Below are positions 1-64,000 of a stretch of 64,000 nt of DNA, piece by piece. Source of the stretch: Rebecca billardiae RCC1528. Lineage: Eukaryota > Protista > Haptophyta. How positions within the stretch are numbered: the first letter of the stretch is position 1; every line of letters starts with the position of its first letter. A program made the position numbers and the translations under genes. A model generated the notes under the pieces. It was not told the origin of the DNA. It saw only the letters and a program-made list of their open reading frames with translations, and made no database searches. The stretch lies in NCBI GenBank assembly GCA_965240325.2, contig OZ251227.1:992001-1056000 (forward strand), in the 5' to 3' direction.

Positions 1-1219
1 GGGGAGCTCGCACGGCGGGCCGCCCACGCCGGTCTCGCGCGCGCACTGCGCACGCGTCGTCGGCGTCGCGTACGCGCCGGGCGACTCGGTGCGCTTCGCC
101 ACCGTCGCCGACGACCTGACGATGCGCATCTGGAACGCGTCCGACTACTCGGTCGAGGTGCAGGCGCTCACGCGCGACGCGGGGCTGCCGCTCTGCATCG
201 CCTTCTCGGGGACGGCGGTGTTCGTCGGGTGGGAGGACGGGAAGATCCGCGCGTACGACGCGGACGACGGCGCGCACATCTGGGCCATCGACGAGTGCCA
301 CCGCGGCGGCGTCTCCTGCCTCGTCCTCTCGCACAACCAGCGCTTCATGTGCTCGGGCGGGCAGCGAGGCGAGGTGCGAGTCTGGGAGCTCAAGACGCGG
401 ACGCTCGTCTCCCACCTCGTCCAGCACGACGAGCCGGTGCGCGCGGCGGCGGGGGGGTCGCCCTCGGCGGGTCGCGCGCGCGCGCGCCACCTCCTGGCCG
501 TGCTCGCCCCCGCGCTCGGCATCGCGTTCATCGCTCGCGCCCGTCCGGACCTCGGCGCGAGCGTCGCCGCCCGCCTGACGCCGCGATGCCCGCGCGCGCT
601 CCGCGCGTGCGCGCCCGGCCGCCGCGCAGGTGAACGAGCTCGTGCTCTCAGACGACGACCTGCTGCTCTACTCGGCGAGTCGCGACCGCTCGTTCATCTG
701 CTGGGACCTGCGCGAGGAGAAGAGGCTCGTGACGAAATCGCAGAGCGCCGGCGGCATCAACGCGATCGTGCTGCTTCCGGCGCCCACGCCCGAGGCGCGC
801 GCACCGCGCCGCATGTGCTCTGCGCGCATTTGCTTTGGCTCCCGCGCTGACGCCGTGCCTGCTCCGCCGCTGCCCGCACGTCGCTCGCGCCCGCGCAGAA
901 GCAAGTGTACGTGATGAGTGTCGGCCAGGAGAAGATGCTCACCTACTGGGACATGCGGCAGAACTCGCCGCTGAACAAGGTCCCGATCGGCAAGGAGCAG
1001 ATGTGCATCGCGGCCTCGTCCAACGGCAACGTGGTCGCGTTCGGCGGCGTGGACAAGATCGTGCGGCTGTACGACACGCTCGAGTACTCGCCGCTGGCAG
1101 AGTGCATCGGCCACTCAGACGCCATCGTCTCGATCAAGTTCAGCCCAGACGACCGCCAGATCGTGTCGACAGGTGCGGATGGATGCATCTTCGTCTGGAA
1201 CGTGTACTTCGGCGCGTAA
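1..1219 (+). CDS. WD40-repeat protein, 3' part (CFAP52/WDR16-like); exons <1-436, 630-779, 899-1219
   Basis: Successive WD repeats (DLTMRIWN, DGKIRAYD, GEVRVWE, DRSFICWD, DKIVRLYD, GHSDAIV...DGCIFVWN) in three frames join in phase via introns 437-629 (GT-AG) and 780-898 (GC-AG). Start lies upstream of the window. Confidence 0.85.
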
Positions 1220-2038
1220 GGACTAAGGAGCCGTACTATTCGGCGTCGTAATAACGTCTGAGCAATCAGACTGTGCCGCCTGCCGAGTGCGAGTGCGGGT
1301 AGTCGGCGTTTCGATGACGACCGGCCGTTGCCACCTGGCGGCGCTAATTGAATATATTATTATAAACTAGCTATATATACATATTATGATCGGCTACGCC
1401 GATCTTCGGGTAGTAAACAACGAAGTTGAGGGCGCACGGCCCTACTGGTATGCAATAGTCGTCGCGTTCTTCACCGAATGACGATGCGCGCGCCCGGCGC
1501 GTCGCCGTGCAGGAGGCGCGGGCGCGAGTAATCGACGCGGTCGACGGCCCGGGCCTCGGGGGGCTGCGCCGCCTGTCGAACTCGACGCGCAGCAGCCGCA
1601 GCGCCTCCGCCCGGTGCGCATCGGGCAGCCCTGTTGTCTGTGGCCGCGCGCAGCGCGGAGATCGCGCTCGGCAGCTCGCCCGTCTCAGCCTCGCACAGCC
1701 TCGCGCGCTCGGCGGGATCGGCGCAGCGTCGGACGAGCTCGCTGCGGGGAAGAGCGTCGCGAGCAGCCGCGGCTCGAGCCTGTCTATCTACGACCTCCCG
1801 CAGCCGCAGTAGCCGCTCCTTGCACGCCTTTGTCTGTCAGGCTCGCCGCCGCGTCGATGCACTCGGTGCGAGGGCCGCTGCATGGCTGTGCGCGTCGGTG
1901 CCGCCGCGGGTGCTGTCGGCCGACGGCCCGGAGCGCGAGGACTACTGCGAGCACGGGCGAGAGGGGAGCACGGCGTCGCCCGTAGCATATGCCAACTCGC
2001 CATCATCGCGGGCTCGCCGCTCGCAGATCTAAGCCTGT

Positions 2039-2668
2039 GGCTCTCGTGTCAGGCACGGTCAGGCATCCGTCGAGTGAGCGCCAGAGCCCCTCCTCACGGT
2101 CAGCGCGCGGCTCGCGCGCCAAATGCTTGCCGCGCCGCCATGCGCAGCCGTCAGCACGCCGCACGCGGCTCAGCCATCACAGCTCGGCCATGGTCATGGA
2201 CGGCGCGAGCGTGAGCGGTGAGGGTTGGGCGAGCGACTTCTGAACATGCCGAGAGCCTCAGCTGCGCGGCGTGCGGCGTGGCGCGCGCGGGCGCGCGAAT
2301 GGTCAGCTACGAGCCGGTCGACAACGGCCGCGTTCGTGCGACCGAGTGACGACGGCTCTCGTGTCAGGCACGGTCAGGCATCCGTCGAGTGAGCGCCAGA
2401 GCCCCTCCTCACGGTCAGCGCGCGGCTCGCGCGCCAAATGCTTGCCGCGCCGCCATGCGCAGCCGTCAGCACGCCGCACGCGGCTCAGCCATCACAGCTC
2501 GGCCATGGTCATGGACGGCGCGAGCGTGAGCGGTGAGGGTTGGGCGAGCGACTTCTGAACATGCCGAGAGCCTCAGCTGCGCGGCGTGCGGCGTGGCGCG
2601 CGCGGGCGCGCGAATGGTCAGCTACGAGCCGGTCGACAACGGCCGCGTTCGTGCGACCGAGTGACGAC
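2039..2668. repeat. Tandem duplication, 2 x 315 bp
   Basis: ggctctcgtgtcaggcacggtcagg... starts at 2039 and again at 2354; the copies appear identical. Confidence 0.9.
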
Positions 2669-3077
2669 GTGCTCGGTTGGAAAACGCACTGGGCCGAAGA
2701 GGCATGGCAGGGCGGGGCGCGCGTGGTGAACGAGGCACGAATGCGATGCCGACGGCCGTTGGGACCCGCCGCAGATCTGCGCGCACCTGCGCTGAGTCTT
2801 GTCGGATTGAACGATCGCGTGCAGTGCCCGCCTGTTCGCGAGCCCGCGTCGAGTTTGCTTGCCAGTGGCCAGTGGCCAAGGCAGTGGCAGCGCCTTTTGT
2901 AGCGATGAGCAGTATTAATCGACGGGAGATAATTATAGTAATCAGAAAAGGTACGGTTATGAATCGCGCGCGGGAACGGAAACGCCTTAAAGGGCTACCC
3001 GCGTCAATGGTATATCTCGTCGCCCGCGAGGGTTCGTGCGAAACGATGCGGATCGCGTGCCCTAGAACATAGCGCCA

Positions 3078-3498
3078 TAACCTGATGATATCCGCCACTG
3101 AGAAGCGACGGTTCATGACTTCAGATGCCGGCAATACTTTACTTCAAGCGACATAAAAGCCGACCGAATCTCTCTTTTCTATGGTTGGCGAGCTGTTTCA
3201 GGCTCTTACAATTCAAGCATCTTACTATGACGGAATGTTCGAACACACGGCTGGTGTTATGTGCTATTCCACCCTGCATTCCCCTAAGTGTTACTATCGT
3301 TAAAATTAGCATCTACTACAAACGCAATCATTGGCAGCGAAATGCGTCCACTAGGGGTCCGGTCACTAACATCTGCTACAAAAATCCCCAAAATCCTGCG
3401 CGCATCCTCTTTTTGATTTTGCGGAGCACGTGCGCCGCCCCCCCCCGGCTTTCGCTCACGCTCAGACCTTTCGGGGGGGGGGGGCGTGCGCCATAATA
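3078..3498 (+). repeat. Dispersed ~420 bp repeat, copy 1 (probable transposon remnant)
   Basis: Highly similar reverse-complement copy at ~27818-28243; AT-richer than genes; ends in a poly-C/poly-G stem. Confidence 0.85.
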
Positions 3499-4159
3499 TT
3501 AGTAGCAGAATAAAATGAAATTATAATAGTAAGAAATAAAGAATGACCGTTGGCGTTGCAGGGCAGTCACCGCCACCGGTCTCAGATCCTGGCTGGTACG
3601 CACCCAGTCCGCCTTGCCCTTGGGCTTGGCAGGCCTTGGCTCCTCAAATCTCCGAATTGAGGTCCTCATCCTGGTCATCCTGGTCCTGGACTGAGGACTC
3701 CTGGGCCCGTGGCCTCCTCCGCCGGCCGCCAAGGCGGCGGTCTGATTCACTCTGATCAGTGGGCCGATGACCGATGCGCCACTGTGCGCCGGAGCTCTTA
3801 GTCGAGTGTCGTTGACAGGAATCAGGATAATTATGCGCAACTCTGACTCATCTGTCGTGTCTGGATGGTGCGCAACGTCTGACCCTGCTGTGACGACCCC
3901 ACCCGCACGGGCGCACGGGCACGGCTGCGCGCACCCAGCGGCGCCCACGGCGGCCCGCCAGACTTAGAAGGCATCAGTGACTTCGTCATCATCATATACT
4001 CACTACTCAGACTACTCCGCCCGTCGATTGACGCCGTCGACACAGCAGCCGTGGCGGGCAGCGTGGCTCTCGCGCCCACGCGCAGGTTTTGCTCCTAATC
4101 ATAGTCCTACTCCTACTCCTACTCTTACCTACGAGTTCATCCTACTCCAGTACTCCTCC

Positions 4160-6092
4160 TCACGGCCGCCGCGGGGCGGCGCGGCGCTCGCCGAGCGCCG
4201 CGCCTTGCTTCGACAGGGCGAGCGCCTGCAGCCGCAGCCCCCGCGCGTGCCGGTGCGCGCGCCACAGCCGCCACACGCCTGCCGCACCCAGCGCGAGCAG
4301 CACGAGCGAGCCCGCGACGACGCCCACGATCACCGCGGTGCGCCGGCGCGCGGCGGCGGGGTCACTGCCCGCGCCCGCTGTGACCTCGAGCGTGGTGGCG
4401 GTGCCGCTGAGGTCGGGCGAGTCGGTGTCGCCGCCCGCCGCCGCCGCCGCCGCCGCCGCGAGCAGCCCGGGCGTGCACGCGGCTGCCTCGACGCCCTGCG
4501 CGGCCGCCGCCACGCGGCTCGCGTCGAGATCGGCCGAGTACACGCGCACGTCCTGCACGGCGCCGCTGAGCGCGCCCGCCGGACCATTGATCGCCGAGCG
4601 CCCAATGAACACGCGCGTGCGCGGCACGTCGTACGGGCGCAGGTCCTGCTCGCTGAACGCGTTCGGCGCGCCGTTGTGGTGCAGCTGCGCGCGCGCGCTG
4701 CCCACCGTGACCGCCGCATGGAACCACTCGCCCTCGGGCCACGTGGCCGGCTCAGTACCGGTGCCAACGAGCTCGGCGCCGAGCGGCGCGCCGCCAGCAC
4801 CGTGCACGGCGAAGGTGAGGCGGTGCTCGCCCGCGCGCCGCCGCAACGTGACGCCATGCGCCTGCGCGTCGTCCGCGGCGGCAAACAGGTATGTCAGCGC
4901 CGGCGTCGCCGCCGAGGCGGGCACCCACACCCACGCCATGATGGTGAGCTCGACACGCGCCGTCGGGTCGGCGCCGCGCGCCGCCATGTCGGCGAGCTCG
5001 ACGTAGCGCACGGCGCTGCCGCCCTCGGGGTGGTTGAGCACGCCGAAGGGGCTGACGCTGTACCCACTCAGCTCCGCGCCGCCGACGACCAGGCTCGCCG
5101 CTGAACCCGCCGCCAGGTCGGCGGTTACGAGGGTGATCTTTGCCTCGGCGACGGGGGTGGCGCCAGCCACGTCCGCCAGGCTGGATTCGAGCGGCCAGCG
5201 GCGAAGCAGCGTGGGGCATGAGCCGCACGGCTGCGCGTTGAAGCCGGAGGCGATTTGCTTGATGTACGCCTCGGTGAGGTACGTCGAGTAGATGCGCACG
5301 TCCTGCACTGCGCCCTCGAGCCGATGCGAGCCCACCAGCGAGCGGCCGATGTACCACGTGCGCGGCGCATCGTACGGGCGCATGTCCTGCTTGCGCATGT
5401 GCGTGAGACCGCCATTGTGGAACAGGTACGCGGCCGTCCTGCCGATGCTCACGGCGGTGTGGAACCACCGGCCGGTCTGGAACGTGCCAGCTGCGCCGAT
5501 GAGCTGGATCCCAATCTGATTCCCAGCGCCGTCGAAAGCCCGGAAGCGGATCCTTCGGCTGAACGCGGTGTGCTTGCTTAGGACGATCTTGTGGGCTCGG
5601 TCGGAGTCGTGCGAATCGAGGACGCGCGTGGCCGCTCGCGCGTGGTCGGCGGGCGCGAGCCAGACCCACGCCATGATCGAGATGGGCTTGCGCACGGCCC
5701 GGTTGGAGCCAGCCGCAGGCACCCTGCCCGCGTCGATCCACTGCAGCCGCGCCTCACCCTCGGGCACATCGGCGCCGCCGAAGCGGCCAAAGCCGCCGAC
5801 CTTGCGTGTGCGCCCGCCGCCAGAGAGCGCCGTGGCGGGCGCGGCGGCGAGCACCGCGCTCACGTCCGCGATCGGCCCGATGGCCACCGGCTGCGTGAGC
5901 GGCGGCTGGCTCGCGCTGCCGCCGACCACGTCGGAAAAGCCCGCGTCGGCGGTGAGCGGCCAGGAGTGGAGCGCGGCGTCGCACGCGGGCGGCGGCTGGC
6001 TGGGCGGCGGGGCGGGCGGCGGCGGCGAGGGCGGCGAGGGCGGTGGGCGCGGCGAGGGCGGCGGCTGGCTGGGCGGCGGGGCGGGCGGGGCG

Positions 6093-6124
<32 letters not shown>

Positions 6125-6716
6125 GCGCGGCGAGGGCGGCGGCGGCGGCGTTGGCGCTGGCGCGCCGACGCACAGCCCGTCCCACACGCCGACCACGTCG
6201 CATGCCCGGCCCGAGTTGCAGCTCGCCACCTCGCGCCGGACCACCGCGCCGTCCGCGCGCAGCGTCACCTCAGCGATCGTGTAGTCGCAGTTGCCAGTGG
6301 CCGAGTTATACGGAGCGCGGTTGTCGACGCGCCACTCGAGCGCGCCGTCGTGCAGCAGGTGCGAGGTGACGTCGCGCCTGCTGATGCAGTTGCGATAAGA
6401 GTGGCACGTGCCCGCGTACGTCCAGCACGCCGAGCCCGTCAGCCGCTGGCCGTCCGCGTACACGTGGAAGTTGGTTAAGTAGTGGCGCGAGCGCACGCGC
6501 ACGTCGAGCGTGTACGACGCGGCGTTTGCGCACCACGGCGGCGGCGAGGGCGGCGGCGAGGGCGGCGGCGGCGGGAAGGGGGCGAGTGGCGGGGGAGACG
6601 GCGGCGGCGGCGGCGAGGGCGGCGGCGAGGGCGGCGGCGAGGGCGGCGGCGAGGGCGGCGGCGTGGGGGGCGGCGAGGGCGGCGGCGAGGGCGGAGGCGG
6701 CGAGGGCGGCGGGAGA

Positions 6717-6748
<32 letters not shown>

Positions 6749-7354
6749 GAGAGGCGGCGGCGGCGAGGGCGGCGGCGAGGGCGGCCGCGAGGGCGGTGGC
6801 GGGTGCGACGGCGGCGAGGGCGGCGGCACGGGCGGCGGCGTGGGCGGCGGCGGTGGTGCGGGCGCGCCGACGCACAGCCCGTCCCACACGCCGACCACGT
6901 CGCACGCCCGGCCCGAGTTGCAGCTCGCCACCTCGCGCCGGACCACCGCGCCGTCCGCGCGCAGCGTCACCTCAGCGATCGTGTAGTCGCAGTTGCCAGT
7001 GGCCGAGTTATACGGAGCGCGGTTGTCGACGCGCCACTCGAGCGCGCCGTCGTGCAGCAGGTGCGAGGTGACGTCGCGCCTGCTGATGCAGTTGCGATAA
7101 GAGTGGCACGTGCCCGCGTACGTCCAGCACGCCGAGCCCGTCAGCCGCTGGCCGTCCGCGTACACGTGGAAGTTGGTTAAGTAGTGGCGCGAGCGCACGC
7201 GCACGTCGAGCGTGTACGACGCGGCGTTTGCGCACCACGGCGGCGGCGAGGGCGGCGGCGAGGGCGACGGTGAGGGCGGCGGCGATAGCGCCGTGCCCAT
7301 CACCGCGCCTACGCCGAGAAGGACGGCCGCTGCGATGGCGCCCGCGCGCGCCAT
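4160..7354 (-). CDS. Type I membrane protein: signal peptide, two identical Cys-rich domains, SPPP linkers, two LamG/ConA-like domains, C-terminal TM helix
   Basis: ATG 7354 with hydrophobic leader; (SPPP)n tracts; LamG-like motifs (SIMAWVW...WFHTAVS...YIGRS...GAVQDVRIY) twice; TM VIVGVVAGSLVLLALGAAGVW followed by basic residues. Confidence 0.85.
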
Positions 7355-8803
7355 GCTCGTGGTCGCTTGGCGGTGCGACAAGCTTGCCCTGGCGGTGGGA
7401 AGGGCTCGTCGCCCATTCGCGGGGTCTCGGATGACGATGCGCCACCAAAGGAAGCGCGGCCACGGCCCTTGGATGCGCGCTTTTCAGTTACTGTTCAGTT
7501 CATAGATGCCCATTCGGGACTTCCATTAATCTACTGATGATGACTGTATCATATATATATATATATGTATATCGCCACATATATATATATATTGATATGG
7601 CTATTAATGTGAGTAGTTGAGTAGTAGTTTGAACAACGAAGATCGGACGGAGATCGTGGTCTTCAGATGCAAGACCTGGAAGCCCCCCTTGGGAGTTTTC
7701 AGTTTGGGCTCAACGCGGCCCGGCGAGGCGGTCCTTCTGAGGATTGCGAGGATCCTAAGAGCAGGCGGCCGGCGGGCGAGCACACGACGCCGCCGCCGCG
7801 CGTCGGCGCCGTCAAGTCGAGCGGGCAGAGGCTGACAAAGAGCTCGGCGCGCGGCACGCCGTGCGGCGGGGAGCCGTCCGCGCCGTGCACGCTCACTGGC
7901 ACCCACGTCTCCTCCGCCGCGCTGCTCGCCTCCCGTCCACGTCGTCCGACCGACGCCCATCGGCACGTGACGTTCACGTTGCCCAAAATGCGTGAATTGT
8001 TTCGCGGTTTGGCGGACCGGCCCGTGGAAAAACGCAGCGGCGGCGCAGTGCGTGGCCGTCACGCACTTCTTGCCTCGCGCCAAGCTCTGATTGCGTATCT
8101 CGCCCGCAGCTGGCCGCCGGCCGCTGCATCCAAGCCGGAACAAGATTCGCACAGACCAAAGCCGCGATGACAGAGCACGTGTGGAGTGAGCAGGCGCCTG
8201 AGCGCGACACGCGCGAAAGATGATGCGGCCACGCCCCTGCACGACCGCCCGACCGCCTAGTTGCCGCTCGGCGCATCTCAAGTACCCCTCGCGCAAGCGT
8301 TTGTTTCACTACAGACAGCACCGAATCAGTGACCGAACGAACGACCGCATCGGCCGGATCGCGACGACGAGGCACAATGCTCGAGCTGCGCGAACACAGC
8401 GCGTGCGCAGTGAGTAGACGCCTGAGCGCGACGTGCACTCGATACGATGCGGCCACGCCCCTGCCAATCGCTCGACCGCCGCAACACGAAGGGTGCCGGC
8501 GCGGTTCGTAATGAGCCTCGGTCGACCGCTGCTTGGCCTTGCTTGCGGGACCAGATAGTTGCATTCGTTGAGGCCGTTGCGCAGCTGGGCGCTTGGCACG
8601 CGGTCGTGGCACTCACTGCTCCGCGCGGACCAAAGCCGACCTGACGGGGGTCCTGGGCATCAGGTTAAGACGAGGTGTTTTGCGTCGTCAGTTTCAATGG
8701 CGGCCGGCAGCAAACCGTCAGTTGCCTGGCCCTCCGTCCGGGTTTCGTTGCTTGACAGAGCAGGATCGGTCAGCGCGCGGACGCGCTCCAAAAAGCAGCG
8801 ACG

Positions 8804-11029
8804 ATGGAAACCCACGCGGCGCGCGAGCGCGGCGAAGTGTCATGGCGCTGGCGCCGCACACTGTTCGTCGTGGCGATAGGTGTTGTGGCCACTCTCGCAT
8901 GCGTGGCACTCCTGCCGCCACGGTCTGCCCCCTCCGCCGCACAGGCGCAAGAGATTGAGAAGGTGGAAGCCGGCTGGGCATTCACAGCGCGTGAATCCCA
9001 GCACGATCGTGATGGTGACGATGACGACGACAATGATGACGAGGACTACGTCGAAAACGATAGTGACATCTTTGTGACGCCGTGGAACGACGAGTACGGC
9101 CATACGCAGCACATGCACACATTTCGCGGGTCGCGCCACCGCATCCGCGACGATTACGATTACGACGAGGATGATGATGACGACGACAACGTTGACGACG
9201 ATGGCGACATCTTTGCGGTGGCGGTAGACGACGCGTCCGACCACACCGAGCACGAGCACGCACATCGAGAGCGGCCGCACCGCCACCGCGATGCCGATGA
9301 CGACGATGACGACGAGGGCGGGCACGCCCACCGCCATCGCCGTAACCGCACGGAGCACGCCGAGCACCAGCACGTGAGCCGTGTGCACCACGAGCGCGCT
9401 GACCACCACCACGAACACGTCAGCCACCAGCACGAGCGCGAGCCCCGCACGCACCACGAGCACGTCAGGAATGAGCGCGAGCCGCGCGAGCCGCGCGAGC
9501 CGCGCGAGCCGCGCACGCACCACGAGCACGTTCGGCGTGAGCGCGAGCCGCGCGAGCCGCGCGAGCCGCGCGAGCCGCGCACGCACCACGAGCACATACG
9601 GCGTGAGCGCGAGCCGCGCGAGCCGCGCGAGCCGCGCGAGCCGCGCGAGCCGCGCGAGCCGCGCGAGCCGCGCGAGCCGCGCGAGCCGCACACGCACCAC
9701 GAGCACATTCGGCGTGAGCGCGAGCCGCGCGAGCCGCGCGAGCCGCGCGAGCCGCGCACGCACCACGACCACCACCGCCGCCACGGCGTGGACGAGGAGA
9801 TCGAGCTCGAGGGCGACGAGGGCGAGCGCGAGGCCGTCACGGCCAACAACGAGCACGAGGGGCGCGAGCACCACATGAGCCGCGAGGAGCGCCGCGCCGA
9901 GCGCGACGCCTCGGCCCACCACCACCACGAGCACGGCATCATGCGCAACCCCGGCCCGGCGGTCGAGATCGGCGCAGAGGCGGAGTACCAGAAGGCGAGC
10001 GAGCTGCTCGACCGCGCGGGGCGCGAGGCGCTCGAGGGCAACGGCGCGGGCGTGTCGACGGAGCCTCTGAGCAGGCACTCGACGGCGACGCTCTCGACCA
10101 TCGTCGTCGAGCCGTGGATGACCAACCGGCGCTTCACGCCCTTCAACACGCTCGGCGCCATCATCGCGCACGTGCCGTCGGCGCCCGAGACGGACGAGCT
10201 GCAGCTGTGGCTGCCGGGCACGTATGCGCGCTGCGTGCTGTACTCGACGCTGCTCAAGTTTGTCGCCGCGCGCGGCGTGCCCGTCCTCTGCCTCGCGTAC
10301 GACAACCGCGTGGAGGTCCAGCACATGGCCCGCTCCAACTGGAGCAGCGCGTTCCCCGACTCATACTACGACCTGCGGATGCAGCAGTACAACGGCTCGG
10401 TGTCGGACGAGCCGTCGAACAACATCGAGACGCGGCTGACCGACGCGCTCAGCTACCTGCACATGCACTTTGCGGACGTCTACCCGCGCTGGAGCACGTT
10501 CCTCTCGCCCGACGGCGCGCGGCCCGAGTGGACGCGCATCCGCGTCGCCGGCCACTCGCAGGGCGCGGGCGCGGCCGGCTTTATCGCCTACCTCAACGAC
10601 GTGCCGCGCGCGACGTGGTTCGGAGGCGTGTGCGACAGCTCGTTCTGGACGCTGAAGGCCCCGCGCGCCACGCCCTCCGCCCGGCTGTACGCGCTCGCCC
10701 ACACGCTCGACACGTTCATCTGCCCGTGGAGCGTCGTGCAGGAGGGCAACGGCACGCTCGGCTTCGGCTCGTGGCGCAACTCGGGCGCTGCGCCGGACGG
10801 CTCCACCACGTTCATCGGCGAGGACAACGCGACCGAGCCGCTGCGCACCAACACGATCGTGTCGACGATCCGCCCGCCCAAGTGCTCAGCGCGCGAGGCG
10901 GCGAAGCCCAACGGCTGCTACTTGCAGGCCCACGACGCGGGCGCCATCGATGGCGACACGCTGCGCAAGTACTACGAGCCGAGCGTGTGGCCGCACCTCT
11001 TCGGCGTGCGCGCGGACCCCATCCCGTGA
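8804..11029 (+). CDS. Membrane-anchored alpha/beta hydrolase with Asp/His-rich and (REP)n N-terminal region
   Basis: N-terminal TM; D- and H-rich tracts; 9-bp gagccgcgc repeats; C-terminal domain with WLPGT oxyanion-like motif and nucleophile elbow AGHSQGAG. Confidence 0.8.
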
Positions 11030-11624
11030 GGCGTGAGCTGCAGCCCGCACAGCCGCAGCCAGCTTGAGCTTCGCACGGATGTACTGCCCTGCTGCCTTGG
11101 CGCGACGGTGGCATCAGCAGAGGCGGCGATCGATGTATGGCCTGACGAATGACGAGCGTCGTCCATCCGCGAGCCGCCTGGTACGTGATGAGGCCGGATT
11201 GATGGCCATCATCGCGACTCGCAAGCCGGCGCTTATACTATTCTCGGCCGTCGATTATGGGGGTACTGCTCGATATGCTCATCATGCTGCTGATGACTAC
11301 ACTATACAGCGCTATAATGGCCCGCGGACGCGGTGCAGGGCGGAGCGCGCAGCGTGGAGCCCGCTCTGCGGGCCCTAACCCCGTTTCAAAAAGATCTTTG
11401 ATATCAAGAAAAGGGGGACGGGGGGCGATTTTTACGGGGCGGCTGGCGGAGCAGACCGAGTTTCATTTTTTGAGACGCTCTTTAGACACGCATTACGGAG
11501 AAATGGACGCGCCCGGGACGAGATTCCCCTATTCAATCGTGGACGGCCGGGCGTGAGAGCTCACTAACGGGCTTGATTAATAGTGTGCAGTTGGACGGTT
11601 ACAAGTTTGATACAAACATCACCC

Positions 11625-12741
11625 CCTTGGACGCGCGCTCCAGGCGCTACTCGAAGACGAGTCACAGACGCTGCTTATTGCTCGTTTACTATCGCTCGAT
11701 CGTTGCTGATCGGACGACGATATGATATATGCAGCGTAGTTGAACGCGCCGCGACATTGCTGAGACGTGCCGTCGTCATCGAGCATCGTCGTGTTACGAC
11801 TCGTGCGCGCAGTATGAATTATCATCATCATCACTGCTGTACGCAGTATCGTCTGCTGAGTGCTGGCCGCGCGGGCGGACCACGTGCTCCCTCCGATCGA
11901 TGCCGCGCGCGCTTCAGTCCGGGGTGTTATTCGTAGCAGCAGCAGCTAGTAGTTCCTCGGCCGGATGGTGTCGTTTTTTGGGATGATGATCGTCATCTCG
12001 ACAATGAGTGTAGCAGTGGCGTAGTGCGGTGTGGAATCACAGCGTGCCAGTGACGGCGCTGAGCGCGCGCTCGCACGCCTCCAAGTAGCGCCGACTGAGC
12101 CCATGGTGGCCAATACAACGACGAGCATCCGATGATAACGCCTACGCGGTCGAGTAGCAGTAGCATCATTATCAGTCATCATCAGTCGCGTCGTAAAATT
12201 ATCTGACGACAGCGGGCGAATAACCGCGCCACGTCCACGACGACGCTGTCACTGTGACTACTCCTTGGACGCGCGCCCCAGGCGCCACTCGAAGACGAGT
12301 CACAGACGCTGCTGCTTATTGCTCGATGATGACTATTGCTCGATCGTTCGGCTGATGGGACGACGACGATATGATATATGCAGCGTAGTTGAACGCGCCG
12401 CGACATTGCTGAGACGTGCCGTCGTCATCAGCATCGTCGTGTTACGACTCGTGCGCGCAGTATGAATTATCATCATCATCACTGCTATACGCAGTATCGG
12501 AGCGTCTGCTGAGTGCTGGCCGCGCGGCCGCCGGACCACGTGCTCCCTCCGATCGATGCCGCGCGCGCTTCAGTCCGGGGTGTTATTCGTAGCAGCAGCT
12601 AGTAGTTCCTCGGCCGGATGGTGTCGTTGTTATTTGGGATGATGATCGTCATCTCGACAATGAGTGTAGCAGTGGCGTAGTGCGGTGTGGAATCACAGCG
12701 TGCCAGTGACGGCGCTGAGCGCGCGCTCGCACGCCTCCAAG
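11625..12741. repeat. Direct duplication (~460-480 bp) of the last ~16 codons and 3' flank of the Men fusion gene
   Basis: ~11625-12086 matches ~12263-12741, including ...gaatcacagcgtgccagtgacggcgctgagcgcgcgctcgcacgcctccaagt (stop region of the fusion ORF). Confidence 0.85.
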
Positions 12742-15700
12742 TCGACGTGCGCGCCGTCGACGAGGCTCTCGAACGGGGGTGCGAGCACGTCCTCCTCGAG
12801 CGAGCTGTACGTGTTCAGGCCGTGGCACGCGTACGCGCCCTCGTCGGAGGCGCCGGCGGCCCCCACGAGCGCCTGCGCCACGCACGCGAGGTGGGAGAGC
12901 CCCACGCCCGACTCGAAGGCCGAGCTCACGACGCACTTGGCGCCGTTGGCGCGCGCGCGCCGCGCGAGGAGCCGGCACGGCGCGAGGCCTCCGAGCAGCG
13001 TCGGCTTGATGACGTACGCGGCGAGGCCGTCGGCGGCGCTGAGCTCGAGGAGGGCCGCCGCGTCCGCGCTCGGCGCGCGCGGCTCGCCCGGCCGCGCACC
13101 CGCCTCCGGCGCGCCGCTCGGCTGCGCGACGAGCTGCTCCCACGCCGGCACGAGCGACTCGTCGAGCGCCCAGCGCATGCCTGTGAGCGCGTGCAACCTC
13201 GGCAGCTCCGCGGCCGCCTGCAGCGGCTCCTCGATGTACTCGACCGCCGCGGGGTGCTCGAGCGCGCGCGCGAAGGCCACCGCCTCCGCCAGGCTCCACG
13301 TGCGGTTCGCGTCGAGGCGGAGCGCGCACGGCGCGCGGCGCAGCGCGCGCGCCGCTTCGTTCACGCGCGCCGCCTCGAGCGCCGGCGGCTGGCGCCCGAT
13401 CTTGAGCTTGAACGATCGGAAGCCCTCGCGCCACAGCGCGAGGAGCTCGACGCCGATGCCGGAGGCGTGGAGCGGCGCGCGCGGGGGCGTGGGCGGGAGC
13501 GCGGCCGCGCCGCTGTCCGCCTCGACGCCACTGCCGACGTCCGGCGTGGGGGCGGTGCCCGCGGACGGCTGCGCGGCCGAGCGGGCGTGCGACGCGGCGG
13601 CATCGGCCGGAGGGGCAGAGGGCACGGCGCCGCGCGCGCCCGGCGGCGGCTGCGCGGGCGGCGGCCTTGGCTGCAGCAGCAGCGCGTTGAGCGTCACGCT
13701 CGAGGCCACGCTCGGCGTGGCGCACGCGCCCGCCGCGCCGCGCGGGCCGGCGCTCGGTGCGCGCGCGGCGCTCGGGGGCTCGGCGGAGGCAAAGGTGGCG
13801 CACAGCAGCCGCGTCAGCGCGAGCGGGCCGGGGCTACGGGCGGCCGCCTCGGCGCCGGAGCTGCCGTCCGGCGGCGGCGTCGCGCTGAGCAGCTGGCACG
13901 CTGCCTGCTGCACCGCGCAGCGCGCGGACGGCGGCAGCTGCAGCCGCGCGGCCGTGGGCGCGTCGAAGGGCCAGCAGTGCAGCTCGGCGTCGGACAGCTC
14001 GGCGGAGGGCCAGCTCACGCGCGCGCCGCGCAGCGCGGCGGCTGCGCGCTGGAGCGCCGCGTGCGCGTCCGCCGCACCCTCGGCGTGAAAGCCGGGCAGC
14101 GGCGATGCCTCGCCAACGCCCCGTGCGCGGCGGCCGACCGGCGCGTCGGGCGCGCCTGCCGCCGAGGGGGCGGCGGCTTCGGACGCCGCCTCGAGCACGA
14201 GCAGCGAGCCGCGCCGGCTGAGCAGCTGGCCGCCGCGCGCGAGCGTGAGTGGCGCGCGCAGCCGCAGCTCAAAAGGGCGCACGCGCGCGCTCGCGATCTG
14301 CGCGGAGAAAGGCGTGGCCGGCACGGGCGGCGCGGGGCTGGGCGCGAGCGGTGGCGAGTCGGCGTGCGCCGCGCCGCCGCGCACGGCTTTGCCCGCCGCC
14401 GCAGCCGGCGCGCGCACGGCCCGCAGCAGGGCGCACAGCTCGCGCGCCACCGCGGGCGCCGCCTCGGTGAGCACAGCGTGCCCCGACTCTGCCACCGCCA
14501 CGCACCGCACGCCGCCAGCCGGCATGGGGGCGGGGGGCGGGGTGTGCGCCGGCGCGGCGCTCGGGCGCGGCGGCGCGCCGGCCTCGGAGCCGAGCACCTC
14601 GCCCAGCCGCGCGCCGATGGCGGCGTACTTGCCGTCCTCCGCGCCGTGCACGTACAGCAGGCGAACGCCCGCGGCACGGAGCTCGCCGCTCGCCAGCCAC
14701 TGCCAGCTCGAGGGCGCGCGGCCCGGGCTGAGGGCGCGGAGCACTGAGGCGGTGCGGCGGGGGCAGGCGTGGAGGCGGCGGGCGAGCATGCGCGCGTACG
14801 CGCGCGCGCGCTGCTCGGAGCGCAGGCGCGGGCCCCACACGCCCAGCGAGTACCACTCGTCCAGCGCCGCCGCCCACAGCGCCGGGCAGTCGGCGGCGGC
14901 GAGCGCGCTCGCGCGGCGCGCGTCCGCGTCCGCGCGCTCGGCGCGCGCCGCGTCCGCCTCCGGGCCCGGGTCCCCGCCGAGCAGCGCGAGGCCGACGAGC
15001 CGGACGTGCTGAGACGCAGACGCCGGCCCCGCCTCGCCGCCCGCGCCCGACTCCGCGCTCGCGCTCAGCAGCCGCTGCGCCGCGTGCAGCGCGACGCGTG
15101 CGCCGAGGCTGTACCCCACCAGCACGACGTCATGGCCCGCGCACACGCGCCGCAGCAGCGCGCACACGCTCGCCGACGTGCCCTCCATCGTGGGCAGGAG
15201 CGCCTCCTCGTCGGCGCGCGCGGCGGCGCCGCCGCCGCGCCGCGCCGCGCGCGCGCCCGGCCCGACGGCCAGGCCCGACGGCTGCGCCGCCGAGTGCGCG
15301 CCGCCGAATCCGCCCAACGTGCCCTCGGCGGCGGAGGGCGCGCCGCACGGCGCGGCGTCGGCGGTGCGGTGTGGCGCCCACCGCGGCGTGCGGCCGTGGC
15401 CGGGCAGATCGATGCAGAGCGTGCGCAGCTCGGCGTGCGCGGCGTGCGCGCCGGCGAGGCCCGAGCCCGCCTCCGCCCCGAGCTCGGCGCGCACCATCCC
15501 CACCACCTCCGCCCAGTCCGCCGCGCAGCCAAACTGCCCGTGCACGCACGCGAGCGCGAGCGGACGCGCGGAGCCGCCGCGGGCGGCGCGCGGCGGCGGC
15601 TCGAGCGGGGCGAGGAGCGAGGGCGAGGCGCTCCACGCGAGCCGCGCGCCACGCGCCGCGGCGCGCTCGACCGCGCGCCGCGCCGCGGCCGCCAGCCGGC

Positions 15701-18700
15701 CGTGCAGCGGCGCGACGTCGGAGCGGCGCGTGCGCACCTCGAGCAGCGCGCACCCGCCGTGGGCGCGCGCCGAGCGCACCGCGCGCGCGTACGCGTCGTC
15801 CAGCTCGCCCAGCGTGGCCGCGGCGCAGTGCGCCAGGCCGAAGGCGGCGCAGAGCGCGGAGAAGTCCACGGCGTGCGGCGAGTCGAAGTACGGCGTGAGC
15901 AGCTCCGGCCGCGAGCCGATCGGCAGCATCGAGAAGATGCCGCCGCCGCCGTTGTTCACAATCACCACGACCAGCGGGCACGCGGCCGCAGCCGAGGCGC
16001 TCGCGAGCGTGTGCAGCGACGACGCGTCGTGCAGTGCAGAGACGTCGCCGAGCAGGAGGGTGGTGCTGCGCGCGCGGCCGCCCCGCGCGTACCCCGCCGC
16101 GGTCGCGAGCAGCCCGTCGATGCCGCTCGCGCCGCGGTTGGCCGCCGCGTGCACGCTGGACGTGTGCGCGCCGCAGGCCGCGCCCGGCGCGCGCGCGCCG
16201 CCCGCCGGCGGCTCGGCGCCGCTGGGGCCGGGGCTGGGCAGCGCGGAGGGCACGTGCGCGCCCGGCGCGAACATGTCGCACTCGCGGATCGGCATCGAGT
16301 TGCCCACGATGAAGCCGTCGCCCGGCGGCAGCAGCTGCAGCAGCCGCCGCGCCAGCAGCGGCTCAGACAGCGGCAGCTGCAGCAACGGCGAGCGGTCCGA
16401 GTCCGAGTCGGCGCGCGGCGCGGCGGCGGCGGCCCCGGCGCCCGCCTCGGCCTCGGCTGCCGGCGGCGGCGGCGGCGGCGTGGAGTGCGTCTCCGCGGCG
16501 TGCTCGCGCGCCGCGCGCAGCATCTCGCGCTCCACCTCCGCCTCCACCTCGGCGCACACCGCCTGCAGCGGCAGCAGCGCGCTCGGCTGCGGCAGCGCGG
16601 CCCGGAGCACCGCGTCCACGCCCATCACAATCTCGGCGGGCGAGCCGACCACGCGCAGCGTCACCGAGTGCGCGGGGTCAAGCCTCTCGCCGCCGCGCGC
16701 GACGAGGGCGTGCGCGCGCGCGCCGCACTCCGCGAGGAACGTGGCGGTGCGCTTGGACACGAGCCGCGTGCCGAACTGCAGCAGCACGTCCGGCGCGGCG
16801 CCGAAGCGCGCGATCGGCGAGTGGAGCGCAAGGTCCCAGCAGCCGAGCAGCGGCGCGCGAGACGCGCCGCCGTCGAGCCGCAGCCCAGAGGTGATGTCGG
16901 CGACGAGCGGCCATGCAATCATGCGCGCGAGGAGGCTCACCGCCTCGCGGTCGCGCTCGTCCGGCAGCGAGCCCGCCACGATCAGCCCGCGCCGCGCGCT
17001 GCGCACCAGCGCCGCCAGCGCGTACACAGGGTCGGACGGATGCGCGGGGGGCGCAGCCGAGCTGCCGACTGCGTGCGCGCACGCCGCGTGCCGCTCGCCG
17101 ACGGCGCCGGCGGAGCCTGAGCCGTCCAGTCGGAGGTGGAGCTGCACCGAGGGCGTCGCCGCCCCCGCCGCGTCGACGCCGTCGTCGTCGTGCCGCCCGC
17201 CCGCCGCGTCGAGCGCGTCGCGCGCGCCCGCGCGCTCGGCGGCGGCCGCATCCGCCGCGTCGGCCGCTGCGGCAAACGCGCGCGCGGCCGCGTGGCTGTG
17301 CTCGGCGTGCACGCGCTCGGCGGCCGCGCCGGCGGCGACGGCGGGCGCGTGCACGGTGAACGGGCGGCGCGAGCGGAGCCACGCCTGCACGCGCTCGCCG
17401 CGCAGGCACGCCGCCGCGTCCCACGCCGTCGCAGCGAACGGCTCGAGCGGCTCTCTGAACATGCAGTTGAGGTGGACCGGCCCCGACGCGCCGTGCGCGT
17501 GCGCCGCGTGCAGCGCGCTGTCCACGTCTGTGAGCAGCGAGCGCAGCCCGAGGGAAGTGCCGTCGGGCGGCGGCACGTCGACGAAGCGCCGCGCGTACGC
17601 GCCGAACAGGTGCACCTGGTCGATCGCCTGGTTCGCCCCCGCCGCGCGCAGCTCGGGCGGCCGGTCGGCCGTGAGCAGCAGCAGCGGCACGCGCTCCGCG
17701 CTCGCCTCGACGGCGGCCGGCAGCAGATTCGCCACGGCAGTGCCGGAGGTGACGACGACGGCGGCGGCGCGGCCCAAGGCGCGCGCGTACCCGAGCGCGT
17801 AGAACGCGGCGGAGCGCTCGTCGTGCACCACCACCGTGCGCACGCCCGCGTGCGCCGCGGCCGCCGCCGTGATCGGCGTCGAGCGCGAGCCGGGGCAGAT
17901 GACAAACAGAGCCACCCCGTGCCGCGCACACTCCTCCACCAGCGCGCAGCCGTGCAGCGCGTTCGGGCTCGGGAGCGAGGCGTACTGCAGCGGCGGGGCG
18001 AAGAGCGCGCGGAAGTTGCGCATCTTGTCCGCGCACTCGCCGAACTCCGCGTCCGCGTCGCTGCCGCGCACGATCCCCGCCCCCGCGAACAGCAGCAGCC
18101 GGCGCGGCGCGCGCAGCAGCGCGGAGCGGATCGCCACGCAGAAGTCGGCGCGGCCGCGCGAGATGTAACCGAACGGGCCGGAGTACCAGCCGCGGTCTGA
18201 AGGCTCGAGGCTGCGGATCAAGTCGCGCGCGACGAGGTGCGGCTGCCCGCACACCGCCGGCGTCGGGTGCAGCAGCGACACGAGCTGCAAGGCGGCGCGC
18301 ACCGAGCGCCGCCGATCAGGGACAGCAGTGCTGTCGCCGCCGCCAGCGCCGGCGCCGCCGCCGGCGCCGCCGCCGCGCTCGCCGGCGTGCTCGCCCGCGT
18401 CCTTGCCGTCGGCGAGCTCGTCAGCGGCGCTCCCGTTCGCGCGGCGCTCCTCCGCGCCCGCCAGCGCGTGCTCCGCGCGCAGCGTCCCCGCGAACGGCGC
18501 GTACAGGTGCTGCACGTGCCGCAGCCTGAGCAGCTGCGGCGCGTCGGGGCCGGCGACGCGCGCGCACACCGCGCCCAGCCTCTCTCGCACATACGTGCGG
18601 ACGGAGGCGTTCTCCGCCTGCTCCTTCGCCGAGCCGAGGAGCTCGTCCGCGAGGCGCGCGTCCTCCGCCTCGGTCGCGCCGCGCCGCCGCGTGCCCGCCA

Positions 18701-18838
18701 CCGCCTCCGTGCGCACCGCCGCGCCCTCCGCCACGAAGAGCCGCTCAGGCGAGCAGCCGAGGAAGGCCGCGTGCGCGCTGGGCTGCAGGCAGAAGAGAGA
18801 GCCGTGACGCTCGGCGGCGCGGGGGCGGAGGCCGCCGC

Positions 18839-18870
<32 letters not shown>

Positions 18871-19718
18871 GCCGCCGCCCCGCCGCCGCCGTGCTGCGCC
18901 CCCCCGCCGCCGCCGCCGTGCGCGGAGGCGGAGTTGGAGGCGGAGTTCTCGCTCGAGAAGTCGAGGATGGCGCTCAGGATGTCCAGGGGGTCTGCCTCGT
19001 CAGAGAGCGTGCAGAGCGTGCGGCGGGAGAGCACCGCCTTGGTCGCCTCGCCCGAGTCGAACGCGCGGAAGACCGCCTGCACGCTCGCGCGCCACTCCTC
19101 GCGGCTCGTCACCTCGTCCTCGCGCTCCACGCTGGGCAGGTGCGCCGCGCTCGCTGAGGCGGAGGGCACCGCGCCGTGCACCGCGCGCAGCGCGCCGCAG
19201 CGCGCGCGCTCCCAGCTCGCCTCGGACGCGGGGTCCCAGCGGAGGTGGCACGCCAGGTAGCTGCGCCCGTCGTGCGACTGCAGCTCGACGGCCGGCAGCA
19301 CGAAGCGATATGCCCGGAACTCCGCCCAGTCGGCGTCGGGCGCGCTCTCGGCGTCAAAGCGCGCGCCGCCGATCAGGCGCATCCGCTCGTGCCACGCGTC
19401 GACGGGCGGCCAGTGCGGCGCGTCCGGGTCGACGGGCCCGTCCCCGCTCACTGAGACGCACTCGCCCACCCCCGCCACGCACACCGAGAGCGTGCGGTTG
19501 CGGAAGTACACGCGCGGGTACGAGTGCTGCAGCCGCAGCCAGAAGATCGGGTCGATCTCGTGGCCGCCGAGCTCGACCTCGATGCGCAGGTAGCCGAGGT
19601 CGCGCGCGCACGAGGGTGGCTGTGTGATCTCCGCCACCGCGTCGTGCAGCAGGCGGTGCGCCTTCCACAGTGGCAACGCGCCCGGCGCGTGCACCGCCAC
19701 GCACGGAGGCTGTGCCAT
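12693..19718 (-). CDS. PHYLLO: PHYLLO-like multifunctional phylloquinone/menaquinone enzyme: MenF-MenD-MenH-MenC
   Basis: MenF: LHPTPAVCG, RGWYSGPFG, VAIRSAL, AGAGIV. MenD: CPGSRSTP, DERSAAFYALG, TSGTAVANL, TADRPPEL, NSMPIR, NRGASGIDG, GDVSALHD, NNGGGGIF. MenH: HGQFG, DLPGHG, GYSLGAR, EDGKY, SGHAV. MenC: GEASPLPG, FKLKIG, LRLDAN, YIEEP, ALDES, IKPTLLGG. Single ORF from ATG 19718. Confidence 0.95.
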
Positions 19719-20588
19719 GGCGCACTCGCGTCCGTGCGTGCAGTCGCGAGAATCTGGAGCCAATACTGTAGCTGCCAATAGCGTATGTAATTTGCGCCTG
19801 ATTATGGGCTCGCGCGAAGTCGCGACGAGGCCGCGTGGCCATCGTCCGCGGTCTTCGCTCGCGCTTCGTGAAAAAGCGCGCGAATGCCAACGGCCTTTTC
19901 TTCTCGCGAATTCAACATGACGCGGATAAATGCAAACCGAGGCCCCAGCCCCCCACTGGCGAGCGCAACGGTGACAACGTACTCGTATGCCGCCGCCGCT
20001 ACTGTGGCCGAGTGGGAGTACTGGCGTGCTCTTGCGTCTGATGTCATGGGTTCAAAACCAGTTTCCAGGTCTCTCTTCGGAGAGCGTGCGATGAAGGATG
20101 GCGCGGCAACCTGCCACCGTGAGCCTTACGCACGTCATAATAAAACAAATAAACTGTAGCAGTGCAAATTACTACTGAAGTCTAAGTACTATGACGCTGA
20201 GCACTAGAACGCGCGCGTCAGTCGCATCCGCAACGGCACGCGATCATCCTGCGCGAGCACCTAGTTCAGGGAGAGAGAGAGAAGACTGCGCAGCGGCTTG
20301 CATTTGCAAGCAAGGCGCGTGAGGCTGAGGGCCCAATGGCTGCGTTGTCCCGGCCTCGCGTGATGATGATGCCAGCACATCCGACATCGGACGTACCGCT
20401 CAGCAAGATAGCGCCGATAGACGCACGCCGACACGAGAGAGCGAGCACACCGGCGGCGAGTGGGCGCCGACAGCCGCCTTCCGACGATGTACACTGGTAG
20501 CCGCTATCAGCCGCCTCACAAACTGCGTTGGCTGGCGGCGTCAACCCGGGAGGCGGGAGGCGCCACGCTGCCAGCGGCTCAGAGCCAC

Positions 20589-21485
20589 TCACTTCTTGGC
20601 CTTGCCCGAGCGCGTGCGCTTCACGGCGCGCATGCCACCGTCGCCGTCGGCCGCGGCGGCATCCCTCACCATGTCCAGGAAGTGCGCGTGCCACGTCAGA
20701 TCGTCCGTGAGCTCGGGGTGGAAGGCGGTCGCCAGCAGCGGGCCCTGCTGCACGGCGACAATAATCTGCGCGCCGTGGCTGCTGCTCGGCGCGCCCTCCG
20801 GGCAGAGGCCGGTGGTCTGCTCCTTGCAGCCGACCTGGTGCTCCTTGAGCAGGGCCGCCTCGCGCTCGTCCGCCTCGAGAGTCGCCAGCACCGACACGCC
20901 CTCGTTCGCGCGGAGCACGGCGGGCGCCCGGATGAAGACGTGCGTGTACGTGCCGTCGCTGTTGGCGCTCTTCGGGCAGGTGGTCGCGCCGTCCGCGCCG
21001 TGGCCGGCGCGCTGCAGCGACACGCCGCTCGCGAGGCGCACCGGGCGCTCAGCGCTGTCGATCTGCCTCCCGAAGAAGTTGCGGTGCACGAGCACGTTCA
21101 GCCCGCCGATGACGGACTGCCCGCCCTGCTTCTGCCCGGTGACCTCCTCGGAGAGAAAGATGAGGCCAGCGCACGTGCCAAAGACCGGCCGGCCCGACGC
21201 GACGAATGCCCTGAGGGGCTCGACCAGGTCGAGGGTGCGGGCAACGATCGCCATCGTCGTCGACTCACCACCGGGGATGATCAGCCCGTCCAACTCCGGG
21301 CGCAGGTCAGATGCTTGCCGGACCTCTGTGCAGCGCGCGCCAAGCCGGCCGAGCGCGTGCGCGTGCTCGACAAAGGCGCCCTGCAGCGCGAGCACGCCAA
21401 TGTGCGGTGCGTCGTCGGCGATCAGACCCCCGGCCTTATCCGGGAGCAGATTCTTCAGCCTGGGCACGGCGTCGCTCGCTGCCAT
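20589..21485 (-). CDS. PDX2: Pyridoxal 5'-phosphate synthase glutaminase subunit
   Basis: IGVLALQG, IIPGGESTT, FGTCAGLI, RNFFGRQ, FIRAP, AFHPEL motifs. Confidence 0.95.
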   Translation of the reverse strand: MAASDAVPRLKNLLPDKAGGLIADDAPHIGVLALQGAFVEHAHALGRLGARCTEVRQASDLRPELDGLIIPGGESTTMAIVARTLDLVEPLRAFVASGRPVFGTCAGLIFLSEEVTGQKQGGQSVIGGLNVLVHRNFFGRQIDSAERPVRLASGVSLQRAGHGADGATTCPKSANSDGTYTHVFIRAPAVLRANEGVSVLATLEADEREAALLKEHQVGCKEQTTGLCPEGAPSSSHGAQIIVAVQQGPLLATAFHPELTDDLTWHAHFLDMVRDAAAADGDGGMRAVKRTRSGKAKK

Positions 21486-21805
21486 GGTGTTCGAGGGATC
21501 ACGGGAAAAACGCACGTGGACGGGTAGGGACGGCCCTGCTGCCACAGCGCGTCGCACGCGCTCAACCACGCGGTGTGGGCGGCAACGTGGGCGCAACTAC
21601 TGTAAGGAATGACCAACGTGTTCAGACTGCCTTCGGGAATCTCGGTCAACCAGGTCGAATCAACGCGCACGGGCTCGGAACGATGGCGGCAGGCACGGCC
21701 ATCCGCGCCTAATCCAACAGGAGCTGATCTGACCCATCCGTGCGCGACGCCCGGCGACGGTCCCCCGTCGAGCGCGACGCACTTCTGTGCCGAGGCGATG
21801 CCTAT

Positions 21806-22678
21806 CTACAGCTCGAGCGTCTGCTGCAGCCACGCTGGCGGGCGCACGACGCGACCCGTGTCTGCATTAAAGCAGACGACCGTCATCAGCGCGCGTGCCA
21901 TGAGCACAGGCTCACCGCCAAGGCCACTGTGCCAGAGCGCCTGGTCGAACACGATTCGCGACCCCTTGCCGTGTGCGCTCGAGCGTAGCTGCAACCCGGG
22001 CTCGCCTGCCCGCATCGCGGCCAGTGGTCGGAAGAAACGGAGCTGGTCGGTGCGTGCGATCGCGCAGCCAACACCGCCATCGAGCGCGCGCGCGAGCTCC
22101 GTTGGCCCACCGATCATAGACGATCGATGGCGCTCCATCGCGCGAACGACGGCGGTGGCACTGAGACCACCCGTTCGCGCATCAATGTCCTCCCACCAGA
22201 CGTCGAACGGCATCGTGCTCTCGTGGGAGGTATTCGAGACGCCCTGCGGCTCGTGGCCATCCGTGGGCTCCATCGACGAGAGTGCCGGCGCTTCGGGTGA
22301 GAAGGATGCCTGTGCGCGCGCGATCTGCTCGGAGCCTCGCATAAACTCGTGCTCGAGCACGAGGCCGTCCTCATCAGGAGTTTCGGACGCACTGGTTCTC
22401 ACCTCCAGCTCATCGCCCAGCCGCGCGGGCTTCAGGTAGTCGAGGCGGGCGACGTGGGTGAGGTGATGCGAAGCGTCCAGCCCAGAAGACGCGAGATGGC
22501 GCTCGCCCGCGCGACACACCAGCTTCACGTAGTTCGCGTGGTATAGCACGCCGAAGCAGTCCGTGTCTTCTGTAAACACGACATGACGCAGCGCCGAGCG
22601 CCCGACGCCGATCCTTCCCGCTGTCGCTGCTGCCGCCGCCGCCGCGAACGTGCTCACAAGTACTCCGGACGCAGCCAT
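21806..22678 (-). CDS. Double hot-dog acyl-CoA thioesterase (YbgC/4HBT-I type)
   Basis: EDTDCFGVLYHANY and LDYLKPARLGDELEV motifs; second degenerate hot-dog domain (VWWEDID...VVCFNADTGRVVRPP). Confidence 0.8.
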   Translation of the reverse strand: MAASGVLVSTFAAAAAAATAGRIGVGRSALRHVVFTEDTDCFGVLYHANYVKLVCRAGERHLASSGLDASHHLTHVARLDYLKPARLGDELEVRTSASETPDEDGLVLEHEFMRGSEQIARAQASFSPEAPALSSMEPTDGHEPQGVSNTSHESTMPFDVWWEDIDARTGGLSATAVVRAMERHRSSMIGGPTELARALDGGVGCAIARTDQLRFFRPLAAMRAGEPGLQLRSSAHGKGSRIVFDQALWHSGLGGEPVLMARALMTVVCFNADTGRVVRPPAWLQQTLEL

Positions 22679-22971
22679 CGAGCTGCACGCACGTTTGCGG
22701 TTGCCGCTGCTCGCCAGCGCGGTCTGTTGCGATCGAAAGTCTGAACTCATCATCCGGGAACAACGACAGGCCAATCACAGCCGATGAAGTCGCAAATCTG
22801 CTTCGTCATCACGAAAATAATCACGACCCACGGACTGCTTCGAACACGCTGCGCACACGGACGCCGCAAACCGACACGGCGGGAGAGTGCCGTGGAGGCG
22901 GGAAGAGGAGTGGCCGGCCGCTGGGGCGACGGTCGAGGCGGGAAGCGGAACGGCCACCTGGGGGCTACAGT

Positions 22972-23748
22972 ATGCTCAACGCGGTGGCGCAGCATTCGCA
23001 CAAGGTGAGCGCGCACTACAATACACACTGTGCGAGCAGCTCGCACGACTGCGAGGAGCTCGAATCACTCGTGACGCGCGCCGTGCTCTCCACGGCCATG
23101 CTCCACGGCCTCCTGCTCGCAGACGCGTTCGGTGTGAGCGCACTCGTGCGGCTGCAGCTTGGTGCGCTGGCCAACTGGGTGATGTCTTTAGCGAGGAGAC
23201 TGCCGCCAGTGCTCAGCCCGACAACATACACGACTTGCCTCTTCACGATTGTCGGACGCGGCACGCACCTCCTGCGCGCGAAGCACGCAAACACGCTGGT
23301 CGAGGAGTTCATCGAGGAGCTGCACTTGCTGCTCTCGCTCTGGTCGGGCGGCTTATCGTGGCTCTTCTCGTCGCTCGGCACCATCCTGAACTGGTGGCTC
23401 GTCGCGGACTGGATCGTCCTCATCTACGGCTGCGTGCAGTACGTCCGCGGCCTGCGCCGAGAGCTCGAGCGCGAGCCGGAGCTCATGCGAGTCGCACGCA
23501 AAGCGCGGGACCGGATTGGCCGGCGCACCCCTGTGGAGCAGCGGGAGCCAGAGCTCGACGACACCTGCGCGATCTGCCTGGACGATCTGGCGCCGTCCGA
23601 AGCGGGCGGCGTCTCGCGCACGAGCGAGCTGACGTTCTGCAAGTTTGGCTGCGGCAAGGCATGCCACCAGCGCTGCCTGCGGCAGTGGCTCGCGTACTCA
23701 CAGCGTTGCCCCAATTGCCTGACGCACTGGCAGCGTGCTCACGAGTGA
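22972..23748 (+). CDS. Membrane-associated RING finger protein (putative E3 ligase)
   Basis: Hydrophobic segments, then CAICLDD...CKFGCGKACHQRC...CPNC. Confidence 0.8.
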   Translation: MLNAVAQHSHKVSAHYNTHCASSSHDCEELESLVTRAVLSTAMLHGLLLADAFGVSALVRLQLGALANWVMSLARRLPPVLSPTTYTTCLFTIVGRGTHLLRAKHANTLVEEFIEELHLLLSLWSGGLSWLFSSLGTILNWWLVADWIVLIYGCVQYVRGLRRELEREPELMRVARKARDRIGRRTPVEQREPELDDTCAICLDDLAPSEAGGVSRTSELTFCKFGCGKACHQRCLRQWLAYSQRCPNCLTHWQRAHE

Positions 23749-24978
23749 CCACTGCCGGCGAAGTGATGCTGCCGCCACGCCCAGGTCGTGCCAGGATGGG
23801 TAAGTGATAGTGCCCGCTAGCACACCGTGTAACTATCTTAGGAACTCTCAATTAGGGACTTACTATGATAATATGAAGCCGTGAAGCGCCAGTCTTATAC
23901 TTTATAATAATAGTAAATAATTGCGTCGCCCGATATTCTTGAATATATTAAATTGACGCCGGTAGCTCCGATGTAGTAGCCCTGCATCCGATTAGCGGTT
24001 AGTGCTGTCTGCTGAGCCCGTACTTCCGTCAGTCTTCTGCCCGATCAGCCAAGTCCGAGCGCAGTTTATTACTGGCGGACCATTTCTGGGCCATCGTCAC
24101 CGTCGTCACCGGGTGACGACTGACGAGCCCCGAGCCGTCGAGCGCGGCCCGGGTCGCACTCGTGATCGGACGAGCCGCGGCCCACTGCGGCTGACGAGTG
24201 ACGACGGTGAGTGACGATGATGATGCCAGTAGCATCAGCAGCATTGGTTTCACTTGATGATCAGATGAAGACGATCGTCACATAACTACTAGGAGAATAG
24301 TTCAAAGCCTCGGAATTGTCCGATGATTACAAAGGCCATGCCCAGAGCCCTTCCGGCCTTCACGAGACGCGCACGGGCGGCAGGACCGCCGCCCGGCGCC
24401 GCCGCCCGCCGGCGGCTGGAGATCCGGGCCAACACACGCCGTGACACGGGCACGGTGCGGGCCGGTCAGCTGGCGGCCGCTGACATTGGCAGTGCAGCAC
24501 CTGGCTGGGGCGTTGGTGAGGGCTGCGAAGGCGCCTGGCCGCATGGGGGCCGGCCGTCACTGACAGTGGTCATATTAAAGCCAGGCACCAAAGGCTGGAG
24601 ATTTCGAGCGACGTTTCATTCACTCCTTCTGAGATGCACTGGCTTTGAAAGGATTCGGCCACTTGGAGTCTCCCTTCCAGATGACCAGCAGCAGGGGCAA
24701 GCTCACAGCCCCAAGGAGAAGCTGCACACGAAGCTGTTGTGCAGCTTTCTTCGACACCATCGCCTGCGTGTGATGAGGCTGGCAGGCACTCGATGCAGCT
24801 GTCGCACAATGCTTTGAACGTCTAGGCCACTGCCCCTGCTCGACCGACTGAAGGTCCCGCGACCAGATCGGCCCGCACTCTATCGCCTCGTCGCGAGGAT
24901 CGAGCGTCGTCGGCGGAGCGACACGGCTCACACGCGCGCGATTTGCGAGATGCGCTGGGCGACAGCTGTGCATCCGGG

Positions 24979-26084
24979 CAAGGGAGGTCCGGGCCGGGAG
25001 CTCCCAGCGAGCGGCCAGCGCGACATCACCTCAAGGTTTTTCCTGAGCGCCGGGCGGCAGCGGCGGCGAGGGCGGTGCTCCGCTGGCGGGGCGCGCACGG
25101 GGCACGGCGCTGCGGGCGCGGATGTGTCCGCAGAGCCGGCGCGTGCGGACGGGCTGTTGCGGGAGAGCATCTGGCGCCCTCCTGCGCCGCGCGCATTGCG
25201 CCACGCCTCTTTCGCCTTGACTCAGGGCAGCGCGCACATGCGCGCTGCGTCAAGGCCAGCCTTGCCGCGCCGCAGCCGACCGCACGCGCGCCGTGCGCGG
25301 CGTGGTCGGGAAGGAACGGGCGCGGCTGCCGGGCGAGATGGCGACATCACGTGCGCACGCCATGTCGTCCCGCGGCGCCGCGAAAGGGCGCGATAACGGA
25401 TCCGCACAGCTGTTGACGAGTGCTGATTTCTTGCCGTGCCTGAAGCCAGACCTGAGCTCGAAAAAGATGATGAAAGTGCATCAGCGCGAGGAAAGCGTCG
25501 CACCCAGCACTTCTACATGGCCACGTGGTGATGGACATTCATGTAAGAGTAGTCCGCGTGCCCGTCTGGCACTGTTCTGTGTCTCAATGATCGTCCCGAC
25601 AAGGGTCGCGACCGCGAGGCCGTGCAGACCATTTGAGACAACTCGAAGAGGCGTGCAAACGGACCGGCGACACGCTCGTCAAGGCGTGGCGGGGCGGCAT
25701 GGCGTGCGCACGTGATGTCGCCATCTCGCCCGGCAGCCACGCCCGTTCCTTCCCGACCACGCCGCGCACGGCGCGCGCGCGGTCGGCTGCGGCGCGGCAA
25801 GGCTGGCCTTGACGCGGCGCGCATGTGCGCGCTGCCCTGAGTCAAGGCGAAAGAGGCGTGGCGCAATGCGCGCGGCGCAGGAGGGCGCCAGATGCTCTCC
25901 CGCAACAGCCCGTCCGCACGCGCCGGCTCTGCGGGCACATCCGCGCCCGCAGCGCCGTGCCCCGTGCGCGCCCCGCCAGCGGAGCACCGCCCTCGCCGCC
26001 GCTGCCGCCCGGCGCTCAGGAAAAAACCTTGAGGTGATGTCGCGCTGGCCGCTCGCTGGGAGCTCCCGGCCCGGACCTCCCTTG
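24979..26084. mobile_element. Non-autonomous long-TIR (foldback/MITE-like) DNA transposon, element A
   Basis: ~385 bp inverted repeats (24979-~25364 / ~25698-26084); termini CAAGGG...CCCTTG; 7-bp TSD ATCCGGG at 24972-24978 and 26085-26091. Confidence 0.9.
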
Positions 26085-26124
26085 ATCCGGGAAATAGGCG
26101 GAAGATGATTGCATCCCGACGACG

Positions 26125-27531
26125 ATGGCTGACGGTTGGAGCTTGCTGTTCACGTTCACCGTGCTGTTCGCCTTTGCCACGCTGTTCGCGCAGTGCTTGC
26201 TCATCGTCCCTGAGCACGTGACGTACTTGCCATCCGCCAACGTCTCTACCGTTTCGCAACCCGCGATCGCGCGACATGCCGGTGCCGCCAGGCGCCCTGC
26301 GCGACACAACTTCACACAGGAGGGGGCTAAGGCAGTAGCTCCCGGGGCGGCTCTGCGAGCGAGCGCTTCGGGCGCAGGTGCGGGCAGACTAGAGGCGCGA
26401 CGGCCAGGTGGTTCACGCTTTGATCAGCCCCGCTCTCTGCCGACCACGAGGATCCCGTCGATGCGCAAGCCAGCGGCAGGAGGCGCTGCTGCCGGCAGCA
26501 CGCTGAGCGTGTGGGATGGCGGGGCCTCGGAGGAGCCTGTGCACGTCGTGCTCGCCGCCGACCGGAAGCACCTGGTCGGCTTCCTGGGTGTGATCAACTC
26601 GGCGCGTGCGCACACCAAGCGCCCGCAGCTGCTCCATTTCCACCTTGTCGTACCAGCCGGCACCGAGCAGGCGACGAGCGCGTTTGTGCGCTGCCGCGGG
26701 CTGTCGCTCGCAGACGGAACCGTGCGCGTGGTCGGCTTCGACACGTCCCGCCTGGCCGGGATCATCCGCGTGCAGGCGACGGCAAAGATGACGGGCAATC
26801 TGTCCAGCCCGCTCAACTACGCGCGCTTCTTCATGCCCGAGCTCGTGCCCGGCGCGCGCATGATTGCGTACCTGGACGTGGACGTGGTGGTGCGCGGGGA
26901 CCTGGTCAAGCTCGCGCGGACGGTGCGGCTGTCCCCGGGGCTCGTGGCGGCGGCCGTGCCGCGCGAGCTCGCGAGTTTCGCGTACAAGCGGTACCCGAAG
27001 GCCGCCAAGCTCTTCGCACAGCGGCGGGGCAAGCCGTTTGACCCCAGTGAGCGCACGTTCAACGCGGGCCTGTTTCTGATCGACGCAGCGCGCTGGCAGG
27101 CGCTGGGGCTGACCGAGGAGGCAGTGTGGTGGCTGCGGCAGAATGCGCGCTCGCCGAGCGGGCTGTGGAAGCTGGGGTCGCAGCCGCCGCTACACCTGAT
27201 CCTCTACAAGCGATGGGCGCGGCTGCCGTCCAACTGGAACCTCGATGGACTCGGGCGCAAGAAGGGGGTCCGAGAAGCTGATCGCCGGGCCGCGAAGCTG
27301 CTGCACTGGACCGGCAGGCACAAGCCGTGGCTGGACGACGGCTACTACCAGCAGGAGTGGACGCCATACCAGGGGCTCACTCAGCCATGCGCGGGGCAAG
27401 GCGAGTGCAGGGCTGACGCTGGCCCGCGCGAGGCACCGTGCAAATGCGCACCAGGCATACAACACGATCTATGCGAACCCTCAACCCAGGCACGGGCGGC
27501 ATCGCGCAGACTCAGTCTCAGCTACGAGTAG
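26125..27531 (+). CDS. GT8 glycosyltransferase (GATL/GAUT-like)
   Basis: N-terminal TM; NYARFF, YLDVDVVV (DxD), FNAGL, LGSQPP, WNLDGLG, LLHWTGRHKPW; short Cys-rich C-tail. Confidence 0.9.
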   Translation: MADGWSLLFTFTVLFAFATLFAQCLLIVPEHVTYLPSANVSTVSQPAIARHAGAARRPARHNFTQEGAKAVAPGAALRASASGAGAGRLEARRPGGSRFDQPRSLPTTRIPSMRKPAAGGAAAGSTLSVWDGGASEEPVHVVLAADRKHLVGFLGVINSARAHTKRPQLLHFHLVVPAGTEQATSAFVRCRGLSLADGTVRVVGFDTSRLAGIIRVQATAKMTGNLSSPLNYARFFMPELVPGARMIAYLDVDVVVRGDLVKLARTVRLSPGLVAAAVPRELASFAYKRYPKAAKLFAQRRGKPFDPSERTFNAGLFLIDAARWQALGLTEEAVWWLRQNARSPSGLWKLGSQPPLHLILYKRWARLPSNWNLDGLGRKKGVREADRRAAKLLHWTGRHKPWLDDGYYQQEWTPYQGLTQPCAGQGECRADAGPREAPCKCAPGIQHDLCEPSTQARAASRRLSLSYE

Positions 27532-27817
27532 CTACTATCTTCGAGTAGCCTAACGAGTAGCCTAAATAACTGCTCCTACTGTAAGCGCTAAGTCCTATAT
27601 ATATATAACTGCTTTGAAAAGCTATCTAGCGTGTCTGACGATTATGGCAGTCTGAGCAGCGTCGTCTGACAACGGCGGCGAATGATGATGCTGACGAAGC
27701 CTGACGATACTATGGACTCATATACGATCGCGGGCCGTCCGGGCCGAATCGGGCGATGATGCCAATAATTTAGTATATATATATTATTGATATATATATT
27801 AATGCGCAGAATATATA

Positions 27818-28243
27818 TATTATGGCGCACGCCCCCCCCCCCGAAAGGTCTGAGCGTGAGCGAAAGCCGGGGGGGGGGCGGCGCACGTGCTCCGCAAAAT
27901 CAAAAAGAGGATGCGCGCAGGATTTTGGGGATTTTTGTGGGTGGCCTTGCCGTACGTATGAGTGGATTTCGCTGCCAATGATTGCGTTTGTAGTAGATGC
28001 TAATTTTAACGATAGTAACACTTAGGGGAATGCCGGGTGGAATAGCATATAACACCAGCCGTGTGTTCGAACATTCCGTCATAGTAAGATGCTTGAATTG
28101 TAAGAGCCTGAAACAGCTCGCCAACCATAGAAAAGAGAGGTTGAGTCAGATTTTATGTCGCTTGAAGTAAAGAATTATTATGCCGGCATCTGAAGTCATG
28201 ATTCATGAACCGTCGCTTCTCAGTGGCGGATATCATCAGGTTA
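27818..28243 (-). repeat. Dispersed ~420 bp repeat, copy 2
   Basis: Reverse complement of 3078-3498; abuts a TA-rich tract. Confidence 0.85.
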
Positions 28244-29155
28244 AGGCCGTTAACTCGTTAAGCCCCTTGTTAAAAGCCCCTTGATTACCCTTGATTCATA
28301 CACGGGTAATATCTTTTAAAGCCGGAAGGCGCTCAAAATACCCAAGTGGGCGCACTGGGTGCCGGGTGGCCCGCGAAGTAAAGTACAGTTTACTATTATT
28401 AACGTGCACACTTGGTTAACATTTTATCGGTGACGACTAGAATCAAGAGATCTTCAACTGAAACGTGATTTGGACGTCGAAGAGGCACGCACGGCCCAAG
28501 GCCGAAGAGGCACGGCTCGTTGCTTGCGGTTGGCAATGCGGGGTGCTGCACTGCACAGGCGCGGTGCGACGGGGAGCATTCCTTCTCCCGGGCGGCCACC
28601 ACGGCCTCGGAGGTGGTGAGGAACGCGTCGGCGACCACGGCGTGGACCACCTCCGTCGCGCCGGACACCCCGGTCGCCCCTCACCGGACTCCACCCTCGC
28701 CGCGCGCTGACCGTTTGCCGGTCGAGCCGTGCTTGCTGTGCTGCCTGCGCGGCCCGGCGCGTGCCCCCGCGTGGTGCCACAAGGCGGGTGCAGACGTGGC
28801 GGCGCGGTGGTGCGTGCGATCGGGGGACCCCACCTGAACTACGACACGGCTGCGCGCGCTCATCCGTGCTCATCACGGTGGTGGACGCGCGACTCGACGC
28901 GCGCATCGAGCGCGGCAGGCCGGCACGGCTCGGCTCGGCAGCCTGCTCGAGGCGCGAAGGCGCGCACCGCGCGCTGCCCGTGGGCGCGACGAGATGGTGC
29001 ATCATCGCGCTACTTGCCATCTTCCTCTCGCCACGCCTTCGACACGATGGCTGCGACTGCTGCTCGGAGGCGCGCTCCGGGGGGCTCACGCACGCGTTCA
29101 GAATTCGAGCTCGGCGGTGACCGCGTGGACGAGGGGCAGCGCGGTGCACGGTGGC

Positions 29156-29601
29156 GGAGCGCGTGCGGAGCGCAGCCTACACCTACTACACGCTCCATCC
29201 AGACACATCGCGCATGCTCGCGCGACCTCCTCGGTCCATCACGCGCGCGTGCGCGCGCGAGCAGGTTTCGGCAGCTGCCGGGCGCGAGCGAGCACGGCGC
29301 GCCGCGTTGGCGCGCGCGCACCGATACCCGTGCGCAGCTCGACGAGCGAGCGCGGTGTGTTTCGACGCGTATGGAGAGACGCGGTGCATCGGGGTGGAGC
29401 GCGTGCGGAGCGCAGCCTACACCTACTACACGCTCCATCCAGACACATCGCGCATGCTCGCGCGACCTCCTCGGTCCATCACGCGCCCGTGCGCGCGCGA
29501 CGGCAGGTGTGCACTCAGTGCAGCCGCCGGGCGCGAGCACGGCGCGCCGCGTTGGCGCGCGCGCACCGATACCCGTGCGCAGCTCGACGAGCGAGCGCGG
29601 T
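29156..29601. repeat. Tandem duplication, ~240 bp period
   Basis: ggagcgcgtgcggagcgcagcctacacctactacacg... at 29156 and 29396. Confidence 0.85.
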
Positions 29602-30019
29602 GGGGTTCGATGCCGCCGACCACCTCTGGCTCGGTCGCGCTCACGAGGCTGGTCGCGGGCCTAATCGTGCCGTGTATTGGCTGCCTGCTCGGTCATTGGT
29701 GAACTCGCGACGCCGACTACAAGTACAACCGCGAGTACGGTTACACGTATTCTGGTAGGCATGCTGTGATTGTGACGAGTTTATGCAACTGTGATATTCT
29801 GTACATAGGGCCGTGCGCCCTCAACTTCGTTGTTCACTACCCGAAGATCGGCGTAGCCGATCATTATAATTATATATCATCAATTTCAATATATCTGACA
29901 TTGTCATCATCGGCGTCAGCATCACTGGTCGTCAGCACTGGCAGTCGTAATCCTACTGCGCACGAAACTATACTTCTGACGAGCAGAATCTGAATTATTC
30001 TGCTGAGATATCACACCAT

Positions 30020-32680
30020 TCACATCATGGGCGTCAGCGGCACAGGCTCCCGCTTCCACACGGGCTTCTTCCGCCGCCCGGCCGCGGCCGCAGGCACGCG
30101 CGCAGCGCTGCCCGACGCAACATATCGCGTCTCGGCCGTCACCGCCACGCCGTGCGACCCGCCGCCGGCCGCAGCACCAAGAATCCCTGTGCCGCTGGCT
30201 GGATGCGGCTGGCTCGGAGCGCCGTGCGGCTCGTCCGGTGGCTCGTCGGGCGGCCGCTCGTCCGCCTCATCCTCGTCCGAACTGAGCGCGCCGCCTGGCT
30301 GCTCTTCGTACAGCCGGTCGTCGTTGTAGTCGTATGGCTTGCGTGCCACGGCGCGCTGTGCGGCAGCCACGGCCGCGTGCTCCGGCTGATCCTCGGCGGC
30401 CGCGTCCTTGTCCTCGAGCACGAGGACAGTCGCATCGCCCTCGGCGCGCACCACGCCCGCAGACCCGCCCGAGCGCGACGCGCGCCGGCCGGCTGCAGCG
30501 CCCCCGCGCTGCTCGAGCCTGCGCGTGGCGGCCGAGGGCTCGGCAACGCTCGCGCCGGCCGCTTTGACGGAGCGCCGGCCGTGCGTTGGCGCGTGCTGGT
30601 GCTGCGCGCCCGCCCTGGGCTCCGATGCACTCGCGGGCTCACCGCCGCTCACGTGCCGCACCGAGACGCTCACTGCCGCCCGCTCCGCGCCGCCGATGGC
30701 GCGCAGAGGCGCATAGCTGCCAGCGCCGCCGAGGTCGGGACAGGCCCCGGCTGAGCTTGAGCGCCCTCTCGCCCCCCACGCCGGCCCCCGCGCTCGGCTA
30801 GACCCGCCGGCGGCCCGGCCCGCGGCCGTCTCATCGGCCTCGCCCTCGTCAGCGCTACGCCCTTCCTCGTCCTCGTCCTCGTCCTCGTGGTCGTGGTCGT
30901 CGTGCTCGTACAGGGAGGCCACCTCGACGCCCGCCACTTGGACCGTGCTGTAGCCCTCGCCGCTGCAGGCGTACACCTCGCCCGGCGAGCCGAGCGCCGC
31001 ACCGCCGCGCGCCTCGGCGCGGCCGCCGCCGCCGCGGCCAGCGCCACCGCTTCGGGGGGCGCCGCCGCCGAATCGGCCGGCTGGGGCTGGGGCTGGCGCG
31101 TGCGCGTGGGCGTGCGCGTGGGCGTGCGCGGCACCGCGGGGTTGCTCAGCACTGCGCGCGATGCGCCGGGGCCGTCCGCCCTCCGGGCCGTCGTGCGCGG
31201 GCCCAGCAGGCTGCGTGGGCAGCTCGCGAAGCTCGGGCGGCGGCTGAGGCGGCGGCGGCGGCGGCGGCGGCGGCCCGGGCGGCGGCAGCCCGGCCCGCTT
31301 GCGAGCCAGTCTCTCCTTGGCGAGCTGCGTGGCCTGCTCTGCCACCTTGGCGCTGTGCGCGGCGAGGGCCTGGCGGTACTGAGCCTCGGCGGCGGCGCGC
31401 GCGTCCTCCTCCTCGCGCCGGCGGCGCAGCTCGGCCTCGCGCCGCGCCACGCGCTCGCGTGCCTCGCGCTGCAGCACGGCGCCGCGCTGCGCGCTCTCGC
31501 GCGCGGCGAGGGCGCCGCTCGCAGTCTCGTGCTCAGACTCTGCTGCGCGCCGATGTCGCTCGTCCGCGATGCGGCGGGTGACGCGCGCCGCGCTCTGCCG
31601 GGCCTCGCGCTCGGCGCGCGCGGCGGCCTCCTCGCGCACGCGCGCCCGCTCCGCCTCCGCCTCGAGCTCCGCCTCCTCCTCTCGCGCGCGCGCCTCGCGC
31701 TGCTGCCGCTCCGCCGCCGCCAGCCGCTTCGCCTGCTCGTGCTGGAAGGAGGCGACGCGCGCCGCGTCCGCGCTCGCCTTGCGCGCAGCCTCGGCCTCGG
31801 CCTCGGCGCGCTCGCGGCGCTCGCGGAGGCGGCGCTGGCGCTGCGCCTCGGCCACGCGCTGCGCGGCGAGCTGCGCGGCATCCGGCACGCCGCCGTCCGC
31901 CCCGAGCTCACCGCCCAGCCCCCCGCCGGCCGCGCTCGCATCGGAGAAGGAGTCGGCTCCAAAGCCAGCGCGCGCGGCGGGCGGCGGCGCAACGGGCAGT
32001 GGCTGCGAGGTGGCGCGCGCGAGCAGCGCGCGCGCCGTGGCGGCGGCTTCGTCCGCCTTGGCGCGCGCGATCGCGCTCGGGGAAGAGGCCTCGCCGCCGA
32101 GCTCGTCCGCGCCGGCCGCACCGCCGGGTGGCGCCGCCCCAGCGCCCGCGCCCGCCGTGCCGCGCGCGCCGCGCGCCACCGGCCTCGGCGGCGCGGGTGT
32201 GCCGCGGTACACGGCCTTCTTCGGAGGCGGGTGGTCCGCGCGTAGCACGGCCCGCCTGCGATCCATGGCGTCGCGCTCCTTGTCCACGATGTCGAGGACG
32301 GGCATCTCGGCCAACTGTGAGAGCTCAGGCAGAGCGCCATCCGTCATGAGATCGACCCACTCGGAGGCGGGGGCGCCCTCCGTGGCGGCGCGGCGGGGGG
32401 GCTGCGCTGGCACCCTTGGACGTGGCCGTGCCGCCTGCACGGGCGCCGCCGCGCTCTTTCCGGCGGCCGAGGCTCGCGCCGCCGCGCTGCGGCCGCGGCC
32501 CTTGGTCGACGCAGCGTTCGATGAGAGAAGGTCGGCGCAGGCGAGGGGCTCCATGGGAGGCAGCGGGTCGGCGTCGAGCGGGCCGCGCGCGAGGAGCTCG
32601 GACGCTCGACTGAACGCGCCCATCGCCTGCTCCATCGCCGCAGCGAGCTGGTCATTCGCCGCGCCCGTCGCGGAGGGCAT
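30020..32680 (-). CDS. Hypothetical low-complexity coiled-coil protein
   Basis: ~890 aa ORF from ATG 32680; E/R/A-rich central helix, poly-P and acidic tracts; no recognisable domain. Confidence 0.65.
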   Translation of the reverse strand: MPSATGAANDQLAAAMEQAMGAFSRASELLARGPLDADPLPPMEPLACADLLSSNAASTKGRGRSAAARASAAGKSAAAPVQAARPRPRVPAQPPRRAATEGAPASEWVDLMTDGALPELSQLAEMPVLDIVDKERDAMDRRRAVLRADHPPPKKAVYRGTPAPPRPVARGARGTAGAGAGAAPPGGAAGADELGGEASSPSAIARAKADEAAATARALLARATSQPLPVAPPPAARAGFGADSFSDASAAGGGLGGELGADGGVPDAAQLAAQRVAEAQRQRRLRERRERAEAEAEAARKASADAARVASFQHEQAKRLAAAERQQREARAREEEAELEAEAERARVREEAAARAEREARQSAARVTRRIADERHRRAAESEHETASGALAARESAQRGAVLQREARERVARREAELRRRREEEDARAAAEAQYRQALAAHSAKVAEQATQLAKERLARKRAGLPPPGPPPPPPPPPQPPPELRELPTQPAGPAHDGPEGGRPRRIARSAEQPRGAAHAHAHAHAHAPAPAPAGRFGGGAPRSGGAGRGGGGRAEARGGAALGSPGEVYACSGEGYSTVQVAGVEVASLYEHDDHDHEDEDEDEEGRSADEGEADETAAGRAAGGSSRARGPAWGARGRSSSAGACPDLGGAGSYAPLRAIGGAERAAVSVSVRHVSGGEPASASEPRAGAQHQHAPTHGRRSVKAAGASVAEPSAATRRLEQRGGAAAGRRASRSGGSAGVVRAEGDATVLVLEDKDAAAEDQPEHAAVAAAQRAVARKPYDYNDDRLYEEQPGGALSSDEDEADERPPDEPPDEPHGAPSQPHPASGTGILGAAAGGGSHGVAVTAETRYVASGSAARVPAAAAGRRKKPVWKREPVPLTPMM

Positions 32681-33551
32681 CTCCCTTCCACTCAAGCGTC
32701 TCAACCGTCGAGGACCCGACGATTGGGCGCGGCCTCCCGGAAAAATAAGCAGGCAAGCAGGCGGACGATACAAAACGCGCGTTTATTGTTTTGCCGGCGG
32801 GCCAAGCCTCCACGGGTGCCGCAGCGACCCGACGGGTCCAAGACCAGCTCCATCCCCGATCCGCCTCGGGCTCGGTGCATTGAACTGGTGCCGCGTGCCA
32901 CGCGGACGGTCACGACCGTCACGAGCTCGGTGCACCCGGCGATCGGCAGAGGCTGTGCTGCTGTCACCGGCTGTCCGAACCTAGTCGTTAGCCGATATTT
33001 ACTGTCACGGAGACGGCGGGCAGGCATGGTGCAACGAGTACGTAATCACTCCGCCTCGGGCCGAGATCCGACGGCAACGGCCAGCCTCCGGCGGACCGGG
33101 CCGCACGGCAGGTCGGCAGGGCGCGTCGGCAGCAGGAGGTGGTCACAGGTGCAGCGAGTCGGCCTGCCCGGATCTGTCTCCGAGCAAAGCCAGCACTTGC
33201 CCTCTGAGAGAGCCCCCGTGCTCGCCCAATTGCTGCAGAGCACGGCGGCTCACGCGCCCACACGGGCGCCGCGCGCTGAGGTGCCGTGATCGCGTGCAGC
33301 TCGCGCTGCGCCGCGCAGCACAGGCAGCCGCCTCAGCCGGGGCCGTGCCGGGGTCACGCCCGCCCCACAGTCAGAGCTCGCTGCTCGAGCCTGCGCGCTG
33401 CCCTCGAGGCGAGTGCCACGCTGTGCTGCCCTCACGCCAGCCACCCGCTCACCGCCGCCGCCGGTTCGTCCGAACCGCCCTGTGCGCGGTCCTAACCCCT
33501 CGCGTGCACAGCCACAGCTCGCGCGCTGCGTTGGCCGCGGCCCCGATCCGC

Positions 33552-34478
33552 TCAGCAGCAGCCGCCCTGCTTGACCGACTCCGTCTTGCCTGTGACGGTG
33601 ATCTTGGCCTTGCCGCCATCGTTCATCGCGGGCTGGCTGGCCATCCGCGTCTTAATCTGCGCAGCCATCTGCTCGGCCGGGCGAGCGCACGTCGCGAGGC
33701 GGGGCACAGCGTGTGAGCTAGAGCGCACGGGCGGCCCGACGCGCGCGCGCCACTTGCGAGCAGCGCGCTTTCGCGCGTGCCTTCATGAAGGCGTCCTCCA
33801 CATTCGTCGCGTTCTTCGCGCTGGTCTCAAGGAAGGGGATGTTCACAGTGTTCGCGAACTCGTTGGCTGTCTCCGTCTCCACCTGGCGCTTGCTCGTGAG
33901 GTCGCACTTGTTGCCGACGAGCAGCTTGTTCACGTTCTCCGATGCGTACCGGTCGATCTCGTGCAGCCAGGTCTTGACGTGCTCGAACGTCTCCGAGTCG
34001 GTGACGTCGTACACCACGATGATGCCGTGCGCGCCACGGTAATAGCTGCTCGTGATCGTGCGGAAGCGCTCCTGACCCGCCGTGTCCCAGATCTGCAGCT
34101 TGATGGTCTTGCCATCGAGCTGAATCGTGCGGATTTTAAAGTCCACGCCGATCGTGCTGATGTGCGACTCAGTGTAAGTGTCGTCGGCGAAGCGGAGAAG
34201 CAGGCACGACTTGCCCACGCCGCTGTCGCCGATCAGCACCAGCTTGAACACGTAGTCATACTCCTGCGGTCGCAGCGGTCACGGGCGCGAGAGCGGGCGG
34301 CGGCTCGGCGGACAGCGCGAGGTGGTGGGGCGCATGGCCACGGGCTGCCGACGGGCGGGGGCGCACGAGAGGCCAGCGAGCAGGAACTCCTTAAGCCCCG
34401 CGCCCGGCCGAACGGCCGACCACCCCCCACGCCGCTTGCCCCCTCGGGCGCCGGGCTTGTCCAACGCACCTGCGCCAT
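33552..34478 (-). CDS. RAB1: Rab1/Ypt1 GTPase; exons 34478-34470, 34263-33781, 33668-33552
   Basis: MAQ|[54 protein letters not shown]; C-terminal GGCC prenylation motif; introns 34264-34469 (GT-AG) and 33669-33780 (GC-AG). Confidence 0.95.
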
Positions 34479-34662
34479 GTTAGTCGCAAGCGCCGCCGGG
34501 AGATGCGGCGGAAGGCAAGGCGGGCAGACGAGGTCCGGGACGCACGCCGAGGGGGGTCATGTCCGGGGTACAGTCAGCACGCGCCCAAGTCTTGGGCCTC
34601 GGCGCCAACTGCCGGAAGGCTGACATGGCCGCCAAGCAGTCAAGCCTTGACTTTGACTCGCC

Positions 34663-36264
34663 ATGCCCGCGTATCGATCTGTGGTATCCCATGTTCTGAC
34701 CGCTGGGGCCTCCCTCGCGGTGGGCATGGTCGTCGGCCTCGCCCTGAGAGCACCTGCAACCTCGACGGTCCGCATCTCGTCGCAGCCTCCCGATCCGTCA
34801 CAAGAGCGCGCATGCGGGGGTGCGCTTTCTCAGCGTGGCATCGCAGGGTCGGACATGCCGAGTGCGCTTGAGGGCTGGCGGACGCACATGTCTCTCGCGA
34901 AGGAGCGTGTGCGGCGCAGGTGGCACCATGCGCAGGTTGGCTGCTCTGACAGCTCGGTACTCCTGCCCTTGCTCGCGAGAGAAGCCAAGCTCGCGCGCTG
35001 CCGCGAGAAGCGCAACCGCGGCACGGGCTCGCTCCCTCTCCTCGTCGTCGACGTCGGCGCAAACGTGGGCGGCTTTGCGCTCCAAGCGCTCTCGGCCCTG
35101 GGCGACCTGACGGTGCGCTTCCGACATCGCGAGTTCGGCGACATCTGCCGCAGGCCGGTGCACGACCTGGAGCGCTCGCTCGACCTCGTCCTGATCGAGG
35201 GGAACCCGAGCACGTGCGACGTGCTCGCGGAGCGCCTGCGCGCGGACGTGCACCACGCGCCCCCGGACACGCTCGTACCCGCCGCGGCGCAGCACCGCGC
35301 GCCCTCTGGCCGTGTGCAGCGCTTCGACCGCGTTGTAGACGACGCGTCCGCCGTCGGCCGGAGCTCGGGGCAGAGCACGGTCGTGTGCGCAGCGGCGGGT
35401 GAGCGCGAGGGCGTGGCCCAGTGGATGGCTCCCAAGGACGGCCACGGCGGCGCGGGCCTCGAGGCGAACACCGGGCTGGTGGGCACCCTCCACGACCCGT
35501 CCATCCCAGTGGGGCTTGTCTCCGTGCAGATGCGCACGGTCGCGTCGGTCGTGCACGCCTTTGGCAACCGCACCACGCAGCGCCCGTGGCCGGGGCAGCT
35601 TCACAGGCTGAAGCGGCACCCATGGTGCGACGCGCTCGACGACGCGTATGCCCCATCTGCGCGGGGTCGCGAGCCATTCTCGGTCCCCGCGCCACCGCCG
35701 CCCGGTCCACCCGGCGCCCGGCGCGTGTTCCTGCTCAAGGTGGACGCCGAGGGCGCCGACGCAAGCGTGCTGCGCGGCGCGCGCCCGCTGCTCGAGGCGC
35801 AGGTGGTGGACTTCCTCATCTTCGAGTACAACTCCGTCTGGCCGCACGCCGAGCCGCTCTCGCGCACGGTGCTGCCGCTGCTCACTCTCGGCTACCGCTG
35901 TGCGCATATCGGCGTCGGCGGCATGACGCCCCTCTCCGGAGGGTGGTGGGACTGGCACTGGGACCTGGGAACGCACAAGACGTGGAGCAACATTTGGTGC
36001 GCGCTCGACCGCGCCGCGTTTGTGCGCATCGTGCGCGCCTACAATGTGAACGGCGCGTTCGACGTGCCGCACGAGCTGCTCGAGTGGGGCTTGAACGAGC
36101 CCGTCCCACGAGCTCCACCCGCGTTTGTCAGGCGCCGCCCCGAAATTCTTGAGCAGATGAGGAATCTCAGCATCATCAATGCTGCTGCACTGAGTCACAG
36201 TGGCAGTGCACATGGCGGCCCTGCTGATCAGTATAGTACTGCCGCTACTAACAGTAGTGACTAG
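34663..36264 (+). CDS. FkbM-family methyltransferase with N-terminal membrane anchor
   Basis: VVDVGANVG, LIEGNP, LLKVDAEGAD..VLRG, IFEY motifs. Confidence 0.8.
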   Translation: MPAYRSVVSHVLTAGASLAVGMVVGLALRAPATSTVRISSQPPDPSQERACGGALSQRGIAGSDMPSALEGWRTHMSLAKERVRRRWHHAQVGCSDSSVLLPLLAREAKLARCREKRNRGTGSLPLLVVDVGANVGGFALQALSALGDLTVRFRHREFGDICRRPVHDLERSLDLVLIEGNPSTCDVLAERLRADVHHAPPDTLVPAAAQHRAPSGRVQRFDRVVDDASAVGRSSGQSTVVCAAAGEREGVAQWMAPKDGHGGAGLEANTGLVGTLHDPSIPVGLVSVQMRTVASVVHAFGNRTTQRPWPGQLHRLKRHPWCDALDDAYAPSARGREPFSVPAPPPPGPPGARRVFLLKVDAEGADASVLRGARPLLEAQVVDFLIFEYNSVWPHAEPLSRTVLPLLTLGYRCAHIGVGGMTPLSGGWWDWHWDLGTHKTWSNIWCALDRAAFVRIVRAYNVNGAFDVPHELLEWGLNEPVPRAPPAFVRRRPEILEQMRNLSIINAAALSHSGSAHGGPADQYSTAATNSSD

Positions 36265-36332
36265 TGTCAGTCAGCGCCGCAGCGCAGTAGCGCTAATACG
36301 GTAGTATGTACATATATAGTTAGTCGCGTATA

Positions 36333-36458
36333 TAGAGAGAGAGAGGGCAGCCGCCAGAGTGACGAGAGAGATCGACTCACTCATCGAGTGATGAGATCGA
36401 GAGAGACTAGACACTTAAGTGACTGAGTGTGAGAGAAAGAGAGAGAGAGAGAGAGAGC

Positions 36459-36498
<40 letters not shown>
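36333..36498. repeat. (GA)n microsatellite, interrupted
   Basis: Directly visible. Confidence 0.9.
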
Positions 36499-36501
<3 letters not shown>

Positions 36502-36930
36502 ATCTGAGATAGATAGTCGTAGTATTAGCGAGTCAACGTGTCACACTTCCGCCTGTCGGTCGGTTGCCATGACGACTGCTCCGCCGCCGTTATTATTTAC
36601 GCCGTTAAAAAATATATATACTGTCTCCGTGACGTAGCGCTAGCGCATATTGACGATCCTGGATGAGTACCGCCTGAATTGCTGACATCTGACAGTCGCC
36701 ATAGCAGCGTCGTCCGGTCACTCCGCCTCCGGAGCGACCAGGAGCCGCGCACTTCACTAGTATAGTAGTTATTCATCATCACTGCTAGCGGCTACGGCGT
36801 CCGGTCGCGCGGGCGCGGGCCTCATGGCTCATCAGTCAGTCATCACCGTCACGTACCGTCGTGTCTCAGTCTGAGCCGCTACCGCGTTAACGGTACTAGT
36901 AAGTACTAGTAGTTAGCAGTGAGAGCTTTA

Positions 36931-39009
36931 TCACACTTGAGCGACATCGGCAGCAGCCGCGACGGGCGGCACATCAGTGGATGCGGCAGGCGGCCCCTGC
37001 TCGCGCTTCGACTGCGCGCCCCGGCTGGGCATGAGCTCAGTGCCCACGCGCGAGAGCCATGCGACCACGCCGCCACTTCCGGCCATGCGCTGCTTGAGTG
37101 AGCGGAACGCAGCGAACCGAAAGACGATCAGAAAGGCGAACATCACGCCCACCGACAGGCCCGGCGGCGCCCACACGCCGTACCGCTCGATTGCCACTGA
37201 GGCGGGGATCGTCTCGGTGCCCGTGCGGCAGATGGCAGGGAATCCAGTCGGCTCCGTCACGCCGTCGTTGCACGTGTACCCCGGCCCCTGCCCCATTGTG
37301 AGCGCTACGCCCGCCTGCAGCGCGTAGAGCAATGGGTTGATAAGCCCGACCCACGGGAGCGGCGTCTCGTCGAGCGGGACGAAGATGCCTGCACAAATGG
37401 AGCGCCGCGCACGCGCGTGCGGGGTAAGACGCACGGCGCTCGGGCGGACGCGCACGGTGCAGGTTGGCGCAGCAGACCGAAGGTGGTCACAGCCCCTCGC
37501 ACCTGTGAAGAGGAACATGGCGGTGATGAGGAGGAGCGCGACGGTCATCACGCGGGGAGCGGGCACAGACGTCGAGATGAGCAGCGAGAACGACTGGAAG
37601 AGCAGAATGTTCACGGCCACCAGCGCGAGCGTCGCCAGGTACGAGACAAAGGCCGCGTCGATGTTGGCCATCCAGAAGACGATGCTCACGTGCAGCGGCG
37701 GCCAGATCACGTACGGCAGCAGGCTGGCGGTGGACTTGGCGATGTACCACGCGCTCAGCCGGTACGCGCCCACGCCCAGCTCCTTGCGCAGGTGCACCTC
37801 CGACGTGGGCAGGAAGAAGAGCTCGTTCATGAACGGGAAGAAGACCCACTGAATGAGCACCGCAAACACGGCGGTGAACCTCGAGAAGATGTCCACCTCG
37901 TTGTACCCCAGCTGGAACCACATCACGCCGGCGAGCACGCCCGTGCCGCCGTGGAGGTAGAGCTGCTGCCAGTCCCACAGCGCGGCGCGGCGGAGGGCCC
38001 ACTCGCGGGCGAGCAGCACGCGCAGCTGGTACGTCCACGGCTTGACGTACCGCCTCGTGCGGTCCTCCTGAAGCGTGCGCGCGCCGCTGCCGCCGCGCGC
38101 GCCCTGGCCCTCCTTGGCCAGCGCGCGCGCGCGCTCGGCGGTGGACGCAGCGATGCGCGCGGCCTGCGCGGGATCCTTGACCCGCCCGTCGACGCACGTC
38201 GCCATGAAGTGATCCGCCGGGTTGAACGCCGGTGGAAGCGGCAGCCCGAGCTTCTTCTCGAAGAAGGCGGCCGCCTCCTCAGTCGGGCCGGCGTACACGG
38301 CCTCCCCCTGCGACACCAGGTACAGCTGGTCGAACGCGTGGAAGATCTGCGAGGAGGGCTGGTGGATCGACGCGATGATGGTGATGCCACGCTTGCGCGT
38401 GATGTCGCGCAGCACCTCGACCAGGATCTGCGCCATCGACGAGTCGAGCCCGGACGTCGGCTCGTCGAGCAGCATGACGGACGGCTCCACCAGCAGCTCC
38501 TGCGCGATGCACAGCCGCTTGCGCTCGCCGCCCGAGATCCCGCGCAGCATGGCGGAGCCGACGAGCGAGTCGGCGACGCCGTCGAGGCGGAGCATCTTCA
38601 GCGTCTCGTCCACCCGCGCCGTGATCTTCGCCTCGTCCGTGTCCGCCAGCCGCAGCCTGGCGAGGAAGGTGAGCGACTGGCGCACCGTGAGCTCCGCGTA
38701 CACGACGTCGTCCTGCTCGACGAACGCGACGCGCCGCTTGAGCGCCTTGGACCAGGAGAGGCCACCGAACGTCACCTCGCCCTCGGAGGCGGGGGTGCGG
38801 TTCGCCAGCGCGCTCAGCAGGGTGGTCTTGCCTGCCCCGCTCGGCCCCATCAGCGCGGTCAGCTCCCCGCTGCGCGCGACGCCCGACACGCCCCGCAGCG
38901 CGTGCGTGCCGCCGATGCGGACGTGAACGCCGCGCCACTTGACATCCATCTTGCGCAGCGCCCCCGCTGCCTCCTCCGTCGTCAACTCGACCGGTGCGTC
39001 TTTGGCCAT
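36931..39009 (-). CDS. ABCG half transporter (NBD-TMD)
   Basis: GPSGAGKTT, ISGGERKR, LLDEPTSGLD, SIHQPS, then TM domain; in-frame 114-bp intron 37389-37502. Confidence 0.93.
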   Translation of the reverse strand: MAKDAPVELTTEEAAGALRKMDVKWRGVHVRIGGTHALRGVSGVARSGELTALMGPSGAGKTTLLSALANRTPASEGEVTFGGLSWSKALKRRVAFVEQDDVVYAELTVRQSLTFLARLRLADTDEAKITARVDETLKMLRLDGVADSLVGSAMLRGISGGERKRLCIAQELLVEPSVMLLDEPTSGLDSSMAQILVEVLRDITRKRGITIIASIHQPSSQIFHAFDQLYLVSQGEAVYAGPTEEAAAFFEKKLGLPLPPAFNPADHFMATCVDGRVKDPAQAARIAASTAERARALAKEGQGARGGSGARTLQEDRTRRYVKPWTYQLRVLLAREWALRRAALWDWQQLYLHGGTGVLAGVMWFQLGYNEVDIFSRFTAVFAVLIQWVFFPFMNELFFLPTSEVHLRKELGVGAYRLSAWYIAKSTASLLPYVIWPPLHVSIVFWMANIDAAFVSYLATLALVAVNILLFQSFSLLISTSVPAPRVMTVALLLITAMFLFTGARGCDHLRSAAPTCTVRVRPSAVRLTPHARARRSICAGIFVPLDETPLPWVGLINPLLYALQAGVALTMGQGPGYTCNDGVTEPTGFPAICRTGTETIPASVAIERYGVWAPPGLSVGVMFAFLIVFRFAAFRSLKQRMAGSGGVVAWLSRVGTELMPSRGAQSKREQGPPAASTDVPPVAAAADVAQV

Positions 39010-39230
39010 GGCTCTGTGAAGTGCGCTGGGAGGCGAGAGGATGGCCGGGTATCCACGCGCGCCCCGGCTACGACAAAGCCAAACCGGCGGCGGTGAATCT
39101 TCGCGCGAGGCCCCGAGCCGAAAAGCCGAGTCGAAAGGCCGAGCCAGGACTTTCAACTTCTGACTTGCGCGCGGACTCCGGGAGGTCCCGACCGGTCAGC
39201 AGGCCGTCGATCAAAATTGCACTGCGCCCA

Positions 39231-42200
39231 ATGAGCGCGAGGCGAGCGTCGCTGGCCGTCGTCGCGCTCGCGCTCTTCGCTGGCTGCGCGCACGGAGGCG
39301 AGCGGGGTGCGTGGCGCTGGGGACAGAGTTCGGCTTTGCGCGAGTCCGCCGGCAGCGCGTCCTCCGCGCTCGCCGCTCACACCGCCACCGCCGGGCATGC
39401 GCGGAGCGCGGACGAGCGCGTGGACGTGGAGGCGCTGCTGCTCGCGCTGTGGGCGCGGCGCAACGACGCGTCCTTCGTCTCGGAGCTGAGCCGTCAGCTG
39501 ACGCACCTCCTGCGCGAGCCGACGCTCGACCCCGACGTCGAGTTCTTCCTGCCGCAGATCGGCCAGCTGATCGTGTGCCTCCCGAGCACCTCTGTGCACG
39601 CCGCGACGCTCGAGCGGTTCGCGCTGCTCACGTGCGAGCGGAACGTGCACTTCGCGCTGCAGCTGTCGTGGGTTGTGTACGCGCTGCTGGAGGACAACGC
39701 CCCCGGCCAGCCCCGAGCCGACGCGGGCGTGCACGCGCGCTGCGCCCGGCTGCTGTCGCACATCGAGCAGTCTGTGATCTACGGCGCGCGCCTCCGCTAC
39801 TCCAACAGGCGCGAGGCGATGCGCACGCAGCTCGCGCGCGCGGCGCGCGCGATCTCGAGCGCAGCGGCGAGCGCGCACGCGCCCGCCGGGCTCCGGCCGA
39901 CCGACTTCCCGCCCGAGTCCGCCGGGCTGTCGCGCGCTCTGCTTCGCGAGCCGCACGCGCACGGCGGCGCCGAGCACTCCGCGCCGGCCACGGTGGTGGC
40001 AGCTGCGAGCGGTGAGGCGGCGGAGGCGGCGGAGGCGGAGGCGGGCGGAGCGGGCTCGCGCGCGCCTGCTGCGGGCGCAGCTCGCACGCGCGCCGCTGCC
40101 GCCGCCTCGGGCCACGCCGCCTCGGCCCTGCCCGCCGGCAGCGCGGCCACGCGGGCGCTCTCGTCGTCCTCGCTCGAGGCGCGTCGGCTCGCGCGCAGCG
40201 GCGCGGCCGGCGACGCGCCGTTGGGCGCGCCGGCGGAGCAGGGCGGCGAGGGCGTCGACGGCCCTGCGCGCGGTGCGCGTGGCTCAACTCGCCGGCGCGG
40301 CGCGCGCGCCGAGCGCCGGCTGCTCAGCGCGCCCCCCTCGGCGCAGGCCGAGGTGCCGGCCGGCGCCCCGTGCGGGTTTGTGCCTGAGCGATGCGGCGTG
40401 CTGTGGCTGATTGTGGGGAAGCCCTCCGCCTTCTATCTGTCGTCGCTGCTCGGGCTGTCGTCGCACGGGTACTGGCGCCGCGGCGTGTGGCTCGTCGAGT
40501 CGGTGCTGTACTACGGCAGCGCGGCCGAGGTGGAGGCGGCGGCCGCCGAGCCCTCCCGCCAGCCGCTGCGCGCGCGCGGCGCGGTCCCGCTCGCGCACTC
40601 GCGCATCGAGCTGCGCACGAGCAGCCGCGGGTACACGTACGTGTACGTTGGCGCGCGCTACTCCAAGGCGGAGGTGCGGCTGAGGCCGACCGCGTCGGGC
40701 GCCGACGGCGCGCGGCAGCTCACGAGCTGGCTCGCCGCCCTGCGCAACGCCTCGGTGCGCTCGGCGGTGGCGGCGGCGGCGGAGCCCAAGCGAAGCCGGC
40801 GGCCGGCCGCGCTGCGCCGCTGGCTCGCGCGCGCGTGCCCGCTGCGCGCGCTCGGCCGCGCGCTCGGCCGCGCGCGCGCGCGCCTGCGGCGCGGCGCGCG
40901 GCGCGTCGGCCCGCCCTCCGGCGCGCCGGCGGCGGCGCGCCCGGCGCCGCCGCTCGCGCCGCGGCAGCGCGCGCTCTCCGCCGAGCAGCGCCGCTCGTAC
41001 CAGTTCCTGCTCGCGCAGCGCGACCTGGTGCACTCGCTCGTCTCGCTCGCGGAGGAGCTGTACGGGGCGGCCGAGCCGGTGGGGCTGGCGCGGAGGCGGC
41101 TGGGCGCGCTGCCGCTCGCGCCCACGGCGTACATCCCGCTGTGCCGCTCGGTGGACACCTTCGAGCGCCTCGTGCGCATCCCCGCCGAGGAGGCCGTCGT
41201 CTTTGTCACGCAGGCGCGCGCATCCATCATGCTGTACTGCGAGGTGCTGCGCTCGAGGTCGGGCCGGACGGTCGCGCAGCTCTTCGCGCCGAGCGGCGCC
41301 GCCGGCCCGACGCCGCCGCTCGCGGGCGGCGTGGAGCGGCTTGGCGCGCGCGGCGGCGTGCACGCGCAGCCCGCGCCGCCAAAGATCCCGCTCGTGCGCG
41401 CGGGGCACGCGCTCGTGCGCGGCGCCCTGAGCGGCGCGACGCGCGTCGCGGCCGCGACCGCGGCGACGGCGGCGGCGGGCGCGCGCGTGGCCGCCGCCAG
41501 GGCCGCGCCGGCCGTGGACGACGACGCTGACCCAGAGAGAGCCGTGGCGGGCGGCGCGCGCCGCTCGGTCGAGCGGCTCCAGCGCCGGCTGGACGAGCGG
41601 TGGGCGGCGAAGGCGCAGCGGCTCCGCGCGCTCTCGCCGCTGGGTGACTCCTCGCGCTGGCGGCTGCGCTCGATGCTGATCAAGGCCAACGACGACCTGC
41701 GGCAGGAGGCGCTCGTGATGCAGCTGCTGTGCGTGCTCGACCGCGCGTACCCGCGCCCGCTCTGCCTCCGCACGTACCACGTGCTCGCCACGGGCAGCAC
41801 GTGCGGCATGATCGAGACCCTCCCCGACACCAAGTCGCTCGCGCACCTCAAGCGCGGCTGCGCGCCCGGACGCGACTCGCTCGCCGCCATCTTTGAGAGC
41901 CTGTGGGGCCACGACCCGCCCGCGCTGCACGCGGCGCGGCGCGCGTTCCTGCACTCGCTCGCCGCATACTCGGTCGCGTGCCACGTGCTCGCGATCAAGG
42001 ACCGGCACAACGGCAACCTGCTGCTCGCGGCGGACGGCGCCCTCGTGCACATCGACTTTGGCTTCGCGCTCGGCGCCGCGCCCGGCGGCAAGTGCGCGCT
42101 CGAGGCGAAGGTGCCCTTCAAGCTCACCGCGGAGATGGTGGAGGTGCTGGGCGGGCCGGGCTCGCGCCTCTTCACCGTCGAGCTCCCCGAGCTGTGCACG

Positions 42201-42458
42201 CTCGCGATGCGCGCGGCGCGCGCACACGCGGACACCCTGGTCATGCTGGTCGAGACGCTCACGCTCCAGCCGCACCTCAAGTGCCTCGCCGGCGGGGGTG
42301 ACGCCGCGGTGCGCGGCCTGCGCGAGCGGCTGATGCTGGACGTGCCTGACGACGAGCTGCCCGCGCGCATGAAGGAGCTCATCACGACCAGCTACAACGC
42401 GCTCGGCACGGCGGCGTACGACCGGTACCAGCACCTGCGCAACGGCATCCGCTACTGA
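39231..42458 (+). CDS. Phosphatidylinositol 4-kinase (type III beta-like) with PH-like insert
   Basis: Helical-domain motif EFFLPQI; kinase motifs IKANDDLRQE, IKDRHNGN, HIDFGF, PFKLT; C-terminal YDRYQHLRNGIRY. Confidence 0.88.
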   Translation: MSARRASLAVVALALFAGCAHGGERGAWRWGQSSALRESAGSASSALAAHTATAGHARSADERVDVEALLLALWARRNDASFVSELSRQLTHLLREPTLDPDVEFFLPQIGQLIVCLPSTSVHAATLERFALLTCERNVHFALQLSWVVYALLEDNAPGQPRADAGVHARCARLLSHIEQSVIYGARLRYSNRREAMRTQLARAARAISSAAASAHAPAGLRPTDFPPESAGLSRALLREPHAHGGAEHSAPATVVAAASGEAAEAAEAEAGGAGSRAPAAGAARTRAAAAASGHAASALPAGSAATRALSSSSLEARRLARSGAAGDAPLGAPAEQGGEGVDGPARGARGSTRRRGARAERRLLSAPPSAQAEVPAGAPCGFVPERCGVLWLIVGKPSAFYLSSLLGLSSHGYWRRGVWLVESVLYYGSAAEVEAAAAEPSRQPLRARGAVPLAHSRIELRTSSRGYTYVYVGARYSKAEVRLRPTASGADGARQLTSWLAALRNASVRSAVAAAAEPKRSRRPAALRRWLARACPLRALGRALGRARARLRRGARRVGPPSGAPAAARPAPPLAPRQRALSAEQRRSYQFLLAQRDLVHSLVSLAEELYGAAEPVGLARRRLGALPLAPTAYIPLCRSVDTFERLVRIPAEEAVVFVTQARASIMLYCEVLRSRSGRTVAQLFAPSGAAGPTPPLAGGVERLGARGGVHAQPAPPKIPLVRAGHALVRGALSGATRVAAATAATAAAGARVAAARAAPAVDDDADPERAVAGGARRSVERLQRRLDERWAAKAQRLRALSPLGDSSRWRLRSMLIKANDDLRQEALVMQLLCVLDRAYPRPLCLRTYHVLATGSTCGMIETLPDTKSLAHLKRGCAPGRDSLAAIFESLWGHDPPALHAARRAFLHSLAAYSVACHVLAIKDRHNGNLLLAADGALVHIDFGFALGAAPGGKCALEAKVPFKLTAEMVEVLGGPGSRLFTVELPELCTLAMRAARAHADTLVMLVETLTLQPHLKCLAGGGDAAVRGLRERLMLDVPDDELPARMKELITTSYNALGTAAYDRYQHLRNGIRY

Positions 42459-42801
42459 CTGCGCGGAACACGTCCAGGCGCGCAGCATCACTCGTCGTAT
42501 GAGCAGACGTTTTCATTCTACTTTATTTCTAGGCTGCTGCGCATTGATCAGCACGACGACCTTGCACCTGCTCCGACGCACGGCCATGGGCCGTGAAGTG
42601 CGGGGCCGCGCATGCGAAGTGGCGGCGCCGGCGGGCCGACGCGGTCAGCCCGTGGTAACGTGTGCCACTGGCACTGATGAAGCGTCTGACTAGCCTGCCG
42701 GACTTTCCTCAGTTTCGGGTGGCCAGTCGTGTCTGCGTGTGACGTGTGACGAAGAGTTAAGGGGTAGTCGTCGTGTGACGCTGGCCGCCGATTGATGTCT
42801 A

Positions 42802-42827
42802 CTATATCTATCTATATATATATATCG

Positions 42828-42906
<79 letters not shown>

Positions 42907-42945
42907 ATCTATCGATCCGTATCTATCTATCTATCTATCTATCTA

Positions 42946-43010
<65 letters not shown>

Positions 43011-43020
43011 GTCTATCTAT
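42802..43020. repeat. Compound (TA)/(CT)n/(ATCT)n microsatellite
   Basis: Directly visible. Confidence 0.95.
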
Positions 43021-43796
43021 CATACCTGTTAAAGCCGCGACTACCTTATACTGACTACAATACTGTCTGTATCCGTAATAATCCGCGTATCAATGATGAC
43101 TAGCCCGCCGTTATACAATACGTACGGTACGGTAACTACAGTTTACTATGTTTTAACGTGCATGCACTTGCCCTTGGTTAAGGCGTACTACTGACACTAC
43201 TCTAATACCGTTTACTCGGTTTAGTCTGTAGACTCTTAGCAGTAGTCTTAGACCTGTAGAGACTACTGTAGCTAGCTTAGATCGAGTGAGTCTGATATCT
43301 GCTGTAATACTACATGATACACTATACAGTCTGAGTCGGACGACAACCCGGCCGATGGCCGATCAGCCGAGGCGACAGACTCAAATTCAAAACCGGGCGC
43401 CAGCGGGCCGCGGCGCCAGCCGGCCAGCGGCCCCCGCGACTCGACTGTCAGGCACCCCAGTCACTCAGCACGGGGCATCAGCAGAATTTGACAGTAAAGC
43501 TTGTGATGGTCCGTGCCCGACGCGCGGTCTCGGGTCTCAGGGTAGCCTGAGGCGTCGTGTGAGGGGCATCAGCTCGTGGACGCCGATCGGCGACAGCGTG
43601 CGAGCACGACACACTACCGGCACGCTCCAATCACCCACAACACAGCAAAAAACGACGACTCGGCGACTCCTGAGGTGCTGCCGGGCTGAGCGAGCAGGCG
43701 GCAAGTACGTGGCGGCAAGTGCGCGGGCCGAGTGCCTCGCACGTGTGCAACACCGAACACGTGCGCGCCGTGCGCGCTTCGCATGCTCGCTGGCGG

Positions 43797-45363
43797 TCAC
43801 AATGCGGAGCCAGAAGCTGACTGCGCACCTGGTGTGGGCGCGCGCGCTGGCTCTGGCTTGGGCTCAGCCGCATCGTCGCCGCCCGCACCGGCGGGGGGCA
43901 TGGGGTGCGAGATGGCCGTCGCCTCCGCGCACGTCGCCATCGGCTGCTCTGTCGCCGACGCCAGCCTTGCCTTGACCGCCTGCAGCTCGCGCTGCTGCTC
44001 CTTGAACGCCTCCTTGAGGCTGGTCAGAAGGGTCTGCTTCTCCGAGAGCTCCGAGATCAGGTTGAGCTTGTTCTTGTTCCTGCGAAGGGGAAGGGTGGGC
44101 GGGCGTGGGTGGGCATCGCGGGGCGCGCGCAGGTAGGATGCGCTGAGCTCGCGCGGCCTTCGGCACTGGGCGCACGCCCTGCCGCGCGGCGAGGCCCCGC
44201 GGAGCGGCGCGCGCGCGCGCGCACCACTCGCTGAGCGACAGCTTGTGGCTCTCGCGCAGCGCGGTCAACCTCGTCTCCTTCTCCGCCACCTCCTGCCGCA
44301 GCTCGGCGAGCTTCCTCGACTTCTCTGCAAGCGACTGCTGATGCGAGTCACGCAGCGTCTGGATGTACGCGTCCTTGTCCGCAAGGAGCTTGTGTAGCTC
44401 GGCGACAGTACCGGCTCCGGTGCTACCAGGAGGCGGCGGAGGCGTCGCCGCGCTCGTCTCCGCCTCGGCGCCGTCCGCGGCCGCGGGGGCAGGCCTGCCG
44501 TCGGCCGCGCCCGCGTCGCCGCGGCTGACGCTGCCTCCGCCGCCGGTCGAGCCCGCAGCGCCGCCTGCCGCCTCGCGCAGTGCGCTGAGCTCGGCTCGCG
44601 CTGCGCTCAGGCTCTCCTCCTTGCGAGCCAGCTCACGCCGCAGCGAGTCCGCCTCTGCTCGCGCGGCCGCAAGCGCCTCGCCGCCGGCGGAGGAGGACGC
44701 GCCGCCACCTCCGCCCCCGCCGCCTGCGCCGGTTGACGCGCCAGCGGGGGTGCTCGCCATGTCGGCAGCGCCCGCACCAGCCTTGGCTGGCGTGCGCGGC
44801 GTGCGCTGCGCCGACCGATCGCCGTCGAACCGCTGCTCGTCGAAGCGCGAGTCGATGTCTGAGTGATGGTTCCGCACGTCGGCCACGCTGCCTGCGTACC
44901 GAGGACCGCGGCCGCCTTTCGGCTTCCACGAGCCGGCGCCCACCCCTTCCCTCTCACGCTCGCGCTCGCGCTCACGCTCACGCTCACGCTCGCGCTCGCG
45001 CTCGCGCTCGCGATCTGAGCCACGATCCCGCTCACGCTCGCGATCCAGTCCGCGCTCGCGCTCGCGTTCTCGGTCGCGGTCGCGCTCGCGATCGCTGGGG
45101 CGCCAGTCTCTGTCGCGATCGTCGCGGCCGTTCCTCGCGTCCCGGTCGATCTGCCGCCCATTGACGCGTTGGCGGGGCTCGTCGCTCCCGAAGCGCGAGT
45201 CGATGTCCTCCAACTCCGTCGGCGCCGGATGCTTTCGTTTTGCCGTCACGCCAGCTGCGGGCGCATCTTTATCGCTCGAGCTCGCTTTGCGCTTGCGCTC
45301 AGCGGAATCGTCACCGAAGCGCTCGTCGATGTCTGCAGACGCATTGTGCACGCGCCCCGCCAT
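43797..45363 (-). CDS. RE-dipeptide-rich coiled-coil protein; intron 44080-44224
   Basis: (RE)n tract and coiled coil; GT-AG splice restores SEW-NKNKLNLISELSEKQ... to stop at 43797; an acceptor-like cgcag just upstream means further 5' exons are possible. Confidence 0.7.
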
Positions 45364-45647
45364 CACCTGCGCCGGGCACCCGCCCGACCGCAGCGAGCGA
45401 GCTCACACGACACAGCCCGTGGCAGCGCCTGATGACGCTCCCGCGATGCAAGCCACTTGTTCGCCTCGGCGGGCGCGCGGAGATAGCAATCCCGAGTCCG
45501 ACCGGTACTTTACGTCCGGGTAGTTCGGTGGGCCCGGAACTTCATCACTCGTCAGGCACCAGCTCTCCTAACGGTACGGTTAACGCGCTGTCTTTGCGCA
45601 CTCGCGTCGCGCATCGGACATTTCACATTTGGCGCGTGGCCGTCGTG

Positions 45648-47590
45648 ATGTCGACTGCCCAGCAGGACGGGCGCAAGCCCGTGGTGAGCCTGCTCGACTA
45701 CGGCGCCGGGAACGTGCGCTCGGTGCGCAACGCGATCCGCGCGCTCGGTTACGAGGTGGTGGACGTGGAGAAGCCAGAGCAGCTCGCCGCCGCCGCAGTC
45801 CTTGTGTTCCCGGGCGTCGGCAGCTTTGGCGCGTGCATGGCTTTCCTCGCAGAGAAGGGGTTCCTCGAGCCGTTGCGCGAGTACGTGCGCGCGGACAAGC
45901 CATACCTGGGCATCTGCCTTGGCATGCAGACCCTGTTTGAGGGCTCCGAAGAGACCCCCGGTGTGGCTGGGCTCGGCGCACTGCCCGGGATGGTCCGACG
46001 GTTTGAGGCTGGCACAGCGCTTGCCGTGCCGCAGATCGGGTGGAACGGGATCTCGCCGTACAAGCCGTCGCCCGCGCTCGAGGGCGTGGGATCCGAGGAG
46101 TGCGTTTACTTCGTCCACTCCTTCCACGTGCCGCTCCAGCCCGAGCTGCACGAGTGGATCCTCACGACCACGACGTACGGCGTCGACTACGTGTCGGCCG
46201 TGCAGCGCGGCAACGTGATGGCCGCACAGTTCCACCCGGAGAAGTCGGCGAAGGTCGGGCTGCGGATCCTCGACAACTTCTTGAAAGGTGTCGGCTCGCC
46301 GGGCGGCCGCGCCGGCGCGCCGCCCACGCCGCCCCCCACGCCGGTGCGGACCGTGCCGCGCAAGCGCGTCGTCGCGTGCCTCGACGTGCGCACGAACGAC
46401 GCGGGCGACCTCGTCGTGACCAAGGGCGACTCGTACAACGTGCGCGAGGCGGCGGACGACGGCGCGAAGGGCGCGGTGCGCAACCTGGGCAAGCCCGTTG
46501 CGCTCGCCTCGCGCTACTACGCCGAGGGCGCCGACGAGATCACCTTCCTCAACATCACCGGGTTCCGAGACTGCCCCCTCGAAGACTTGCCGATGCTCGA
46601 GCTGCTGGTCGCGGCGAGCGAGAAGCTCTTCGTGCCGCTGTGCGTGGGCGGCGGGATCCGCGACTTCGTGGACTCGAAGGGCGCGAAGCACTCCGCGCTA
46701 GCCGTCGCCTCTGCCTACTTCCGCGCAGGCGCGGACAAGGTTTCCATCGGCTCCGAGGTGAGTCGAGCACCGTGCCGCTGCACACGGCGGGGCGCCTGGC
46801 GCGCGCGCGTGCTGCGCGCGGGCGCCGCCTACGATCGCGAGCTGACGGCACGCCGTGCGACCCCCTCCGGCCGCCGCACGGCCTGCGGCGTCGATGATGC
46901 GCAGGCCGTCCAAGCTGCCAAGGCGTACTGGGCGCGGGGCGCGACGCCCACCCCGTCGGGCGAAGAGCCCTCCTGCATCGAAGCGATTGCGCATGTGTAT
47001 GGCAGGCAGGCTGTGGTCATCTCCGTCGACCCGAGGCGCGTGTGGGTTGCGGACGTGGCGGCGGCTGGGGCGCACGCGCCGGCGTGCGTGACCGAGCCGC
47101 AGGGCGCGCACGGGCCGTCGGGCGAGCACCACTGCTGGTACGAGTGCACGATCAAGGGCGGGCGCGAGGGCTCTGACCTGGACGTGCTGCAGCTCGCGCG
47201 CGCGTGTGAGGCGCTCGGTGCAGGCGAGATTCTGCTCAACTCGATCGACGCGGATGGGCAGAACTCGGGATTCGACATTGCGCTCGTGTCGATGGTGAGG
47301 CGCGCCGTCTCGATCCCCGTGATTGCATCGAGTGGCGCAGGCAAACCCGAGCATTTCTCCCAGGTCTTCGCCCAGGCCGATGTCGAGGTGTGTGCGTCGT
47401 TCCGCGCTCGTCACGTCACGTGCTGCGCCGCGCGCCGAGTGCGCCGCGCCTTACCATGCGTGTGCCGATCCACGCGCCGGCCGATCACCTTCAGGCTGCT
47501 CTGGCCGCGGGCATTTTCCATCGCGAGGAGGTCGCCATTTCTCAAGTGAAGGACCACCTTCGGGAGAGGGGCGTGCCGTACCGGCCATGA
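45648..47590 (+). CDS. HIS7: Bifunctional imidazole glycerol phosphate synthase HisHF; introns 46758-46904 and 47388-47494
   Basis: DYGAGNV, FPGVGSF, GICLGMQ, YFVHS, QFHPEKS (HisH); ACLDVR, VGGGIR, GADKVSIG, GEILLNSID, IASSGAG, ALAAGIFH (HisF). Confidence 0.95.
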
Positions 47591-48477
47591 TGATCTAATC
47601 ACTGAGTGCAGAGTGAGCAAGCTGGAGGCGCATCCCGAGGCACGTGCAGGCGCGCTCGGGGAGAAGGGAGCGCGAGGGCGAGACCACCAGACCAGCTCTG
47701 CCGGCCGGCCCCCGCCACCACCGCGCACCGGCGCACACAGGCGCGCCGCGCACGCTTGTCGGCCGAGGCACTCACCGGTCCACTTGCGCTGGCAGCCCGC
47801 GCCGTCACTGGTCCGAGTCTGCGACGTCGTAGTATATACTATTCAGACAGGACGCGCGTTGGCAGCGCGGACGTGGACGTGGTGCTGCAGCCTGTGATGC
47901 TGCCATCGTCTCACTACTGTACTACTCTCAGAATATATACTCACTACAGTGGGCTGGTCCCACTGGCGGAGCAGAAATTCAAAACTATCTGACGATCGGC
48001 GCGGTCTCAGCGACTCGGAACAAACGGGGTGCGACAGACTAGCGCCGGCGGGGTATGCGCTGGCGTCTGAGCTCACCAGCGCGACTTCAGCAAAGCGCGC
48101 GGACGAAAATCAGCTCTCCGGGAGGGCCCCTGGCCTGCGCGGGGTCGCGGTCGCGGCGCCGGGCGCGGGGATGCTGTCAGCTTCCGAGCCCGTACAGCTC
48201 GTCGCGCGCGCTCGGGGTGCGCGAGGCGACGCGGTACGACGGTGGCGTGGACCACCACCTCACGCCTCGCTGCGTCGTCAGCGTGTACAGCCCACCGCTG
48301 CCACTAGCGCCAATGTGAATGGCACCGTGCTCGGAACAGCTCGATGCGTCGCGCGTCGTCGTTTGCGTCGACTCGTCGCTCGGCCGGAGGTGCAGCTGAC
48401 GCGCTCGCCGAAGCAGCACCGCAGACCCCGCTCGATGGTGTGCGCGGCGTGAAGTTCGCACCGAACGTCTTCTTGTG

Positions 48478-49025
48478 GCGAGATGCGCACCGCCCGCCGC
48501 AGCGCCCGCCGCTGCCGAGCCGGCCGCCGCTGCGGCCGCCGCGCCGGCTGCCGCCGCAGCGACCGCCGTCGCTGCGCCATCAGCCGGCCCGGTGCTGCCG
48601 CACTCGCCGGGCGACCCCTCGAAGATGCGCGCAGCGTGACGTGCGCGGCGAGCAACTCCTCGTCGCGAGATGCGCTCCACCCGCCGTCGCGCCGGCCGCC
48701 GCGGCGTCCGCCGCCGCGGCGTCTGCCACCGCGCCGCCCCGGCTACAGTGCCGGCGCAGCGCCCGACCGCTGCGGCGCCCGCCCGGCTGTCACGCCCGCA
48801 TTCAGCAGGCCCGGTGCTGCCGCGCTCGCCGGGCGACGAATCGATATCGCGCGCGGCGTGACGTGCGCGCCGAGTGACTCCTCGTCGCGAGATGCGCTCT
48901 GCCAGCAGCCGCGCCCGCCACCGCTGCTGCACTCGCCGCCGCGCCCCGGGATGCCACCGCGCCCGCGCCCGAACGTCACGCCCGCCGTCAGCAGGCCCGA
49001 TGCTGCCACGCTGGCCGGGCGCCGC
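48478..49025. repeat. Imperfect tandem repeat, ~3 units of ~190-220 bp
   Basis: cgagatgcgc at ~48479, ~48667 and ~48887, and cagc.ggcccg.tgctgcc.c.ct.gccgggc three times. Confidence 0.7.
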
Positions 49026-50482
49026 GGTGGTCGCGGCGTTTGATGCCGTCGCAGACGGCGTGCGAAGCGCGGCGTCGGTACCCGCCCACCCTGCACGATG
49101 TTGCCGCGCTGCAACCTCAGCTTGATCGCTGACTCCACGCTGAGAGGCTTACGCGAAGAGACAGCCCACCCGCACAGTGGCAGTCTTCGCCCAGGAGCGC
49201 CGTATGCGTAGCGGTGGGTGCGGAACGTGGCGCTCGACTTCTCCTCGGCGTCCGAGTCCTGCATCTGCTCCTGCACCAGCCCCTCCCATTCTGCGCGCGG
49301 GCGCGGAGTCGGTGGCCGCGCCGCACGATGTCGACGCGAGGGGCGCCGCAGCAGATGTCAGGTATGGTGACCGCGCTTCCGGCGGGCGTTTTCAAGCGGA
49401 ACTTCTGGAACGCGTTGCTCACTGAAACTCGTGCGGAACCACCGTGCCCGATTTTGCACCCCGCGGACGCACGGTCGGCGCGCCGAGCGAGCGCGCACCA
49501 GCGCGGGCACCCGGCTTGTGCCTCTGGTCGTGGAGCCAGTCGCCACGATTCGGCGGCGCCTTGAGCTTGCGCGCGTCCGCAATCGCCCAGGTTCGCCTCA
49601 CAACTCGTGGTGCTCACTTCCCCGCCGGCTCACGCGGCGGACTTGCATTCGCCTCGCGCCACAGCGCCCGCGCCCCCTCGCGGGGGCGGCTTCGAAGCCG
49701 CCGCCGCCGTCCGCCGCGCAACCGCCGAAGCTTCGCCAAAACTCCGGTCCGTTGTTTTGCAGGTCCCCCAGTGAGACCCGCCCACTGTAACGACTATATA
49801 GCGGCAGTTGTCGTAGTCGTCGGGCGGACGACGGTCTTATCAGTGACCTCTCTATAGCTAAAATCTATACTGCTCCTGTTGCTAGTGACGAGCTGCGGTG
49901 GTCGTACTCTGCCGCCCTCGGCCGGACGGGCCGCCGTCGTGCCCGGGGCCCGCGGACTCGTGTCCCGCAACGTCACGACCGACCGACGAGTGGGCAAATG
50001 GCGGCAAGGCACGACGGTACGGCACGCCGAATCGGCATGATGAACGAGTAGTTGAGTTAGGCCGCGTGCACGAGTACCTTGCGCCACGCCAGCAGCGTAA
50101 CGACCCGCGCCTGCAGCCCACCTTGCTCCGCGACTGCGAAGGCTCGCTGTGCGAGATGGAAAAGGACCTAACAAAAAACCTGGATCCTACAAAACTAAAA
50201 TTAGAAGTGCACCTGCTTGCTGCGCGCGCGCACAGCCCAGCCGGCGATTTCGTCGTACCGTACCTATGATGTGGACGCCTCGCAGCAGCGGCACGGCGCC
50301 CGCCCGACCACGATGAACGCCTGCATCGACGCGCCTGCTCTGGACGAAGATGTCTCAAACAATCACCTGGCCGTGAAGCGCGCCGACAGCTCGCTCGCAC
50401 GCTCAGCCCCGTACGCGGCGGCCCACGGTGGAGATGTGCTCGAGCATGCCTCCCGCCGGATGAGGCCTCGGACACTGGCGCA

Positions 50483-51994
50483 TCAGTACATGCCGCCCGC
50501 ACCCGGTGGGTATCCCAGCACGTTGCGATGCGGGTACGTGTCGTGGACGCTGCGGCCGAGCTCGTAAGGCAGGGGGTAATTTGCATACAGGTCGAGGGCC
50601 GTGGCGCTGCGCTCACGAGCGTCGTACGGCGCGAGAGGTGGCGCGTAAGCCCCATCTGCAGCGTAGGGCGGGGCATCGTACAACCCGCGTGCCGAGTAGG
50701 GCGAGCGCTCCAGGTACGCTTGCCGATGCCCGTATCCGTATCCACCGATGATCCCCTCAGCCGAGCCACCCGCCTGCCGCGTCAGCACGCCTTCGGCCTC
50801 ACCGGCGGCGGCACCAAACGGGGGCATCATCGGGCCGATGGCGCCGTACGCCGGCGGAGCCAGCGGCGGGTAGTAGCCAGGATGGTGCTCTGCGGAGTAC
50901 GGAGGCGGCAGGTACGGATCGTCAAGGCGGTAGCGCCCGTATCGCCCGATCCCACCACGCCAGTGCGCCGGCAGCCTCGCTTGGTGAGCCGGGACAGGAC
51001 CGTACGCGCCGGGCTGATAGTACGGGTGCACCTCAGACGAGCCGTGCGGCGGCGCTTCGCGACGCGGTTGCGTCGTCGGTCGCGCCCACCGAGGTGGCAG
51101 CTCGGCAGGATCGTCATCGAGGCTCGCTATGTGCGCCACGGCTGGGTCAGCGTGCGAAGGTCGGTGCTCGATCTCCGCTGCGCGCGCCGCGTGGACATCA
51201 GGCGCTCGCTCGACGGTGCCGCCCGCGAGACTGGCGCTGGTCGCCGCCGGCACAGCGGATGCCGCTGCCGCTGCGCGCTCGGTCGGACAAATCCGCGTGG
51301 CTGTGACGATGGGAGCAGCATTCACCAGAAGCACTCGTGCCTCGGTGGGCACCTCGGCAGACGACGGGTCGATCTGATTGGCAGCCACGGGCGCCGCGCC
51401 GGCGCGTCGCGGATGCGCCTGCACAGGGTGCGCATCGACGCGCTTCGTCGCAACGACGGGCGCTGAGATCGGGACTGCTTTGACCGTGTTGATCGGGTAG
51501 GCAGTCGCCACCTGCTGTGGTGGCTGCCCAGCCTCGTCGCGCCGCGCAGCGGCACCCATCACCTCGTGAAACTTGATGCGCTGCCGCCGGTTCTGGAACC
51601 ACACCTGCACCGATCGTGGGTTCATGCTCAGCGAGCGTGCGATCGTCGTACGCATGTGCGCACTGGGCACCGGATTCACGTCAAAGATGCGCGTGAGCAC
51701 CTGCACCTGCTCGTTGGTAAAGATGGTGCGGCGGTTACGCGGCGGATCGGGTAGTAGGCCGGGCGCATCGCTCCCTGGCCCCGGCGAGCTCGCCGCGAGC
51801 ACGGCCTCGGCCGAGAGTGCAGACGGGTCGGCGCCCGTCGGGAGCGGCTCGGCCGACGACTGCGTGAGCGAGCCGTCGACGGAGGCGAGGAGTGCGTGGA
51901 CGGAAGCGTCGGCGCGCGCTTCCCACTGCGCGTCCACCCCTTCCCGCTCCGACTCCTCGTCGGGCACGCTCGCCGCGACACCAGGCGTGATCAT
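50483..51994 (-). CDS. Homeodomain transcription factor
   Basis: RNRRTIFTNEQVQVL...F...P...R..IA....MNPRSVQVWFQNRRQR; Y/P-rich C-terminal region. Confidence 0.9.
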   Translation of the reverse strand: MITPGVAASVPDEESEREGVDAQWEARADASVHALLASVDGSLTQSSAEPLPTGADPSALSAEAVLAASSPGPGSDAPGLLPDPPRNRRTIFTNEQVQVLTRIFDVNPVPSAHMRTTIARSLSMNPRSVQVWFQNRRQRIKFHEVMGAAARRDEAGQPPQQVATAYPINTVKAVPISAPVVATKRVDAHPVQAHPRRAGAAPVAANQIDPSSAEVPTEARVLLVNAAPIVTATRICPTERAAAAASAVPAATSASLAGGTVERAPDVHAARAAEIEHRPSHADPAVAHIASLDDDPAELPPRWARPTTQPRREAPPHGSSEVHPYYQPGAYGPVPAHQARLPAHWRGGIGRYGRYRLDDPYLPPPYSAEHHPGYYPPLAPPAYGAIGPMMPPFGAAAGEAEGVLTRQAGGSAEGIIGGYGYGHRQAYLERSPYSARGLYDAPPYAADGAYAPPLAPYDARERSATALDLYANYPLPYELGRSVHDTYPHRNVLGYPPGAGGMY

Positions 51995-52836
51995 ACTGGC
52001 ACGACCCAGCCTGGGCGGAGGTCCGCCTGGCTTCCACGCCAGCTCGAAGCTCGTCGCTGGAGAAGCTGCAGTCGATCGGCTGCTGGGCTCGCGCACGCGT
52101 TCGCACCGGTACTGATCATCGATGATGATCATGATGATCTTGCTGACGAAACGACATCATGACAAGGGCCGTGACCAGCAAACGCTTGGAGCTCTGTGCA
52201 GGTATTTGATGGTCCTTTGATGGCGGTACAACGAGGAAAATAAGGGAAAGCGAGCGCGGATTTGTGATTGGCCCGTTCGTCGCTCCGTACCACATATGTA
52301 TCCCGAGCGCTATTCATCAGGTTACCCAAACCACATATCTACGTACCTCGATCCGACTCATATTTGGAAAGGAACCTCATAGTATGATGATACTCACATA
52401 TATCTAGTGGCTTACATAAACGCCCTTGCTTACTAAGAATAAGAGACGCACACAGCTCAGGCAGGCGAATGTGTATGTACAATCCAGATGCGCGAACCAG
52501 AGAATCCCCATCAAATTATTGTGATGATGAAACTCTAATAAGCGGCATACCCATTTTCCAGTGCGAACATTCTCGTTGTGAGAGAACTAAACGACCCTCC
52601 CAAAACTGCTGTGGGCTTGCTTATCCAAGTACCCCGCACATGTAATTTTCGGCAGGGATGAATATTCGTCGCCGAAAGCCACTCATGCATGAATAACATC
52701 CTAATAAATCATTTATACACCGGTTGAGGAACCGTCTCACCTATGATGAAGATGTACATCACCATTAATAGTGATGACTCACGAACAGGTGCGCGCGGGC
52801 GCCTGGCCCTGCGGCTGGGCCGCCCCAGCCTGTGCC

Positions 52837-53913
52837 CAAGGGTGGTCAGGGTCGCCGACTCCAGCGGAGCCCGGCGCCGGAGGTTCACCTCCGATTTTTT
52901 GCAGCGGCGCGGCGCGCGGGGCCGCCGCCGCTGTGGCGGGCCGCTCGGGGCGTGCACGGCGTGGGCTCGTGCGGCCGCTGCCGCGCACGCCGAGCGATCC
53001 GGCGCGGGCTCGCGGCTTGTCGATGGCCTCGCGCGCCGCAGCGCGACGCGCGCCTTGCCTAGCTTCGCCTGTCTCGCGCCTTGGCCGCCGTGCACGCGTG
53101 CGCCGCCAAACCGCAAGCTCGGCATACCTCTCAGCCGAGCGTGCACGTGCCTTGCGCGACGCGACGCGGGCTTTGCCGCCAGGCGATGTAGGCGTAGTGC
53201 GAGCGCGCGCCGTGAAGCCTCAGCGCGGATCGAGAGTGTCTTCAACGTCTCGGTCAGCTGTCGACAACTGCTGACGCATCGACCACCAATGGACATCACG
53301 GTCCTCCGTTGAACGATGGGATATCGCGACGCTGCGACTCGTGAAGACTAGTCGAGCGTTGTAGCCAAAACGATGAACGCCACTATGACGTGTGTGTGAG
53401 CCTTGCGTGACGATGCGACGTGACGATCGCCCCGGCAAGAGAGTCAGTCGTGCAGCTTTCAGCACTGCTCAACGAACAGACGGTCCACGCGCGTACGCGG
53501 CCTCATTTCATTGTTCTCGATCCGCGCTGAGGCTTCACGGCGCGCGCTCGCACTACGCCTACATCGCCTGGCGGCAATGCCCGCGTCGCGTCGCGCAAGG
53601 CACGTGCACGCTCGGCTGAGAGGTATGCCGAGCTTGCGGTTTGGCGGCGCACGCGTGCACGGCGGCCAAGGCGCGAGACAGGCGAAGCTAGGCAAGGCGC
53701 GCGTCGCGCTGCGGCGCGCGAGGCCATCGACAAGCCGCGAGCCCGCGCCGGATCGCTCGGCGTGCGCGGCAGCGGCCGCACGAGCCCACGCCGTGCACGC
53801 CCCGAGCGGCCCGCCACAGCGGCGGCGGCCCCGCGCGCCGCGCCGCTGCAAAAAATCGGAGGTGAACCTCCGGCGCCGGGCTCCGCTGGAGTCGGCGACC
53901 CTGACCACCCTTG
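52837..53913. mobile_element. Non-autonomous long-TIR DNA transposon, element B
   Basis: ~395 bp inverted repeats (52837-~53235 / ~53515-53913); termini CAAGGG...CCCTTG; 7-bp TSD CTGTGCC at 52830-52836 and 53914-53920. Confidence 0.9.
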
Positions 53914-55108
53914 CTGTGCCCGTCATTCGGGCCACGCTCTTCTGAGCCGGAGCAATCCTCCACGGTTCGGTATGCTCTCTCTCTCTCGGGCCACGGCGAG
54001 CAGCAGCTCATGTGAGATCGAGTCAGACTTGCACCCAGGCCCACAGCAGTCACGCACACGGCACAGGCGCCCGATGGATTCACCCCCGGAACCAAGCCGC
54101 AAGCAGACGCGACCGCCACGGCCTGCAATGTGCGCACGAGGGGTATTGATGAGAGGTGACATGCGTGTTCAGTTGTCGAGGCTTTCATGCTGTCGACGAC
54201 GGGCTTGGTCACCTACTTCCCATCTGCCTGCCCTGCGCTGGCCACTGGCACTGCGAGGCCAAGACCCGACAGTCGTACGCGGACCCGAACCCGCACATCT
54301 GACAAGTGACATCCCTGCTGCCTCTGTCACCAACTGGCAACTGTCATCTGAAGTGCGGCGCGCAACAAGCGCCACCGTCATATGGTCATTCGCGATCGGC
54401 CGAAGGCACGCGCAACCAGCGCGAATGTTGTCCAATAGCTGCGAGCGCTCTCATCGAGCGCGCCTGCACGTTCCGTCGTCGCACGTCGCCCGCGGCCCGC
54501 GCCGCGGCGGCACCCGCTTGCTCACTCAGGGAGCGCCAGGATGCACTCCGGACCGATCAGGGGCCGAGCAATGTGAATGAGCCATTCGGTGCGTGCCCTG
54601 CGCAGTGGGCGTTGGCGCCGGGTGCCCGCTTCGCCGTTCGATCTCGCCCTCGGCGCCCTGCTGACCGCTTGAGCGCGCGCACCAGATGCGCATTCGCACG
54701 CGTACGTGCCGTGTCCTGCGAGTGCTGCGCGCAGCTCAGCTGAGCTCGGATGTCAGTACGTGTCTGGCAGGCTCCCAGAGACGCGGCCTGCCATCTCGTG
54801 TACAGTTCAGGCGCAGCCGTCTGCAGCGCTGAGAGAGAACTTCAGAGAACGCGGCTGGCGGTTGCCAGCGCTTGACTCCAGCCGGTATAGCGATTTGCAC
54901 CGGACGGAATGAATTCAATGATGCCGGTGCCGAGTTGGACCGGTCCCGCGGGCCGCGCCGCCGGTGTGAGTGAGAACCGATCCGCGGATCCAGCGGAGGC
55001 GCCGGAGTCGGGCATCGACCACGGCGCGGGCGGGCGTCAGGGAGATATTATTGGGCCTGTAATAACAATAAGCACTTTTTCTCTCGATACAGTTCAGACT
55101 CGAATTTG

Positions 55109-55384
<276 letters not shown>

Positions 55385-55388
<4 letters not shown>

Positions 55389-58300
55389 AGGGAACGCGTC
55401 TCGAGGCTTGACGGTCGCGAGGTCGGTCGACGGCTTCGGCTGTTGTTTGCGGTGGTAAGCTCAGCGTGTTTTGTGTGATCGGCTCATGTTTCGTTCATTT
55501 CTAAGAAGCATCTGGAATGCTTCGAGATGTCGCCGCCAGGTCGCCGCCAGCCATGCTGTCCTGCTGTATTTTAGGATGAGGTTCAGGTCGATTTTGGAGG
55601 ATTTTGTGCGAGCGCCGCCGCAGCGGTCGCGCCGCCACTGTGTGACTGCGAGTAAAATGTTGGATTGGAAATTGGAAATCACTGTAGATTGGCGATTCCT
55701 TTGACACCCCCCCTCAATCCAATATGCGCTCGTCTGTGAGGACTAAGCTTGGATTATGAGTGATTTTGGGCTTGGTATTGTTTGTGCATCTGTGTGCATG
55801 AGTGAATTGGAGTCAGTAATGGTTGCCAATGCCAGGATACGGGTCATGTGCTGGGACTTCCGTGTGACGGTTTTGAGTAACCCGAGTCAGTCCTGGGCTT
55901 ATTTGCACCATATGTTCACTCTTTGGCCTTGATTTTGGACCTTGTTATTGGGTCATGCCCTGCCTTGATAGTTAATCATAGGCATCCGGAGCAGGAATAT
56001 CCAGGAAATGGATACGCTCCTTGGGAAATTTGTTGGCTCCCTTGTTTTTGCCTTTGTTGTAATTGTTGGCCTTGGGGCGTAGCTCTGGGTGGAGCTTCCA
56101 ACACTGCTGGGCAGTATGGTTCTTGAGACCACAGTGAGTGCACCGTTTGCCGGTGTCCGAGTTATTCGGCCCGCTCTCGCCATTGGCTGGAGCCTTTTGG
56201 GCCTGAGCGGCGAAGAATTCGGCGCCCTCAAAGTCACCGCGTCGCCGCGTGCCTTGCTGATAATCAGCATTTTGGCGTATCTTGGAATAGTTTTCGGTCT
56301 CTCTCCCCTTGGTATTGTTCTGATGGAGTAGCTTCATTGAGCCGTGCCGTTTGTAGGCATCTTCCATCTGGGCCATTATCTGGTCAGTGTTATCCACAAA
56401 TTGCTCGGGCGTGAGCGCTCCGAAGTGCGAGATAACTGACTCGTAGACTTGGGGATGGTCGTGCATGCTGTTATACAGCTTGAAGACCAACATCGTAGCA
56501 TCGTCCAGATTCCCATATCGAGATGAGCGGACTTGCTCGACGGATTTCTTGATAATGTCCGATGCGCCAATGGGCGACACCTTTGTCGGGTATAACTTCA
56601 GGAATTCATCCCTGAGTTCGGACATAGTTGTGATCTTGAGCTCGCGCTCAAATATCTGTAGCAGCAGCGCCAGATCCAAGTAGTTCTTGGTCGGATCGCT
56701 GATGTGCAGCTTCGATTCCAGATAGGCGAATAACTGAGGCTCGATAGAGTCCTTCAGCTGCTTGAATATCGCTGCCGCAGATCGATCGTAGACCGATCCG
56801 ATCTTGTTGGCGTCAGCGTTGTCAGCCTTGTATGGATCGATTTTGGCTGCGTCTTTCACCCATTTGTCTTTGGCAATGAGTTGAAAGCCGGATAGCTTGC
56901 TATCCTTGGGCTCCATTATGTCCGGTGTGACATCTGAGGATTTGCCCTTGTAGTAGGTGCTCACTTCTGCGAGTGCATCCCGTATCGCGCTGTGTACCGC
57001 GCGCTTGGATTTCAGAGCTGACTGTGTCAGCTTGTGTGTGGCGGGTGTATCCACTCCTGCCGAGGATTCGCGTGCCATGAACACACGTTCCTTCTTGGTT
57101 GGATTAGAGTCTGTGACTCCTCCTTCGATGACTATCCAGTCACGTTTCTTCGACTCAAGTGCATTGGTCGATGTGTCGCGCGCGCTCTGTGGCGATTCGC
57201 GCTCTACCTTCGAGCGAGGAGTGACCCTCGTCGAGGCTGTGGTGCCTTCTTTGGGCTTCTTCACGCTCGTTCTGTCCAGCGGTGATGCATGTGCATCCGC
57301 GGCAGCTTCGGCGGAATACTCTTCCTTGCAAGAGTGTGGCGTTGTGATGGCTGACGCAGCTGATGCATGCGCACGCGCGTCGCGCTCGCCAACTTGGTTT
57401 TGCTGCGGCTTTGCCGTCAAGCAGGTGTATGATGCCCCCCCTGCATCGCATGCGCTTCCTACGTTCGACGCGAGTCGATACGTGCCAGACGAGGACTCTG
57501 CCGTCTCTGCGGCGGTCATCTCGCGGCTGCTTGTGTCGCTCGTGGCGAGCAGCTCGGCTTCGGAAGCCATCGTGAGTCTGGTAATTTTGGGGTAAACGTA
57601 TTTGTTTGGGTCAGGCGCATCAACAATAAATGCGGCCGCTGACTTAATGCTTGAGTTCGCTGTGACAGAGTCACGCGTCGTCGCATCTTGGAGCATAGTT
57701 TGCTCTGCCAGACCATACAGGTCGTTTGAGTCGCACTCATCGGTGCTAACAAGGTCATCGTTCGATCGGTCAGACTCAGACACAGAGTCGTGCGAGCGAG
57801 GCTGCAGACTGACTGCGGTCACGACCGCGCTGTCATTGGCGGCGGCCAGAAGGCCAGCACGCCGAGCAGCGTTGGCAGGCTCGAGGGCCTCGACGGTCGG
57901 AGCGGCATCAGCGGCAGCAGCGTCGAGCGCTACATCTGCCCCGGAACGCTCGGTGACCTCGTTCGATGACTCGGAGGCCGCAAGGCACTCCTTGAGCTGC
58001 GGGCTCTCAGCCGCGCGCTCTTGAACCGCGCTCGCGGGCGCAGAGTCCCGGGCGGTAGTTGTTGAGATCCCCTGCGCAACGACGTGCGTGCGGATGGAGT
58101 GGCGCGATGGCGGGGGATGCGAGCGGCAACGCTCCTCCTCACCGCGCTGTGCGCGAACCTCCTCCTCAAGGTGATCCTTGATGTCGGCTCGAGGCCTTGC
58201 GTGCGATGCAGCATTGCGCGCATACGACACGATGCTGCCTGAGTTCAGGTCAGCGATGTTGCCAGGCCCGGAGGCGCTGGAGATGGGCTTGCGGAGAAGC

Positions 58301-58863
58301 GTGAGCTTCTCGCCTTGCCGGTTCTTCTCAGCCTGCATGCCCCTCAGGGCAGCCGCGAGGTAGTCTGGCGTGCGCTTGCGCGCAACCGCCGATGAGCCGC
58401 GCGGCATTGCCGCGCGCTCGGCCACGCCTGGCTTCAACCCAATGAGGGGAGCAACTGGGGCGGGCTGACGGCCGTTCACGTCCTTGCCGCTGTTCTCGTC
58501 GTCTCCATCCTTGCCCAAGTTCTCCCAGCACCGTGCTAGCATGTCAGGGAACGCGTCTCGAGGCTTGACGGTCGCGAGGTCGGTCGACGGCTTCGGCTGT
58601 TGTTTGCGGTGGTAAGCTCAGCGTGTTTTGTGTGATCGGCTCATGTTTCGTTCATTTCTAAGAAGCATCTGGAATGCTTCGAGATGTCGCCGCCAGGTCG
58701 CCGCCAGCCATGCTGTCCTGCTGTATTTTAGGATGAGGTTCAGGTCGATTTTGGAGGATTTTGTGCGAGCGCCGCCGCAGCGGTCGCGCCGCCACTGTGT
58801 GACTGCGAGTAAAATGTTGGATTGGAAATTGGAAATCACTGTAGATTGGCGATTCCTTTGACA
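55385..58863 (-). mobile_element. Non-autonomous gag-only LTR retroelement
   Basis: 322-bp LTRs 55385-55706 and 58542-58863 (TGTCA...TGACA) appear identical; polypurine tract GAGGGGGGG next to the 3' LTR on the minus strand; flanked by (TA)n on both sides. Confidence 0.92.
55972..58542 (-). CDS. gag: Gag-like protein with CCHC zinc knuckle
   Basis: 856 aa ORF between the LTRs; CTHCGLKNHTAQQC (CX2CX4HX4C) near the C-terminus; lower GC than host genes. Confidence 0.8.
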   Translation of the reverse strand: MLARCWENLGKDGDDENSGKDVNGRQPAPVAPLIGLKPGVAERAAMPRGSSAVARKRTPDYLAAALRGMQAEKNRQGEKLTLLRKPISSASGPGNIADLNSGSIVSYARNAASHARPRADIKDHLEEEVRAQRGEEERCRSHPPPSRHSIRTHVVAQGISTTTARDSAPASAVQERAAESPQLKECLAASESSNEVTERSGADVALDAAAADAAPTVEALEPANAARRAGLLAAANDSAVVTAVSLQPRSHDSVSESDRSNDDLVSTDECDSNDLYGLAEQTMLQDATTRDSVTANSSIKSAAAFIVDAPDPNKYVYPKITRLTMASEAELLATSDTSSREMTAAETAESSSGTYRLASNVGSACDAGGASYTCLTAKPQQNQVGERDARAHASAASAITTPHSCKEEYSAEAAADAHASPLDRTSVKKPKEGTTASTRVTPRSKVERESPQSARDTSTNALESKKRDWIVIEGGVTDSNPTKKERVFMARESSAGVDTPATHKLTQSALKSKRAVHSAIRDALAEVSTYYKGKSSDVTPDIMEPKDSKLSGFQLIAKDKWVKDAAKIDPYKADNADANKIGSVYDRSAAAIFKQLKDSIEPQLFAYLESKLHISDPTKNYLDLALLLQIFERELKITTMSELRDEFLKLYPTKVSPIGASDIIKKSVEQVRSSRYGNLDDATMLVFKLYNSMHDHPQVYESVISHFGALTPEQFVDNTDQIMAQMEDAYKRHGSMKLLHQNNTKGRETENYSKIRQNADYQQGTRRRGDFEGAEFFAAQAQKAPANGESGPNNSDTGKRCTHCGLKNHTAQQCWKLHPELRPKANNYNKGKNKGANKFPKERIHFLDIPAPDAYD

Positions 58864-58880
58864 ATATATATATATGTATG

Positions 58881-58941
<61 letters not shown>
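58864..58941. repeat. (TA)n microsatellite
   Basis: Directly visible. Confidence 0.95.
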
Positions 58942-58943
<2 letters not shown>

Positions 58944-58945
58944 AT

Positions 58946-59450
58946 TGTCAGGGAACGCGTCTTGAGGCATGACGGTCACGAGGTCGGTTGACGGCTTCGG
59001 CCGTGCGATGTTGCGGGTGTTTTGCGCTGCACAGGCTTCACTTTACCTTCGCCCGCCAGTTCTGATCATCTGGCTTGGAAGCTTCGAGATGAGGTCGGAA
59101 CGTTGGCGTCCATGCTATGTTGCTGTCGATTATTTTATGATCATGCAGGTCCGTGTTGATTTTGGATGATTTTGTGCGAGCGCCGCCGCAGCGGTCGCGC
59201 CGCCACTGTGTGACTGCGAGAAAAATGTTGCCATTGCCGATGTTGGATTGGAGATTGGAAATCACTGTAGATTGGGCATTGGCGATTCCTTTGACCCCCC
59301 CCCCCCCCCTTACAATCCAATATGCGCTCGTCTGTGAGGACTAAGCTTGGATCATGAGTGTTTGTTCAGAGTCTGTGTGCATGAGTGAATTGGAGTCAGT
59401 AATGGTTGCCAATGCCAGGTCATACTGGTCATGTGCTGGGACTTCCGTGT
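58946..59450 (-). mobile_element. Truncated related LTR element: diverged 3' LTR (58946-59295), PPT and ~150 bp internal sequence
   Basis: tgtcagggaacgcgtc...ggcgattcctttgac followed by poly-C and caatccaatatgcgctcgtctgtgaggactaagcttgga, homologous to 55385-~55865. Confidence 0.85.
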
Positions 59451-60224
59451 AGCTTGGTTTCTAGGCCCTTTCAGACTGACTCCAGGCCGAAAAACGGCGA
59501 AAATTTGATGATGATGAATGGGGGTTTTGACGCTACAGTAGCTCCAATTAACGGTTTTGCTGGGATCCTTCTTCTAACAAGTTTTTGATGACTCGAAACA
59601 TTACGCTTTGAAACAACAATCAAACGTCGTCGCTCGGCAAACTCGTACAGTTTACTAAGAATAAGAGACGCACACAGCTCAGGCAGACAGTACTCCAGCG
59701 CATACAAGAAGGACAAAAATACGTACTCACTTGTTTCACCCCCGGGGGTATATATCTGATCCCACGTCCGTCCATCGACATAGGCGGATTGGCCCCGGCC
59801 GCCTCCGGGCGAGGCTAGATTTCGTCAATAATGGCGCGTCTTGTTAATAATAGAGAGCGCAATGTAGCTTACGCCTAGAAAAAGCGAAAACTGGCACACG
59901 GTCGATCCTCCGCAACAAGTAACAACCCTCAAAATCGTCCGCCCCCGTCCCCTTTATTATACAGTATTCTTATATTTGATCAAAATAAGATCGATCTTAT
60001 TTTTGACAACTACGCGTAGACTCGTAGAGTGCCAAGGGCCCCCGGCCCCGGGCCGGGGCGCTACGCTGTAGTCGGCTGTACTCGCGCTGGCCGCGCCCGT
60101 CGCCGGCGTCCCGGGTGCTGACTGACTGCGCGGGCCGCCATATATAAAGGTCGTCGAAAGGGCCGGCTGCGCTCAGAACGCGCGGTCATATTACAATATC
60201 TCTAGCTCTCATCTCTCTTAGATC

Positions 60225-62474
60225 TCATGCCTCCAACGGCACGAACGTCTTTGATGAGTTCGTCGCTGTAGCGCCGTGCTGCGAGCCTGCAATTCTTTGG
60301 GCGAGACGACCCGGCATGCACCACTGCTCAAACGTAATGGCCGCACGACTTGGCATGGCCTTCCATTTGAGCAGGAGCCCGGCGAGCAGGCAGTGGGCAA
60401 GGCCGAAGAGCACCAGCGCGATCATGTCCGCGCGCAGCCGCGTTGGATCGATGCCCAGCAGGCTGAGGAATAGATTGGCGCTCAGCGGGAAGGGGTCCAC
60501 ACCTGCGCCCGAACCCCGCGGTGCAGAGCAGAGCACAGCGAACGCCCGTGAGCAGCGCGCATGTGCGCAGTGCGGTGGCCTGCAGTTCGCGCGCGGCGCA
60601 CACCTGGTGCCTGAATCATGACCACCTTATCGTGCAGCTCGTTGCCGAGCATAGCCTGGAAGCCGAAGCGAAAGAAGGAGAGCGACTGCACCATCCCAAC
60701 CAGATCGGGCGCGTCGCTCAGGTTGAGAAGCGCGCCGTTCAGCAGCAGCAGCACTAGCATGAGGATCGTGGCGCACAGGTTGGCGGAGCCGAGGGAGTCG
60801 AACGGGATGGAGAGCGCGGCGACGAGCGTGCCCGCGGCCACGTTCACGAGGACGGCCACGGCGAGAAACGCGACGAAGTGCCACACGTCCGGGTCGAAGT
60901 TCACCTGCGATGCGCGCGGCGCGGCATAGGCATCGCGCCAGCGCGTGGGCAGCGCGTGGGCGGGCTGAGGCGCGACGGCGTGCGCCCGACGCCGTCAAGC
61001 GAGCATCGCTGCGCGGCGTGCGCGCCGCGCGCGGCGCGTGCCAAGGGGTAGAAGCAGGCGGTGAAAGCAAACGCCGGCACGACGCGCAGCAGCAGCATGT
61101 CCATCGTCAGCTTGGTCAGCAGCACCGCAGGCAGCGAGTAGTAGCCGTTGCGCAGCTCGCGCAGGTTGAGCGCCTTCTCCGACATGAACACCTCCATCGC
61201 AGACAGCCCTGAGAAGCCGAAGAGCGCGAGGACAAAGAAGACGGCACCGATGCGGTTCTGCAGCCCGGCGACGTCGTTGGCCAGCCCGTGGAACAGCCCA
61301 CCGACCACCAGCGCCGCGACCACCGCGACGAGCAGGTGCAGCCGCAGCAGCGACGGGTGGCGCACAATCGAGAGCGCCGAGCGCCAGTAGAGCGCCCACA
61401 ACTCAATCCACAGCCGGCGGGCGCGCGCGCCCGCGCTCGGCCGCGCGGCGCGGGAGCCGCGAGCGCCCGCGCCGCGCGGCGCGCTCGGCGAGAGCGGCCC
61501 GCCCGCGCCCACCTCGGGCGCCGCGTGCCCGACGGCCTTGCCGCCATCGGAGCCCTCGGCCGCCACGCCGCCCGCGGCCGCCCACGCGCTGTGTGCGCTC
61601 AGCCGCGCCGCTTCCTCAGGCACCGCCAGCACGTCGAGCAGGTGGTCGGCCATGTTGATGCCCGGCGAGCACGGCACGCGCGCCTTGGCGCAGATGCTCA
61701 CGAGCTCGGACGTGGGCGCGGCGAGCGTGAGCACGCCCGAGCGCATCAGCATCAGCCGGTCGAGGCCCATGAACGCGCGCGACGACGGCTGATGGATGGA
61801 GAGCACCACCACGCGGCCGCGCTTGGCGAGCCGCCGGATCGACTGGATGAGCTGGTACGCGGTGGTGGAGTCGAGGCCGGAGGTGACCTCGTCACAGAGG
61901 AGCACGGCGGGGGAGACGACGAGCGACATCGCCAGCGAGATCCGCCGGCGCTCGCCCCCGCTCACCCGCGCCTGCGCCGACATGGTCGCCGCGTCGCCCA
62001 CGATCGAGTCTGCAACGTGAGTCAGCGAGAGCTCGGCGATTGCCTCGTCCGCGCGCTCGAGCTTCTCCGCCTTGGGCATGTCGACGGGGAGCGTGAGGAG
62101 GGAGGCGAAGGTGACGCACTCGCGCACCGACATTGTGGACGGGAGCAGGTCGTGCTGCTGGCAGTACGAGATGAGCGACGGCGGGTACGACGCGCCAAGC
62201 AGCAGCGGCTCGTCGTCGACCGCGACGCGCCCCGAGCAGCGCGCGCCTCCCGGCACAATGCCCGCGAGCACGTCGAGGAAAGTGGTCTTGCCCGAGCCCG
62301 AGGCGCCCATCACGCCGAGGCACTCGCCGGCGCGCGCGAGGCCGCTGACCGAAGAGAGGATCTGACGCCCGCTTGCCGCGACCACGCTCAGCTCGTCGAA
62401 GGTCAGCTCGCTCACCGAGTGGGCCATGCTCGAGCCGGCGCGCGGCCCAATGCCGCCGGCGGGCGGCCCCGCGC

Positions 62475-62508
<34 letters not shown>

Positions 62509-64000
62509 GGCGGTCGTGGGCAGCATGGTGCCGCCCGCGGAGGAGGAGGCGCGCACGCGCGGCTTGCGGAGCACCAGCCAAAGAGCCGTCGGCGTGCCCA
62601 CGACCACGAGCAGCGCCAGCACCGCGAGCGCGACGCTCGACGCCAGGCGCCACTCGCGCGTGCGCCTCCGCTGCACCAGCACTGCCTGGTCCACGCACTC
62701 CGACACGCGGCAGTCGGCCGAGAGCGGGATGGGCAGGTCGGAGACGCTGACGACGCAGCGCGAGAGGCTGTCGTGCGGCGCGGCGCACGTGAAGCTCGCC
62801 GAGCCGCCGATCGTGTCGCGCCCGAGCATCGACTTGAGCGCCTCCTTGTATGGGCCGAGGTCGCACTCGACGCGCTCGCAGTGCGCGGCGGAGGCGCCGT
62901 TGGCAAAGTCGCAGCCGAGAGCGTCGCAGTGCACGGCGCCGGAGGAGAAGGGCGAGGACGTGGTGGGCGCGCCGATGATGATCTCGCACGACCCCTTCTC
63001 GCGCGGCTCCGCCGAGCACTCCACCGTGATCTGCAGCTCGGCGAACGCCTTGGGCACGTCGGCAGGCATGCACTCGTACGAGCGGCGCATCGGCTCGCGC
63101 GAGTGGAACTCAAAGTCGCCCGCGCTGCACGCGGCCGTGGCGCCGCACGCGGCGGGGGAGGCCGGGTCGCACAGCCCGCACGCCGCGCCGCCGAACCCCG
63201 CCGCGCACGCGCACTCGCACGTGCGCAGGTCGTACTGCGCGTTCGGGATGTCCAGGCACGCCGACTGCCGCTCCGCAGGGCACGACGAGCCCGAGTACGT
63301 GAAGAGCACGCGCGGCGCGCCGCAGCTCATCTCGTCGGCGAGCTCGACGACCAGCCGCTGGCCGGGGTCGCCAGGCCACAGCGTACACGCGATGGCGTCC
63401 TGCGGCTCGGGCGCGGGCGCGTGCCCGCGGAGCGCGCGTCGGCTCGGCGAGACCGCAGGGATGGCGCTCGCATCGGGCGGCGCCGCGCTCGCCGCCTCGC
63501 CGCCGTGACCGCCGCCCAAGCCTGCGGCGCCGAGCACGATCGCCTCGGCCAGAGCCTCGCTAACGGTGAGCGCACGGCGCCCATGGTGCCGCTCGTGGCG
63601 TGAGTGTCGGCCGAGGTGCCGCTCCGCCGGCGCGGCCGGCGCGGCCGGCGCGACCACCCCAACCTCCGGCCACGCCACCGCCGCCACCGCCGTCCCAGCA
63701 CCGTCTCCGCCGGCGGCGGGCGGGTGAAAGGCTTTCGATATGCTCGCGGGCGCCGGCAGCGCTTGCACATCCGAGCACTCGTGCACGTTGTCCTGCTCGT
63801 CGCGCGCCTGCACTCTGAGCGGCACGCCGTGGTCGATGAGCCGGAGGCCGCGCAGCGTGACGCGCGTCGACTCGTTCCACCTCCCGCCCGCCGGCTGGAT
63901 GGACTTGATGACCGACGAGCTGGAGGGCACCTCGGCCTGCTGCGCGACTATCTTGGCGATCAGATCGATGTGCGACTTCTTCCCCGGCAGCGACTCCGAG
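60225..64000 (-). CDS. ABCG transporter with large N-terminal Cys-rich/EGF-like ectodomain (Adp1-like); 5' end outside the window
   Basis: CECACAAGFGGAAC EGF-like motif, TM, GASGSGKTT, VSGGERRR, CDEVTSGLD, SIHQPS, TMD; introns 60905-61041 (GC-AG) and 60503-60603 (GT-AG). Confidence 0.9.

Follow-up and report, generated by a model that had tools for sequence, protein, structure and literature searches.

How a reading frame holding several enzymes of vitamin K1 synthesis acquired its present order of modules, and whether it corresponds to one working gene, are the questions raised by the locus studied here. The locus lies in a stretch of 64,000 nucleotides (hereafter, the window), whose listing of open reading frames (ORFs) gives it as one open frame of 2341 codons. 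In an initial annotation, it was taken for a PHYLLO-type polyprotein leading from chorismate to o-succinylbenzoate (OSB), with its modules in the reaction order MenF-MenD-MenH-MenC (F-D-H-C). This order was proposed to result from a rearrangement or from an independent assembly, possibly from a different bacterial operon donor, and channelling of intermediates was put forward as a possibility. OSB is the compound from which the naphthoquinone ring of phylloquinone, a cofactor of photosystem I, is made.

The modules were mapped using Pfam and NCBIfam models, together with profiles purpose-built from relatives (Table 1). A Chorismate_bind / isochorismate synthase region reaches residue 575 (TIGR00543, 268.6 bits for a cut-off of 224.75) and MenD is matched by the Pfam and NCBIfam models at residues 592-1340 (TIGR00173, 354.4 bits for a cut-off of 244.2). 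Next come an alpha/beta hydrolase of the MenH type at about 1425-1706 and an MR_MLE_C / o-succinylbenzoate synthase region at about 2094-2322, both with scores under the curated equivalog cut-offs (TIGR03695, 77 bits for 208.55; TIGR01927, 116 bits for 130.55). The assignment of MenH and MenC to their families therefore rests on motifs and kinship; such scores are, as expected, unsurprising in divergent modules laden with inserts. The purpose-built profiles locate F at residues 28-575, D at 585-1344, H at 1511-1705 and C at 1818-2333. Thus, the uninterrupted four-module frame and its order, as first described, are borne out by Pfam, NCBIfam and purpose-built profiles alike, and the boundaries proposed at that stage match the profile-based DNA coordinates to about 100 bases.

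Table 1. Features of the PHYLLO-type locus, in coordinates of the window.
Feature	Position	Residues	Strand	Basis
Complete PHYLLO-type CDS	12693..19718		-	ORF, domain profiles, G+C step at both ends
MenF, isochorismate synthase	17994..19682	~13-575	-	profiles, alignments
MenD, SEPHCHC synthase, thiamine-diphosphate enzyme	15687..17966	585-1344	-	profiles, alignments
MenH, SHCHC synthase, alpha/beta hydrolase	14454..15566	~1385-1755	-	profiles, alignments
MenC, o-succinylbenzoate synthase, enolase superfamily	12720..14336	~1795-2333	-	profiles, alignments
Upstream spacer, PHYLLO start codon to PdxT stop	19719..20588		-	G+C 0.54-0.66

The recognisable catalytic motifs attributed to each module were also confirmed. 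All the catalytic residues that were checked are intact and their columns are invariant or nearly so among 61-72 relatives. MenF keeps Lys227, Glu325 and the E558/E561/K565 motif. MenD keeps Arg612, Glu634, Arg686, Asp1225 and Asn1255/1256, and retains the thiamine-diphosphate motifs (E634 and GD...NN). In MenH, an HG motif is found at 1393-1394 and the triad Ser1537-Asp1695-His1747 is retained, the three columns being conserved in 62/62, 61/62 and 54/62 sequences, respectively. MenC keeps Lys2104/Lys2106 (KxK), Asp2136, Glu2164, Asp2186 and Lys2238. These assignments agree with alignments to the solved MenC and MenH of E. coli, to B. subtilis MenD (2x7j, 243 bits) and to Arabidopsis ICS1 (8w6v, 172.7 bits), the best solved relative of MenF. 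Large low-complexity inserts occur in all four modules, such as residues 256-302 and 423-471 of MenF, which are specific to the window protein, and residues 800-885 and 1071-1094 of MenD. [quoted passage not shown] Module content and order support a chorismate-to-OSB polyprotein, as was suggested; from these features we infer the enzyme activities and that they are expressed on one polypeptide.

With G+C at about 80%, long frames arise easily: across the same region, the other frames contain many overlapping ORFs of 300-870 aa. Hence, the length of the ORF is not the evidence for the gene. What counts as evidence is that a single frame carries four homologous modules and that their order matches that of 98 database relatives. 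G+C is 0.73-0.85 within the frame and 0.54-0.64 directly beyond each end, with sharp steps at 19720 and 12693, so that the coding block has the same extent as the ORF. Between 19778 and the stop codon at 12693-12695 the frame is uninterrupted and, read from its first ATG at 19718, predicts a protein of 2341 aa. Inspection of the coding sequence revealed no in-frame stop, no frameshift and no recognisable intron. P0001 and P0039, the closest relatives, are likewise single uninterrupted ORFs on eukaryotic contigs.

A first alternative is that the ORF does not represent one gene, either because it hides introns, because a 5′ leader exon has gone unseen or because at least two transcription units share the frame. 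The scarcity of stops and the many long spurious ORFs at this G+C content are in line with such a view, and in-frame introns might conceivably lie within the Gly/Ala inserts of low complexity. Moreover, no stop interrupts the frame over another 91 codons ahead of the first start codon, and the N-terminal extension of most relatives is absent: 23 residues precede the MenF core, versus a median of 127 in the F-D-H-C relatives (lengths derived from profile-envelope offsets, an earlier regular-expression motif search having matched 8 proteins only). However, the four modules occupy one frame over 7 kb without a stop, with the order and spacing of single-ORF relatives, and the sharp drop of G+C at 19720 and 12693 argues against close-by coding exons. 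In addition, the open upstream stretch has no Met, and no ATG, GTG or TTG beyond the TTG at 19778. By inspection, neither this stretch nor the N-terminus contains a signal-peptide-like or hydrophobic segment. A signal-peptide exon sought by eye in 19779-20588, before the neighbouring gene PdxT, gave nothing convincing. A split, intron-bearing or 5′-extended gene is thus considered improbable. From the sequence, the gene is real and apparently intact, a fusion of the four enzymes with which vitamin K1 synthesis begins.

Module order was surveyed in 199 sequences, made of 198 database relatives and the window protein. MenH BLAST was too weak for mapping order and iterated profiles were used instead. 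A whole-length word search was swamped by low-complexity words (38 matches); P0001 and the MenF/MenD junction were better queries. The F-D-H-C order is the commonest architecture (99 of the 199 mapped sequences, including the window protein, in which MenH precedes MenC). It is held by at least five red-plastid lineages, with diatoms, Triparma, a brown alga, Vitrella and a dinoflagellate among its holders; named examples are Cylindrotheca, Epithemia, Mayamaea, Amphora, Triparma (two species), Scytosiphon, Vitrella and Durusdinium. The F-D-C-H order was found in 80 of the 199 sequences, every named one coming from a green alga or a plant; that plant PHYLLO is F-D-C-H, as stated in the initial annotation, agrees with the literature (Gross et al., 2008, PMC2412073). 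Diatom PHYLLO was described in the same study as menF-D-H-C with an extra C-terminal module (Gross, Meurer & Bhattacharya, 2008, PMC2412073). On the basis of the mapped sequences, F-D-H-C is the usual PHYLLO order in algae with red-type plastids. It is not new: it had already been reported from diatoms in 2008 (PMC2412073) and is common among the algal PHYLLO proteins mapped, which is what the initial annotation gave as grounds for rejecting its reading.

In a tree of MenF+MenD (LG+F+G4), the window protein falls within a 34-tip complex-red-plastid clade (aLRT 96.8 / UFBoot 96). Green PHYLLO proteins form a separate clade, and module order needs to change only a single time on the MenF+MenD tree. 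Under C20, it is grouped with F-D-H-C proteins (SH-aLRT 84). It is sister to Prymnesium parvum plus P0083 with moderate support (aLRT 85.7 / UFBoot 70), and its top identity to any relative, 45% over 977 columns, is also with Prymnesium. At nine diagnostic columns, the window protein is non-green at six and green at three. Its placement is not firm, the branch being long and compositionally biased. One could envision that F-D-H-C arose within this very lineage, through rearrangement of an F-D-C-H PHYLLO or fresh assembly from another bacterial men operon. The long branch leaves room for this, as does the AU test (IQ-TREE, LG+F+G4), which rejects neither a grouping of the window protein with green F-D-C-H proteins (p 0.34) nor one with non-greens (p 0.41). 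Furthermore, the MenH+MenC tree has no resolution and says nothing on the origin of MenH or MenC, and the trees held one bacterial sequence. However, such an origin is very improbable in view of the publication of F-D-H-C for diatoms, its occurrence in 98 other proteins, the single order change and the position of the window protein inside the red-plastid clade. Besides, MenC fits OSB synthase models of the gamma-proteobacterial type as well as E. coli structures, a type tied to canonical PHYLLO by Gross et al. (PMC2412073). The proposed new rearrangement or independent assembly of the polyprotein does not stand, and a different bacterial operon donor is not supported, MenF+MenD falling within the complex-red-plastid clade. 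The ORF is very probably the nuclear PHYLLO of an alga that is very rich in G+C and has a complex plastid of red type, most likely a haptophyte. Its F-D-H-C order would be inherited, as the standard one for PHYLLO of red-derived plastids, with the diatom C-terminal module missing.

A decaying or partly inactive copy with at least one dead module, comparable to the MenF stub of Arabidopsis PHYLLO, might be suspected from the size of the inserts in all four modules and from the low MenH and MenC scores, but it is extremely improbable because each checked catalytic residue is intact, stops and frameshifts are lacking, and profile searches of the genome gave neither another MenC-type match nor another one above the MenD cut-off that could take over, the remaining chorismate-binding matches falling under the isochorismate synthase cut-off. 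As an inherited PHYLLO, the polypeptide with its four modules would convert chorismate and 2-oxoglutarate into OSB, the steps after OSB being encoded at other places in the genome. A MenB (374 bits, above cut-off) with a C-terminal SRL, a predicted peroxisomal ending, and a MenA-like prenyltransferase were found in the same genome. The phycobilisome-linker model PF00427 has no match there, and a red alga of the Porphyra kind was discounted on that ground.

As for the cellular site of action that may be inferred from the protein ends, the short N-terminus does not agree well with import into a plastid bounded by four membranes. An unlikely scenario would have a leaderless chorismate-to-OSB enzyme working in the cytosol, beside a peroxisomal MenB, together with fusion or fission of PHYLLO among haptophytes (a four-module form versus the MenF-MenD-only form of prymnesiophytes). 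At the other end, 8 residues only follow the MenC module; no Pfam match occurs after MenC and the diatom-type START-like / COG5637 module is absent. G+C falls directly past the stop codon, at the place where a diatom-type module would lie.

The value of these observations is mainly one of annotation: the genome has an apparently complete and intact route to the phylloquinone ring precursor. A divergent protein, probably of the haptophyte lineage, is added to the F-D-H-C class of PHYLLO, and its missing N-terminal extension could be of interest to those studying plastid metabolism in complex algae, as could the splitting of the gene after MenD in Prymnesium parvum, the nearest named haptophyte.

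Comparison with known systems helps to situate the window protein. Nearest to its MenF+MenD are a protein of Prymnesium parvum, P0140 (AB1Y20_021152), and the metagenomic P0083. The identity with Prymnesium reaches 55% in the MenF/MenD junction region. However, the P0140 and P0083 genes end after MenD, whereas the window gene continues into MenH-MenC. When the Prymnesium locus was scanned with profiles in all six frames, no MenH or MenC was found up to 10 kb downstream, so that the four steps would not be on one polypeptide there; hence, PHYLLO architecture appears variable within haptophytes. PHYLLO of plants and green algae, as cited in PMC2412073, has the same modules and leads from chorismate to OSB (Gross et al., 2006). 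In the green lineage, MenC stands ahead of MenH in all 80 mapped proteins, the reverse of the window protein. The MenF of flowering-plant PHYLLO is a truncated stub, whereas that of the window protein is complete, with its catalytic Lys and Glu and Mg-binding Glu. The E. coli menFDHBCE operon encodes enzymes for these four reactions, likewise in this order, but as separate proteins and with menB between menH and menC. Residues K131, K133, D161, E190, D213 and K235 of E. coli MenC and S86 and D210 of MenH align to identical residues of the window protein, and His1747 occupies the position of MenH His232 in the alignment of relatives. Finally, diatom PHYLLO differs by a module of some 230 aa at the C-terminus (Polyketide_cyc / START-like, given as PF03364 or PF10604 in precomputed domain annotation), which the window protein does not have and which is found as a tail in 73 of the 99 F-D-H-C proteins. 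Overall identity with diatom PHYLLO is only about 30-35%, but the two proteins share the same four modules in the order F-D-H-C, each in one nuclear gene, and MenF+MenD place them in a common red-plastid clade.

The PHYLLO frame encodes, from its first ATG, a protein of 2341 residues in which Pfam and NCBIfam recognise four modules, in the order MenF, MenD, MenH and MenC (F-D-H-C), with the frame remaining open to 12693. The single ORF carrying these modules that had been proposed in the initial annotation is thus confirmed, and domain mapping shows the DNA boundaries then assigned to the modules to be correct to about 100 bases. The G+C content is 0.73-0.85 within the frame and 0.54-0.64 directly outside both ends, and the other frames contain many overlapping ORFs of 300-870 amino acids. 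At such a composition, long open frames come cheap. Therefore, the length of the ORF is not the evidence for a gene; the evidence is that four homologous modules share a single frame and follow an order common to many relatives.

Features of the PHYLLO locus, its surroundings and related loci
Feature	Position	Strand	Remarks
PHYLLO ORF	12693-19718	minus	frame open from 19778; first ATG 19718; stop 12693-12695
MenF, chorismate-binding / isochorismate synthase module	up to residue 575		TIGR00543, 268.6 bits (cut-off 224.75)
MenD, full three-domain thiamine-diphosphate module	residues 592-1340		TIGR00173, 354.4 bits (cut-off 244.2)
MenH, alpha/beta-hydrolase module			TIGR03695, 77 bits, below cut-off
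MenC, enolase-superfamily module			TIGR01927, 116 bits, just below cut-off
Upstream open stretch, 91 codons	19779-20051	minus	G+C only 54-62%
PdxT-type ORF	20589-21596	minus	TIGR03800, 172 bits, above cut-off
Hotdog thioesterase-type ORF, 322 aa	21806-22774	minus	TIGR02799, 62.5 bits, below cut-off
Fused HisH-HisF ORF (GATase + His_biosynth)	45240-47549	plus	N-terminal extension of about 150 aa
MenB ORF, locus L010 (G000:C15:912721-916494)	1477-2376	minus	374 bits, above cut-off
Prymnesium parvum homologue, locus L009 (CM083862.1)	10001-15804		MenF and MenD only

In alignments with solved structures and with 61-72 relatives, all the catalytic residues looked for are present. In MenF, Lys227 and Glu325, the general base and acid, are kept together with Glu558, Glu561 and Lys565. 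MenD retains Arg612 and Arg686, as well as Glu634, responsible for cofactor activation, and Asp1225 ... Asn1255/Asn1256, the metal-cofactor motif. MenH has its HG motif and Ser1537-Asp1695-His1747, and MenC has Lys2104, Lys2106, Asp2136, Glu2164, Asp2186 and Lys2238, corresponding to K131, K133, D161, E190, D213 and K235 of the E. coli enzyme. All four modules also carry Gly/Ala/Pro-rich inserts specific to the window protein (for example residues 256-302, 423-471, 800-885 and 2047-2093); such inflating inserts are typical of very GC-rich genomes. The gene is real and, as far as its sequence tells, functional.

The order of the modules was mapped with iterated profiles in the window protein and 198 relatives retrieved by three word searches. 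F-D-H-C was found in 99 of these 199 sequences, the window protein included, and F-D-C-H in 80; the others were F-D only (13), F-D-C (4), F-D-H (2) and D-H (1). Every F-D-C-H protein with a name belongs to a green alga or a land plant. Named owners of F-D-H-C are the diatoms Cylindrotheca, Epithemia, Mayamaea and Amphora, two species of the bolidophyte Triparma, the brown alga Scytosiphon, the chromerid Vitrella and the dinoflagellate Durusdinium. Gross et al. (PMC2412073) described this order for diatom PHYLLO in 2008, there with an extra module at the C-terminus. The order is therefore not new but already common among published algal PHYLLO proteins, which the initial annotation had named as grounds for rejecting its own reading. 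The closest full-length relatives (P0001 and P0039) are likewise single uninterrupted ORFs on eukaryotic contigs. That fusion in reaction order helps channelling is a fair speculation, but an old one. P0138, a partial PHYLLO-like MenF-MenD-MenH protein of Perkinsus olseni, a non-photosynthetic alveolate parasite, clusters with dinoflagellate-type F-D-H-C proteins.

It had also been suggested that the polyprotein was assembled independently. On the MenF+MenD tree, however, the F-D-H-C / F-D-C-H state changes only once. With LG+C20, the window protein lies within the non-green clade (SH-aLRT 84). An LG+F+G4 analysis with 1000 ultrafast bootstraps makes it the sister of a pair formed by Prymnesium parvum and a metagenomic relative (aLRT 85.7 / UFBoot 70); the three are nested in a clade of 34 tips from complex-red-plastid lineages (96.8/96). 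Moreover, it has the non-green state in 6 of the 9 columns separating green from non-green sequences. Some room for a separate assembly is left by the long, compositionally biased branch of the window protein, by the MenH+MenC tree, which did not resolve the branching, by an AU test under a simple model, which rejected neither the placement with greens nor that with non-greens, and by the inclusion of only one bacterial sequence in the trees. Altogether, independent assembly is unlikely, and inheritance of the order within the red-plastid clade is favoured.

The remaining steps of the pathway were sought in the genome (72 Mb, 41 contigs), where the PHYLLO locus is the sole MenC-type match and the sole match above the MenD cut-off. 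With MenB (naphthoate synthase) and a MenA-like prenyltransferase, these steps are present. As in plants, MenB has a peroxisomal ending of the PTS1 type, SRL; this part, the middle of the pathway, is therefore probably peroxisomal, as it is in plants. The ORF immediately upstream of PHYLLO is that of the glutaminase subunit (PdxT type) of pyridoxal-phosphate synthase, extended at its N-terminus by about 65 amino acids; the next one upstream matches YbgC/4HBT-type hotdog acyl-CoA thioesterases. In cyanobacteria and the cyanidialean plastid men cluster, such thioesterases perform the DHNA-CoA thioesterase step (PMC6189191), and this ORF could supply the missing step. This neighbourhood does not recur at the P0001 and P0039 loci. 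Elsewhere in the window are a homeodomain gene, a PI3/PI4 kinase and an ABCG-type transporter, which, with the fused HisH-HisF imidazole glycerol phosphate synthase gene, mark the genome as eukaryotic. A red alga was dismissed as the source, since a profile search of the genome found no phycobilisome linker gene. The affinity of the MenF+MenD part to Prymnesium parvum points instead towards a haptophyte.

Only 23 residues precede the MenF core, compared with 127 (median) in the relatives. The open stretch ahead of the first possible start codon may be due to chance, or belong to an unrecognised 5′ exon or UTR; neither a Met nor a hydrophobic leader was found in the N-terminus and this stretch. 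Unless the ORF lacks a 5′ exon, the protein would not follow the usual route of import into the plastid.

Compared with known PHYLLO proteins, the MenF+MenD core shows at most 45% identity to any protein in a collection of 5.8 billion. Prymnesium parvum provides its nearest named relative, but the Prymnesium gene ends after MenD, a six-frame profile scan of the 10 kb downstream detecting neither MenH nor MenC, whereas the window gene continues into MenH-MenC. PHYLLO was therefore split or fused within that lineage; the metagenomic relative P0083 (99 member sequences) likewise consists of F-D only. Of the 99 F-D-H-C proteins, 73 carry a tail of 150 amino acids or more, whereas the window protein stops 8 residues past MenC and lacks the C-terminal module of diatoms. 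Its MenC matches the gamma-proteobacterial OSBS type, the affinity that Gross et al. (PMC2412073) report for PHYLLO. The window protein is thus a divergent new member of the already known F-D-H-C class of PHYLLO.
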